In this document: one piece after another, positions 1-64,000 of the stretch
Layout: each line of letters begins with the position of its first letter
Numbering within the stretch: the first letter of the stretch is position 1
Origin: Solirubrobacterales bacterium
Lineage (GTDB): Bacteria > Actinomycetota > Thermoleophilia > Solirubrobacterales > 70-9
Reading direction: 5' to 3'
DNA: 64,000 nucleotides
Assembly (NCBI GenBank): GCA_035759925.1
Contig: DASTTY010000043.1
Coordinates: 9,389-73,388 of the forward strand
The notes under the pieces: generated by a model
The model's database searches: none
Told to the model about the DNA's origin: nothing
What the model saw: only the letters and a program-made list of their open reading frames with translations
Made by a program: the position numbers and the translations under genes

Positions 1-43
1 GGTCGCCCGCGCGCCCTGGCTCTGGCCGGTCCTGAAGGGGCCG

Positions 44-583
44 ATGACCTCGTACTTCGACGGCCTGGCCGGCACCTGGGACGAGCGGACGGGTGCGCCG
101 GGGCCGGACCACCTCGCACCGCTCGCGGTCGCCGTGACGATGATCGACCGGCGGCCCGAGCGAGCGCTCGACATCGGGACCGGGACGGGCGTCGCCGCCC
201 TGTTCGTCGCCCGCGAGTTCCCCTACGCGTCGGTGCGCGGTGTCGACGTCTCCGAGGAGATGATCCGCCGCGCCAAGGCCAAGGTCGGGCTCGATCCCGA
301 AGGGCGGGTCGCCTTCCAGGTCGCCGACTCCTCCTCGCTCCCCTACGGCGACGGCGACTTCGACCTGGTGACGCTGCTGAACATGCCGCCGTTCTTCGCC
401 GAGATCGCCCGCGTCCTCCGCCATGGCGGCCACGCGATCGTCGCCGCCAGCTCCGGCGATCGGACGCCGTTCTACACGCCCGACTCGGTGCTGGCCCGGG
501 GATTCGGGCGGCACGGGATGTCGACCGTCAAGACCGGCCGGATCGGCAACGGCTCCTGGTTCGTCGCCCGCAAGGGAGACTGA
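44..583 (+). CDS. class I SAM-dependent methyltransferase (small, Methyltransf_11/25-like)
   Basis: 179-aa ORF. SAM motif I ALDIGTGTGVAALF, acidic GVDVSEEM, DLVTLLNM. GAAGGGG SD-like sequence 5 nt before the ATG. Only 6 nt to the next gene. Confidence 0.75.
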   Translation: MTSYFDGLAGTWDERTGAPGPDHLAPLAVAVTMIDRRPERALDIGTGTGVAALFVAREFPYASVRGVDVSEEMIRRAKAKVGLDPEGRVAFQVADSSSLPYGDGDFDLVTLLNMPPFFAEIARVLRHGGHAIVAASSGDRTPFYTPDSVLARGFGRHGMSTVKTGRIGNGSWFVARKGD

Positions 584-589
584 GCACGC

Positions 590-1492
590 GTGGCCGATCC
601 CGCTCCGGCGACCGCCTACTGCCTGCTCGTCAATCCCTCGGCCGGATCGGGCCGGGCGCAGAAGCGCCTGCCGGAGATCCGCTCCGAGCTCGACCGGCGC
701 GGGATGCAGTACCGGATCGTGATGACGACGGGGATCGAGCACGGCTGCCGGGAGGCGCTCGCCGCCGCCGAGCGCGACGAGGTGCCGGTCGTCGTCAGCG
801 GCGACGGGCTGATCGGCAAGGTCGGCGGCGCGCTCGCCGGCTCCGCGGCGCCGCTCGGCATCATCCCCGGCGGACGCGGCAACGACCTCGCACGCGTCGT
901 CGGGATTCCGACGGACCCCGCCGGCGCGGTTGCGGTGCTCGCCGCCGGCAGCCGCCGGCGGATCGACGTCGGCGAGGCGAACGGGGAGCGCTTCCTCTGC
1001 ATCGCGAGCTGCGGCTTCGACTCCGACGCGAATCGGATCGCGAACGAGACGACGGCGATCGGCGGTCCGCTCGTCTACGCCTATGCGGCCGTCAAGGCGC
1101 TCTGGCAGTGGCGTCCCGCCGAGTTCACGGTGACGGTCGACGGCGAGGCGACGAGCGTTCGCGGCTACTCCGTCGCCGTCGCCAACTCGCAGGCGTACGG
1201 CGGCGGGATGTTCGTGGCTCCCCAGGCGCGCCTCGACGACGGCCTCCTCGATGTGGTGATCACCGGCGACGCCCCGAAGCGCAGGTTCCTGACCGGGCTT
1301 CCGCAGGTCTTCAAGGGCACACACATCGAGCGGGACGACGTGATCACGCTGCGCGGCCGGGTCGTCGATGTCGATGCCGATCGCCCCTTCGACGTCTACG
1401 CCGACGGTGACGTGCTGACCGGCCTGCCGATGCGGGTCGGCCTTCTCGACGACGCGCTCGAGCTGATCGCCCCGCCGGCCGGAGCGCCGTGA
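590..1492 (+). CDS. diacylglycerol-kinase-family lipid kinase (DAGK catalytic domain, YegS-like)
   Basis: 300-aa ORF with GTG start about 11 nt after AAGGGAG. Signatures VVVSGDGLIGKV and IIPGGRGNDLARV. Stop overlaps the murT start (GTGA at 1489-1492). Confidence 0.75.
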   Translation: MADPAPATAYCLLVNPSAGSGRAQKRLPEIRSELDRRGMQYRIVMTTGIEHGCREALAAAERDEVPVVVSGDGLIGKVGGALAGSAAPLGIIPGGRGNDLARVVGIPTDPAGAVAVLAAGSRRRIDVGEANGERFLCIASCGFDSDANRIANETTAIGGPLVYAYAAVKALWQWRPAEFTVTVDGEATSVRGYSVAVANSQAYGGGMFVAPQARLDDGLLDVVITGDAPKRRFLTGLPQVFKGTHIERDDVITLRGRVVDVDADRPFDVYADGDVLTGLPMRVGLLDDALELIAPPAGAP

Positions 1493-2886
1493 GCAGCGAG
1501 CGACGCAGGGGCTTGTTCGCTGCGAAGGTCGCCGCCGCGCGCGCGATCGGCGCGCTGAGCCGGCGCAGTGGCCGCGGCGGCGGGACGACCCTGCCCGGCC
1601 GTTTCCTGCTGCGGATCGCTCCGGACGCGATCGGCAGGCTCGGCGCCGGCCTCGAGCGCTCGCGAACGATCATCAGCGCGACGAACGGCAAGACGACGAC
1701 GGCGGGAATGCTGGCGTCCGCGCTCCATGCCGCCGGTCGCGACCCGGTCCACAACCGGGCCGGATCGAACATGGCCTGGGGCGTCGCGACGGCGCTGCTC
1801 GACGGTGGCGGTGACGAGGGCCTCTTCGAGGTCGACGAGGCATGGCTGCCGAGCGTCGCCGACGAGCTCGCGCCGACGCTGCTCGTCCTCGGCAACCTAT
1901 TCCGCGACCAGCTCGACCGCTACGGCGAGCTCGAACGTCTCGCCGACCAGTGGGCCGCCGTGGTCGCCGGGCGCGAAGGCCGAACCGGCCTCGTCCTCAA
2001 CGCCGACGACCCGTTGATCGCCGACCTCGGCCGCGACCGCGAGCTGCGCCGTCGCGAGGGAGTCACGTTCTTCGGCATCGAAGATCCCGCCCAGGCCGTC
2101 CCGGAGCTCCAGCATGCGTTCGACGCCAAGCATTGCCGCCGCTGCGGGGCCCCGTATCGCTACGAGCGCGCCTTCGTCGGCCACCTCGGCCATTACCGCT
2201 GTCCGAACTGCGGCGCCGATCGTCCTGCGCCCGACGTCTACGCGACCGGCATCGAGCTGCAGGGGATCAGCGGCTCGCGGTTCCGGGTCCGGACCGGGGA
2301 CGGCGAGCTCACGATCGACCTGCCGCTGCCCGGGCTCTACAACGTCTACAACGCGCTGGCCGCGATCGCCGCCGCGGGGCGGCTCGGCATCGCCGGCGAG
2401 CAGATCAGCGCCGGCCTGCAATCGGTTCGCGCCGCGTTCGGACGGGTCGAGACGATCGCAATCGGCGAGCGGTCGCTGGCGATCCTGCTGATCAAGAACC
2501 CCGCCGGCGCCAACGAGGTCCTGCGAACCCTGAGGCTCGAGGCCGAGCAGAGCGGCGGCCGTCTCGATCTCTGGCTCGCTCTCAACGACCGGATCGCCGA
2601 CGGACGCGATGTCTCCTGGATCTGGGACGCGGACTTCGACTTGCTCGCCGATTCCGCTGGGCGGATCCACTGCACCGGCACGCGCGCCGCCGAGATGGCG
2701 CTTCGGCTCAAGTACGCCGGCTGGCCGACGGACCGGATCGAGGTCGTCGCAGGGATCCCCGACTCGCTCGACAGGGCGCTTGCCGCCGCCGACCAGCGCC
2801 TCTTCGCGCTCCCGACCTACACGGCGCTGATCGAGCTGCGCACCCTGCTCGCCAAACGCGGCCTCGCGACGGAGTTCTGGCGATGA
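1489..2886 (+). CDS. murT: lipid II isoglutaminyl synthase subunit MurT (Mur-ligase family)
   Basis: 465 aa. Mur-ligase P-loop ISATNGKTTTAGML. C4 zinc ribbon CRRCGAPY...CPNCG typical of MurT. C-terminal DUF1727-like DGRDVSWIWDADFD. Confidence 0.85.
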   Translation: MSSERRRGLFAAKVAAARAIGALSRRSGRGGGTTLPGRFLLRIAPDAIGRLGAGLERSRTIISATNGKTTTAGMLASALHAAGRDPVHNRAGSNMAWGVATALLDGGGDEGLFEVDEAWLPSVADELAPTLLVLGNLFRDQLDRYGELERLADQWAAVVAGREGRTGLVLNADDPLIADLGRDRELRRREGVTFFGIEDPAQAVPELQHAFDAKHCRRCGAPYRYERAFVGHLGHYRCPNCGADRPAPDVYATGIELQGISGSRFRVRTGDGELTIDLPLPGLYNVYNALAAIAAAGRLGIAGEQISAGLQSVRAAFGRVETIAIGERSLAILLIKNPAGANEVLRTLRLEAEQSGGRLDLWLALNDRIADGRDVSWIWDADFDLLADSAGRIHCTGTRAAEMALRLKYAGWPTDRIEVVAGIPDSLDRALAAADQRLFALPTYTALIELRTLLAKRGLATEFWR

Positions 2887-3656
2887 CTGCGCGGCTCGGC
2901 GGCGGGCGCCGCACCTCGCCCCCAGCCGGCGGCGACCCGGTCGCCTGGCACGACGCCGAGCACGGCGGCTTCGCGGCTGACCTCGAGCTGTTCGAGCGGC
3001 TCGCCGGCGAGCGCCCCGGCGGCGTCCTCGACCTCGGTGCCGGGACCGGGCGGGTCGCGCTGCCGCTGGCCGCCGCCGGACACCCGGTGACCGCCGTCGA
3101 CACCGACCCGGCGGTCCTGGCGGCGCTCGCGCAGCGGGCCGCCGATCGCAGCCTGCCCGTCGAGACGGTCCGCGGCGACGCCCGCGACCTCGACCTCGGC
3201 CGGAGGTTCCCGCTGATCCTGGCGCCGATGCAGCTCCTCCACATCGCCGGCGGGTCAGCGGGGCGCCGCGGCTTGCTCGCCGCCGTCGCTCGCCATCTCG
3301 AGCGCGAGGGGCGGCTCTGTGCGGTCGTGATCGAGGAACCGCTGCCGACCGGCACAGGTCGGCCCGATCCGGTCCCCGACGTCCGCGAGGTCGATGGCTG
3401 GGTCCACTCGAGCCTGCCGACCGAGATCCGGATCGAGGAGCAGGCGATCACGATGATCCGCCTCCGCCAGCTCGTGGCGCCGGATGGGACCCTGACCGAG
3501 ACGACGCACACGATCCACCTCGACCGCTTCACGCTTGCCGAGCTCGACCGCGACGCCGATGCCGCCGGGCTCTGGATCGTCGGCTGCGAGCGGGTCCCGA
3601 GCACGATCGAGTTCGAGGACTCGCTGGCGGTCTACATGGAGGTGCGCGATGGCTGA
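2883..3656 (+). CDS. class I SAM-dependent methyltransferase inserted between murT and gatD
   Basis: In-frame ATG at 2883 inside the long artefactual ORF 1842..3656; 257 aa. SAM motif I VLDLGAGTGRVALPLA and VTAVDTDP. ATGA overlap with the murT stop and 8-nt overlap with the gatD start. Confidence 0.7.
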   Translation: MTARLGGGRRTSPPAGGDPVAWHDAEHGGFAADLELFERLAGERPGGVLDLGAGTGRVALPLAAAGHPVTAVDTDPAVLAALAQRAADRSLPVETVRGDARDLDLGRRFPLILAPMQLLHIAGGSAGRRGLLAAVARHLEREGRLCAVVIEEPLPTGTGRPDPVPDVREVDGWVHSSLPTEIRIEEQAITMIRLRQLVAPDGTLTETTHTIHLDRFTLAELDRDADAAGLWIVGCERVPSTIEFEDSLAVYMEVRDG

Positions 3657-4392
3657 GCTACGGCTGCTGGCCCTCTATCCGGAGCAGATGAACATCTACG
3701 CCGACCGCGGCAACGTGCTGTTCCTGCAACGCCGCTGCGAGTGGCGCGGGATCGGCTTCAGCTATGTGGCCGCCGGGGCGGGCGAGCGGTTCGATCCCGA
3801 TGCGCACGACCTCATCTACATCGGCGGCGGCCAGGACCGCGACCAGCGGATGGTCGCTGCCGATCTGCTCGCGACCAAGCGAGACGCGATCGAGGCTGCG
3901 ATCGCCGCCGGCGTCGCCGGTCTCGCGGTCTGCGGCGGCTACCAGCTCCTCGGCTCGTCCTACCAGCTCGGCGAGGAGCGCATCGAAGGCCTCGGCGTGG
4001 CGCCACTCCACACGGTCCGCGAGCCCGGGCCCCGACTGATCGGCAACGTCTCGATCGAGGTCGACCTCGGCTCCGGCCCCCGCGTGCTCGCCGGCTTCGA
4101 GAACCACGGCGGCCGCACCTACATCGACTCCGGCGGCGAGCCGCTCGGCCGCGTCCTCCACGGTCACGGCAACAACGGCCGCGACGGCCTCGAAGGGATC
4201 GTCCGCGGGAACCTGATCGGGACCTATCTGCACGGTCCGCTCCTGCCGAAGAACGCCTGGCTGGCCGACGAGCTGATCGCCCGGGCGATCGAGCGCCGCG
4301 AAGGCACCCGGCCGGAGCTCGCCCCGCTCGACGACCGCTTCGAGGACGCCGCTCACGCCGATGCCGAGCGCGTCGCCGCCAGCGATCGGTGA
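3649..4392 (+). CDS. gatD: lipid II isoglutaminyl synthase glutaminase subunit GatD (CobQ-type class I amidotransferase)
   Basis: ATG 3649 within ORF 3535..4392; 247 aa. Nucleophile elbow LAVCGGYQLLG, plus GFENHGGRT and GTYLHGPLLP. Confidence 0.85.
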   Translation: MAELRLLALYPEQMNIYADRGNVLFLQRRCEWRGIGFSYVAAGAGERFDPDAHDLIYIGGGQDRDQRMVAADLLATKRDAIEAAIAAGVAGLAVCGGYQLLGSSYQLGEERIEGLGVAPLHTVREPGPRLIGNVSIEVDLGSGPRVLAGFENHGGRTYIDSGGEPLGRVLHGHGNNGRDGLEGIVRGNLIGTYLHGPLLPKNAWLADELIARAIERREGTRPELAPLDDRFEDAAHADAERVAASDR

Positions 4393-4417
4393 CCCTGGCC
4401 GCGGATGACCGACTGGA

Positions 4418-4852
4418 TCAGGCCACCCCGCTCGAGCCGAACCCGAGCTCACCGCGGGCGCTGTCGGCGAGCGTCACCGCCTCGACCGGATCGACCTCGG
4501 CGAACGGCGTGACCAGGAGCTGCGCGATCCGGTCGCCGGGCTCGATCTCGAAGCCGTGCTCGCGATCGGTGTTGAGCAGCAGGATGCGGAGCTCGCCCCG
4601 GTAGCCGGAGTCGATCAGCCCGGGCGCGTTGACCATCGAGATCCCGTGACGGAGCGCGAGCCCCGAGCGCGGCAGCACGAGCCCGGCGTGACCGGCGGGA
4701 ATCTCGACCGCCACGCCGGTCCCGATCGACGCCCTCTCCCCCGGCCCGAGCAGCGCCGGCTCAGCGGCCCGCAGATCGAGGCCGGCGTCGCCGGGATTCG
4801 CCCGCGACGGAAGCACGGCGCCGGGCTCGAGCAGGCGGACCTTCAGCTCCAC
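4418..4852 (-). CDS. dut: dUTP diphosphatase
   Basis: 144 aa with GTG start. dUTPase motifs AGLDL, GLIDSGYRGEL and C-terminal RGELGFGSSG. Confidence 0.9.
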   Translation of the reverse strand: MELKVRLLEPGAVLPSRANPGDAGLDLRAAEPALLGPGERASIGTGVAVEIPAGHAGLVLPRSGLALRHGISMVNAPGLIDSGYRGELRILLLNTDREHGFEIEPGDRIAQLLVTPFAEVDPVEAVTLADSARGELGFGSSGVA

Positions 4853-4856
4853 GCCC

Positions 4857-6185
4857 TCAGGCGGCCCTGCCGTTGACGGACCAGGCGCTGAAGCGATGCG
4901 TCAGGCTGCGCGGCACCCGCGCCTTGACCAGCACCCCGTCCTCGCGGTCCTCGCGGTCGACCTGACCGGCGATCTCGTGCAGCTCGTTGAGCGTGGCGCC
5001 CTCGCCGTAGGGGATCAACAGCTCGACCCGCTCGAGGGTCTTCGCGAAGGCATTCTCGATCGCGTCGAGGAGCGCCTCGACTCCCTCTCCCGTCGTCGCC
5101 GAGACGCCGACGGCGCCGCGACGGCCGACGAGGAGGTCCCGGCGGGCGTCCTCGTCGAGGAGGTCGATCTTGTTGAACGCGACGACGCGCGGCGTGTTGC
5201 CGGCGCCGATCTCCTCGAGCACGGAGTCGACGGCGCGCATCGCCGCGTCGCGGGACGCCGACGGCTCCGAGCCGTCGACGACGTGCACGATCAGGTCGGC
5301 CAGAGTCGTCTCCTCGAGGGTCGCCTTGAAAGCGTCGACGAGCTGATGGGGGAGCTTGCGGATGAAGCCGACGGTGTCGGTGAGCAGGTACTTGCGGCCG
5401 CCGTGCTCGAACGACCGCGTCGTCGGGTCGAGCGTGTGGAACAGCCGATCGCCGACGCTGACGCCGGCGCCGGTCACGGCGTTGAGCAGCGTCGACTTGC
5501 CGGCGTTGGTGTAGCCGGCGAGAGCCACGGTCGGGATCGCCGAGCGCTCGCGCTCGGCCCGCATCGTCCCGCGGCTGCGCTCGACGACGCGCAGCTCCCG
5601 CCTCAGTGCGGCGATCCGGTCGCGGGCGAGCCGGCGGTCGGTCTCGATCTGCGACTCGCCCGGTCCCCGGGTGCCGATGCCGCCGTCCATGCGGCCGGCG
5701 CCGAGCCGCTCGAGATGCGTCCAGAGCCCGCGCATGCGGGCGAGGTTGTACTCGAGCTGCGCGAGCTCGACCTGGAGCTTTCCGGCCGCGCTGTGGGCGT
5801 GGTCGGCGAAGATGTCGAGGATGATCGCCGTCCGGTCGATGACCGGCACGCGGAGGGCGCTCTCGAGGTTGCGCTCCTGCCGCGGCGCGAGCTCGTCATC
5901 GCAGGCGACGAGGTTGGCGTCGACCTGCTTGATCTCGGCCTTCAGCTCGTCGAGCTTGCCGCGCCCGAAGTAGCGGTCCGGGTCGGGTTCGGCGCGCTGC
6001 TGGACCATCCGAGCCTCGGTCGCGACGCCGGCGGTGCGGAGCAGCTCGCTGAGCTCGTCGAGCTCGGCGTCCTCACCGGGAGTCCCCCTGACGACGCCGA
6101 TCGCAACGGCGCGCTGACGCGCCCGCGGGTTGCGGATCCCGCCGCGGTCGCCATCGACTCGCGCTGGGTCGCCGTTGCCGTTCAT
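4857..6185 (-). CDS. hflX: GTPase HflX
   Basis: ATG 6185 chosen inside the 554-aa ORF, whose upstream 112 codons are Arg-rich GC artefact. HflX N-domain plus G-domain with GYTNAGKST, DTVGF and NKID. Confidence 0.85.
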   Translation of the reverse strand: MNGNGDPARVDGDRGGIRNPRARQRAVAIGVVRGTPGEDAELDELSELLRTAGVATEARMVQQRAEPDPDRYFGRGKLDELKAEIKQVDANLVACDDELAPRQERNLESALRVPVIDRTAIILDIFADHAHSAAGKLQVELAQLEYNLARMRGLWTHLERLGAGRMDGGIGTRGPGESQIETDRRLARDRIAALRRELRVVERSRGTMRAERERSAIPTVALAGYTNAGKSTLLNAVTGAGVSVGDRLFHTLDPTTRSFEHGGRKYLLTDTVGFIRKLPHQLVDAFKATLEETTLADLIVHVVDGSEPSASRDAAMRAVDSVLEEIGAGNTPRVVAFNKIDLLDEDARRDLLVGRRGAVGVSATTGEGVEALLDAIENAFAKTLERVELLIPYGEGATLNELHEIAGQVDREDREDGVLVKARVPRSLTHRFSAWSVNGRAA

Positions 6186-6259
6186 CCGTCCAAGTGTAGG
6201 AGTACCCGCCGAGGGTGGATAGGCTCCCGCCTTTCCCAGACCGCTGCCCGGAGGCCACG

Positions 6260-7057
6260 TTGAGAAGAAGAACGATCGACTACCTGCTCCTCGCCCTGAT
6301 CGCCGTCGGCCTGATCGGCGCCGGCTATGCCGTGGCGGGCAACTCCGGCGACGGCGGCAAGACGAAGATCGCGACCATCCGGCCGACCGGCGTCGGCCTG
6401 CCGCGGGTGGGCATGCATGGCACCGTCGGCGCCGGCGACATCGCCGCCCCGCTCCGCCAGTACCACGACTCCGGGCACTACGAGTCCGACCTCGACAAGG
6501 TCGGCGGCAAGGCGCAGGCATACCTCGATCGCCGCGTCGCGAAGATCCGCAAGCAGGCGCGAAAGCGCTGCCACAGCCACGGTGTCTCGAAGTGCCGGAT
6601 GCCGAAGCTCGCGCTCGTGCTCGACATCGACGAGACGTCGCTCTCGAACTACTCGGAGCTGGCGGCGACGAACTTCAGCGGGGCGACCGCGGCGCTGACG
6701 ACGGCGCTGTTCGCGGCCTCCTCGCCGCCGATCGACCCGACGCTGGAGCTGTTCGACGACGCCCGGGCGAAGAGCGTCTCGGTCTTCTTCATCACCGGTC
6801 GCCCCGACCTCGACGTCGTCCGCGACCGGACCGAGTCGAACCTGAGATCCGCCGGCTACTCGGGCTGGCGGGAGCTGGTCCTGCGGCCCTCCGACGCCGA
6901 CGGCACCCGCGCCTACAAGTCGGCCGCCCGTGCCGACATCGAGGCGAGCGGCTACCGGATCGTGCTCAACGTCGGCGACCAGGACAGCGATCTCAAGGGT
7001 GGCCACGCCGACAAGGCGTACAAGCTCCCGAACCCGTTCTACTTCATCAGCGACTGA
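6260..7057 (+). CDS. membrane-anchored HAD-superfamily class B (plant-type) acid phosphatase
   Basis: TTG 6260 lies 5 nt after GGAGG (alternative GTG at 6215). Signal-anchor LLLALIAVGLIGAG. HAD motifs LDIDETSL, FFITGR and VGDQDSDL. Confidence 0.7.
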   Translation: MRRRTIDYLLLALIAVGLIGAGYAVAGNSGDGGKTKIATIRPTGVGLPRVGMHGTVGAGDIAAPLRQYHDSGHYESDLDKVGGKAQAYLDRRVAKIRKQARKRCHSHGVSKCRMPKLALVLDIDETSLSNYSELAATNFSGATAALTTALFAASSPPIDPTLELFDDARAKSVSVFFITGRPDLDVVRDRTESNLRSAGYSGWRELVLRPSDADGTRAYKSAARADIEASGYRIVLNVGDQDSDLKGGHADKAYKLPNPFYFISD

Positions 7058-7066
7058 GCGCCGGCT

Positions 7067-8407
7067 CTAGATCGAATCGACCGAGAACAGCGTCCACTCG
7101 CCGGGGACGCCCCGCAGCGAGTGGGAGCCGCGCTCGCTGAACTCGATGCCGGAACCGACGACCAGGTCCTTGACGGTCGATGACGTCAAGACCTCGCCGG
7201 GGCCGCCGAGCGCGCCGATCCGGGCACCGATGTGGACCGCCATGCCGCCGACGTCGGCGCCGATCACCTCGACCTCGCCGGTGTGGAGGCCGGCCCGGAG
7301 GCGGATCCCCAGCTCGGCGACGCGCTCGCCGAGCTCGGTCGCGCAGCGAACCGCCCGGGCGGGACCGTCGAAGGTGGCCAGATAGCCGTCGCCGGTCGAT
7401 TTGACCGGGACGCCGCCGTAAGCACCGACGAGCTCGCGGGTGAGCTGGTCGTGGCGCTCGAGCAGGCTGCGCCAGCGCCGATCGCCCTGCTCGGCGGCGA
7501 TCTCGGTCGACCCGCAGATGTCGGTGAACAGGACGGTGGCGAGCGCTCGCTCCTCGCGCCGGTTCGCGACGGCGCCGGTCACGAACCGCTCGACCGTCTC
7601 CATGTAGGCCTCGAAGTCGTCGCCGAACGAGATCGCGTCGCGACCGGGCAGCTCGACGAGCTCGCCGCCGGGAATGTGCTCGGCGAAGTAGCGGGCGTGA
7701 CGGGAGTCCATCGCCTTCGCCAGCGGCCGGTCGAGGATCAGGCTCGGAGCCTGGACCCGGGGAAGGATCTCGCGGACGTCCATCCGGGCGATCAGCTTCA
7801 TCCGCTTCTCCATCGTGCCCGGCGACGACGACAGCCGCTCCCAGCGCCCCCACCATTCCTTGAAATCGGGATCGGTGGCCGACAGCACGGGCGAAGCCGT
7901 CATTCCGTTCTCGCCGGTCCCCCAGTGGGCGAGCATCGGCCGGACGAAGTCACGCTCACGGGTCTCCTCGTCCGCCCATCCCCAGTCGTAACCGGGCGCC
8001 GCGATCATCCGCGCCATCGGGTGCATGAGGATCAGGTGGCTGACCCGCTCGGGGTGCGTCGCAGCGAAGACGACGGCCAGCATCGCCGCCTCGGCCTGGG
8101 CCTCGAGCACGACCCGATCGGTGCTGCAGGCGTCGAGGACGGCGATCACGTCCGCCATCTGCTCCTCGAGCGTCGCCGGGACCTCGACCGGGTCGGAGAG
8201 CCCGGCGCCGCGGCGATCGAACGAGATCAGCCGCGAATGGTCGGTGTATCCGCGCATCAGTCGCTTCGCGGGCGGGACCGCCAGCATCTCGATCGTGCCG
8301 AGGCTGGGCAGGACGATCAGGTAGTCCTGCTTCCCCGCTCCCATCGTCCGGTAGGCGATGTACCGGCCATCCTCGCTGCGGACGTATCTGACCGGCGAAT
8401 CCTGCAT
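7067..8407 (-). CDS. alpha/beta-hydrolase fused to class III adenylate/guanylate cyclase
   Basis: ATG 8407 inside the 732-aa artefactual ORF; 446 aa. N-terminal alpha/beta-hydrolase fold. C-terminal cyclase motifs VLFTDICGST, KSTGDGYLATF and LRAGLHTGEVE. Confidence 0.8.
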   Translation of the reverse strand: MQDSPVRYVRSEDGRYIAYRTMGAGKQDYLIVLPSLGTIEMLAVPPAKRLMRGYTDHSRLISFDRRGAGLSDPVEVPATLEEQMADVIAVLDACSTDRVVLEAQAEAAMLAVVFAATHPERVSHLILMHPMARMIAAPGYDWGWADEETRERDFVRPMLAHWGTGENGMTASPVLSATDPDFKEWWGRWERLSSSPGTMEKRMKLIARMDVREILPRVQAPSLILDRPLAKAMDSRHARYFAEHIPGGELVELPGRDAISFGDDFEAYMETVERFVTGAVANRREERALATVLFTDICGSTEIAAEQGDRRWRSLLERHDQLTRELVGAYGGVPVKSTGDGYLATFDGPARAVRCATELGERVAELGIRLRAGLHTGEVEVIGADVGGMAVHIGARIGALGGPGEVLTSSTVKDLVVGSGIEFSERGSHSLRGVPGEWTLFSVDSI

Positions 8408-8412
8408 CGCGA

Positions 8413-9582
8413 TCAGCTCAGGTGTTCCCGCATCCGCTCGACCGCCTCGGTCAGCCGCTCGTCCGGCGTCGTCAGCGAGATCCGGAAGAATCCCTCGCCG
8501 CTCGGCCCGTACATCGACCCGGGCGAGATCACGACCGCCGCCTGCTCGAGGACGTGCTCGCAGAACGAGGTCGAGGTGTGCCCGTCGGGGACGGGCGCCC
8601 AGACGTAGATCGTCCCCCGCGGCGATTCGACGTCGACGCCGATCTCGCGCAGCGCATCGACGACGAGGTCGCGGCGGCGGGAATAGATGCGGTTCATCTC
8701 CGCGAGCGGGTCCGCCGGTCCCTCGAGGGCAGCGACGCCGGCGAGCTGGACCGCCTCGAAGAGCCCCGAGTCGACGTTCGTCTTCAGCCGCCAGTAGGTC
8801 TCGATCGCGGCGGCATTGCCGAGGATCGCCGCGCAGCGCCAGCCGGTCATGTTGTAGCCCTTCGAGAGGCTGAAGACCTCGACCCCGACGTCCTTGGCTC
8901 CGGGGGTCTCGAGGAAGCTCGGAGCGACGTAGCCGTCGTAGGTCGTCTCCGAGTAGGCGTTGTCGTGGACGATGAGGATCTCGTGCTCGCGGGCGAGCTC
9001 GACGACGCGCTCGAACAGGCCGTCGGGGGTGGTCGCCCCGGTCGGGTTGTTCGGGTAGTTGATGAACAGCAGCCGGGCGCGGCGGAGCGCTTCGGGATCG
9101 ATCGCGTCGAGGTCGGGGGCGAATCCGAGCTCGGGAACGAGCGGCAGCACCTCGACCTCGGCCCCGGCGAGGACCGGACCGCCGGTGTAGACCGGGTAGC
9201 CAGGGTCGGAGGCGAGCGCGACGTCGCCGGGATCGAGGAAGGCGAAGCAGAGGTTGTAGATGCATTCCTTGGCGCCGATCGCCGGCATCACCTCGGACTC
9301 TGGATCGATCGCGACGCCGAACCGGCGCTCGTAGAAAGCTGAGAACGCCTCCCGGAACTCCGCCCGCCCGCGATTCGACGGGTACTTCTGGTTGCCGTTC
9401 TCGGCAACCGCCGCCTGCATCGCGGCGACGACGTGGTCGTAGGTCGGCATGTCCGGATCGCCGATCCCGAGGCTGATCACGTCGATCCCGGCGGCGCGCT
9501 TGGCGGCCACCTTGCGCTCGAGCTCGGCGAACATGTACGGCGGGATCGCCTCGAGGCGCTTCGATGGGTCGGTCAGGGCCAA
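8413..9582 (-). CDS. dapL: LL-diaminopimelate aminotransferase-type class I/II aminotransferase
   Basis: 389 aa. N-terminus [35 protein letters not shown] resembles DapL proteins. PLP-lysine motif [12 protein letters not shown]. Sits immediately next to dapF. Confidence 0.65.
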
Positions 9583-9597
9583 AGCGGGGCGATTCTC

Positions 9598-18993: not shown

Positions 18994-21900
18994 CTAGGGC
19001 ACCCGGGTCAGCGAGTCGCAGCCCTGGAAGACCATGTTCGTCGGTCCGAAGCGGCCGCGGACGCACGCCTCCGTCGTGCCCGGCGTCAGCGACGAGCGCT
19101 GGGTCTCGAAGTGGAGCACCATGTCGAGGTCGCCGTCCCGGGTCCGCTCGTCGGAGCGCTCGATCGCATCCTCGATGTGGCCCTTGCCGTGGGCCTCGGG
19201 GGCGCCACCGCCTGCGGTCACGACCGGCTTCGGGGCGAACCGGGTCGTCAGCGGCTTGATCTGGGCCGCGTTGAACGCGAGCGGCAGGCCGTACTCCCCC
19301 GCCCTCGTGGTGAGCACCGCAACCGGGATGACGCCGTTCGACTTCAGGTTGAACGGGTTCTTGAAGCTCCCCGGATGGATGTTGATCGCGACCGGAACGA
19401 TGCACTCCACGGTGAACGACGTCTCCGCGTGATTGTTGACCGGGTTCGGATCGGTGTCGTCGGCCTTGTCCGGCGCGATGTCGTTCTTGAACGTGAACGT
19501 CGCCGGGCCGCCGTTCGTGCACTTGATCTGGAACTGCTCGTCGACCGAGCGCTGCTCCTGATAGCCGAGCGCGCTCTCGACGTGGGCGGTCGACGCCGGG
19601 CTGACGGTCGCGTTCGCCGTCGCCGTCGCCGTCCGCGCCACCTTCGTGTCCATCGGCGCCGACGGGCCGTCGTTGGTGATCACCTTGTGCAGGGTCACGT
19701 TGGCGGGCTGTCCGACGATCATCTCGAGGGGCGCGTTCGTCGCCGCGAAGCTGACGATCCTCAGGTCGGCCTTCGCCTTGACCAGGGTCGACTCGCTCTT
19801 GGCGTCGTTGCTCGAATCGCGGTCGAAACGGTCGGCGTCGGCCGTCGCCTGGTTGCTGATCGTCAGCGGTCCACCGTTGTCGTAGACGAGGTCGCGGGCG
19901 ATGGTGGCGGTGATCGTGAACGTCCTGCTCTCGTCGTCGGCGAGGTTGTCGAGGCCGCAGGTCAGCGTTCCTGTCGGGGCCTCGGTGCACGGGATCGAGC
20001 TCGACTTGTAGGTCGTGCCGGCCGGCAGGACGTCGACGACCTCGGCGTTCTCAGCCGTTCCGGGGCCGTTGTTGCGGGCCTGGATCGTGTAGGTCAGGTC
20101 CTCCCCCGCGAATGCCGGGTCCTGGCCATCGGTCTTCGAGACGAGCTCCATGTCGGCCGTCGAGACCGTGAAGTCGCGGGTGGCGGGCGTCGGGTCGGTG
20201 TTCGATCCGATGCTCGCCCGGACCCGGAACGTGTAGTCGCCGTCGGCGAGATCCGATGACGGCGTATGGCTGCCGGCTCCCGAGCATGCCCCCCAGCTCG
20301 GCGTTCCGGTGTCGACCGAGCACTGGAACGTCGCGGCCGGCTTGGCGATGTTCGGCGGCACCTGGAACTGCGCCGGCACGCTGAACGTCCAGGTCGGCGT
20401 CGGGTCGTCGGTGTTGCCGGGCCCGCTGTCGATCTGGGTATCCGGCGTGGCCGCCTCGACGTCCATCTCGGTCGCCAGCACCGCGTTGTTGACCTGCGTG
20501 CAGTCGGCGGCGACGATCCCGCTCGTCCCGGTCAGGTTCGTGCACGCCTGCCGCAGCGCGTTGCCGAGCGTGCCGTAGTCGCTGCCTGAGGTGAGGATGT
20601 TGGTCTGCGCCTCGTAGTAGATCCGGATCGCCTTCTCGAGCCCGATCGGGCTGACCGTGTAGGTGTTGAACGTCTGCCCGTCGACGAGTAGGAAGAAGGC
20701 CTTGTTGCTGACGCCGCTGTTGGTGTGTACGCGCCCGTTGTCGGCCGCGTTGAAGCCCCAGAAGCGGCTCGTCATCTTGTCGGGGTCGTTGAAGGCGGGC
20801 GGGTTCGCCATGTTGCGGATCACGCCGAGCGAGCTGTCCTCGCCGATCCGCCAGCGGACGGCGGCGGTATCGGTGCCGGTTCCGTTCGTCAGGTCGACCG
20901 ACTCGCCGAAGACGTCGGAGAGCGACTCGTTCATCGCCCCGGACTCGTTCTGGTAGACCAGCCCGGACTCGACGTTCGTGACCCCGTGGGTCAGCTCGTG
21001 GCCCATGATGTCGTCGGAGCCGACCCCGGTGCCGATGTACATCTGCAGCTGCGAGCTCGAGTAGAACGCGTTGTTGTAGTTCGGGCAGGGGTCCTGGAAG
21101 ATCGTCGGCGGCGGTGGGCTCGGATTCGGGATCGTCGTGTTCGTGCACCACCGCACTGTCGCCTTGAGCAGTTGTCCGGCATTGTCGATGCTGTCGCGCC
21201 CCCAGCGCGAGTTGTAGAAGTTGTAGGTGTCGCCGAGGAAGTCGTAGACGGGCTGGACGTCGGCGACGCCACCGCTGTAGGTGCCGCCCTCGGTGAGGAC
21301 GCCGCTCGTGCAGTCGACGGGCGCCGACCGGGTCTCGTTGTCGTCGCAGATCCGGCGATTCAACGCTGCATGGGTGAGCTCGAAGACGTGCGCGACGTCA
21401 CCGGTGTGGGCATCGACGAGAACCTGCTTGTCGATCGTCGTGCTCTCCGGCGCGGTCACTGTCACATCCCAGACGAGCTGCGAGCCGCCTGAGCTGCCGT
21501 AGAGGGACGGGTCGTAAACATGGAGATCGCCGGGACTGGCGTCGAGCTCTCCGGCCGCGACGCCGGCTCGTGCGGCGATCGCGGCGCCCGCGGCATCGGC
21601 GGCCTCTGCACGCGAGACGGTCGGATCGGTGTCGATGCCATTCCCCGGCAGCGCCTCGCCGCTCACCGAGAGGACCTCATTGCCGGCGGTCAGGTTGACG
21701 ACGAGCTCCCCGGCCATCACCGGGACCCCGTCGACGAACTGCTGGGTGCGAACCGCGACGCCGCCGCTCGCCGTCGTCGTCACGTCGGTGACGGCGAGCC
21801 TGTCGCCGCCGACCCCGAACGCGTCGGCGTGGTCGCTCAGGTATCCGAGCGCAGCCGTGGCGGCGGGAGTGCCGGCGCTGACGTCGTCCGGCGCCGGAAT

Positions 21901-22128
21901 CGGCGCGCCTGGCTCGGTGGCCACGAAGACGACCTTGCCGGTATCGTCGCTGCGCGTCACGTCCGCCTCGGGTCCGAAGCCCTCCGCCGCCCCGGCGCGG
22001 GTGGCGAACAGCAGCATCAGGAGGGCGATGGCGAGCAGGGCGAGGACCATCTCGGCGAGTGGCGATCCCGCGAGCCTCCCGGTGGTCTTCGGTGCCGGGA
22101 CAGAGCGATGCCTGCGCTCGTAGCTCAT
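18994..22128 (-). CDS. secreted M4 (thermolysin-like) zinc metalloprotease with propeptide and C-terminal DUF11-type repeat domains
   Basis: 1044 aa. N-terminal signal/TM LALLAIALLMLLFA. FTP/PepSY-like propeptide. Zinc site HELTHG plus GAMNESLSDVFGE. C-terminal DUF11-like repeats (DLTYTIQARNNGPGTAENAEVVDVLP). Confidence 0.85.
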   Translation of the reverse strand: MSYERRHRSVPAPKTTGRLAGSPLAEMVLALLAIALLMLLFATRAGAAEGFGPEADVTRSDDTGKVVFVATEPGAPIPAPDDVSAGTPAATAALGYLSDHADAFGVGGDRLAVTDVTTTASGGVAVRTQQFVDGVPVMAGELVVNLTAGNEVLSVSGEALPGNGIDTDPTVSRAEAADAAGAAIAARAGVAAGELDASPGDLHVYDPSLYGSSGGSQLVWDVTVTAPESTTIDKQVLVDAHTGDVAHVFELTHAALNRRICDDNETRSAPVDCTSGVLTEGGTYSGGVADVQPVYDFLGDTYNFYNSRWGRDSIDNAGQLLKATVRWCTNTTIPNPSPPPPTIFQDPCPNYNNAFYSSSQLQMYIGTGVGSDDIMGHELTHGVTNVESGLVYQNESGAMNESLSDVFGESVDLTNGTGTDTAAVRWRIGEDSSLGVIRNMANPPAFNDPDKMTSRFWGFNAADNGRVHTNSGVSNKAFFLLVDGQTFNTYTVSPIGLEKAIRIYYEAQTNILTSGSDYGTLGNALRQACTNLTGTSGIVAADCTQVNNAVLATEMDVEAATPDTQIDSGPGNTDDPTPTWTFSVPAQFQVPPNIAKPAATFQCSVDTGTPSWGACSGAGSHTPSSDLADGDYTFRVRASIGSNTDPTPATRDFTVSTADMELVSKTDGQDPAFAGEDLTYTIQARNNGPGTAENAEVVDVLPAGTTYKSSSIPCTEAPTGTLTCGLDNLADDESRTFTITATIARDLVYDNGGPLTISNQATADADRFDRDSSNDAKSESTLVKAKADLRIVSFAATNAPLEMIVGQPANVTLHKVITNDGPSAPMDTKVARTATATANATVSPASTAHVESALGYQEQRSVDEQFQIKCTNGGPATFTFKNDIAPDKADDTDPNPVNNHAETSFTVECIVPVAINIHPGSFKNPFNLKSNGVIPVAVLTTRAGEYGLPLAFNAAQIKPLTTRFAPKPVVTAGGGAPEAHGKGHIEDAIERSDERTRDGDLDMVLHFETQRSSLTPGTTEACVRGRFGPTNMVFQGCDSLTRVP

Positions 22129-22204
22129 GAACCCCTCCGAGTCTGCCTGCCATTAAATAGGCAAGACGGTTCGCGTCAGCTTTGTTCGGTTTGCCGCTGC
22201 GTCC

Positions 22205-22233
22205 AACGTAATCCCGGCACCGGGAGGTGTCAA
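22205..22233 (-). promoter_or_regulatory. candidate sigma-70-type promoter of the M4 protease gene
   Basis: Minus strand reads TTGACA, a 17-nt spacer, then TACGTT. It lies about 75-100 nt upstream of the ATG. An AT-rich imperfect hairpin (22144-22170) follows, just before the GGAGGGG SD. Confidence 0.4.
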
Positions 22234-22286
22234 ACGGCCTGGCCGGATGTACGAGCGCGTCCCGGGGGCGGCACTCCGCGAGCGGC

Positions 22287-23564
22287 CTACAGCGGCAGGT
22301 CCTCGTCGATCAGGACCCGTCTGATCATGTGCATCGCGACGCTCACCGAGCGATCGCGGACGTCGTCGCGGCCCCCCGGCAGCTGCGGATCGCGGGCGAG
22401 CGCGTCCCCCGACGCGGTGGCGACGCAGATGCAGACGTAGCCGACCGGCTTCTCCTCGGTTCCGCCGCCGGGCCCGGCGACGCCGGTGATGCCGACGCCG
22501 AGCTCGACCCCGAATCGTGCGATCGCGCCGTCCGCCATCGCCCGCGCGACTTCGGGCGAGACGGCCCCATGGGACGCGATCAGCTCCGCCGGGACGCCGA
22601 GCAGATCGGACTTCGCGCGGTTCGAGTAGGAGACGACCCCACCGGCGAAGTAGGTGGAAGCGCCGGGCAGATCGGTTAGGCGCGCGGCGAGCAGCCCACC
22701 CGTGCAGGACTCGGCGACGGCGATCGAGCTCTCGGCGAGGAGCCCGGCGACGAGCTCGTCGATGCTCTCGCCCCGCTCGGTGTAGATGAAGGCTCCGTGG
22801 CGCTCCCGGAGCGCCATGAACAGCGATTCGCGGAGCCCGAGGTCCCGGACCCGGTAGCGGACGTCGATCTCGAGCTCGGAGCCGCGGCGCAGGCAGGTCG
22901 TGATCTCGAGCGGCTCGAGATCGATGTCGCGCTCGATCTCGCGCAGCGTCTTCGCGATCGTCGACTCCGGGATCCCGAACATCTTCATCGTCTCGACCGC
23001 GTAGGAGTCGGCTCCGGCGAGGATCGCCGCGACCGGCCCGGAGGCGACCGCGGCGGGCCACATCGCCTGCAGCTCGCGGGGCGGGCCGGGCAGGACGAGC
23101 ACGGTCTGCTCATCCGCCCCGACGACGAGACCCGGCGCGGTCCCGGCGGGGTCGAGCGCGATCGCGCCCTCGGGGACCATCGCCTGCTTGCGGGTCCCGT
23201 CGCGGAGGGCCTCGGGGTCGAACTTCATCCGCCGCGCGAACCCGGCGACGATCTCGGAGATCCGCTTCTCCATCGCCTCGTCCAGGACCATCTCGCGGCC
23301 TGCGAACCCGGCGACGATCTCGGCGGTGAGGTCGTCGGCGGTCGGACCGAGGCCTCCGGTCGTCACGATCAGGTCAACCTCCGCCCCGCGCAGGAACGCG
23401 AGCGCAGCCCGCAGGTCCTCGGGACGGTCGCCGACGCAGACGATGTGGGAGACCTCGCAGCCGAGCTCGCCGAGCCGCTCCGACACCCAGGGCCCGTTGC
23501 GGTCGGTCACCCGCCCGCTGAGGACCTCGGTGCCGGTGACGACGATGCCGGCGCGGACGCTCAC
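22287..23564 (-). CDS. cinA: competence/damage-inducible protein CinA (MoCF domain plus PncC-type nicotinamide-nucleotide amidase)
   Basis: GTG 23564 inside the 637-aa ORF; 425 aa. N-domain GIVVTGTEVLSGRVTDRNG and C-terminal CinA/PncC domain (ESCTGGLLAARLT). Confidence 0.85.
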   Translation of the reverse strand: MSVRAGIVVTGTEVLSGRVTDRNGPWVSERLGELGCEVSHIVCVGDRPEDLRAALAFLRGAEVDLIVTTGGLGPTADDLTAEIVAGFAGREMVLDEAMEKRISEIVAGFARRMKFDPEALRDGTRKQAMVPEGAIALDPAGTAPGLVVGADEQTVLVLPGPPRELQAMWPAAVASGPVAAILAGADSYAVETMKMFGIPESTIAKTLREIERDIDLEPLEITTCLRRGSELEIDVRYRVRDLGLRESLFMALRERHGAFIYTERGESIDELVAGLLAESSIAVAESCTGGLLAARLTDLPGASTYFAGGVVSYSNRAKSDLLGVPAELIASHGAVSPEVARAMADGAIARFGVELGVGITGVAGPGGGTEEKPVGYVCICVATASGDALARDPQLPGGRDDVRDRSVSVAMHMIRRVLIDEDLPL

Positions 23565-24343
23565 GGACAGTCCGGCCCGGCGTAGTCGATCTCCCTGATC
23601 CCGTCCTGATCCGCCTCGAAGCTCGCATCGCCGTCCGCCTCGAGCTTCTTCTCCTCGCCGCCGGCCTTCATCCGCACGGTGCCGCCGCCGACGAGATCGA
23701 GCCGGTAGGACTTCTCGCCGCTGTACTCCTCGGTCGCTCCGACCGCAAGTACCTGCGAGTCGACCAGCGCATCGCCGCCGGCGACGAGGCAGACCCGCGT
23801 CGTCGTCAGCGGCTCGATGCTGACGTCGATCGGCTCCAGCTTCTTCTCGTCCGGCTTGGCGACCTGCTTCTCGTCCTTCTTCTTCGCCTTGCCGGCGGGC
23901 TTGATCCGGGAGGTCTCGCCGCCGTTGTCGCCCGTGGTGAGCCCGATCACCGCCAGGATCGCCAGGAGGACGATGACGGCAGCACCGATCGCGACGATCC
24001 AGCCGCTCCGTGACGGCGGCCGCGATCCCGCGGCGCGGCGGTTGCGGAGGACCGGTTCGGGAGGCGCGGGGGCGGCGACGGCGGGCTCCTCGAAGTTGCG
24101 CCGGTAGCGATCGGCGAGGGCCTCCCCGTCGAGCCCGAGCAGCTGTCCGTAGGTGCGCAGGAAGCCGCGAACGTAGGCGGGCCCGGGCAGGATCTCCCAC
24201 TCCTCGGCCTCGAGGGCGCGCAGGTAGCGGGTCCGGATCTTCGTCCGGTCCTCCGCCTCCTTGATGTCCATGCCGAGCCGCCGGCGCGCGTCCTTGAGGG
24301 TGGCGCCGATGCCGGGTCCGGCCTGGTGGTCGTAGGGGCTCAT
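23561..24343 (-). CDS. RodZ-like HTH membrane protein (HTH plus TM plus DUF4115-like domain)
   Basis: ATG 24343; 260 aa. HTH IGATLKDARRRLGMDIKEAEDRTKIRTRYLRALE. TM IVAIGAAVIVLLAILAVIGL. Stop overlaps the cinA GTG (GTGA). Confidence 0.65.
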   Translation of the reverse strand: MSPYDHQAGPGIGATLKDARRRLGMDIKEAEDRTKIRTRYLRALEAEEWEILPGPAYVRGFLRTYGQLLGLDGEALADRYRRNFEEPAVAAPAPPEPVLRNRRAAGSRPPSRSGWIVAIGAAVIVLLAILAVIGLTTGDNGGETSRIKPAGKAKKKDEKQVAKPDEKKLEPIDVSIEPLTTTRVCLVAGGDALVDSQVLAVGATEEYSGEKSYRLDLVGGGTVRMKAGGEEKKLEADGDASFEADQDGIREIDYAGPDCP

Positions 24344-24404
24344 CGGCCGCTCAGTATTGCGAGGTCGGCCGGGCGGGAACGTGCGGCGGGTGGACGTTGA
24401 AAGA

Positions 24405-26879
24405 TCAGCTCGAGACGGTCTCGAGTCCGGCACCGTCGGTCCCCGAGCCCCCCGGATCGGCGCCGCCGGAGAGGATCCGCGGGATGTCGGCGGGCCCGAT
24501 CAGGACCTGGCGGGCCTTCGAGCCCTCGTAGCCGGAGATGACGCCCCGGCGCTCGAGCATGTCGATCAGCCGCCCGGCACGCGTGTAGCCGACGCGAAGC
24601 CGGCGCTGGATCATCGACACCGAAGCGGTGTCGGTCTCGACGCAGATCCGGATCGCGTCCTCGAGCAGATCGTCCTCGTCGGGCGAGAACTCGCCGCCGC
24701 CGTCTCCGTCGACGTCGACCGGCTGCTTCTCGACGAGCAGGTCCTGGTCGAACTTCGGCTCACCCTGCTTTGCCCAGAACGAGACGACCCGGGCGATCTC
24801 CTCCTCCGTAACGAACGCTCCCTGGACGCGCTGGAGCTTCGACGAGCCGACGGGCCGGAACAGCATGTCTCCCTGACCGAGCAGCGACTCGGCGCCGCCC
24901 TGGTCGAGGATCACCCGCGAATCGACCTGCGAGGCGACCGCGAAGCCGATCCGGGCGGGGATGTTGACCTTGATCGTGCCGGTGATGACGTCCGTCGACG
25001 GCCGCTGGGTGGCGAGCAGCAGGTGGATGCCGACCGCCCGCGACTTCTGGGCGAGGCGGATGATCGAGTCCTCGACCTCGCCGGGGGCGACCATCATCAG
25101 GTCGGCGAGCTCGTCGATCACGCAGAGGATGTGCGGCAGCGGCGCCTCCCCCGCCCGGCGGCGGATCTTGTTGAGCTCGTCGAGGTTGCGGCCGCGGGCC
25201 TTCCCCATCACCGTGTAGCGCGACTCCATCTCGGCGACGAGGTTCTCGAGGACGTTCGCGGCGACGCGGGCGTTGGTCACGACCGGGGTCAGCAGGTGCG
25301 GCACCGAGTCGTAGTGGTTGAGCTCGACCTGCTTGGGGTCGACGAGGACGAGCCGGAGCTCATTCGGCGAGGCATGCAGGAGCATCGAGGTGAGGATCGC
25401 GTTGACCGAGCCCGACTTGCCGGAGCCGGTCGTGCCGGCGACGAGGACGTGCGGCATCCGCGCCAGGTCCATCGAGACCGCTTGCCCGGAGATGTCCTTG
25501 CCGAGCCAGGAGAGCAGCGGCGAGGCGCCGTCGGGGCGGCCCTGGTAGATGTCGCCGAGGCGGACCATCTTCCGGCGCGTGTTCGGGACCTCGACGCCGA
25601 CCGCCTTCTTGCCGGGGATCGGCGCGAGGATCCGGATGTCGGTCGACGCCAGCGCGTAGGCGAGATCGTCCTTGAGCTGGGCGATCTTGCCGACCTTCGT
25701 GCCCGGCGCGAGCTGGAGCTCGTAGCGGCTCACATGCGGCCCGGTCACGGTGCCGATCAGCTTCGCCTCGATCTTGAAGTGGCTGAGCACCTCGAGCAGC
25801 GCCCTTGCGGTCTTCTCCATCTCGCGGCGGTCGGGGGCCCGCTCGCGATCGTCGTTGCCGCGACGGAGCAGCTTCGCCGGCGGGTTGCGGTAATCGAGCT
25901 CCTCCGACTCGGTGATGCCGCCGCGCTTCGCCCCCTGCGGCGTCTGCGTGACCTCGATCTCCTCGCCGGCGGCCGGCTCCGGCTCGGGTACCGGCTCCGG
26001 CCCGAGGACGGCGGCGCCGTCGTCCTCGAACGCGTGGTCGATCGCCTCGCCGGCGGCCTCGTCGGCCGCGGCTTCGCCGTCGTCGGCGTCGAAGTCGATC
26101 TCGCCCGTCTCCTCCTCGTCGCCGAGCGGATTGGTCAGCTCATCGTCGCGGGCGCCGTCCTGATCCGGATAGTGCGCGGTCGTCCAGCCGTCGCCGACAC
26201 GCTCGCCGAAGCGGTCGCGGCGGCCACGGACCGAGCGGGCCAGCTCGCCGCTCGCATGCCGGGCCCGCCCGGCGGCCTCGGCGCCGGAGCCGAGCAGGCC
26301 GACGAGCGGCCGGCCGCTGAGCAGGAGGATGCCGCTGAGGACCATCAGGACGGCGATGATGTGGGCACCGACACGCTGAAAGAGCGTTGCCGAGGCCCAG
26401 TAGAGCGCTTCGCCGAGAACGCCGCCGTGGCTCGTCATGAAGTCGGGATCGAACGTCCCGCTCCGCGCCGGCTCGTCCGGCCCGAGCCCGGCGGTGCCCG
26501 CGGCGAATGCGAGGAGCAGCCCGGCGACGAGCAGGATCGCCCCGGCATTGATCGTCCCCGGGTAGCGGATCAGCGGCTTGACGACGAGCGCGATCCCGCA
26601 GCCGGCGAGGATCATCGGGACCGCGTAGGAGACCGTGCCTCCGGCCCAGGTCAGCGCCACCTCGAGACCGGAGCCTCCGAGGCCGCCGTTCCAGCCCGCG
26701 TAGAGGACGAACCCGAGATAGAGCGCGGCGGCGAGCAGGCCGAGGCCGATCAGGTCGAGGTGGCGCTGCTCGAGCTCGCGCGGCAGCGCACGGACAGTGC
26801 GCGCGGCCGGCTTCTTCCCCCGCTTCGGAGAAGCCTTCTTGCCGCGCGCTTTCGGTCGCAGAAGTGGCTTTGTTGGCAT
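24405..26879 (-). CDS. ftsK: DNA translocase FtsK/SpoIIIE
   Basis: ATG 26879 inside the 1083-aa ORF; 824 aa. N-terminal TM helices, acidic linker, Walker A GTTGSGKS and gamma winged helix SVSMIQRRLRVGYTRAGRLID. Confidence 0.9.
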   Translation of the reverse strand: MPTKPLLRPKARGKKASPKRGKKPAARTVRALPRELEQRHLDLIGLGLLAAALYLGFVLYAGWNGGLGGSGLEVALTWAGGTVSYAVPMILAGCGIALVVKPLIRYPGTINAGAILLVAGLLLAFAAGTAGLGPDEPARSGTFDPDFMTSHGGVLGEALYWASATLFQRVGAHIIAVLMVLSGILLLSGRPLVGLLGSGAEAAGRARHASGELARSVRGRRDRFGERVGDGWTTAHYPDQDGARDDELTNPLGDEEETGEIDFDADDGEAAADEAAGEAIDHAFEDDGAAVLGPEPVPEPEPAAGEEIEVTQTPQGAKRGGITESEELDYRNPPAKLLRRGNDDRERAPDRREMEKTARALLEVLSHFKIEAKLIGTVTGPHVSRYELQLAPGTKVGKIAQLKDDLAYALASTDIRILAPIPGKKAVGVEVPNTRRKMVRLGDIYQGRPDGASPLLSWLGKDISGQAVSMDLARMPHVLVAGTTGSGKSGSVNAILTSMLLHASPNELRLVLVDPKQVELNHYDSVPHLLTPVVTNARVAANVLENLVAEMESRYTVMGKARGRNLDELNKIRRRAGEAPLPHILCVIDELADLMMVAPGEVEDSIIRLAQKSRAVGIHLLLATQRPSTDVITGTIKVNIPARIGFAVASQVDSRVILDQGGAESLLGQGDMLFRPVGSSKLQRVQGAFVTEEEIARVVSFWAKQGEPKFDQDLLVEKQPVDVDGDGGGEFSPDEDDLLEDAIRICVETDTASVSMIQRRLRVGYTRAGRLIDMLERRGVISGYEGSKARQVLIGPADIPRILSGGADPGGSGTDGAGLETVSS

Positions 26880-26989
26880 CTGGCGACCCCTTCGACGCGG
26901 GGTTGCCGTCCCCTGCGCGGCACCGGCCGCGGGGCCGGCAACGGGGTTGCCGCCGCCCCGGAGCGGCAAAGGGCGGTGATCGCTGTCTT

Positions 26990-26995
26990 TAGAAT
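26990..26995 (+). promoter_or_regulatory. candidate -10 box (TAGAAT) giving a leaderless response-regulator mRNA
   Basis: TAGAAT ends 7 nt before the GTG at 27003. No SD is visible. No good -35. Confidence 0.35.
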
Positions 26996-27002
26996 CGGTG
27001 CG

Positions 27003-27692
27003 GTGACCGACGCCGACAACCTGATCGGACGCGTTCTCGTCGTCGAGGACGACGACGACATCGCCGACGTCCTCCGCCGCTCGCTGCGCCAGGAGGGCCA
27101 CGAGGTGCGGACCGCGGGCGACGGCGAGGAGGCCCTGACCATGGCGGCCGAGTTCGTCCCCGACCTGGTCGTGCTCGACCTCGGCCTCCCGAGGCTCGAC
27201 GGAGTCGACGTCTGCCGGAGGCTGCGCGCGGCGGGCGACGTGCCGATCCTGATCCTGACCGCCCGCACCGATACCGGCGACCGTGTCGAGGGCCTCGACG
27301 CCGGCGCCGACGACTACCTCGTCAAGCCGTTCGAGCGCGCCGAGCTGCTGGCGCGCATGCGGGCGCTGCTGCGGCGCCGGCCGCCGCGCGGCACGGCGTC
27401 GCTGACGGTCGGCGACCTCGTGCTCAACCCGGGGACCCGGGAGGTGACGCGCGGGGAGCGCGTCGTCGACCTGACCAACCGCGAGTTCGAGCTGCTCGAG
27501 TTCCTGATGCGGAACGAGCGGCTCGTGATCTCGCGCGAGCGCCTGCTCGAGGAGGTCTGGGGCTATGACCCGACCTCGATGACGAACACGATCGACGTGT
27601 TCATCAGCAACCTCAGGCGCAAGCTCGAAGAGGGAGGAGAGGAACGGATCCTGCATACCAAGCGGGGTGCCGGCTACGTGGTCAGAGCGTGA
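27003..27692 (+). CDS. OmpR-family response regulator
   Basis: GTG 27003 is tentative, inside artefactual ORF 24357..27692. Receiver domain (VLVVEDDDD, DLVVLDLGLP, YLVKPF) plus winged-helix output domain. Confidence 0.85.
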   Translation: MTDADNLIGRVLVVEDDDDIADVLRRSLRQEGHEVRTAGDGEEALTMAAEFVPDLVVLDLGLPRLDGVDVCRRLRAAGDVPILILTARTDTGDRVEGLDAGADDYLVKPFERAELLARMRALLRRRPPRGTASLTVGDLVLNPGTREVTRGERVVDLTNREFELLEFLMRNERLVISRERLLEEVWGYDPTSMTNTIDVFISNLRRKLEEGGEERILHTKRGAGYVVRA

Positions 27693-27696
27693 GCCG

Positions 27697-29166
27697 ATGA
27701 ACCCACTGCAGGGCCTGAAGCATCTCTACGGTCGCTCGCGCCGCCTCCCCGTCCGGATCCGGATCGCGATCGTCTCGGCGACGCTGACGGCGGTGATCCT
27801 CATCGGCTTCGCCGCCGTCGTCGGCCGTCTCGTCACCAACCGCCTCCACACGGACTTCGAGAACGAGCTCCGCGGCCAGGCGGCGACCCTCGCCAACCGG
27901 ATCAGCTTGAACAACGCCGGCCAGCCGGTCGATCCCAACCTCGAGGAGGTCGCGCTGGCCAACGACGCCGAGATCCGGCTCGTCAGCGAGGACGGCCAGG
28001 TCGACATCGAGACTCCGAGCTCGACCGCGTTCCCACCGCCGGACACCTCGCGCGTGGTCTCCGCCGGACCGCTGCAGGTGGCCACCTCCCAGGTCTTCAG
28101 CACCAGCAACGACATCGGCGTGCCCCCGGCGACGTTCTACGTCCAGTACGCGCGCCCCGAGTCGTCGGTCGACGACACGATCGGCCGCCTCTGGTTGTTC
28201 CTCGCCGGCGGCGTCGCGATCGGCACCCTGCTCGCCGGCATCGCCGGGATGGCAGTCGCGACCCGGGCGATGCGGCCGATCTCGGCACTGACTGCGGCCG
28301 CGGGCGACATCGCGACCACGCGCGATCCGTCGCGGCGGATCCCCGAGCCCGAGAGCGACGACGAGGTCGCCGAGCTGGCCCGGACACTCGACCAGATGCT
28401 CCGCCAGCTCGACGCGGCCCGGTCGGAGACCGAGGCGACGGTCCAGCGCCAGCGCGAGTTCGTCGCCGACGCCTCGCACGAGCTGCGGACGCCGCTGACC
28501 AGCATCCTCGCCAACCTCGAGCTCCTCGATGCGGCGCTCGCCGCCGATTCGCGCTCCGACGACGACGAGGGTGCGGCCGTCGCCTCGGCACTGCGCAGCT
28601 CGAAGCGGATGAACCGGCTCGTCGGCGACCTGCTGCTGCTCGCCCGCGCCGACGCCGGGCGCATCGGGACGCGCGTCGAGTGCGATCTCGGGACGATCGC
28701 CTCGGAGGCGCTCGAGGAGGTCGCGCCGGTCGCCGACGGCCACCGCTTCAGCGCCGTGCTGGACGGATCCGCGCCTGTGAGCGGCAATCCCGACGAGCTC
28801 CACCGGATGATCCTGAACCTGCTCGAGAACGCGATCCGCCACACGCCGGAGGGCACCGCGATCGACGTCGGGCTCGCGATCGACGGCGACACCGCCCTGC
28901 TGACCGTCCGCGACGACGGACCCGGCCTGCCGGCCGGGATGGAGGATCAGGTCTTCGCACGCTTCGTCCGCGGTGAGGGGCCCGCCGACCGCAGCGCACG
29001 GAACGGCGCCGGCACCGGGCTGGGGCTGTCGATCGTCCGTGCCGTCGCGACTGCTCACGGCGGCACCGTCACCGCGGTCAACGGACCGGACGGCGGTGCC
29101 TGTTTCGAGGTCAGGATGCCGCTGGCGGCGGCCGCCGGCGACTCCGAATCGGTGATCCAGGTTTGA
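27697..29166 (+). CDS. sensor histidine kinase (TM-periplasmic loop-TM, HAMP, HisKA, HATPase_c)
   Basis: ATG 27697 lies 4 nt after the response-regulator stop; 489 aa. H-box ADASHELRTPLTSI. N/G boxes LLENAIRHTP and GTGLGLSIV. Confidence 0.85.
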   Translation: MNPLQGLKHLYGRSRRLPVRIRIAIVSATLTAVILIGFAAVVGRLVTNRLHTDFENELRGQAATLANRISLNNAGQPVDPNLEEVALANDAEIRLVSEDGQVDIETPSSTAFPPPDTSRVVSAGPLQVATSQVFSTSNDIGVPPATFYVQYARPESSVDDTIGRLWLFLAGGVAIGTLLAGIAGMAVATRAMRPISALTAAAGDIATTRDPSRRIPEPESDDEVAELARTLDQMLRQLDAARSETEATVQRQREFVADASHELRTPLTSILANLELLDAALAADSRSDDDEGAAVASALRSSKRMNRLVGDLLLLARADAGRIGTRVECDLGTIASEALEEVAPVADGHRFSAVLDGSAPVSGNPDELHRMILNLLENAIRHTPEGTAIDVGLAIDGDTALLTVRDDGPGLPAGMEDQVFARFVRGEGPADRSARNGAGTGLGLSIVRAVATAHGGTVTAVNGPDGGACFEVRMPLAAAAGDSESVIQV

Positions 29167-29223
29167 GCGAACTATTCGCGCACCTTGAGGGTGTCTTTAA
29201 CCACGGGGCCGAATATGGCCCGT

Positions 29224-29344
29224 GGACGAGACAACAGCCACCCGGTCCTCCCCCATAAGCCGACCGAGGTGGCACCTGATTGGCCAGCCTGAGCCAATTG
29301 CGAGCCCGCCGGATCCCCCTCCCTGATCCGGCGGGTCTCTTTTT
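29224..29344 (+). ncRNA. candidate small RNA resembling actinobacterial 6C RNA (two C-rich hairpin loops plus intrinsic terminator)
   Basis: Lies between the convergent kinase and rnj genes. Hairpin 29237-29273 has loop CUCCCCCAUAAGCC. Hairpin 29279-29298 follows. The terminator stem 29305-29335 has loop CCCCUCCCU and a U-rich tail. A possible -10 (GAATAT) is at 29211-29216. The 5' end is uncertain. Confidence 0.4.
29305..29344 (+). terminator. rho-independent terminator
   Basis: An 11-bp perfect GC-rich stem CCCGCCGGATC / GATCCGGCGGG with a 9-nt loop, followed by TCTCTTTTT. Confidence 0.7.
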
Positions 29345-29369
29345 GGCGGCCTCGGAGGCCGCCGGCCGG

Positions 29370-29416
29370 CGTCCTCGTCGGCTCACGTGCGAAGCACGCT
29401 TCGCCTCCTGCGTCCT
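29370..29416. repeat. conserved intergenic element, copy 1 (17-nt arm, variable hairpin, 19-nt arm)
   Basis: Reads CGTCCTCGTCGGCTCAC, then GTGC-GAA-GCAC, then GCTTCGCCTCCTGCGTCCT. Both arms are identical to copy 2 at 52765-52813 in the same orientation. Weaker similarity continues about 25-35 nt downstream. Confidence 0.8.
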
Positions 29417-29441
29417 TGGCCAGCGACCTCCGAGCCGCGTC

Positions 29442-29511
29442 AAAAGGCGGGATCCACGGGTCGTGGGCGGATTTGTACCCGCGGTGGGATCATTTCCGCC
29501 CACTGGATCCC
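29442..29511 (-). terminator. candidate terminator of rnj (long bipartite hairpin plus short U tract)
   Basis: Minus strand reads GGGAUCCA-GUGGGCGG, a 25-nt loop, CCGCCCAC-gacccg-UGGAUCCC, then gcc-UUUU. The U tract is short and 3 nt from the stem. Confidence 0.4.
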
Positions 29512-29547
29512 CCTGGCGCCCTCAACGCTGGGCGCGTCAGGGGCTGT

Positions 29548-31215
29548 TCAGACCTCGATGACGACCGGCAGGACCATCGGGCGGCGCTTGAGGCGCTTGT
29601 AGACGAAGGTCGCGACCGCGTCGTGGACGTCCTGGCGGATCAGCGCCGGCTCGCGGACGTGACCCTGCAGGCCCTCCTCGAGGCTGTCCTCGACGATGTC
29701 GGCGAGCTCGTCGATGAGACGCTCGCTGTCGTCGCCGGACTGCATCGGCACGCCGCGGAAGCTGATCTCGGGATCGGCTGCGACCTCGCCGTCCTCGACC
29801 GAGACGGTTGCGACGACGATCACGAGGCCGTCGGCCGAGAGCGTGCGGCGGTCGCGGAGGGCCGCATCGTCGGGCTCACCGAGCTCGAGCCCGTCGACGA
29901 AGATCATCCCGGCGCCGATGTCGTCGCCGAGCCGGGCGCCGTCGGCGTCGATCTCGAGCGGGATCCCGTTCCTGGTGCGGAAGATCCGGTCGTCGTCGAC
30001 CCCGACCGACTCGGCGAGCATCCCGTGCAGGCGGATCCGCTTGTAGTCGCCGTGCATCGGCATCACGTAGCGGGGCCGGGTCAGGTTGAGCATCAGCTTC
30101 ATGTCCTCCTGGTAGCCGTGGCCGGAGGCGTGGATCGGCGCGTCGGCGGCGGTGATCACCCGGGCGCCGATCTCGAAGATCCGGTCGATCGTCTCGTTCA
30201 CCGATCGCTCGTTGCCGGGCACCGGGGTCGCCGAGAAGACGACCGTGTCGCCGGAGTGAAGCGCGACGTCGCGGTGCTCGCCGTGGGCCATCCGCCGCAG
30301 CGCCGAGAGCGGTTCGCCCTGGCTGCCGGTCGAGATCGCGACCACCTCCTCGTCCGGGTAGTCCTCGATCTCGCGCGGCTGGATCAGCAGGCCCTCGGGA
30401 GCCTTCGCGATGCCGAGGTTGGAGGCGATGTTGAAGTTCTTGCGCATCGAGCGCCCGACGAGCGCGACCTTGCGGCCGAGCGCATCGGCCGCGTCGACGA
30501 CCTGCTGGACGCGATGAACGTTCGAGGCGAAGCAGGTGACGATGATCCGGCCTTCGCAGCGGGAGAACGTCTCCAGCAGCGCCGGCCCGACGCTCGCCTC
30601 CGACATCGCGACGCCGGGACGGTCGGCGTTGGTCGAGTCGCCGCAGAGGCACAGCAGGCCGTCGTCGCCGAGCCGGGCGAGCCGGGCGAAGTCGGCCGGG
30701 CGCCCGTCGACGGGCGTCTGGTCGAACTTGTAGTCGCCGGTGATCAGGATCGTCCCCAGCGGCGTGCCGACGGCGACCGCGCATGCGTCGGGGATCGAGT
30801 GCGACATGTGGACGAGCTCGATCTCGAAGTCACCGGCGGCGACCGGGCTTCCGGGAGCGAGGTCGCGGAGCGGCACGTCCCTGAGCTTGTGCTCCTCGAG
30901 CTTCGATCGGACCATCCCGATGGTCAACCGTCCCCCGTAGATCGCCGGCGGGATGCCGATCTCGCGGAGGACGTAGGGCAGGGCGCCGACGTGGTCCTCG
31001 TGGCCGTGGGTGAGGACGATCGCCTCGATGTCCTCGACCCGCCCACGCAGGTAGGAGAAGTCGGGCAGGACAAGGTCGATCCCGAGCATCTCCGCGGTCG
31101 GGAACATCAGCCCGGTGTCGATGATGACGATCCGGTCGTCGTACTCGACGACCGTCATGTTCTTGCCGATCTCGCCGAGCCCGCCCAGCGGCAGGATCCG
31201 CAGAGTGCCGCTCAC
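29548..31215 (-). CDS. rnj: ribonuclease J
   Basis: GTG 31215 inside the 1060-aa ORF; 555 aa. Metallo-beta-lactamase motif THGHEDHVGALP with beta-CASP and C-terminal domains. Start overlaps the dapA stop (GTGA). Confidence 0.9.
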   Translation of the reverse strand: MSGTLRILPLGGLGEIGKNMTVVEYDDRIVIIDTGLMFPTAEMLGIDLVLPDFSYLRGRVEDIEAIVLTHGHEDHVGALPYVLREIGIPPAIYGGRLTIGMVRSKLEEHKLRDVPLRDLAPGSPVAAGDFEIELVHMSHSIPDACAVAVGTPLGTILITGDYKFDQTPVDGRPADFARLARLGDDGLLCLCGDSTNADRPGVAMSEASVGPALLETFSRCEGRIIVTCFASNVHRVQQVVDAADALGRKVALVGRSMRKNFNIASNLGIAKAPEGLLIQPREIEDYPDEEVVAISTGSQGEPLSALRRMAHGEHRDVALHSGDTVVFSATPVPGNERSVNETIDRIFEIGARVITAADAPIHASGHGYQEDMKLMLNLTRPRYVMPMHGDYKRIRLHGMLAESVGVDDDRIFRTRNGIPLEIDADGARLGDDIGAGMIFVDGLELGEPDDAALRDRRTLSADGLVIVVATVSVEDGEVAADPEISFRGVPMQSGDDSERLIDELADIVEDSLEEGLQGHVREPALIRQDVHDAVATFVYKRLKRRPMVLPVVIEV

Positions 31216-32084
31216 GCGACGACCTCGAGGCCGACTGCTTCGAGCGCGCGCCGAACGACCTCGCGCTGGCCCTCGTCGAGTGGGACCATCGGGAGCCGCA
31301 TCCGCTCCGAGCAGATCCCGAGCATCTGTAGCGCGGCCTTGAGCGGCATCGGGTTCGTCGTCACTCCCAGCGCGTCGTAGATCGGCTGCAGGGAGGCGTC
31401 GATCTCGCGCGCACCGTCGAGATCCCCGGCCTCGAAGCGATCGCGGACTGCGGCCATCTGCGGGCCGACGAGATGCGACGCGACCGTGATCCCGCCGGTC
31501 CCGCCGATCTCGAGCGCACGGAGGAAGACGCCGTCGTTGCCCGCCAGCACGTCGAGGCCGGCGATCGCCTGTAGCTCGGCGTCGTTGGCCTGCTTGACCG
31601 CGACGACGTTGGCGATCCGGGCCAGCTCGGCGAGCAGCTCCGGCGGCATGTTGACCACCGTCCGCGAGGGGATGTTGTAGATCACGATCGGCTTCGCGGT
31701 GGCCGCGGCGACCGCGTCGACGTGGGCCCTGATCCCGGCCGGGTTCGGCTTGTTGTAGTACGGGGTGACGACCAGCATCGCGTCGGCGCCGGCCTCGTCG
31801 GCGGCCTTCGTGAGCGCGATCGAGTGCCTGGTGTCGTTGGTGCCGCTGCCGCAGACCAGCAACGCCTCCTGACCGACCTCGGCGCGTACTGCGCGCAGCA
31901 GGTCGATCTGCTCCTCGTCGCTCAGCGTCGCCGCCTCGCCCGTCGTGCCGGCGACGACGAGGCCGTCGGAGCCGTTCTCGAGCAGATGGACGGCGAGCTT
32001 CGCTGCGGCCGCGTAGTCGACGTCGCCGCTCGCGTCGAACGGCGTCGCCATCGCCGTCAGGACGCCGCTGAGCCGGGAAGCCAT
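31212..32084 (-). CDS. dapA: 4-hydroxy-tetrahydrodipicolinate synthase
   Basis: 290 aa. Motifs GTTGEA, IYNIPSRT and Schiff-base Lys context VVAVKQAN. Confidence 0.9.
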   Translation of the reverse strand: MASRLSGVLTAMATPFDASGDVDYAAAAKLAVHLLENGSDGLVVAGTTGEAATLSDEEQIDLLRAVRAEVGQEALLVCGSGTNDTRHSIALTKAADEAGADAMLVVTPYYNKPNPAGIRAHVDAVAAATAKPIVIYNIPSRTVVNMPPELLAELARIANVVAVKQANDAELQAIAGLDVLAGNDGVFLRALEIGGTGGITVASHLVGPQMAAVRDRFEAGDLDGAREIDASLQPIYDALGVTTNPMPLKAALQMLGICSERMRLPMVPLDEGQREVVRRALEAVGLEVVA

Positions 32085-32093
32085 GCGTTGAGG

Positions 32094-33593
32094 TTAGCCC
32101 GCGGCGGCGAAGACCGGAGGCGTTCGCTCCGCCCACGGCGCCGCCTTCTCGAGCTGCGCGGCGATCCTGATCAGCAGGTCCTCGCGTCCGAACGGCGCGA
32201 CGAACTGAGCTCCGACCGGCACGCCCTCCTCGGTCCAGTGGAGCGGGACATTGATCCCGGGCTGTCCGGTCAGGTTGAAGAGCGCCGTGAACGCTCCCGA
32301 GGGCAGACAGCGCTGATAGGCGGCGAGGCCCGGCTTCGAGGTGTCGATCTCGCCGAGCTTCGGGGCGACCTCGGCCATGGTCGGGGTCAGCAGCAGGTCG
32401 TAGCCGGACTCGAACCAGCCGGCCACCATCCGCGACAGCATCTGGTGGAGGCCGACGTCGAGCAGATAGCGGGCGCCGTCGCGCTCGTGGCCGATCTGAG
32501 CCATGTCCCAGGTGAGCCGCTCGACGTCGTCGGCGGTGACCGGCCGGCCGACGAGCAGCCCGAGCTGGGTCAGCGTCGCCGCCTGGCCGGCGGCCCAGCG
32601 GGTCAGGAACGTCTCCTCGAGGTCCGGTCCCCCCTCCCCCGTCGGCAGCACATCGGCGATCGAGCCGCCGTCGACGGAGTGGCCGAGGGACTCGCAGAGC
32701 TTCGCGGCGCTCGCAACCGCCTCCCGGCACGGCGCCGCGACCTCGACGCCCTCGATCAGTGCCTCGTCGAGGACACCGATCCGCAGGCCGCCGCTCTCGT
32801 CCTCGAGCTCGTCGGTGTACGGGCGAATCGGCGGCGGGGCAACGTAGGGATCGCCGGGAGCGGGCCCATGTACGGCTTCGAGGAGCCGCGCGGTGTCGCG
32901 CACCGACCGCGAAACGCAGAGCTCGACCGTCACTCCCGACATCACGTCGCCGACCAGCGGTCCTTCGCTGATCCGCTGCCGCGTCGGCTTCAGCCCGACG
33001 AGACCGCAGTTCGAGGCCGGGATCCGGATCGAGCCGCCGCCGTCGTTGGCGTGCGCCATCGGCACGATCCCGGCGGCGACGGCTGCGCCCGAGCCGCCGC
33101 TCGAGCCGCCGGGCGTCCGGGTGGTATCCCAGGGGTTCTTCGTCGCCCCGTAGGCGGCGGGCTCGGTCGTCGCGACGATCCCCAGCTCCGGCGTGTTCGT
33201 CTTACCGATCGTGACGAGGCCGGCGGTGCGGAACCGCTCGGCGAGCGTCGTGTCGACCGGCGAGTTGAAGCCGGTCTCCTTGAGCAGCTTCATGCCCAGG
33301 TGCAGCGGCTGCCCGGCGAAGGCCGCGCCGAGGTCCTTGAGCAGGAAGGGAACGCCCTTGAAGGGACCATCGGGGAGCGCGCCGGTCGCCTGCTCGCGGG
33401 CCTGCGACGAGAGGTCGTGGATGATCGCGTTGATCTCCGGGTTGACCCGCTCGGCGCGCTCGATCGCGGCGTCGATCAGCTCCGCCGGCTTCGCCTCGCC
33501 GGAGCTGACCAGCTCCGCCTGGGCGGTGGCGTCCATCCGTGCAAGCTCGTCGCTCAAGGTCGTTCCTTTCCTGGTGGTTTCGGGATCGGCCAT
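32094..33593 (-). CDS. amidase-signature (AS) family amidase
   Basis: 499 aa. Catalytic Lys context [11 protein letters not shown] motif [14 protein letters not shown]...GGSIRIPAS. Zero-nt gap to the dapB stop and 9 nt to the dapA start. Confidence 0.8.
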
Positions 33594-34286
33594 CTAATCC
33601 AGCAATGCCTCGAGGCCGACGGTGAGCGGCTCCGGAAGCGAGCCGACCCGGCGGCAGGCGAGCACGACGCCGGGCATGAACGAGCTCCGGTCGATCGAGT
33701 CGTGGCGGATCGAGAGCGTCTGTCCCTCGCCACCGAAGATGACCTCCTGGTGGGCGACGAGGCCGGGCAGGCGGATCGAATGGATCGGCTCGTGGACGTT
33801 GCCGCCGGCGGCGCGGATCAGCTCCGCGGTCCGGGCTGCCGTGCCGGACGGCTTGTCGAGCTTGCGATCGTGGTGGAGCTCGATGATCTCGACGTCGGGC
33901 ATCAGCGCCGCGGCACGCTGGGAGAGCTCCATGAGCAGGACCGCGCCGATCGCGAAGTTCGGGGCGACGAAGGCGCGGCCCCCCTCCCCCCCGTTCCAGT
34001 GTTCGGCGGCGCACTTGCGGAGCTTGTCGAGATCGAAGCCGGTGGTCCCGATCACGACGCTGACCCCCGCGTGCAGGCACTCGTGGGCGTTCGGGAGCGC
34101 CTGATCGGGGACGGTGAAGTCGACGACGACGTCGGCGTCGCCGATCACGTCGCCGAGCTCCGTTTCCAGCGCCGGGTCGGCCCTGCCGGTGAGCTCGAGC
34201 CCCTCGGCATCGGCGACGGCGTCGCAGACGGTGGCCCCCATCCGCCCGGCGGCACCCGCGACGGCTACTCGGATCGGTGCGGCCAT
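33594..34286 (-). CDS. dapB: 4-hydroxy-tetrahydrodipicolinate reductase
   Basis: 230 aa. Rossmann motif VAVAGAAGRMG and signature EIIELHHDRKLDKPSGTA. Confidence 0.9.
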   Translation of the reverse strand: MAAPIRVAVAGAAGRMGATVCDAVADAEGLELTGRADPALETELGDVIGDADVVVDFTVPDQALPNAHECLHAGVSVVIGTTGFDLDKLRKCAAEHWNGGEGGRAFVAPNFAIGAVLLMELSQRAAALMPDVEIIELHHDRKLDKPSGTAARTAELIRAAGGNVHEPIHSIRLPGLVAHQEVIFGGEGQTLSIRHDSIDRSSFMPGVVLACRRVGSLPEPLTVGLEALLD

Positions 34287-35566
34287 CAGCCGGCGAGGGC
34301 CGGGCTGATCGGCGCCACTGCCTTGCGGAAGCAGCCCTCATCGGCGCCGATGCAGGCCGCGGAGATGTTCTCGGCCGCGTAGAGCTCGGCGGCCAGCTCG
34401 GAGACGTCGTCGATCGTGACGGCGTCGATCTCGGCGATCACCTCATCGATGCCGAGCAGCGGCAGATCGAAGAGGACGGCGTTCGCGTTCCGGCTCATCC
34501 TTGCCGAGGTCGATTCGAGGACGAGCACGGTCCGGCCCTTGACGTGCTCCTTGGCGCGTTCGAGCTCCTCCAACCCGACCGGTCGGGAGCGCAGCGAGTC
34601 GAGCTCGCCGGCGATCACTTCGCAGGCCTCGGCGACGTTGTCCTCGCGGGTCCCGACGTACATCGCGACCGTTCCCTGGTCGGCGAACTGCGAGGAGTAC
34701 GAGCCGACCGAGTAGGCGAGGCCGCGCTTCTCGCGGACCTCTCGGAAGAGCCGTGAGGAGCTCGAGCCGCCGAGGATGGTGTCCATCACGTTGAGGACGT
34801 AGCGGCGCTCGTCGGCGCGACTGATCCCAGGCGCCCCGAAGCAGATGTGGTACTGCTCGGTCTCCTTCGGGTAGAAGCGCAGCCTGCCGCCGGCCGCGGG
34901 CGCGGCGCCGTTCGCGGCCGCCACCTCGCCCCGGTTCGGCGCCAGGTAACGATCGGCGAGCTCGACGATCCGCTCGTGCTCGAGGCTGCCGCTCGCCGAG
35001 ACGACGATGTTCGAGCTCACGTAGCGGGCCTCGTGGTAGGCGGCGATCTCGGGGATCGGGATCGATCCGATCACGTCGGCGGTGCCGAGGATCCGCCGTC
35101 CGAGCGGCGCATCGCCGTAGATCGCGTCGGCGAGGACGTCGTGGACCCGGTCGGAGGGCTCGTCCTCGTACATCGCGATCTCCTCGATGACGACCTGCCG
35201 CTCCGAGTCGATGTCGGGGAAGGTCGGCTTCAGGAACATCTCGGCGAGCAGGTCGATCGCCTTCTCGGTGTGCTCGTCGAGGAACCGCGAGTAGAGCTGG
35301 GTCGTCTCCTTGCTGGTCGCCGCGTTCGTCGCGGCGCCGAGCCCGTCGAAGTACTCGGAGATCTCGATCGCCGAGTAGCGCTTCGTCCCCTTGAAGAGGA
35401 GGTGCTCGAGGAAGTGCGAGACGCCTGCCTGTCCCGGCGTCTCGTCACGCGAGCCGGTCCGGACCCATAGCCCGAGGGCGACCGAGCGGACCGACGGCAC
35501 GGTCTCGGTGACGACCCTGAGGCCGCCACCGAGCTCGGTCAGCTCGACGCCTTCGGGAAGGGACAC
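34286..35566 (-). CDS. M16-family zinc peptidase (PepR-like)
   Basis: 426 aa with GTG start. Inverted zinc motif HFLEH in GVSHFLEHLLFKGT. Lies downstream of pnp, as in other Actinomycetota. Confidence 0.85.
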   Translation of the reverse strand: MSLPEGVELTELGGGLRVVTETVPSVRSVALGLWVRTGSRDETPGQAGVSHFLEHLLFKGTKRYSAIEISEYFDGLGAATNAATSKETTQLYSRFLDEHTEKAIDLLAEMFLKPTFPDIDSERQVVIEEIAMYEDEPSDRVHDVLADAIYGDAPLGRRILGTADVIGSIPIPEIAAYHEARYVSSNIVVSASGSLEHERIVELADRYLAPNRGEVAAANGAAPAAGGRLRFYPKETEQYHICFGAPGISRADERRYVLNVMDTILGGSSSSRLFREVREKRGLAYSVGSYSSQFADQGTVAMYVGTREDNVAEACEVIAGELDSLRSRPVGLEELERAKEHVKGRTVLVLESTSARMSRNANAVLFDLPLLGIDEVIAEIDAVTIDDVSELAAELYAAENISAACIGADEGCFRKAVAPISPALAG

Positions 35567-35578
35567 CCCCGTCGGCTC

Positions 35579-37834
<2,256 letters not shown>

Positions 37835-37856
37835 GTATTTCGTTGTTCCTTCCGGT

Positions 37857-37910
37857 GGCCGTCGCTTCCGTGATCGGCGCGGGAGAAATGGGACCCGCGA
37901 GGTGACGGCC
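37857..37910 (-). promoter_or_regulatory. structured element in the pnp 5' leader (nested hairpin just upstream of the SD)
   Basis: Minus strand reads GGCCGUC-acct-CGCGGG-loop-CCCGCG-...-GACGGCC, then GGAAGGA SD and ATG 37834. Position is analogous to known pnp leader hairpins. Not aligned to any model. Confidence 0.3.
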
Positions 37911-37980
37911 GTGTGATTTCGGATTGATTTGCGGGCGAGAGGTTACAGATGCCGCCGTCCCCTGCCCCCGCGGTCGGCGC

Positions 37981-38493
37981 TCAGCGGGTCGCCAGCCCCC
38001 GGAGGGCGCCCACGAGCTCGCCCGCCAGCGAGGTCCCGGAGGCGAAGCCGGCCGGCGTCGCGGTAACGCCGGCGCTGATCCCGCTCCGGAAGTCGCGCCG
38101 CACCCGCTCGGCCACCGGGTCGCTGCGGCGATCGCGCTGGAAGCGGTCGAGGTCGAGCCCGAGCGCCTCCACGCGCTTCCAGAGGTGTGGGTCGTCGACG
38201 TGCGCCCGGTCGGCGAGCAGCGAGTCCCAGAACTCCCAGAACCCATCCTCGGACTGCATCGCGACCGCCTCCGCCGCGGCGTGCAGGACCGGCGAGCGCG
38301 GCCGCCGGCTCGCGACCGGGAAGTGGCGCACGCAGAGCTGCAGCGGCAGCGCCGCGATCTCCTCCCAGGTACCCGCGCAGCGCGGGCAGGCGAGGTCGAG
38401 GTAGAGGACGACCCCGGGTCCGCGGCCGCGGACGTGATCGTCGGGGCCGGGCGGGGGGACGGCGGCGCTCCCCAGCGAGGAGGTCCCGCCCAT
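37981..38493 (-). CDS. cytoplasmic DsbA-family thiol:disulfide oxidoreductase (CPRC active site)
   Basis: 170 aa with no signal peptide. Thioredoxin-fold motif LDLACPRCAG and DsbA-like helical insert. Confidence 0.7.
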   Translation of the reverse strand: MGGTSSLGSAAVPPPGPDDHVRGRGPGVVLYLDLACPRCAGTWEEIAALPLQLCVRHFPVASRRPRSPVLHAAAEAVAMQSEDGFWEFWDSLLADRAHVDDPHLWKRVEALGLDLDRFQRDRRSDPVAERVRRDFRSGISAGVTATPAGFASGTSLAGELVGALRGLATR

Positions 38494-38499
38494 GCCGGG

Positions 38500-38961
38500 T
38501 CAGGCGGGAGCGCCGTCGAGCGCGTCGAAGATCAGGTTGGCGCCGGGGATCTCGAGTGGCGTCGGCGTCGCGAACGACCAGGCGACGGTGCCGTCGCGGC
38601 CGATCAGGACGAGCGAGCGGTTCGAGTGGCCCCAGTCCTCGAGGTAGGCGCCGTAGGCCGCGCAGACGGCTCCCTTCGGGTGGAAGTCGGCGAGCAGCGG
38701 GAACGTCAGCCCGAGCCGCTCGCGGAATGCCGCGTGGCAGGCCGAGGAGTCGACGCTGACGCCGACGAGCGCGGCGTCGCGATCCTCGATCTCCCCGAGG
38801 ACCTCCTGGTAGATCGAGAGCTGGTCGCTGCAGACGGCGCTGAAGTCGAGCGGATAGAAGGCGAGGACGAGACGGCGGCCGCCGAAGTCCGCGAGCGTGA
38901 CCGCATTGCCGTCGTGGTCGGCCAACCGGAAGTCAGGGGCGCTGGTGCCGGGCTCGATCAC
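38500..38961 (-). CDS. ahpE: AhpE-like peroxiredoxin (AhpC/TSA family)
   Basis: 153 aa. Peroxidatic Cys context FYPLDFSAVCSDQL and FPLLADFHPKGAV. Length and motifs resemble mycobacterial AhpE. Confidence 0.8.
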   Translation of the reverse strand: MIEPGTSAPDFRLADHDGNAVTLADFGGRRLVLAFYPLDFSAVCSDQLSIYQEVLGEIEDRDAALVGVSVDSSACHAAFRERLGLTFPLLADFHPKGAVCAAYGAYLEDWGHSNRSLVLIGRDGTVAWSFATPTPLEIPGANLIFDALDGAPA

Positions 38962-38980
38962 GCCGCGGGGCAGCCTCTGC

Positions 38981-39250
38981 TCAGCGGCGCAGGCCGAGCT
39001 CGGCGACGAGCGAGCGGTAACGCTCGAGGTCGGTGCGCTCGAGGTACCGGAGCAGTCGCCGGCGGCGGCCGACGAGCATCAGCAGCCCGCGGCGGGAGTG
39101 GTGGTCCTTGCTGTGGGCGCGAAGGTGCTCGGTGAGCTCGTTGATCCGCTCCGTCAGCAGCGCCACCTGGACTTCGGTCGATCCGGTGTCGTCGCCGTCG
39201 CGGCCGTACTTGCCGACCAGCTCGGCCTTCTTGTCCTTCGTCAGCGACAT
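38981..39250 (-). CDS. rpsO: 30S ribosomal protein S15
   Basis: 89 aa. Sequence [35 protein letters not shown] is canonical S15. Confidence 0.95.
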
Positions 39251-39305
39251 CAGTCTCTCTCAAGCATAGGGGGTGCCGGAGGCCCGGCGGGGCGCGTTCC
39301 GGCGC

Positions 39306-40193
39306 TCAGGGACGCGAGAAGGTAGCACAGACCTCGCGGGCTTCCTCGACGTCTCGATGCATCTGCTCGACCAGCTCGTCGACGTCGTTGAAGCGCTTCT
39401 CGCCGCGCAGCCGCTTCACGAAGGCGACCCGGAGCGGGCGCCCGTAGAGGTCCTCGTCGTGGTCGATTATGTGGGTCTCGATGAGGACGCCGCGACCGCT
39501 CTCGAAGGTCGGGCGGACGCCGACGTTGACGGCGGCCGGGAGGCCGTTCGCGAACGCCGCGTAGATGCCGTAGCCGGGGTGCACGAAGCGCTCGTCGGGG
39601 ACGATGTTCGCGGTCGGGAAGCCGAGTGTGCGCCCGCGGCGATCGCCGGAGACGACTTCGCCCTCGAGCATGAACGGCGCGCCGAGGCAGCGCCTGGCGG
39701 TCTCGAGATCGCCGGCGGCGACGAGCGCGCGGATCCGGGTCGAGGAGACCGTCTCGGAGCCGACCTCGACGAGCGGGACGACCGTCGTCTCGAACTCGGC
39801 GCGGGCCGCGAGCAGCTCCGGGGTTCCCTTCGCCTTCGCCCCGAAACGGAAGTTCTCGCCGACCCGGACCTCGCGGGCGCCGAGCTGCTCGACGAGGACG
39901 TGCTCGCAGAAGTCGTCGGCGGACCGCTGCGAGAACTGCTTGTCGAACGGGATCACGACCAGCTCGCTGACGCCGAGCCCGTCGATCACGTCGCGCTTCA
40001 CCTCGAACGGCATGATCAGCTTCGGCGTCGCCTCGGGGCGGATCACCGAGAGCGGATGGGGCTCGAACGTGAGCACCGTGTCGGCGTCGTCGATCACCTT
40101 CCGGTGGCCGACGTGGACGCCGTCGAAGCTGCCGATCGCGACTCTGCGATCGGCGGGCCGGGCGTCGGGAAGGGTGGTGACCTTGATGCTCAT
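39306..40193 (-). CDS. ribF: bifunctional riboflavin kinase / FMN adenylyltransferase
   Basis: ATG 40193 preferred (alternative TTG at 40220). Motif GSFDGVHVGH and a C-terminal riboflavin kinase domain. Confidence 0.85.
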   Translation of the reverse strand: MSIKVTTLPDARPADRRVAIGSFDGVHVGHRKVIDDADTVLTFEPHPLSVIRPEATPKLIMPFEVKRDVIDGLGVSELVVIPFDKQFSQRSADDFCEHVLVEQLGAREVRVGENFRFGAKAKGTPELLAARAEFETTVVPLVEVGSETVSSTRIRALVAAGDLETARRCLGAPFMLEGEVVSGDRRGRTLGFPTANIVPDERFVHPGYGIYAAFANGLPAAVNVGVRPTFESGRGVLIETHIIDHDEDLYGRPLRVAFVKRLRGEKRFNDVDELVEQMHRDVEEAREVCATFSRP

Positions 40194-40212
40194 CGGGGCG
40201 CGTGCGGGAGCA

Positions 40213-41043
40213 CTACTCAATCACGGGAAGCACGACCTCTGTCCGCAGCAGGTCCCCGCATGCGCGCGCGATTGCCACCAGCCGGCCCTCGCTGGTCAGC
40301 CGCAGCGGGCCGTCGCCGTGATCCGCATCCGCCGGGACCGGGATCCGGACGCCGTTCTGAACGCGCCGGGCGTCGTCGCCGTCGAGCTCGACGGCGGGGA
40401 GGTGAGCGACCAACCCCTCGACCGGTCGGACCCGCTCCGCGCCCTCCCCCTCCGGCAGCCGCAGCCCACCCACGGCGGTCCGGCGGAGCGCTGAGCAGTA
40501 GGCGTCGTCGAGCGTCTCGATCAGCGTGCGGACGTAGGTGCCGGCCGAGCAGACGACCTCGAAGGTCGCGGTCCCCTCCCCCGTCCCGATCAGCTCGGCC
40601 CGCTGGACCTCGACCTCACGGGCGGGCCGCTCGGCATGCTCGCCCCGGTGCGCCTTCCGGTAGAGGCGCTCGCCGCCGACCCGAACCGCCGAGGTCATCG
40701 GCACCGTCTGGACGATCGCGCCGGTCGGCAGCTCGAGCCGATCCGGGACCCTGCCGGTCTCGGCCAGCTCGCCGTCGGGATCGCCGGTGGTCGAGCGCCA
40801 CCCCAGTCGAGCGGTGGCGAGATAGGTCTTCGGCAGCCCGAGGACGTAGCGCTGCAGCCGCGTCGCGGCGCCGAGCAGGATGACCAGCAGGCCGGTCGCG
40901 AACGGATCGAGCGTCCCGGCGTGCCCGGCCTTGACGCCGAGCTCGCGCCGGTAGCGACGGACGACGTCGTGCGACGTCACCCCGGCCGGCTTGTCGCAGG
41001 CGATGAAGCCGGCGCCGACAGTCGCGACGGCCCGGTCAGGCAA
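40213..41043 (-). CDS. truB: tRNA pseudouridine(55) synthase
   Basis: 276 aa with TTG start overlapping the nrnA end. Motifs DKPAGVTSHDVV and catalytic Asp in GHAGTLDPFATG. Confidence 0.85.
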   Translation of the reverse strand: MPDRAVATVGAGFIACDKPAGVTSHDVVRRYRRELGVKAGHAGTLDPFATGLLVILLGAATRLQRYVLGLPKTYLATARLGWRSTTGDPDGELAETGRVPDRLELPTGAIVQTVPMTSAVRVGGERLYRKAHRGEHAERPAREVEVQRAELIGTGEGTATFEVVCSAGTYVRTLIETLDDAYCSALRRTAVGGLRLPEGEGAERVRPVEGLVAHLPAVELDGDDARRVQNGVRIPVPADADHGDGPLRLTSEGRLVAIARACGDLLRTEVVLPVIE

Positions 41044-42040
41044 GCCCGGCGCGGGTCTCTTCGCTGAGGAACTCGACGAGCTCGTCGTAGCTGCGATCGG
41101 TCGAGAAGCCGGCGGCCCGCTGGTGCCCGCCGCCGCCCATCTTCCTGGCGATCACCGAAACGTCGACGGAGCCGTCGGTCGAGCGGAGGCTGACCTTGCG
41201 CGCTTCGCGATGACCGTCCGGCTTGTCGCGCACGACCGCCGCCACCGAAGTCCCCTCGATGCCGCGCACGAAGTCGATGATCCCCTCGGTGAGCGTCTCG
41301 TCGGCCCCGGTGGCCGCGTAGTCGGCGGCGGACAGGTAGGTCGTCGAGAGCGCCCCGTCGAGGTGGCGGTCGATCCGCTCGAGCGCCCGGGCGATCAGCT
41401 TCAGCTTCGCCTCCGGCACCCGCTCGTAGAGGCGCCGGAAGGTGCCGTTGACGTCGACTCCGGACTCGATCAGCTCGGCGGCGACGCGGTGGGTGCGGGC
41501 ATCGGTGTTCTCGTACATGAACTGACCGGTGTCGGTGATCAGGCCGACGTAGAGCGCCTGCGCGATCGACTCGCTGATCTCGACGCCGAGCCGGCGGCAG
41601 ATGTCGAAGACGATCTCCGCGGTCGAGGATGCGCCGACGTCGACCAGGTTGACGTCGGCGAAGCGGGTGTTGTCGTGGTGGTGGTCGATGTTGAGCATCC
41701 GCTTGCCGGAGCGGAGCCAGTCGACCGGCATCCGGTCGATGTTGCCGCAGTCGAGGAAGATCACCGTCCGGTCGGCGAGATCCGCAGGGGCCTCGTGGAA
41801 GACCTCCTGCAGCGGTAGGAAGCGGTACTCGAGCGGCAGCGGGAACTCCTTCTCGGCGAGGAACATCAGCGAGTCCTTGCCGAGCTGCGTCAGCGCTTCC
41901 TGGAGCGCCAGGGTCGAGCCGAGCGCATCGCCGTCGGGTCCCTCGTGGGTGGTGATCAGGAAGCGCTCACTCTCCGCCAGCTCGGCCACGATCGCGTCGG
42001 TCGCGATCTCGATCTCGGACCTGTCGCCGTTCGAGCTCAC
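41036..42040 (-). CDS. nrnA: DHH/DHHA1 phosphoesterase (NrnA-type oligoribonuclease / pAp phosphatase)
   Basis: 334 aa. Motifs GPDGDALGS, NIDHHHDN and MGGGGHQRAAG. ATGA overlap with the rbfA stop. Confidence 0.8.
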   Translation of the reverse strand: MSSNGDRSEIEIATDAIVAELAESERFLITTHEGPDGDALGSTLALQEALTQLGKDSLMFLAEKEFPLPLEYRFLPLQEVFHEAPADLADRTVIFLDCGNIDRMPVDWLRSGKRMLNIDHHHDNTRFADVNLVDVGASSTAEIVFDICRRLGVEISESIAQALYVGLITDTGQFMYENTDARTHRVAAELIESGVDVNGTFRRLYERVPEAKLKLIARALERIDRHLDGALSTTYLSAADYAATGADETLTEGIIDFVRGIEGTSVAAVVRDKPDGHREARKVSLRSTDGSVDVSVIARKMGGGGHQRAAGFSTDRSYDELVEFLSEETRAGLA

Positions 42041-42369
42041 TCGTCCATCATCCTCGTCAACCGGTCGGCACGCTCGACCGACTCGTCGTAGACGAATTGC
42101 AGCGCCGGCGTCCGCTTGAGGCGGAGCTGGCTCGAGATCGCACGCTGGATCACCCCGTGCGCGGCCTGCAGGGCCTCGATCGTCTCCGCCTTCTCGGCGT
42201 CGGAGCCGAGCACGCTGACGTAGACCTGCGCGTTCCGCAGGTCGGGGCTTGTCTGAACTGACGTGACGGTCACGAATCCGATCCGAGGGTCCTGCAACTC
42301 ACCCCCGATCGTCGCTCCGATCACCTCGCGAAGCACACCGTCGACGCGTCGCATGCGCGATACGGCCAT
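42037..42369 (-). CDS. rbfA: ribosome-binding factor A
   Basis: 110 aa with typical RbfA sequence (DPRIGFVTVTSVQTSPDLRNAQVYVS). Confidence 0.9.
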   Translation of the reverse strand: MAVSRMRRVDGVLREVIGATIGGELQDPRIGFVTVTSVQTSPDLRNAQVYVSVLGSDAEKAETIEALQAAHGVIQRAISSQLRLKRTPALQFVYDESVERADRLTRMMDE

Positions 42370-42424
42370 CGGCGCCGACTATAGCCGGGAGCGTTGGTGG
42401 GAGCCGTGCCTGCGGAGGCGGCTG

Positions 42425-44599
42425 TCAGTCGAGCGTCTTCTCGACCTGCGTGGTCTCGAACACCTCGAGCACGTCGCCGACCTTGACGTCCTGGAAGCCC
42501 TCGAGCGTGATCCCGCACTCCTGGCCCTCCTCGACCTCGCGGACGTCGTCCTTGAAGCGCCGCAGCGAGCCGATCCGGCCGGTCCAGATGACGGTTCCGT
42601 CGCGAACGAGCCGCGTCTGGGCGTCGCGGGTGATCCGGCCGTCGGTGACCCGCGAGCCGGCGATCGTGCCGATCTTCGAGGCCTTGAACAGCTCGAGGAC
42701 CTCGGCCTCCCCGAGCGAGCGCTCGACCTGCTCGGGCTCGAGCATGCCCTCCATCGCCGCGCGCAGCTCCTCGGTGACCTTGTAGATGACCGAGTAGGTG
42801 CGGATCTCGACGCCTTCGGCGGCGGCGGCCCGCTTCGCGTCGGCGAGCGGGCGGACGTTGAAGCCGATCACGATCGCATCGGAGGCGGCGGCGAGCATCA
42901 CGTCGGACTCGTTGATCCCGCCGGCGGCGGCGTGGACGACGTCGACCGCCACCTCGTCCTGGGGCAGCTTCGCGATCTCGTCCTGGAGCGCCTCGAGCGA
43001 GCCGGCGACGTCAGCTTTCAGCAACAGGTTGATCTGCTTGATCTCGCCCTGCTTCGCCTTCGAGAAGACGTCCTCGAGCGTGATCCGGCGGGCGGTGCGG
43101 CGGGCCTGCGCCTCGGTCTTGAGCCGGATCGCCCGCTCGCCGGCGAGCTGGCGGGCCCGGCGGTCGTTCTCGACCACCTGGGCGCGCTCGCCGGCCTCGC
43201 CGACGCCGTCGAAGCCGAGCACCTCGACCGGGTCGCCGGGCCGCGCCTCCTTGATCCGGTTGCCGTTGAAGTCGTGCATCGCGCGGACCCGGCCCCATTG
43301 CGAGCCGGCGACGATCGAGTCGCCGACGCGGAGGGTCCCACGCTGGACGAGGATCGTCACGACGGCGCCGCGGCCGGGATCGAGGTGCGACTCGATCACG
43401 GTCCCGGAGGCGTCGGCATCGGGGTTCGCCTTCAGGTCCTCGAGCTCGGTGACGAGCAGGATCATGTGCAGGAGGTTGTCGAGGCCCTCGTGGGTCTTGG
43501 CGGAGACGTCGCAGTAGACCGTCTCGCCGCCCCAGTCCTCGGGCTGGAGGCCGAGGTTGGAGAGCTCGCCGCGAACCTTGTCGGGCGTGGCGCCCTCCTT
43601 GTCGATCTTGTTGACGGCGATCATCACCGGGACCTCGGCGGCCTTCGAGTGGTCGATCGCCTCGACGGTCTGCGGCATCACTCCGTCGTCGGCGGCGACG
43701 ACGACGATCGCGACGTCGGTCACCTTCGCGCCCCGGGCGCGCATCGCCGTGAACGCCTGGTGGCCGGGCGTGTCGAGGAAGGTGATCGTCCGATCGTCGT
43801 GGTGGACCTGGTAGGCGCCGATGTGCTGGGTGATCCCGCCCGCCTCGCCGGCGGCGACCTCGGTCGTGCGGATCGCGTCGAGCAGCGACGTCTTGCCGTG
43901 GTCGACGTGGCCCATCACCGTCACAACCGGGGGGCGGAGGACGAGATCGGCCTCGTCGTCCTCGAACTCCGGCGTCTCGTCGGCCTCCTCGCCGGCGTGG
44001 ATGATCTCGACCTTCTGGTCGAACTCCTCGGCGAGGACGAGCACGGTCTCGTCGGTCAGGGTCTGGGTCAGTGTCGCCATCTCGCCCTGCTGCATCAGCT
44101 TCTTGATGACCTCGGCGCTGCTGACGCCGAACGTCTCGGAGACCTCGCGCACGGTCGCGCCGGAGTTGACCTTGAGCGCCTCCGCCTCCTCGGTGCTGAG
44201 CGTCTTAAGTTCCGGCGATTCGTCGAATGCGGGTCGCCGGCGGCGGCCGCGACGACGCGGCGGGCGCTGCGGCGGGCCCGGCGACATGTGGTCACGACGA
44301 GCCGCCTGTGAGTCGATGACGACGCGACGGCGCTTCTTGCCGGCCCCGTCGCCGCCCGGGGCGGCGGCAGGCCTCTTGACGGGCTGACCGGGCGCCTTGC
44401 GCGCCGGCGCCTTGCCGGCGGCCGCGGGCTTCTTCTTCGGCAGCGCGCCGGCTGCCGCGAGGGCCTTCAGCGCCGTCGCCTGATCGACGCTCGACGACGC
44501 GGTCTTGACCTCGACGTTCGCCGCCTTCAGGGCATCGATGACCCGCGAGCTCTCGAGCCCGAGCGCCTTGGCGATCTCGTGGACGCGCTGCTTCGCCAT
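42425..44599 (-). CDS. infB: translation initiation factor IF-2
   Basis: 724 aa. G-domain [14 protein letters not shown] and NKID. Pro/Ala/Lys-rich N-terminal region. Confidence 0.95.
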
Positions 44600-44605
44600 C
44601 TGCCT

Positions 44606-46372
44606 CTACTGAGCCTCCGAACCCTCCGCCGGCTCCTCGGCCTCGACGGCGGCATCGGCGAGCTCCTCCGCCTCGGCGACGACGTCCTCGGCGGAGTCCT
44701 CGTCCGCCACGGCCTCGGTACCGACCTCCTCGGCGACCTCCTCGGCGATCGCGCCGGCCGCTTCCGGATCGGCGCCCTCGGCGGTCGCCTCCTCCTCGGC
44801 CGCGTCGGCGGCGGCATCCTCGAGCGCAGCCTCGGATTCGGCGGCGGCGTCGGCGGCCGTCTCCTCGGCGGCCTCTGACTCGGCGGCCGCATCGGGGTCC
44901 TCCTCGGTGGCGACCGCGGTCACCGCGTCCTCGAGCGCGACCTCGGCGATCGCCTCGTCTGCAACCCCCTCGGCGGTCGGGGCGGACTCGTCGGCGGCGT
45001 CGGCGGCGGCGAACTCCTCCTCGGCGCGGGCGACGATCGGCGCGATCGCGTCTTCGGCCGCATCGCCGTCGGCGAGCAGCGCGATCTCCCCCTCGTCGAG
45101 CGGCGAGAGAACCGTGACCTGGTTGGTCGTGAAGCGGGCGAGCGCCTGGTGGGTCGGCAGGCCGCAGTAGCGGGAGCCCGGCAGGGCCGCGTTCGGGCAA
45201 CGGCGTCCTGCCGACAGCACCGCCATGCAGCGACCGTCGAACTGCTCCTCCTCGTCCTCGTAGCCCTCTTCCTCGCCGCGCTCGGCGAACTCGCTCTCGC
45301 CGACGATGTCGACGCGCCAGCCGGTCAGCTTCGCTGCGAGCCGGGCGTTCTGTCCCTCGCGGCCGATCGCCAGCGAGAGCTGGTCGTCGGGGACGATCAC
45401 GGTCGCCTGGCGCTCCTCGTCGTCGACCAGGACCTCACGGACACGGGCCGGCGAAAGCGCCTTGGCGACGAAGCGGGCGGGCTCCTCGTTGTAGGGGATG
45501 ATGTCGATCTTCTCGCCGCGCAGCTCGGAGACGACCATGCGGACGCGGGAGCCGCGCGGGCCGACACAGGCGCCGACCGGATCGACGCCGTCCGCATGCG
45601 AGACGACAGCGATCTTCGAGCGGAATCCGGGCTCGCGGGCGACGCCGACGACCTCGACGAGCTCATCGGCGATCTCGGGGACCTCGAGCGCGAACAGCTT
45701 CTTGATCAGCTCCGGGTCCTTGCGGGAGACGACGACGCTCGGGCCCTTGCCATCGGCGTTGACCTCCGTGATCACCGCCTTGATCCGCATCCCGTGGTCG
45801 TAGCGCTCGCTGTAGATCTGCTCGGAGCGCGGCAGCAGCGCCTCGACGCGGTCGCGGAGCTGGACGAGCGTGTAGCGATTGTCGGACTGCTGGATGATCC
45901 CGGTGATCAGCTCGCCGACGCGGTCCTGGAACTCCTCGTACATCATCATCCGCTCGGCCTCGCGGATCCGCTGCAGCATCACCTGCTTGGCCGTCTGCGC
46001 GGCGATCCGGCCGAAGTCGTCGGGTGTGACGTCGTGCGACTCGATCTGGTCCTCGTAGGGAGCGAGCAGCTCCGGGTCGAGCTCCGGCTCCTCGGGCTCC
46101 TTGAGCTGGCCGGTCTGCGGGTCGATCTCGGGCTCCTGCTCCTCGGCCGCCTGGGCGAGCAGCTTCTCCTCGAGCTCGGCGGGCAGGATCAGTTCGAAGA
46201 CGCGGAAGTCCGCGGTCTCGTGGTCGAGGTCGACCCGGGCGTAGCGGGCGGCCCCCGGCTGCTTCTTGTACGCCGACAGCAGGGCGTCCTCGAGCGCCGC
46301 CATCAGCGTCTCGGAATCGAGGCCCTTCTCCTGCTCGAGGACCTTGATTGCTTCGACGATCTCGCGGCTCAC
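44606..46372 (-). CDS. nusA: transcription termination/antitermination factor NusA with about 200-aa C-terminal extension
   Basis: GTG 46372 overlaps the rimP stop (GTGA); 588 aa. NTD, S1, KH1 and KH2 ([22 protein letters not shown]), then a Cys cluster and an Ala/Glu/Asp-rich tail. The stop lies 6 nt before the infB ATG. Confidence 0.9.
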
Positions 46373-46803
46373 GACTGTACCTCCGACAGCTCTGGGACAA
46401 GGTTCGAGCGGCTGATCAGCTCGAACGGGATCTCGATCACTTCCCCCGCGGACTCGATGCTCACCGCATCCCCGCCGGCGGCGGTCAGGCGTCCGGTGAA
46501 GTTCCTGCGCTCCCCGATCGGCTCGGCGGTGCGGATCCGCACCTCGTGACCGACGAAGCGGGCGAAATGCTCGGGCTTCGCGAGCGGGCGGTCGAGTCCC
46601 GGCGAGGAGACCTCGAGAGCGAAGTCGGTGAGCAGGTCGCGGACCTGCATCGTCACCCGCTCGCAGAGGTCGAGGCCGACGCCGTCGGGGTGGTCGATGA
46701 AGAGGCGCAGCGACTCGCGCGCCGGCGCCTGCACGGCGATCAGCTCGATCCGGGGATCGAGCTCGGCGATCTTCGCGGCGATTTCGCTCTCGTTCGGCTG
46801 CAA
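46369..46803 (-). CDS. rimP: ribosome maturation factor RimP
   Basis: TTG 46803 after AGGAAC (tentative); 144 aa. RimP-like motifs LRLFIDHPDGVGLDLCERV and SSPGLDRPL. The track ORF start at 46962 runs through a promoter and a terminator. Confidence 0.7.
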   Translation of the reverse strand: MQPNESEIAAKIAELDPRIELIAVQAPARESLRLFIDHPDGVGLDLCERVTMQVRDLLTDFALEVSSPGLDRPLAKPEHFARFVGHEVRIRTAEPIGERRNFTGRLTAAGGDAVSIESAGEVIEIPFELISRSNLVPELSEVQS

Positions 46804-46869
46804 GTTCGTTCCTGTGATTCCTTGGTCCGTGGCGTCGTCCTTTCGCGCCTCCCGTCCCGCTCGAGACCG

Positions 46870-46895
46870 AAAAAAAGGCGGGCCGCAGGCCCACC
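46870..46895 (-). terminator. intrinsic terminator / attenuator in the rimP-nusA-infB leader
   Basis: Minus strand has an 8-bp stem GGUGGGCC / GGCCCGCC (one G-U pair) with loop UGC, followed directly by UUUUUUU. It is the only 7-nt homopolymer A/T run I noticed in the window. Confidence 0.6.
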
Positions 46896-46934
46896 TCTCG
46901 CAACGGATTCGTATGCGGATGAAGGTGTACGACG

Positions 46935-46962
46935 AGTATAGCCACCGCCATTCGCCGATCAA
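46935..46962 (-). promoter_or_regulatory. candidate sigma-70-type promoter upstream of the rimP leader
   Basis: Minus strand reads TTGATC, a 16-nt spacer, then TATACT. The predicted TSS near 46928 lies about 33 nt upstream of the terminator hairpin. Confidence 0.5.
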
Positions 46963-47016
46963 GAGCGATTCTGCGGTTCCCGGGCGCCGTTTCCCGCCCG
47001 CGGAGGTGCTCAGATC

Positions 47017-47436
47017 TCAGACCTCGATCAGCAGCGTGACCGGCCCGTCGTTGACGAGCTCGACCTCCATCGCCGCCCCGAACTCGCCGCGCTGGGCGCC
47101 GAGAAGCTCGCAGGCGAGGTCGTAGAGCGGCTCCGCCTGCTCCGGAGGCGCCGCGCCCGTGAAGCTCGGCCGGTTGCCCTTGCGGACGTCGCCGTAGAGC
47201 GTGAACTGGCTGACGCAGAGGATCTCGCGATCGTCGCCGAGCGGCTCCGACATCCGCCCCTCGGCGTCGTCGAAGATCCGCAGCGCCCCGACCTTGCGGG
47301 CCAGCCGGCGCACCTCCTCCTCGCCGTCGCCGGGCGCAACGCCGAGCAGGACCACCAACCCCGGCCCGATCGCGCCGACGGTCGCACCGTCGACCCGCAC
47401 CGCGGCCGAGGAGACCCGCTGGACGAGCGCCCGCAC
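47017..47436 (-). CDS. dtd: D-aminoacyl-tRNA deacylase
   Basis: 139 aa. Motifs MRALVQRV, SQFTLYGD and NDGPVT. Confidence 0.9.
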   Translation of the reverse strand: MRALVQRVSSAAVRVDGATVGAIGPGLVVLLGVAPGDGEEEVRRLARKVGALRIFDDAEGRMSEPLGDDREILCVSQFTLYGDVRKGNRPSFTGAAPPEQAEPLYDLACELLGAQRGEFGAAMEVELVNDGPVTLLIEV

Positions 47437-47440
47437 GCCT

Positions 47441-47833
47441 CTAGGAGGCGAGCAGGCGCTGCCTGTAGATCCGGTAGTCCTCGCGGTCGGGCCGCAGGTT
47501 GGCCGCGATCGCGAGGTGGCGCCTGGCGTCGTCGGAGCGGCCGCTCAGATCGAGCGCCCGCCCGAGGCAGAAGTGGGCGAAGTCGTTGGTCGGGTACTGC
47601 TCGACGACCGCCTCGAACTCGGTCGCGGCCTCGGCGAATCGCCGCGAGCGGAACAGGGCCCGACCGAGAGCCTCGCGGACCGACGACTTGCCGGGCTCCC
47701 GCGACGCGACCTTGCCGAGCGGCACCGCGGCCGCGGCGAAGTCACCGCTTTCGAGCAGCTCCATCCCCCGCGTGTAGAGCGCGTAGGAGTCGTCGTTGAT
47801 GTGGTTGGAGCTCTCGGGACGTCGTTCGATCAT
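47441..47833 (-). CDS. small tetratricopeptide-repeat protein
   Basis: 130 aa with three TPR-like helical repeats (YALYTRGMELLESGDFAAA, ...FEAVVEQYP...). Lies 4 nt upstream of dtd. Confidence 0.6.
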   Translation of the reverse strand: MIERRPESSNHINDDSYALYTRGMELLESGDFAAAAVPLGKVASREPGKSSVREALGRALFRSRRFAEAATEFEAVVEQYPTNDFAHFCLGRALDLSGRSDDARRHLAIAANLRPDREDYRIYRQRLLAS

Positions 47834-47863
47834 GAGAACGATTCTACGGAGCGTGTAAAGGGC

Positions 47864-48853
47864 TCAGTAGACGATCGCCAGGGCCAGGTAGTAGCCGGCA
47901 ACGATCGTGAACAGGACCGCGTCGAGGCGGTCGAGGAGGCCGCCGTGGGGGCCGAGCATGCGGCCCGTGTCCTTGACGTCGAGGTCGCGCTTGATCGCGG
48001 ACTCGAAGAGGTCGCCGAGCGGGGCGATCAGGGCGATGCAGAAGCCGAACAGGAGCGCCTCGGGGCCGCTCAGCCAATCCTGGTAGAGGCCGGCGAGCCA
48101 GAAGCCGAGGACGCCTCCGGCGGTGCCGAACAGAAGCCCCTCGATCGTCTTGTTGGGCGAGACCTGCGGCGCGAGCGGGCGCTGCCCGAACATCCGCCCG
48201 CCGAGGTAGGCGAAGGTGTCGGCGAAGAAGGTGGCGACGAGGACGTCGACGAGCAGCGCGCCGCCGTGCAGCGGCAACTCGCGGAGCAGCACCGCGTGGG
48301 CGAACGGCAGCCCCACCCAGACGAGGGCGAGCACCGTCACCGCGAGCGACCAGGTGACGTTGCTGAGCGACGGGCGGAGCAGCGCGAAGATCAGCATCAC
48401 CGGCACCGTCGCGACCAGCGCGAGGAGGATCTGGAAGGAGGACCCGAAGTAGGCCGCGGCGATCATTCCCGCCGTGCCGAGGAAGGCGGCAGCCTCGAAC
48501 GGCCGCGAACGGGCGGTCATCCGGAAGAGCTCGATCTGGGCAGCCCAGGCGAGCCCGACCATCGCGACCGCGAAGATCGGGCCGCCTGCGGCGACGATGA
48601 CGACCGCGAAGACGATCCACGGGATCGCCCAGAGCACGCGGGCAACCGTCTCCGAGCGGCGACCGCCGCGGCGGCGCATCCGCGGGCCCGGCCCGCGGCC
48701 GCGGCGGCGCGGCGCTTCCGGCTCGGCGGCGGGCTCGTACTCGCCGGTCTCCCCGGCATCGGCCGGTTCCGGTTCGACCGGCAGCGGCTCCTGTTCGGAC
48801 TGCCGGGCCTCCCGCCGCGGTCGCGACGAGCCGGGTCGGGGCGGGAAGTCCAT
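47864..48853 (-). CDS. cdsA: phosphatidate cytidylyltransferase
   Basis: 329 aa. Multi-TM CTP-transferase with C-terminal motif SAIKRDLDVKDTGRMLGPHGGLLDRLD. The roughly 58-aa charged N-extension may be spurious (alternative ATG at 48679). Confidence 0.8.
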   Translation of the reverse strand: MDFPPRPGSSRPRREARQSEQEPLPVEPEPADAGETGEYEPAAEPEAPRRRGRGPGPRMRRRGGRRSETVARVLWAIPWIVFAVVIVAAGGPIFAVAMVGLAWAAQIELFRMTARSRPFEAAAFLGTAGMIAAAYFGSSFQILLALVATVPVMLIFALLRPSLSNVTWSLAVTVLALVWVGLPFAHAVLLRELPLHGGALLVDVLVATFFADTFAYLGGRMFGQRPLAPQVSPNKTIEGLLFGTAGGVLGFWLAGLYQDWLSGPEALLFGFCIALIAPLGDLFESAIKRDLDVKDTGRMLGPHGGLLDRLDAVLFTIVAGYYLALAIVY

Positions 48854-48926
48854 CCCGCGAGCCTATCCGCGGTCGCAGTGGCGGCGGGCGGGCGGCGGCG
48901 CCACTTGCAACGTCACGCGCCCGCGG

Positions 48927-49628
48927 TCAGCGATCGGAGTCGCGGGCACCGAAGCGGCGTCGCCGCGAGCCGTACTCGCGCAGCGCCCGCTCGAGCTCCG
49001 CACGATCGAAATCGGGCCACAGGCAGTCGCTGAAGTGAAGCTCCGAGTAGGCGCTCTGCCAGAGCAGGAAGTTCGACAGCCGCTGCTCGCCGCTCGTCCG
49101 GATCACGAGCTCCGGGTCGGACATGTCGGGTGCGTAGAGGAGCTTCGCGAACGCGTCCTCGCCGCCGCCTTCGTAGCGCGCGGCGGCGTCGAGGATCTCG
49201 GCGCGGCCGCCGTAGTTGAAGGCGACGAACAGCAGCAGCCGCGTGTTGGCCCGCGTCTCCGCCTCGGCCCAGTCCATCTGCTCGAGGAGGCGGTCGGAGA
49301 CGCCCCGGCGGCTGCCGACGAAGCGCATCCGCACTCCCTCCTCGTCGAGCTCCGGCGTCTCGGAGACGATCAGCTCGGCGAACATCTCCATCAGTCCGGC
49401 GACCTCGTCCTCGGGCCGTGACCAGTTCTCGGTCGAGAACGCATAGACGGTCAGCTCGCGGATCCCCAGCGCGACCGCGTCCATGACCGTCTGCTTCATC
49501 GTCTTGGCGCCGCGGCGATGGCCCTCGAGCACCGGCAGGCCGCGCTCGGTCGCCCAGCGCCCGTTGCCGTCCATGATGATCGCGACGGAGGTCGCGCCGG
49601 CTCCGCCGGAGGGCTCCGCGGCGGTCAT
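48927..49628 (-). CDS. uppS: isoprenyl transferase (cis-prenyl diphosphate synthase, UppS family)
   Basis: 233 aa. Motifs IIMDGNGRWA, FSTENWSRP and RTSGEQRLSNFLLWQ. Confidence 0.9.
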   Translation of the reverse strand: MTAAEPSGGAGATSVAIIMDGNGRWATERGLPVLEGHRRGAKTMKQTVMDAVALGIRELTVYAFSTENWSRPEDEVAGLMEMFAELIVSETPELDEEGVRMRFVGSRRGVSDRLLEQMDWAEAETRANTRLLLFVAFNYGGRAEILDAAARYEGGGEDAFAKLLYAPDMSDPELVIRTSGEQRLSNFLLWQSAYSELHFSDCLWPDFDRAELERALREYGSRRRRFGARDSDR

Positions 49629-49629
49629 C

Positions 49630-50196
49630 TCAGACGGTCAGGATCTCCTCTTCCTTGCCCTTGACGAGGGTGTCGATCTCCCCCACCGCAGCGTCGGTCA
49701 GCTTCTGCAGCTCGGCCTCGGCGCGGTGCTCCTCGTCCTCGCCGACGTCGCCGTCCTTCTTCATCTCCCGCATGTCGCCGTTGACGTCGCGGCGGATGTT
49801 GCGGACCGCGACGCGGCCCTCCTCGGCGACGCCGTGGATCACCTTGACCATCTCGCGGCGGCGCTCCTCGGTCATCTCCGGGATCTGCAGGCGGATCACG
49901 TTGCCGTCGTTGTTCGGGGTCAGCCCGACGTCGGACTCGTTGATCGCCTTCTCGATCGCGCTCAGCGCTCCCTTGTCGTAGGGGGTGATCGTGAGCAGCC
50001 GGGCATCGGCCGCGGCGACGTTCGAGAGCTGGTTGAGCGGCGTCTCGGTCCCGTAGTAGTCGACGACGATCCGGTCGAGCAGGTGCGGTGAGGCGCGGCC
50101 AGTGCGGACCGTCGCGAGCTCGCCGCGGGTCGTCTCGACGGACTTCGTCATCCGCTCCCCCGCATCGGCCAGCAGCTCGTCGATCAGCTCGTTCAA
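49630..50196 (-). CDS. frr: ribosome recycling factor
   Basis: 188 aa of canonical RRF sequence (ATVRTGRASPHLLDRI). Confidence 0.95.
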   Translation of the reverse strand: MNELIDELLADAGERMTKSVETTRGELATVRTGRASPHLLDRIVVDYYGTETPLNQLSNVAAADARLLTITPYDKGALSAIEKAINESDVGLTPNNDGNVIRLQIPEMTEERRREMVKVIHGVAEEGRVAVRNIRRDVNGDMREMKKDGDVGEDEEHRAEAELQKLTDAAVGEIDTLVKGKEEEILTV

Positions 50197-50948
50197 GGGC
50201 CTTGCTCCTCTCGATTCGAAGACACGACGGTGCCGACCCGCTCTCCGCGGACGATCCTATCTATGTTCGATTCGTCCCCCATGTTGAAGACGTGGATCGG
50301 GAGGTCGTTGTCCATGCAGAGCGAGAGCGCCGTCGAGTCCATGACCTTGAGGCCCCGCTCGATCGCCTCGCGGTGCGTGATCGCGGGCAGGAAGCGGGCA
50401 TCGGGGACCTCGGCCGGGTCGGCGTCGTAGACGCCCTCGACCCCGTGCTTGGCCATCAGGATCGCCTCGGCGTGGATCTCGAGGGCGCGCAGCGATGCGG
50501 CGGTGTCGGTCGTGAAGAACGGGTTGCCCGTGCCGGCGGCGAAGATCACGACCCGGCCCTTCTCGAGGTGGCGCATCGCGCGGCGGCGGATGTAGGGCTC
50601 GGCGACCTCGCTGACCTCGATCGCCGACATCACCCGGGTGTCGGTCCCCTGCTTCTCGAGCGCGTCCTGGAGCGTCAGCGCGTTGAGGACGGTCGCGAGC
50701 ATCCCCATGTAATCCGCGGTCGCCCGGTCCATCCCTGCGGCGACGCCCTGCAGGCCGCGGTAGATGTTGCCGGCGCCGACGACGATCGCGATCTCGACAC
50801 CGCTGTTGCGGACGTCGGTGACCTGCTCGGCGATCCGCTGAACGCGCTCGTGATCGGTGCCGTAGTCGAGCTCGCCCATCAGGGCTTCGCCCGAGAGCTT
50901 CAGCATGATCCGGTCGAAGACCCTGCCGTCGCTCTCCTCGCTGGCCAT
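50193..50948 (-). CDS. pyrH: UMP kinase
   Basis: ATG 50948 inside the 284-aa ORF; 251 aa. Motifs KLSGEALMG, VVGAGNIYRG and IFAAGTGNPFFTTDTAA. Confidence 0.9.
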   Translation of the reverse strand: MASEESDGRVFDRIMLKLSGEALMGELDYGTDHERVQRIAEQVTDVRNSGVEIAIVVGAGNIYRGLQGVAAGMDRATADYMGMLATVLNALTLQDALEKQGTDTRVMSAIEVSEVAEPYIRRRAMRHLEKGRVVIFAAGTGNPFFTTDTAASLRALEIHAEAILMAKHGVEGVYDADPAEVPDARFLPAITHREAIERGLKVMDSTALSLCMDNDLPIHVFNMGDESNIDRIVRGERVGTVVSSNREEQGP

Positions 50949-50967
50949 CGACGTCACGGGAGCCGGG

Positions 50968-51582
50968 TCAGTCCTCCGCCCCGACCTCGAAGCGGGCGAA
51001 GCGGGCGATCCTGATGTTCTCCCCGGTCTTCGCCGAGGCCTCGGCACGGAGCTGCTCGATCGTCTTGCTCTCGTGCTTGTCGGCGTTGACGTGCGGCTGG
51101 TCGAGCAGCGCGACCTCCTTGCGCCACTTCGCGAGCTGTCCCTCGACGATCCGCTCGCGGACGTCCTCGGGCTTGCCCTCCTCGGCGGCCTTCTGCTCGA
51201 AGACAGCCCGCTCGGCCGCCTCCTCGTCGGCGGGGACGTCGTCGGCGGCCACGTAGCGGGGTGCCGCCGCCGCGATGTGCAGTGCGACCTCGGCGGCGAA
51301 CGCCTTGAAGTCGTCGTTGCGGGCGACGAAATCGGTCTCGCACTGGATCTCGACGAGGGCGCCGATCTTGCCGGTCGCGTGGATGTAGGAGGCGACGATC
51401 CCCTCGCTCGTGCTGCGGCCGCTGCGCTTGGCGGCCGATGCCTGCCCCTTGACGCGAAGCAGCTCGATCGCCTTGTCGATGTCGCCGTCGGCCTCGGTCA
51501 GTGCCGACTTGCAGTCCATCATCGCGGCGCCGGTCCGCTCCCGGAGCGCCTTGACGTCGGCCGCCTTGATCGCCGGGCTCAC
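50968..51582 (-). CDS. tsf: elongation factor Ts (short form)
   Basis: 204 aa. Motifs LRERTGAAMMDCKSAL and EIQCETDFVARN. The GTG start overlaps the rpsB stop (GTGA). Confidence 0.9.
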   Translation of the reverse strand: MSPAIKAADVKALRERTGAAMMDCKSALTEADGDIDKAIELLRVKGQASAAKRSGRSTSEGIVASYIHATGKIGALVEIQCETDFVARNDDFKAFAAEVALHIAAAAPRYVAADDVPADEEAAERAVFEQKAAEEGKPEDVRERIVEGQLAKWRKEVALLDQPHVNADKHESKTIEQLRAEASAKTGENIRIARFARFEVGAED

Positions 51583-52589
51583 TTCTCGCCACCCTCGCTC
51601 GCGCCGCTCGCGGCCGGGGCGGCCTGACCCTCCGCCGCCTCGCCGGCGGGAGCCGCGGCCGGCTTCGGAGCGGCCTTCTCGGCCGGCTTCTCGGGCTTCG
51701 CGGCCGCCGGCTCGGCCTTGGCAGCGGCATCGGGCTGCTTGGCGCCCTCCTGCTGCGCGGCCTCGGCCTCCGCCTTGGCCGCCTCCTCGGCAGCCTTGCG
51801 CGCCTCTTCCTCCTCGCGCTTCTTGCGCTGCTCCTCCTCGCGCTTGCGACGCTCTTCCTCCTCACGCTTGCGGCGCGCCTCCTCGGCCTGCTGGTAGGCG
51901 GTGGCGGAGGTCAGGATCGCGGCGCCGAGCGTGCTCACGATCAGCTCGCAGGAGCGGATCGCGTCGTCGTTGCCGGGGATGACGTACTCGATCGGGCGCG
52001 GGTCGCAGTTGCTGTCGACGAGCGCGACGATCGGGATCCCGAGCCGGGTCGCCTCGTTGACGGCGATCTCCTCGGCGTTCAGGTCGATCACGAACATCGC
52101 ATCGGGCGGACGCTGCATGTCGCGGACGCCGCCGAGGTTGTACTCGAGCTTGCGGAGCTCGGCCTCGCGGGCCATCCGCTCCTTCGTCGGCAGCAGCTCG
52201 AGCTGGCCGTTCGCCTCGAGCTCGGTCAGCTCGTGAAGCCGCTTGATCCGCTTCGAGATCGTCCCGAAGTTCGTCAGCAGCCCGCCCAGCCAGCGACGGC
52301 TGACGTAGGGCATGCCGGTCTTCTCGGCCCACTCCTCGATCGTGTCGCGGGCCTGCTTCTTGGTCCCGACGAAGAGGACCTTGCCGCCGCGTCCGGCGAC
52401 GTCGGAGGTGAAGTCACGCGCCGCCGCGAGCAGCTCCTCGGTCTGGAGCAGGTCGATGATGTGGATGCCGTCGCGCTCGCCGCGGATGTAGCGCCGCATC
52501 GCCGGGTCCCAGCGCCGGGTCTGGTGCCCGAAGTGGACGCCCGCCTCGAGCAGCTCCTTGATGCCGATGTCGGCATTTGAGTCGGTCAT
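51579..52589 (-). CDS. rpsB: 30S ribosomal protein S2 with about 100-aa Lys/Glu/Ala/Pro-rich C-terminal extension
   Basis: ATG 52589 inside the 400-aa ORF; 336 aa. Motifs LLEAGVHFGHQTRRWDP and VDSNCDP. AAGGGA SD-like sequence upstream. Confidence 0.9.
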   Translation of the reverse strand: MTDSNADIGIKELLEAGVHFGHQTRRWDPAMRRYIRGERDGIHIIDLLQTEELLAAARDFTSDVAGRGGKVLFVGTKKQARDTIEEWAEKTGMPYVSRRWLGGLLTNFGTISKRIKRLHELTELEANGQLELLPTKERMAREAELRKLEYNLGGVRDMQRPPDAMFVIDLNAEEIAVNEATRLGIPIVALVDSNCDPRPIEYVIPGNDDAIRSCELIVSTLGAAILTSATAYQQAEEARRKREEEERRKREEEQRKKREEEEARKAAEEAAKAEAEAAQQEGAKQPDAAAKAEPAAAKPEKPAEKAAPKPAAAPAGEAAEGQAAPAASGASEGGEK

Positions 52590-52764
52590 TGAGTTCCCTT
52601 GTCTTCGTGAGGTTCCGGTCGGTGGAGCCGTCGCGGGGACCCGGCGCAATGCCGGGCAGGGCCCGCGATCACTCGGCGACCGCTTCGTTTCGCGCTGCGA
52701 GTCTAGATGATCGATCCCAAACCCCCACGCACGCGGATGAACCACCGGACGCGGCGCACCTCGT

Positions 52765-52813
52765 CGTCCTCGTCGGCTCACGGCCTTCCAGGCCGCTTCG
52801 CCTCCTGCGTCCT
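52765..52813. repeat. conserved intergenic element, copy 2
   Basis: Reads CGTCCTCGTCGGCTCAC, then GGCC-TTCCA-GGCC, then GCTTCGCCTCCTGCGTCCT. Both arms are identical to copy 1 (29370-29416). It lies in the 300-nt rluD-rpsB spacer. Confidence 0.8.
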
Positions 52814-52888
52814 CGATCTGCTTGGTCCGGCGGTCCTCCGCGCACGCGGGGGACCGGAATCGACCATCTGGACCGCCCGCGGCGGGGC

Positions 52889-53569
52889 TCAGGGGCGGCG
52901 CGCCTGCTCGAGCGCCGACTCGAGGTCGACGGCGAGCTCGCTGACGAACTCGATCCTGCCGCCCGCGAACGGATGCTCGAACGCGAGGTGGCGGGAGTGG
53001 AGGAACTGGCGGGCGAGCCCGTAGCGCGGCCCGGAGCCGTACTGGGGGTCACCGACGACCGGGTTGCCGATCGCCTCGAGATGGGCGCGGATCTGGTGGG
53101 TGCGGCCGGTCTCGAGGCGGATGTCGAGGAGCGATTCCCGGGGCAGCCGCTCGCGGACCTCGAAGTGGGTCACCGCCGGGCGTGGGCGGCGTCCGCCGAC
53201 CACGACCCGCTCCGGGGCACGGTGGTCGCGGCCGAGGGGCGCGTCGATCCGGCCGGTCCGCGAGGGCGGGCAGCCCTCGACGAGGGCGACGTACTCGCGG
53301 GTGACCTCACGGGCGGCGATCATCGCGCTCAGCGCCTTGTGAGCCTCCGGGCCGCGGGCGACGACCAGCAGCCCCGACGTCTCACGGTCGAGCCGGTGGA
53401 CGATCCCGGGCCGGTCGGGGTCGGTGCCGCCGCCCAGCAGCGGGCCGAGCTCCTCGACGAGGGAAGGTCCCGGATTGCCGGGGGCCGGATGGACGAGCAG
53501 TCCGGCCGGCTTGTCGACGACCGCGAGCGACTCGTCCGACCAGACGACGAGCGGCCGGTCGGCGCTCAA
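52889..53569 (-). CDS. rluD: RluA/RluD-family pseudouridine synthase (no S4 domain)
   Basis: TTG 53569 overlaps the lspA stop (TTGA) and is tentative; 226 aa. Motifs VVDKPAGLLVHP, catalytic HRLDRETSG, and GRTHQIRAH. Confidence 0.8.
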   Translation of the reverse strand: MSADRPLVVWSDESLAVVDKPAGLLVHPAPGNPGPSLVEELGPLLGGGTDPDRPGIVHRLDRETSGLLVVARGPEAHKALSAMIAAREVTREYVALVEGCPPSRTGRIDAPLGRDHRAPERVVVGGRRPRPAVTHFEVRERLPRESLLDIRLETGRTHQIRAHLEAIGNPVVGDPQYGSGPRYGLARQFLHSRHLAFEHPFAGGRIEFVSELAVDLESALEQARRP

Positions 53570-54075
53570 CCCGACCCCGGGTCCGGCCGCGGCGGCCCGG
53601 CGGATCCCGGCTTCGGCTCGGGCTCGGCGGTCTCGCCGAACACATAGATCCAGACCAGGATCACGACTCCGACGGTGATCTCGACGTCGGCGAGGTTGAA
53701 CGCCGGCCACGGTCCGATGTCGATGAAATCGGTGACGGCCCCCTGATGGATCCTGTCGATCAGGTTGCCGACGGCGCCGCCGGCGAGCAGTCCGATCGGG
53801 AGCCAGAGGCCGCGCCGGTCGGAGGCGGTCAGGAAGACGGCGAGCAGGGACGCGAACGCGACCGCGGCGAGGACGAGGACGAACGACCCGGCATCGTCGA
53901 GGAGGCCGAACGCGATCCCGCGGTTGCCGACGTGGACGAGGTCGACGCCGGGCAGCAGGTCGACCCGCTCGCCCGCGGACAGGCCGCCGCGGACGAGCGC
54001 CTTGGTGAGCTGGTCGAGCGCCAGCGCGATCACCGCGACCAGCAGCGCCCGGCCGTATCCGGGCCGGCGCGTCAC
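53566..54075 (-). CDS. lspA: lipoprotein signal peptidase (signal peptidase II)
   Basis: 169 aa with four TM segments. Motifs NRGIAFG, GGAVGNLIDR and VTDFID. Confidence 0.85.
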   Translation of the reverse strand: MTRRPGYGRALLVAVIALALDQLTKALVRGGLSAGERVDLLPGVDLVHVGNRGIAFGLLDDAGSFVLVLAAVAFASLLAVFLTASDRRGLWLPIGLLAGGAVGNLIDRIHQGAVTDFIDIGPWPAFNLADVEITVGVVILVWIYVFGETAEPEPKPGSAGPPRPDPGSG

Positions 54076-54392
54076 CCGTTGATCAGCCCGACGACGATCG
54101 CGCGCGCCACGAACAGGAGCAGGAGGCCGACCATCGGGCTCAGGTCGAGCGACATGCCGCCGGCTCCGATCGGCGGCATGAACCGGCGCAGCGCGTTCAG
54201 GAACGGCGAGGTCGTCTCGTCGATGAAGCCGGTGACCGCCCGAAGCGGCGTGTTGTAGGGCAGCGAGCCGCGGAAGTTGACGTACCAGGAGATCGCCACC
54301 GACGCGATGACGAGGATGATGAAGACGAGGAATAGCGAGTCGACGAACTGGGCGACGTCGTTGCGGTCGATCGCGGCGAGGACTGCGCTCAT
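54072..54392 (-). CDS. yggT: YggT-family membrane protein
   Basis: ATG 54392 inside the 368-aa ORF; 106 aa. Two TM helices with YggT-like motif (FIDETTSPFLNALRRFMPPIGGMSLDLSPM region). ATGA overlap with the proC stop. Confidence 0.75.
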   Translation of the reverse strand: MSAVLAAIDRNDVAQFVDSLFLVFIILVIASVAISWYVNFRGSLPYNTPLRAVTGFIDETTSPFLNALRRFMPPIGAGGMSLDLSPMVGLLLLFVARAIVVGLING

Positions 54393-55168
54393 CGCCGGCC
54401 CGCCATCCGTTCCAGCGAGGCGTCGACGGCCGCCTTGAACGCCGCGTGGACGTCGCGCTCGGCGAGCTCGTCGAGGCCCGCCTCGGTGCTGCCCCCGGGC
54501 GAGGCGATCGCTTCCTGCATCGGGCGGGGCTCGTGGGTCAGCAGATGGTGGCCGACGCCGGCGGTGGCCTCGCTGACCAGCCTCGAGCTGAGCTCCGCGT
54601 CGAGCCCCGCCTCGACCCCGGCCTCGATCAGGGCCTCGACGGCGAGCGCGATGTATGCGGGGGCGCAGCCCATCACCGCGGTCGCTGGATCGAGCTCGTC
54701 TTCCTCGACCTCGAAGACGCTCCCGAGCGAGCCGAGCAGCGCCAGCGCCTCGCCGAGGACGCCGGAGCGCTCGTCGGCGCCGAGCGGCGTGTGGCAGATG
54801 ACCCCGCGCCCGACTTCGACCGCGAGGTTCGGCATCGTCCGCAGGACCGGCGTCGGCGCCAGGGCCGGGACGAGAGTCGCGAGCGGGGTCGCGCCGAGCA
54901 CCGAGATGACGCCTCCCGGCCGTCCGGCGATCTTCGGCGCCACGTCGTCGAGGGCGGCGGGCTTGACCGCGAGGACGACGAGGTCGGCCCGGTCGGCAAG
55001 ATCCTCGAGCGAGCCGAGGCGGTGCCCGCCGACCTCTGCAGCGAGGCTCTCGGCCCGCCCCGATCCGGAGTCGGTGAACAGCATCGACGCGGGTCGCAGC
55101 GACGCCCGTGCCCAGCCCCTGGCGAGGGCGGCGGCCATGTTTCCCGATCCTGCGAAGCCGACTTCCAT
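54389..55168 (-). CDS. proC: pyrroline-5-carboxylate reductase
   Basis: 259 aa. Rossmann motif FAGSGNMAAALARGW and C-terminal IASPGGSTEAGL. Confidence 0.85.
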   Translation of the reverse strand: MEVGFAGSGNMAAALARGWARASLRPASMLFTDSGSGRAESLAAEVGGHRLGSLEDLADRADLVVLAVKPAALDDVAPKIAGRPGGVISVLGATPLATLVPALAPTPVLRTMPNLAVEVGRGVICHTPLGADERSGVLGEALALLGSLGSVFEVEEDELDPATAVMGCAPAYIALAVEALIEAGVEAGLDAELSSRLVSEATAGVGHHLLTHEPRPMQEAIASPGGSTEAGLDELAERDVHAAFKAAVDASLERMAGRR

Positions 55169-55208
55169 CGGCCCCCAAGACTAGATCAGGGGACTTCGGA
55201 GGCCCCGC

Positions 55209-55769
55209 TCAGGACTGGTTGAAGAAGCCTTTCTCGACGAGCCGGGCCTTCTCCTCGGCGGAGACCTCGACGTTCGCCGGGGTCAGCATGAAGGTCTTGT
55301 CGGCGATCTTCTGCATGCCGCCGTCGAGGGCGTAGGTGAGCCCGGAGCTGAAGTCGATCAGACGCTTCGAGAGGTCGGCGCTCGTCGATTGGAGGTTGAG
55401 GATCACCGGGACGTTGTGCTTGAAGCGGTCCGCGACCTCCTGGGCGTCGTTGAAGTTGCGCGGGGTCACGAAATGGACCTGCACGTCGGCGCCGCCGTCG
55501 GCCACCGGCCGGAGGTTGCGCCGCCGGCGTGGCGGGGCGTCGTCGGCGAAGATGTCGTCGATGTCGTCGGCGGGCTCGTCACGGCGCAGCCGGCGGACGT
55601 TCGAGGGCGGCGGCGCGGGCTCGCGACGGCGGCGCGAGGGGGGCGGCACCGCCTCCTCGCTGATCGTGTCGGGCTCGTAGGGGTCGTACTCGTCCTCGTA
55701 GCGGTAGTTGGGGTCCTCGGCGAGTCCGAAGTAGACGAGGGCTCTGTTCCATGTGTCGCGTACGGCCAT
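55209..55769 (-). CDS. sepF: cell division protein SepF
   Basis: ATG 55769 inside the 248-aa ORF; 186 aa. N-terminal MAVRDTWNRALVYFGL and C-terminal SepF core (PVILNLQSTSADLSKRLIDFSSGLTYALDG). Confidence 0.85.
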   Translation of the reverse strand: MAVRDTWNRALVYFGLAEDPNYRYEDEYDPYEPDTISEEAVPPPSRRRREPAPPPSNVRRLRRDEPADDIDDIFADDAPPRRRRNLRPVADGGADVQVHFVTPRNFNDAQEVADRFKHNVPVILNLQSTSADLSKRLIDFSSGLTYALDGGMQKIADKTFMLTPANVEVSAEEKARLVEKGFFNQS

Positions 55770-55891
55770 GTGGCGCTCTCTTTCGCCTGCTCGCGGCGAT
55801 GTCCTGCGCCCGCAGTATGACGCCAACCGGGGGCGGACGGTAGCCCTCCCCGGCACTGCCACCCCGCTTGCAGCCGCGCTACGAGCCTGTC

Positions 55892-56524
55892 TCAGCCGAA
55901 CAGGATCGAGCCGATCCGGATCGTCGTCGCCCCCTCGTCGACGGCGACGCGCCAATCCTGGGTCGTCCCCATCGAGAGCCGCGACAGCCCGTGCTCGCCC
56001 GCGAGCTCGGCGAGCCGGGCGAAGTACGGCCGCGACGCCTCGGGATCGTCGCTGAACGGCGGCATCGTCGAGAGGCCGACGACGCGGACCGGACAGGCGT
56101 CGATCGCCGCCCCGAGCGCGGCCGGATCGACGCCGCCCTTGCCCTCCTCGCCGGCGACGTTGACCTGGATCAGCACCTCGGTCGAGTCGTCGCCGTGCTT
56201 GCCGAGCTGGCGCATGACGCTGTCGCTGTGGACCGAGTGGATCAGCCGGACCCGCGGCAGGACGTCGCGGACCTTGCGGCTCTGGAGGTTGCCGATGAAG
56301 TCCCAGGTGAACGAGTCGCGCCAGCGCTCCTGCTTGTCGACGAGATCGTTGAGGCGGTTCTCGCCGACCAGCTCCACCCCGGCCTCGGCGAGTGCCCCCA
56401 TCTCGGCGCTCGGGACGTACTTGCAGGCGACGAGGATCTCGGTCACCGCCGGCACCTCGGCGCGGACGGCCGAGAGGTTCTCGGCGACGCGACCGGGATC
56501 GATGTCGCGGAACGGCTCGACCAT
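55892..56524 (-). CDS. yggS: YggS-family pyridoxal-phosphate homeostasis protein
   Basis: ATG 56524 inside the 446-aa ORF; 210 aa. PLP-Lys context ILVACKYV, plus FIGNLQSRK and LSMGTTQDW. Confidence 0.85.
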   Translation of the reverse strand: MVEPFRDIDPGRVAENLSAVRAEVPAVTEILVACKYVPSAEMGALAEAGVELVGENRLNDLVDKQERWRDSFTWDFIGNLQSRKVRDVLPRVRLIHSVHSDSVMRQLGKHGDDSTEVLIQVNVAGEEGKGGVDPAALGAAIDACPVRVVGLSTMPPFSDDPEASRPYFARLAELAGEHGLSRLSMGTTQDWRVAVDEGATTIRIGSILFG

Positions 56525-57261
56525 CACGCCGCCGTGACGATCCCGGCCTGCCGGCCCGTCTCGGGCCCCTCGCCGCGGTGCGAGAAGAACGTCTCGCCCT
56601 CGCAGCGCGTGCAGATCCCGCTGTCCTCGACCGCCGTGACGCCGGCCCGCTCGAGGAGCCGGCGGGCCACCTCCTTGAGGTCGAGCATCCGGCCCTCGGC
56701 GAGGCCCGAGCCGAGCGGCGCGAAGGCGGCCAGGACCTCGTCCCCGACCTCGTAGCAGCACGGCCCGATCCCGGGGCCGATCGCCGCCGCCTCCGCGTCG
56801 ACCGCAGCGGCGCCGGAGCCGACGATGCCGCCGGCGAGGCCCCGCCACCCGCAGTGGAGCATCGCCAGCCCGTCCGGGCCCGCCAGCGCGATCGGCAGGC
56901 AGTCGGCGACGAAGACGAGGGCGGCGAGCCCGGAGCGATCGACGACGTGCCCGTCCAGCTCGGGCGGGGCAGCGGCCGGATCGGGCCACAGCGACGGCTG
57001 CTGGGCCTTTTCGTGACGCGCGATCGCAGTTGCGTGGACCTGACGCCCGATCACGACCCTGCCGGGGTCGATCCCGGTCGCGGCACAGAGCCGGACCCGG
57101 TTGGCGACGACCCGATCGCGATCGTCGCCGGTCAGGATCCCGAGGTTGAGGCTGCGCCACGGACCCTCGCTGACGCCGCCGAGCCGGGTCGAGAAGACGG
57201 CGCGAGCGCCCGGGAGGCAGGCCTCGAGCCATCTCGTTCCCTCACCTTCGCGCCAGTCCAT
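56524..57261 (-). CDS. pgeF: peptidoglycan editing factor PgeF / YfiH (DUF152, laccase-domain protein)
   Basis: 245 aa. Motifs VFSTRLGGVS, FVADCLPI, HCGWRG and CTRCEGETFFSHR. Confidence 0.8.
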   Translation of the reverse strand: MDWREGEGTRWLEACLPGARAVFSTRLGGVSEGPWRSLNLGILTGDDRDRVVANRVRLCAATGIDPGRVVIGRQVHATAIARHEKAQQPSLWPDPAAAPPELDGHVVDRSGLAALVFVADCLPIALAGPDGLAMLHCGWRGLAGGIVGSGAAAVDAEAAAIGPGIGPCCYEVGDEVLAAFAPLGSGLAEGRMLDLKEVARRLLERAGVTAVEDSGICTRCEGETFFSHRGEGPETGRQAGIVTAA

Positions 57262-57285
57262 CGCCGAGACGATTCCAGATCGCCG

Positions 57286-58407
57286 TCAGCGGGACCCGGC
57301 GGCGGCCTCGAGCGCCGCCGCCAGCTCGGCCTCGCGGCCGCCGTCGATGTCGCCGTCGAGCTTTCGCTCGAGCGCCGCGGCAAGCCCGGTGCCGACGGCG
57401 GGACCGCGAGGGACCCCGGCGGCGAGCAGGTCGTCGCCGTCGATCTCGAGGCCGACCCGGCTCCACTCGCGCACGTAGCGCTCGATCCAGCTCCCACCGG
57501 CTGCCTCGGCGACGAGCAGGACGGCGGGCTCGGCACGGCCGGCCAGTGCCACCGCCTGCGACGGCCGCTGCGGCCGCGCCGCCGCGAGCCGGTGCGCCTC
57601 GTCGAGCTCTGGCCCGCTGCCGGCGGCGATCAGCATCGCTCGGATCGCCGTTTCGGCGTGCCCGCTCCAGTGCGGGCTCATCCGCTTCGACTCGACGGCC
57701 GGGAGAAGCTCGGCGGCGCCGTCGGGAAGCGGTCGCACCCCCCACTCGTCGAGGAGCGCGAAGCCGGCTGACGCGACGTGCTCGGCGGCGAGGCGGCGGA
57801 GCTCGGCGTCGCGCCGCTCGGCGCTGACCGTCCCGAGGTCGGCGGAGGCGAGCAGGCGCCGGGTCGGCGAGTCCGGCTCGAGGCCGAGGCGGGCGCCGTA
57901 GCGGGCAGCACGGATCGCCCGGGTCGGGTCGTCGGCGAACGAGCCCGGATGGAGGACGCGAAGGAGCCCGGCCGCCAGGTCGGCGATGCCGCCGAACGGG
58001 TCGAGGACCTGATGCGGAGGCGTCAACGCGACCGCGATCGCGTTGACGGTGAAATCACGGCGGCCGAGGTCCTCTCCGATCGCGGCCGGCGCGACGTCGG
58101 GCAGCGCCCCGGGGTGCGCGTAGCTCTCGGTGCGGGTCCGGGCGATGTCGGCGTGACGGCCGTCGCCGAGCGCGACGACGGCGGTTTCGAAGCGGTCGTG
58201 GCGCCGGGCGGGCAGCCCGAGGGCGGCGAGGACCGGTTCGAGGTCGCCCTCGACGGCGATGTCGACGTCGGCGTCGGGACGTGATCCCGAGACGAGCGCC
58301 CTGGCGACCCCGCCGACGATCCAGGCCTCGTGACCGGCGAGGACGTCGCCGACCCGTCCGAGGTCGAGCCGCTCGATGCCGGCGGCGAGCTCGTTGCCGG
58401 TCGTCAT
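57286..58407 (-). CDS. CCA-adding enzyme / poly(A) polymerase-family nucleotidyltransferase (head and neck only)
   Basis: 373 aa. Motifs IVGGVARALV...DVDIAV, RDFTVNA and DPTRAIRAARY. No HD domain. Confidence 0.7.
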   Translation of the reverse strand: MTTGNELAAGIERLDLGRVGDVLAGHEAWIVGGVARALVSGSRPDADVDIAVEGDLEPVLAALGLPARRHDRFETAVVALGDGRHADIARTRTESYAHPGALPDVAPAAIGEDLGRRDFTVNAIAVALTPPHQVLDPFGGIADLAAGLLRVLHPGSFADDPTRAIRAARYGARLGLEPDSPTRRLLASADLGTVSAERRDAELRRLAAEHVASAGFALLDEWGVRPLPDGAAELLPAVESKRMSPHWSGHAETAIRAMLIAAGSGPELDEAHRLAAARPQRPSQAVALAGRAEPAVLLVAEAAGGSWIERYVREWSRVGLEIDGDDLLAAGVPRGPAVGTGLAAALERKLDGDIDGGREAELAAALEAAAGSR

Positions 58408-58433
58408 GCCTCCGTAGGATGCTGCGTTCGCCG

Positions 58434-59897
58434 ATGAAGCGGATCCTGACCACCTGGCGGCAGATGACCGGTGCCGAGCGGACCGTCGCGTGTGCGGCGA
58501 CGCTTGCCCTCGCCGTGACCGTCGTTGCGGCCCCGTTCGCGCTGTTGAAGCGTCCCGACGACGTCTCCAACCCCGACGCCGCCTTCGCCCGCAAGGAGGG
58601 CGCCGGCAAGGAGAAGCAGCCGAAGCCGGCCAAGACCGTCAACTGGACGCGCTACGGCTACGACGTCGGGCGCAGCAAGTTCCTCGACTCGCCGCGGGTC
58701 CGGCCCCCCTTCCGGAAGGCTTGGAAGTGGAAGGGCAAGGAGCTGATCGAGTTTCCGCCGATCGTCGTCGACGGCCGCCTCTACTTCATCGACAACGACG
58801 GCGTCTATGTCTGCCTCTCGGCGAAGACCGGGAAGGTGATCTGGAAGAAGCAGCTCGCTTCCCTGAACGCCTCGTCGCCGGCGTACTTCAAGGGCGTCCT
58901 CTACAGCGTCAGCCTCTCGCCGGGCCAGGCGCTCGCGGTTCGCGCCCGCGACGGCAAGGTCCTCTGGCGCAAGCCGCTCGACGGCCGCGCCGAGTCCTCG
59001 CCGCTGGTCCAGAAGGGGCGGATGTACTTCGGCAACGAAGCGGGGCAGCTCCTCGCGCTCGACATCAAGGACGGATCGACGGTTTGGGAGACGGGCCTCG
59101 GCGGATCCGTGAAGGCCGCACCGGCGTTCGCCGACGGCAACCTCTACGTCGGCGACTACGGCGGCAAGATGAACGCCGTCCGCGCCAGGGACGGCAAGCT
59201 CGTCTGGCAGACCTCGGACCTCGGACTCGGCATCGCCGGCTCCGGTCGCTTCTACTCGACGGCAGCGGTCGCGTTCGGCCGCGTCTACGCCGGCGACGTC
59301 GACAACCGCGTCTACAGCTTCGATGCCGACAACGGCGAGATCGCCTGGACCTACTCGGCCGGCGACTACGTCTACTCCGGGATCGCCGCGGCGGACACGA
59401 AGGGCACCGGCCCGACCGTCTACTTCGGCTCCCACGACCGCAACGTCTACGCGCTCGACGCGAAGAGCGGCAAGCTCAAGTGGTCGGAGGGCGCCGGCGG
59501 GCAGATCAGCGGCCCCGCCACGGTCGTCGGCGATGTCGTCTACGTCTCGACGTTCAGCGGCAACTCGACGATCGGCCTCGACCTCGGGACCGGCCGCCGG
59601 GTCTTCAGCTACGACGACGGTGAGTACGGGCCGGTCGTCTCCGACGGCCAGACCCTCTACCTGACCGGCGGTGCCTCGATCGTCGCCTTCGAGCCGTTCG
59701 ACGTCGGCAACTACGACTACAAGACCAAGAAGGGCCAGAAGGGCATCGTCCCGCCAGATCAGCAGCGCAAGGCCAAGCAGCACGCCCGCGAGCGGGCGCA
59801 GCGTCAGCAGCAGGGACAGGCCGCAAACGGCGCCCAGGAGGGTCAGCCCGAGGGCGGCGGCAAACCGCGGGGCGGCGGCAAAGCCGGGAAACGCTGA
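58434..59897 (+). CDS. secreted PQQ-like beta-propeller repeat protein
   Basis: ATG 58434 (alternative at 58419) inside ORF 58281..59897. Signal/TM AATLALAVTVVAAPF. Repeated DG-x-hydrophobic-YxxxxxGxhxAhDxxxGxxhW blades. Lys/Gln/Gly-rich tail. Confidence 0.75.
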   Translation: MKRILTTWRQMTGAERTVACAATLALAVTVVAAPFALLKRPDDVSNPDAAFARKEGAGKEKQPKPAKTVNWTRYGYDVGRSKFLDSPRVRPPFRKAWKWKGKELIEFPPIVVDGRLYFIDNDGVYVCLSAKTGKVIWKKQLASLNASSPAYFKGVLYSVSLSPGQALAVRARDGKVLWRKPLDGRAESSPLVQKGRMYFGNEAGQLLALDIKDGSTVWETGLGGSVKAAPAFADGNLYVGDYGGKMNAVRARDGKLVWQTSDLGLGIAGSGRFYSTAAVAFGRVYAGDVDNRVYSFDADNGEIAWTYSAGDYVYSGIAAADTKGTGPTVYFGSHDRNVYALDAKSGKLKWSEGAGGQISGPATVVGDVVYVSTFSGNSTIGLDLGTGRRVFSYDDGEYGPVVSDGQTLYLTGGASIVAFEPFDVGNYDYKTKKGQKGIVPPDQQRKAKQHARERAQRQQQGQAANGAQEGQPEGGGKPRGGGKAGKR

Positions 59898-59905
59898 CCC
59901 CCGGC

Positions 59906-60670
59906 TCAGCGCACGTCGATGCCGGCCGCACGCATCGCCCGCTTCGCCTCGGCGATCGAGTAGCGCCCGTAGTGGAAGATCGAGGCGGCCAGGACGGCGT
60001 CCGCGCCGCCCGCGAGGATGCCGGCGGCGAGGTGATCGAGGGTTCCGACCCCGCCCGAGGCGATGACCGGGATCGGCACCGCAGCCGTGACCGCGGCGGT
60101 GAGCTCGAGGTCGTAGCCGTCCTCGGTGCCGTCGCGGTCCATGCTCGTCAGCAGGATCTCCCCCGCCCCCCGCTCGGCGGCCTCGACCGCCCAGGAGGCC
60201 GCGTCGCGGTCAGCGACCCGGGTGCGGCCGCCGGCGACGTAGACGTCCCAGGCCGGCTCGGGGCCGGGGATCCGGCGAGCGTCGATCGCGACGACGACGC
60301 ATTGCGAGCCGAACACCTCGGCGAGCTCGCCGATCAGCTCCGGGCGCCCGAGCGCGGCGGAGTTGACGCCGACCTTGTCGGCGCCGGCGTCGAGGACGGC
60401 CTGGGCATCGGCGACCGAGCGGATCCCGCCGCCGATCGTGAACGGGATGAACACCTCGTCGGCTGTCCGGCGAGCGAGCTGGACGATCGTGTCGCGGTCC
60501 TCGTGCGAGGCGGTGATGTCGAGGAAGACGAGCTCGTCGGCCCCCTCGGCGTCGTAGCGGGAGGCAAGCTCGACCGGGTCGCCGGCATCGCGGATGTCGA
60601 CGAAGTTCGTGCCCTTGACGACGCGGCCGTCGTCGACGTCGAGGCAGGGGATCAGGCGCTTCAGGGACAC
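59906..60670 (-). CDS. hisF: imidazole glycerol phosphate synthase cyclase subunit
   Basis: 254 aa. Motifs [22 protein letters not shown] and IASGGVG. Confidence 0.95.
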
Positions 60671-60691
60671 GTCGGCAGCGTAGGGAGGTGT

Positions 60692-60958
60692 CTAGCCCTT
60701 GCGCCCGCGGAACGGCATCGCGGCGCTCTTCGCGAACAGGCCGGGCTCGAGCTTGGTGACGAGCGCCTTGATCCGCGACCGCTCGCGGGAGCTGAGGTTG
60801 CCCGGGCGGCCCTTCGACTTGACGAGCAGCTCGCGGAGCTCCGTCGCCTCGCCGGGCCCGAGCTTGTCGAGATGGCGCTTGGCGAGGAGCGCGACCTCGG
60901 CGGCGAGCATGATCCGTCCCCAGACGCTCCACTTGCCTGCCGTGCTCAGCAGTCCCAT
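60692..60958 (-). CDS. hypothetical 88-aa protein between hisA and hisF
   Basis: ATG directly abuts the hisA stop (TGAATG). Third-position GC looks typical of the neighbours. One hydrophobic N-terminal segment, then a basic helical region. No motif recognised. Confidence 0.5.
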   Translation of the reverse strand: MGLLSTAGKWSVWGRIMLAAEVALLAKRHLDKLGPGEATELRELLVKSKGRPGNLSSRERSRIKALVTKLEPGLFAKSAAMPFRGRKG

Positions 60959-61723
60959 TCAGTCCTTCCTCTCGGCGCCGTCCCGGAGCGCGTCGATCGC
61001 CTCCGCCACGCTGAATCGTCGCTCATAGAGCGCTCGGCCGACGATCACGCCGCCGAGCGCCCCGGTAGCGGCCCGCCGCCGCGCGGCGAGGTCGGCGAGC
61101 GAGCCGACGCCGCCGGAGTAGATCAGCTCCGCCCCGGCCGCCTCGCAGGCGCCGAGGACGGGGCCGAGCCGGTCGAGCCCGGGGCCGGCGAGCGTCCCGT
61201 CGACCTCGACCGGGGTGAAGACGAACCGGCGGATCCCACGGGCACCGAGGTCGGCGATCGCATCCTCGACGGCGGTGTCGGTCGCCTCCTCCCAGCCGGC
61301 GACGGCGACGCGGCCCGCCCGGGCGTCGACCGATGCGACGATCCGCTCGCCGTAGGCGCCGGCGAGCTCGCCGGCAAGGCCGGGATCGCGCTGGGCGGCG
61401 GTGCCGAGGACGGCCCGCTCGGCCCCCGCGGCAAAGGCGGCCTCGACGCCGGCGCGATCGCGGAGGCCGCCACCGAGCTGGACCGGGACGTCGACCGCGG
61501 CCGCGATCCGGGCGACGACCGCGAGGTTGGCGGGGACCCCCTCCCGGGCCCCGTCGAGGTCGACGACGTGGACGATCGTCGCCCCGCCATCGACCCAGCG
61601 CCGGGCGGCGTCGACGGGATCGGCGTCGTAGGCGGTCTCGCGTTCGTAGTCGCCTCGGAGCAGCCGAACGGCTCGCCCGTCGCGGATGTCGATCGCCGGA
61701 TAGAGCCGGATCGCCGCGCTCAT
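60959..61723 (-). CDS. hisA: ProFAR isomerase HisA (possibly PriA-type bifunctional)
   Basis: 254 aa. Motifs LYPAIDIRDG, VHVVDLDGA, SVDAR and YSGGVGSLADL. Confidence 0.9.
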   Translation of the reverse strand: MSAAIRLYPAIDIRDGRAVRLLRGDYERETAYDADPVDAARRWVDGGATIVHVVDLDGAREGVPANLAVVARIAAAVDVPVQLGGGLRDRAGVEAAFAAGAERAVLGTAAQRDPGLAGELAGAYGERIVASVDARAGRVAVAGWEEATDTAVEDAIADLGARGIRRFVFTPVEVDGTLAGPGLDRLGPVLGACEAAGAELIYSGGVGSLADLAARRRAATGALGGVIVGRALYERRFSVAEAIDALRDGAERKD

Positions 61724-62355
61724 GCCGGGGCGCCGGACGCCACCGCCGCGAAGTTGCGGAGCATCCGCAATCCCGCCGCGCTCGACTTCTCGGGATGGAA
61801 CTGCGTGCCGAGCACGTTGCCACGGCCGGCGATCGCGGCGAAGCGCCCGCCATAGGTCGCGGAGGCGATCAGCTCCTCCGGGCGCGGCCGGGCGGCGAGC
61901 GAATGGACGAAATAGAACGGCTCGCCCTCCTCGATCCCGTCGGTCAGCGGCGAGTCCGACTCGAGATGAAGGTGGGCCCAGCCGATGTGCGGCAGCTTCA
62001 GCCCCGGCGCACGCAGCGGCTCGACCGCGCCCGGGAGCAGGCCGAGGCCGGCGGCCCCGCCGTGCTCGGTCGAGGACTCGAAGAGCAGCTGCATCCCCAG
62101 GCAGATCCCGAGCACCGGCACGCCCGCCGCAGCCCGCTCACGAATCGGCGCGGCCAGCCCGCGCCGCTCGATCTCGCTCATCGCCTCCGGGAAGGCGCCG
62201 ACGCCGGGCAGGACGAGCGCCGCCGCCGTGCCGAGCTCGGCTGGGTCGGAGCTGACGGTTGCGCGGACGCCGACGTGTTCGAAGGCCTTCGCGACCGACC
62301 GCAGGTTGCCCATGCCGTAGTCGGCGATCTTCAGCTCCGGCAGCTCGGCGCTCAC
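61720..62355 (-). CDS. hisH: imidazole glycerol phosphate synthase glutaminase subunit
   Basis: 211 aa. Motifs GICLGMQLL and QFHPEKS. Stop overlaps the hisA start. Confidence 0.9.
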   Translation of the reverse strand: MSAELPELKIADYGMGNLRSVAKAFEHVGVRATVSSDPAELGTAAALVLPGVGAFPEAMSEIERRGLAAPIRERAAAGVPVLGICLGMQLLFESSTEHGGAAGLGLLPGAVEPLRAPGLKLPHIGWAHLHLESDSPLTDGIEEGEPFYFVHSLAARPRPEELIASATYGGRFAAIAGRGNVLGTQFHPEKSSAAGLRMLRNFAAVASGAPA

Positions 62356-62398
62356 CGGCCGGATCTTATGAGCCGCTGCAGGCCGCGGGCGCCGCGGG

Positions 62399-63517
62399 TC
62401 AGCGGCTCTTCTTGATCGCCTTCTTGACCGCCCGGAGTGCGGGCTTCGGCTTCGACTTCTTCGTCACGAGCCCCGACCACGGGCACCAGTTGCAGGCGAG
62501 CTGGCCGGACGGGAAGTCACGCCAGGAATAGACCCAGGCGCCATCGACGTTCCAGGCCTTCCGCTTCTTCGTCAGCAGATGGAGCCCGGCGCGGAGCCGG
62601 TTCGCCTGCCCCTTCTTGCCGACCACCGACTCGCTTCGCTTCGGCCCGTTCGAGGCCCAGCCGAGCTCTCCGACGATGAGCCCGACCTTGCGGTCCCCGG
62701 CCTTGCGGGCGACCGACCGGAGGTCGTTCACCTGCTTCTTGACATCGCTGACGCCGGAGCCGTACGGGTGGGCGTTGATCGCGTCGAAGTGCTTGGCGAT
62801 CCCCTTGACCCTGTAGAGCTTCTTGAGGAACTTCGCGGCCTTCATCGACTTCGGGTCGCGCGGGAAGCCGTACATGCCGCCGAGCGCGATCCTGGCCTTC
62901 GGGTCGACCTTCGAGATGCCTTGATCGAATGCCTTGACGAGCTTGCCGTAGGCGCGCGGATCGGGCTTCGGGACCCAGTTGTTCTTCGAGTTCTGCTCGT
63001 TCCAGGCGACCCAGGTCTTGACCGGTAGGCGATCGATCCCCGGAGTCGCGTCGAAGAAGTCCCCGTTCGGGCTGTAGCGCCGGGCCAGCGCCTCGGCGAA
63101 CTTCCGCCAGGCACTCAGGTCGGCCTTGCTCTCGGGCCCGTAGAGCCCCTTCCCCGTCGGCTTGTGGACGAACTTCGGGGTCCCGTAGACGACCAGCGCC
63201 GGCCGCATTCCGTTCTTGGCCGAGTAGTAGACGCCGCGATCGGGCTGGCTCCAATCGTAGGAGCCGCCGCGAGTCTTCTGGACCGCCGCCCAGTTGACCG
63301 GGACCCGATTGGTCCCGAAGCCGGCGTCGCCCATCCCTCGGAAGTCCTTGCGGGCCGGGTTCTCGGCGAAGATCCCGAAGAAGTCGCGGGGTGCCTTCGC
63401 AGCGCTCGTCTGGGCGGCGAATGCCGCCGCGAGCAGGAGGGTGGCGAGGACGGCCGCTGCTGCGGCCCGGACACGGTTTAGGCCGGCGGTTGCCGGTGCG
63501 TTTCTGGGTGCGCTCAT
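62399..63517 (-). CDS. secreted TIM-barrel glycoside-hydrolase-like protein (clan GH-A-like NE / E motifs)
   Basis: 372 aa. Signal peptide ...LLLAAAFAAQTSAA. Motifs VAWNEQNS and IVGELGW match acid/base and nucleophile contexts. About 40 Lys by hand count. C-terminal CNWCPW and a Lys-rich tail. Confidence 0.55.
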   Translation of the reverse strand: MSAPRNAPATAGLNRVRAAAAAVLATLLLAAAFAAQTSAAKAPRDFFGIFAENPARKDFRGMGDAGFGTNRVPVNWAAVQKTRGGSYDWSQPDRGVYYSAKNGMRPALVVYGTPKFVHKPTGKGLYGPESKADLSAWRKFAEALARRYSPNGDFFDATPGIDRLPVKTWVAWNEQNSKNNWVPKPDPRAYGKLVKAFDQGISKVDPKARIALGGMYGFPRDPKSMKAAKFLKKLYRVKGIAKHFDAINAHPYGSGVSDVKKQVNDLRSVARKAGDRKVGLIVGELGWASNGPKRSESVVGKKGQANRLRAGLHLLTKKRKAWNVDGAWVYSWRDFPSGQLACNWCPWSGLVTKKSKPKPALRAVKKAIKKSR

Positions 63518-63587
63518 CTAACCCAACTAAGCACATCCGCCCGCTCCGAGTTGCGGTGCGCACACCAGACCACCGGGGCGGCGCGGC

Positions 63588-64000
63588 TCAGGAGCTCAGG
63601 GTGCCCTTCGTGGACGGCACGCCCGTCTCACCGGGGTCGATGGCCACGGCGATCCGCAGCGCCCGCGCGAACGCCTTGAAGCAGGCCTCGATCATGTGAT
63701 GGGCATTGGCCCCGTAGGGATTCGACAGGTGCAGGGTGAGCTTCGCGCTGCTCGCGACCGCGCGGAAGAACTCGCCGGTCAGCTCGGCCTCGAAGCCGGC
63801 GATCGTCACCGGCGGCAGCTCCGAGTGGAAGTGGCAGTAGGGACGGCCGGAGATGTCGATCGAGCAGCGCGCCAGGGCCTCGTCCATCGGCAGCTCGACG
63901 TGGGCGTAGCGGGTGATCCCGGCCCTGTCGCCGAGCGCCTCATCGAGCGCCTGCCCGAGGACGATGCCGACGTCTTCGACGGTGTGATGGGACCCGGTCT
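63588..64000 (-). CDS. hisB: imidazoleglycerol-phosphate dehydratase (5' end beyond window)
   Basis: The reading frame is open to the window edge. Motifs [15 protein letters not shown], ...[23 protein letters not shown] and C-terminal VPSTKGTL. Confidence 0.85.

Follow-up and report, generated by a model that had tools for sequence, protein, structure and literature searches.

In bacteria of the class Thermoleophilia a gene for a class I SAM methyltransferase, MT2, separates murT from gatD, the pair that encodes lipid II isoglutaminyl synthase; the order MurT-MT2-GatD is present in 78 of 81 distinct related loci. The cassette appears to be the 3′ four-fifths of a putative class-wide operon with a housekeeping role in the cell envelope, and its conserved core is lipid kinase, MurT, MT2 and GatD. 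Tentatively, and with some doubt, we propose that MT2 adds a methyl group to the same lipid-linked stem peptide that MurT/GatD amidates. A literature search found no description of the MurT-MT2-GatD arrangement, and a paper on molecular markers of Thermoleophilia (PMC6544083) mentions none of these genes.

Layout of the cassette

The window, i.e. the whole stretch of DNA that was analysed, is 64,000 nt long. A sequence-only reading of it had described a cassette of five genes with tight junctions; all five ORFs are present, in the order MT1, kinase, MurT, MT2, GatD on the + strand, and every junction was read in sequence. The HMM searches that it had proposed as a check were run and upheld the methyltransferase, DAGK-family kinase, MurT and GatD domain assignments. 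The features are as follows.

2..583, + strand: MT1, class I SAM methyltransferase (Methyltransf_25/11), 5′-truncated by the window edge
590..1492, + strand: soluble DAGK-family lipid kinase of the YegS/Rv2252/BmrU subfamily (DAGK_cat + YegS_C)
1489..1492, + strand: GTGA start/stop overlap of kinase and MurT, read in sequence and kept in relatives
1489..2886, + strand: MurT, predicted ATP-dependent ligase subunit of lipid II isoglutaminyl synthase (Mur_ligase_M + MurT_C)
2883..2886, + strand: ATGA start/stop overlap of MurT and MT2, read in sequence; a 4-nt overlap in 67 surveyed loci
2883..3656, + strand: MT2, class I SAM methyltransferase of 257 aa between murT and gatD (Methyltransf_25)
3649..3656, + strand: 8-nt overlap of MT2 and GatD, ATGGCTGA, read in sequence
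3649..4392, + strand: GatD, predicted glutaminase subunit of lipid II isoglutaminyl synthase (GATase_3)
4418..4852, - strand: dUTPase gene, convergent, the next gene after the GatD stop (TGA, 4390-4392)

MT1 stops at a TGA (581-583) and the kinase starts with GTG at 590, which leaves a 6-nt gap. A GGAG-type Shine-Dalgarno-like motif precedes every downstream start, lying within the preceding gene. Short gene overlaps are commonplace in high-GC operons; judged from the comparison of relatives, it is the conservation of the overlaps that is above chance, not the overlaps themselves. A promoter and terminator scan of positions 1-5000 returned no match, none being expected at this GC content, and across all 64,000 nt neither Rfam nor tRNA searching gave a match.

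MurT and GatD

Lipid II isoglutaminyl synthase uses ATP to activate the D-iso-glutamate of lipid II at its alpha-carboxyl, which is then amidated with glutamine-derived ammonia. The identification of both subunits in the window is upheld by domains and catalytic motifs. MurT matches PF08245 (E 8.6e-16) and PF08353 (MurT_C, DUF1727; E 2.6e-31) and aligns over its full length with S. pneumoniae MurT (6fqb, E 1.8e-63), an alignment in which the P-loop 65-TNGKTT-70 is intact. Its Cys4 zinc ribbon (C216, C219, C238, C241), a stretch that also draws weak zinc-ribbon Pfam matches, aligns cysteine for cysteine with chain A of 6fqb. The segment 367-DRIADGRDVSWIWD-380 is kept, with D371 aligned to the Asp of YADGIDTSWIWD in 6fqb; the equivalent Asp before G-x-D-x-SWIWD is the residue that we take to complete the GatD catalytic triad in the S. 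pneumoniae and S. aureus structures.

The window GatD matches S. aureus GatD (5n9m/6gs2) with an E-value of about 1e-45, and its G59, C95, R129 and H195 align with G59, C94, R128 and H189 of that enzyme, in which C94 and H189 are catalytic, R128 binds glutamine and G59 is the oxyanion residue (PMC8210147). Both proteins miss the cut-offs of their NCBIfam equivalog models (MurT 250.9 versus 800; GatD 177.3 versus 450), which are narrow, one in each pair being labelled Staph, and which are still the top matches by a wide margin. By their residues, MurT and GatD hold all the motifs of lipid II isoglutaminyl synthase and look catalytically competent.

Domains, motifs, co-orientation and translational coupling within one operon are common to the window genes and to the murT-gatD pairs of S. 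aureus (SA1708/SA1707), S. pneumoniae and M. tuberculosis (Rv3712/Rv3713). The described pairs are adjacent, as the sequence-only reading had stated, and the two genes are said to 'always occur in synteny' (PMC8210147), whereas in the window the 257-aa MT2 (774 nt coding) stands between them and a lipid kinase in front. This separation is a variant of layout and no reason to doubt the identity of the enzyme.

Conservation across Thermoleophilia

The 81 loci were drawn from the species genomes of GTDB; nearly all carry the label Thermoleophilia, and the cultured Patulibacter americanus DSM 16676 is among them. MT2 and GatD overlap by 13, 8, 4 or 1 nt in 67 loci, and kinase and MurT by 4 or 1 nt in 62. 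The junction survey took the candidate start nearest to the upstream stop and is therefore biased to short distances, but the 4-nt class predominates too strongly for start choice to account for it. Distant loci have the same layout, both in four of the lowest-ranked among 150 listed cluster representatives (MT2 32-36% identity) and in two Solirubrobacteraceae loci (37-38%). A profile of MT2 finds about 288 clusters (50% identity) at E <= 1e-30. The named MT2 matches are all from Thermoleophilia, barring a few broadly or differently labelled MAGs. A neighbourhood survey had been suggested in the sequence-only reading, with an insertion unique to this genome and lacking co-conservation as a refuting outcome; the inserted methyltransferase proves co-conserved class-wide and not unique to this genome.

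A few rare lineages depart from the common order. Two of them, L035 and L066, keep a kinase-MT2 pair with a 4-nt overlap and intact MT2 motifs and have no MurT or GatD within 7 kb; L072 has kinase-MT2-GatD; and in L087 MT2 is cleanly lost while MurT and GatD stay. These four loci indicate that MurT/GatD can do without MT2 and that MT2 does not require the two in cis, and on such gene content it is not an obligate subunit. The idea of a joint function for the cassette gains from the class-wide co-conservation, while its strict form, a single complex, is weakened by L035, L066 and L087. In one relative the cassette has two further genes inserted, for a glycosyltransferase and a sulfotransferase, in keeping with a locus for envelope tailoring.

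MT2 might instead act on protein, as a regulatory third subunit of MurT/GatD or by methylating MurT, GatD or another wall-synthesis protein; we consider this very improbable. The tight translational coupling does suggest equimolar synthesis, and a few predictions join MT2 and GatD in a single chain. In L014 the two are read in one frame, and a search with that chain returned many two- and three-domain 'fusions'. Most of these contain Arg/Pro-rich out-of-frame stretches, the mark of indel errors in long-read MAGs, so that they were rejected as evidence of association and count against action on protein; P0269 and P0275 are the two that look free of such errors. (L058 and L084 have kinase-MurT 'fusions', likewise set aside, as frameshifts or a decaying kinase.) An AF2 model of the P0269 single chain, made with a mixed alignment, has a pLDDT of 88.6, with scatter from 70 to 89 between the five models, and a pTM of only 0.69, which if anything weighs against this role for MT2 and against the stem-peptide proposal alike. 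Further points against action on protein are the loss of MT2 from L087 with MurT/GatD kept and fold relatives that work on small molecules and peptides and are not protein methyltransferases.

The MT2 family

All or almost all MT2 sequences keep the class I SAM motifs: the GxGxG stretch D50-LGAGTGR-57, the acidic residue that follows strand 2 (D73) and the Asp that follows strand 3 (D99). Residues conserved at 95% or more (n=82) are W22, H23, D24, E26, D33, G52, G54, G56, R57 and D99, and further along P115, M116, Q117, R128, P165, D166, W173, S177 and R195. The protein is under purifying selection, with an invariant set of Arg, Asp and Glu, and diverges faster than its neighbours (mean pairwise distance 0.50, versus 0.32 for MurT and 0.27 for GatD).

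Among NCBIfam models MT2 matches NF041820, for daptide-type RiPP methyltransferases, best, over its full length and at 96.3 bits, below the cut-off of 175; MT2 of the Solirubrobacteraceae locus L088 scores 84.3 bits. By these scores MT2 is related to the daptide methyltransferase family and is not a member of it. An AF2 model of MT2 (pLDDT 81.8) has as its top Foldseek matches CcbJ, CypM, TylM1, CalS10, DesVI, KedS8, MtfA and NmbA (E about 1e-19 to 1e-15, TM 0.6-0.7; 0.65-0.73 for CcbJ, CypM and TylM1), and the characterised ones are N-methyltransferases plus a few C-methyltransferases. TylM1/DesVI, CypM, CcbJ, MtfA and NmbA have in common with MT2 a class I Rossmann core and a C-terminal beta-sheet lid. 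The TylM1/CypM-type enzymes serve natural-product and thiol pathways, and their peptide or diphospho-sugar substrates resemble parts of lipid II; identity to MT2 is only 20-27%, and MT2 has motifs of its own, WHDxE, APMQ, PDVRE...W.SS and R.RQ. MT2 also differs in context, standing in a housekeeping wall locus and not in a biosynthetic gene cluster. The NPPY-type motif of known amide N-methyltransferases is absent from MT2. On sequence and distribution, MT2 is a distinct methyltransferase family, essentially confined to the murT-gatD interval.

Carboxyl methylation of stem peptides

Methylated stem-peptide carboxyls occur in other phyla. PMC4995902, PMC9239049 and PMC12632261, which cite Mahapatra 2005, report them on Glu, mDAP or terminal Ala in M. 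smegmatis and on the terminal Ala in P. aeruginosa, in agreement with the sequence-only reading on methylated and amidated carboxyls in mycobacteria. Phrase searches of the literature found no named peptidoglycan methyltransferase, and a 2025 review treats the function of stem-peptide methylation as still open. The peptidoglycan of Solirubrobacterales is of the A1-gamma meso-DAP type (PMC3035278).

MT2 could be a carboxyl O-methyltransferase that esterifies D-Glu, meso-DAP or the terminal D-Ala on lipid II, a special case of stem-peptide methylation that we rate as distinctly unlikely. Esterification would neutralise charge in parallel to MurT/GatD amidation, comparable to AsnB/LtsA on DAP, and co-expression with another carboxylate-masking enzyme would make functional sense. 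The M. smegmatis and P. aeruginosa data provide a precedent, and the invariant R57, R128 and R195 could hold a carboxylate. Against this, no carboxyl O-methyltransferase came up when MT2 was compared with Pfam, NCBIfam and PDB sequences or run through Foldseek (a BioC match in the L088 MT2 is weak and covers the core region). The methyl ester proposed in the sequence-only reading is accordingly possible but unsupported, the closest relatives in sequence and fold being amine N-methyltransferases. Nor was any link found from the window MT2 to methylation in Mycobacterium: because its named matches come from Thermoleophilia, MT2 is not the mycobacterial or pseudomonad enzyme. Methylation in those two species is known from mass spectrometry, with no MT2 homologue seen there and no assigned enzyme found. 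Meso-DAP amidation by AsnB/LtsA is a second stem-peptide modification beside that of D-iGlu, as is proposed for MT2, through an amidotransferase unrelated to MT2.

Kinase and MT1

The kinase scores 140.6 against TIGR00147 (YegS/Rv2252/BmrU), above the cut-off of 118.65, matches DAGK_cat and YegS_C each almost end to end and has DgkB, BmrU and YegS as its best solved relatives. It has the two-domain architecture of the soluble DAGK_cat kinases (DgkB, YegS, BmrU, Rv2252). None of these four was linked to murT-gatD in the papers retrieved, whereas the window kinase adjoins MurT. In related loci it is nearly always directly 5′ of MurT, contig permitting; its place as a cassette partner is borne out and it belongs to the conserved core, as the first gene.

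MT1 has fared less well. It had been taken as a complete 179-aa protein starting at 44, which is wrong: positions 1-43, before that start, contain no in-frame stop, and the peptide read in frame there (window VARAPWLWPVLKGP, relatives ...GRALNATVAHAPWLWPVLKRP) is kept in 27/27 relatives examined. The supposed start codon is a non-start (ATT, ACG, GTC, ACC) in several relatives. Gene calls in relatives give lengths of 204-221 aa, about the expected true length of MT1. The conserved in-frame extension, the lack of a stop and the longer relatives together imply that the gene continues past the left window edge. Profile matches of MT1 are to Methyltransf_25/11 and UbiE-like families, every one below the family cut-off; among solved structures it comes closest to 8ys9, a phosphatidylethanolamine N-methyltransferase from a bacterium (E 7e-11). 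MT1 was found in 43 of the 81 loci, those of Thermoleophilaceae and Patulibacter being without it. It had been counted as a member of the module; carried by only about half of the loci, it is, as far as gene content tells, a lineage-specific accessory in front of the core in some Solirubrobacterales.

A lipid substrate would bring these two proteins together with MT2. In this main rival reading, the substrate of MT2 and the kinase, with MT1 where present, would be a membrane lipid, methylated for instance on a head-group amine, while MurT/GatD would be in the operon for envelope co-regulation only and the position of MT2 would be a frozen historical accident. The subfamily of the kinase and the solved relative of MT1 both speak for such a role, as does the survival of the kinase-MT2 pairs of L035 and L066, with MT2 motifs intact, away from MurT/GatD. 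MT2 itself matches ornithine-lipid and phosphoethanolamine N-methyltransferases, but weakly and in the SAM-binding core only. Pairwise distances of kinase, MurT, MT2 and GatD are all strongly correlated because of shared phylogeny, and the partial correlations of MT2 are non-discriminating: r with the kinase is 0.36 (MurT controlled), in favour of a lipid role, r with GatD is 0.39 (kinase controlled), against it, and r with MurT is 0.14. Hard to explain for a lipid enzyme is that the exact place of MT2 between obligate partners, with its overlaps, is kept class-wide. We therefore regard action on a membrane lipid as unlikely, if less so than carboxyl esterification.

Proposed role of MT2

We return to methylation of the stem peptide. 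Coupled translation would yield MT2 together with MurT and GatD, and MT2 would work at the inner membrane face on the same lipid-linked peptidoglycan precursor, adding one methyl group to the stem peptide. Support for this comes from the conserved order and overlaps, from the stem-peptide methylation of other bacteria and from the nearest MT2 structures, which bind peptides or diphospho-sugars. Since the fold relatives are amine N-methyltransferases, the model leads us to rate N-methylation slightly over a carboxyl methyl ester; candidate targets would be the amine left free at the D-centre of meso-diaminopimelate or the amide newly formed on isoglutamine. N-methylation of DAP would put its amine out of use as acceptor in cross-linking, an awkward consequence for the cell. 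The lack of an NPPY-type motif, the faster divergence of MT2 than of MurT and GatD and the deviating loci L035, L066, L072 and L087 also weigh against the proposal. Gene order, too, reports co-expression and not a common substrate. The kinase is a constant partner of MurT-MT2-GatD and might, as suggested in the sequence-only reading, act on the lipid carrier. With more reservation, it is conceivable that with MT2 a methyltransferase of peptidoglycan precursors has been pinpointed for the first time, acting on lipid II with MurT/GatD, and that the kinase performs a further step on the same intermediate.

Significance

In Gram-positive bacteria, amidation of lipid II by MurT/GatD controls how the wall is cross-linked and how the cells respond to lysozyme and antibiotics, and it is pursued as a drug target; Thermoleophilia are among the most abundant and least studied classes of soil actinobacteria. 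MT2 would be the first concrete candidate enzyme for cell-wall methylation, accessible through cultured strains. The rule that murT and gatD are 'always adjacent' would gain a systematic exception. If the lipid substrate proved right, the core would contain a conserved kinase-methyltransferase pair of lipid metabolism, co-regulated with wall synthesis. If stem-peptide methylation did, it would be a new tailoring step of lipid II, and a stem peptide both methylated and amidated would be a class-wide chemotaxonomic trait of Thermoleophilia.

Cassette layout

Five co-oriented ORFs on the + strand span window positions 1-4392 (ORF calling, with the junctions read in the sequence); in order they encode a first SAM methyltransferase (MT1), a kinase, MurT, a second SAM methyltransferase (MT2) and GatD. 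The coupled five-gene cassette proposed in the sequence-only reading is real: all its junctions were read, and the domains were confirmed with Pfam and NCBIfam. By these models MT1 and MT2 are class I SAM methyltransferases, the kinase has DAGK_cat and YegS_C domains and lies above the TIGR00147 cut-off, MurT has Mur_ligase_M and MurT_C, and GatD has GATase_3. A GGAG-like motif lies 5′ of every internal start.

Cassette junctions and downstream block (window coordinates)
581-583 and 590, +, MT1 stop and kinase GTG start, 6-nt gap
1489-1492, +, kinase/MurT junction, GTGA overlap
2883-2886, +, MurT/MT2 junction, ATGA overlap
3649-3656, +, MT2/GatD junction, ATGGCTGA overlap
4390-4392, +, GatD stop; a convergent dUTPase gene comes next, with hflX beyond it
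within 4418-9582, -, dUTPase and HflX, downstream block
6215-7057, +, class B acid phosphatase, downstream block
within 4418-9582, -, alpha/beta-hydrolase plus adenylate-cyclase protein, downstream block
8413-9582, -, class I/II aminotransferase, downstream block

The region 3′ of the cassette (4418-9582) is a housekeeping block kept in most relatives, where DapF and MiaA come after it. The N-terminus of its aminotransferase presumably resembles LL-diaminopimelate aminotransferase.

MT1 had been taken to start at position 44, which is wrong, the gene being cut by the window edge. Its frame is open through 1-43 to the first base with no in-frame stop, the in-frame peptide 5′ of the supposed first methionine is kept in all 27 relatives checked, and in several of these the codon matching that methionine is a non-start codon. 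In relatives the called MT1 genes encode 204-221 aa. The N-terminal segment (...GRALNATVAHAPWLWPVLKRP in relatives), conserved and partly hydrophobic, sits in front of the methyltransferase core, where it may serve in membrane association. The gene 5′ of MT1 in relatives is a divergent peptidyl-prolyl isomerase.

Conservation of the insertion

MurT and GatD genes are described as always syntenic and adjacent in PMC8210147, whereas here MT2 sits between the two. Where named, MT2 homologues from a protein search belong to Thermoleophilia or Solirubrobacterales, and the same five-gene cassette is found on two long contigs (MT2 identity 76% and 52%). An MT2 profile scan of one genome per GTDB species gave 149 relatives, from which the best 80 loci were retained; nearly all of these are labelled Solirubrobacterales, Conexibacteraceae, Thermoleophilaceae or Thermoleophilales, and cultured Patulibacter americanus DSM 16676 (L069) is among them. 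Two loci are labelled Acidimicrobiia and Acidobacteriota (L016, L018; MT2 identity 48-52%); we suspect mislabelled Thermoleophilia bins because their cassette proteins share 62-77% identity with those of the window.

Gene order was counted by tblastn, with the five proteins of the window mapped to every locus. The insertion between murT and gatD, noted before from one sequence, proved to be co-conserved far more strongly than could have been known from it, the order kinase-MurT-MT2-GatD occurring in 78 of the 81 distinct loci mapped. MT1 is present at 43 of the 81; by this mapping it is absent in Thermoleophilaceae and Patulibacter, where the kinase is the first cassette gene. In a junction survey whose start-picking rule is biased to short distances, MurT and MT2 overlap by 4 nt at 67 loci, MT2 and GatD by 13, 8, 4 or 1 nt at 67, and kinase and MurT by 4 or 1 nt at 62.

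Searching 1.84 billion cluster representatives with the MT2 profile yielded 288 clusters at E <= 1e-30. Four homologues of 32-36% identity, among the lowest-ranked of 150 listed, were checked and all lie between MurT and GatD genes, as do MT2 proteins of 266-269 aa (37-38% identity) on two Solirubrobacteraceae contigs. By these results the MT2 family is defined by its MurT/GatD context.

MurT and GatD

Streptococcus pneumoniae MurT 6fqb matches the cassette MurT over its whole length (E 1.8e-63), and the cassette protein keeps the P-loop TNGKTT (65-70), all four ribbon cysteines (216, 219, 238, 241) and the DRIADGRDVSWIWD segment, whose Asp we take to complete the glutaminase triad. GatD aligns with Staphylococcus aureus GatD at an E-value of about 1e-45, and the equivalents of G59, C94, R128 and H189, whose roles are given in PMC8210147, are conserved. 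Both proteins miss the NCBI equivalog cut-offs (MurT 251 vs 800, GatD 177 vs 450), which we put down to the narrowness of the models and to deep divergence rather than to another function.

Some Solirubrobacteraceae MAGs have a paralogous GatD~MurT protein in one chain of about 756-759 aa, GatD being the N-terminal part:

L086 (a surveyed locus) 7001-10778; P0335 cluster; NCBI MDX6661533.1 and MDX6674250.1, GatD~MurT paralogue

A MurE/MurD-like ligase gene comes directly after it and an SLT/M23 hydrolase gene faces it, with neither kinase nor MT2 seen nearby at L086; the locus looks like a second stem-peptide-modifying module. The paralogue scores lower on the MurT model (210 bits) than cassette MurT, so the cassette pair is the more canonical one.

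Variant loci

Exceptional and variant loci (locus coordinates)
L035 6105-7741 and L066 6147-7744, kinase-MT2 only, 4-nt overlap, MT2 motifs intact, at the syntenic site
L087 6015-9205, Solirubrobacteraceae MAG, kinase-MurT-GatD with ATGA MurT/GatD overlap, MT2 cleanly absent
L075 6278-7678, two tandem MT2 copies between MurT and GatD
L070 4342-6966, 2.5-kb insertion between MurT and MT2 with an unassigned P-loop-like ORF and genes for a GT4-like glycosyltransferase and a sulfotransferase

L035 and L066, from two species, retain dut-hflX synteny and have no MurT/GatD within 7 kb; L072 is kinase-MT2-GatD. The absence of MT2 from L087 points to secondary loss, because close relatives carry it. 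These four loci show that MurT/GatD can do without MT2 and that MT2 does not need them in cis. The main rival to a role in the wall, in which the kinase would work with MT2 and MT1 to modify a membrane lipid, draws support from the surviving kinase-MT2 remnants and from the weak similarity of MT1 to phosphatidylethanolamine N-methyltransferase; we consider this rival rather unlikely.

The 734-aa 'fusion' annotated in L087 is artefactual and stems from a frameshift close to the 3′ end of MurT. Among proteins predicted from long-read MAGs (P0269-P0306), many 'fusions' of MT2 with GatD, or of MurT, MT2 and GatD, contain out-of-frame Arg/Pro-rich stretches and were rejected as firm evidence of association; the overlapping start/stop junctions make false fusions likely after a single indel. 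In one relative, at L002 (9506-11905), RimB-like, RimK-type ATP-grasp and AstE/AspA-like genes lie 3′ of GatD on the same strand, and may form a glutamate-ligating module joined to the cassette.

Enzyme class of MT2

The SAM motifs of MT2 are invariant across the family, and family-specific residues are conserved as well (W22, H23, D24, E26, D33, R57, D99, P115-M116-Q117, R128, P165-D166, W173, S177, R195). Its top NCBIfam match, shared by a distant Solirubrobacteraceae MT2, is a daptide-type RiPP methyltransferase (full length, 96 vs cut-off 175). PDB sequence searches returned CcbJ, CypM, YunM, MtfA, NmbA and TylM1 at the top. Foldseek with the AF2 model (pLDDT 81.8) matched CcbJ, CypM, TylM1, CalS10, DesVI, KedS8, MtfA and NmbA (E 1e-19 to 1e-14, TM 0.6-0.7), with a few C-methyltransferases lower in the ranking and no carboxyl O-methyltransferase among the matches. 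Relatives of the CcbJ/CypM/TylM1 type methylate amines on peptides, diphosphate-carried amino sugars or a thiol cofactor; MT2 resembles these amine N-methyltransferases but is not assigned to them. These sequence and model relatives shift the odds towards N-methylation over the carboxyl methyl ester proposed earlier, which is possible but unsupported, no carboxyl O-methyltransferase being among them.

Proposed role

All four core proteins (kinase, MurT, MT2, GatD) are soluble cytoplasmic enzymes that draw on ATP, glutamine or SAM, and MurT/GatD has lipid II at the inner face of the membrane as its substrate. MT2 would be co-produced with MurT/GatD, and in the simplest reading would methylate the same precursor; we hold action on a wall precursor to be nearly an even bet. 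Solirubrobacterales peptidoglycan is given as A1-gamma meso-DAP in PMC3035278. One candidate site, the free D-centre amine of DAP, agrees with the fold relatives, although a methyl there would impede cross-linking; another, the new isoglutamine amide, agrees with the gene position, but MT2 lacks an NPPY-type motif. Within the same wall-precursor reading, esterification of the DAP or D-Ala carboxylate of the stem peptide agrees with the biology and with mycobacterial precedent, yet no enzyme relative of MT2 backs it, and we think it improbable.

Stem-peptide methylation is reported in Mycobacterium smegmatis, Mycobacterium leprae and Pseudomonas aeruginosa (PMC4995902, PMC9239049 and PMC12632261). 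Phrase searches of the literature gave nothing relevant on a named peptidoglycan methyltransferase, and the suggested link of MT2 to mycobacterial methylation found no support. The MurT-methyltransferase-GatD arrangement was not found described in literature treating the three together, no mention of MurT was found among the papers listed for Thermoleophilia genera, and a Thermoleophilia molecular-marker paper (PMC6544083) does not mention the cassette genes.
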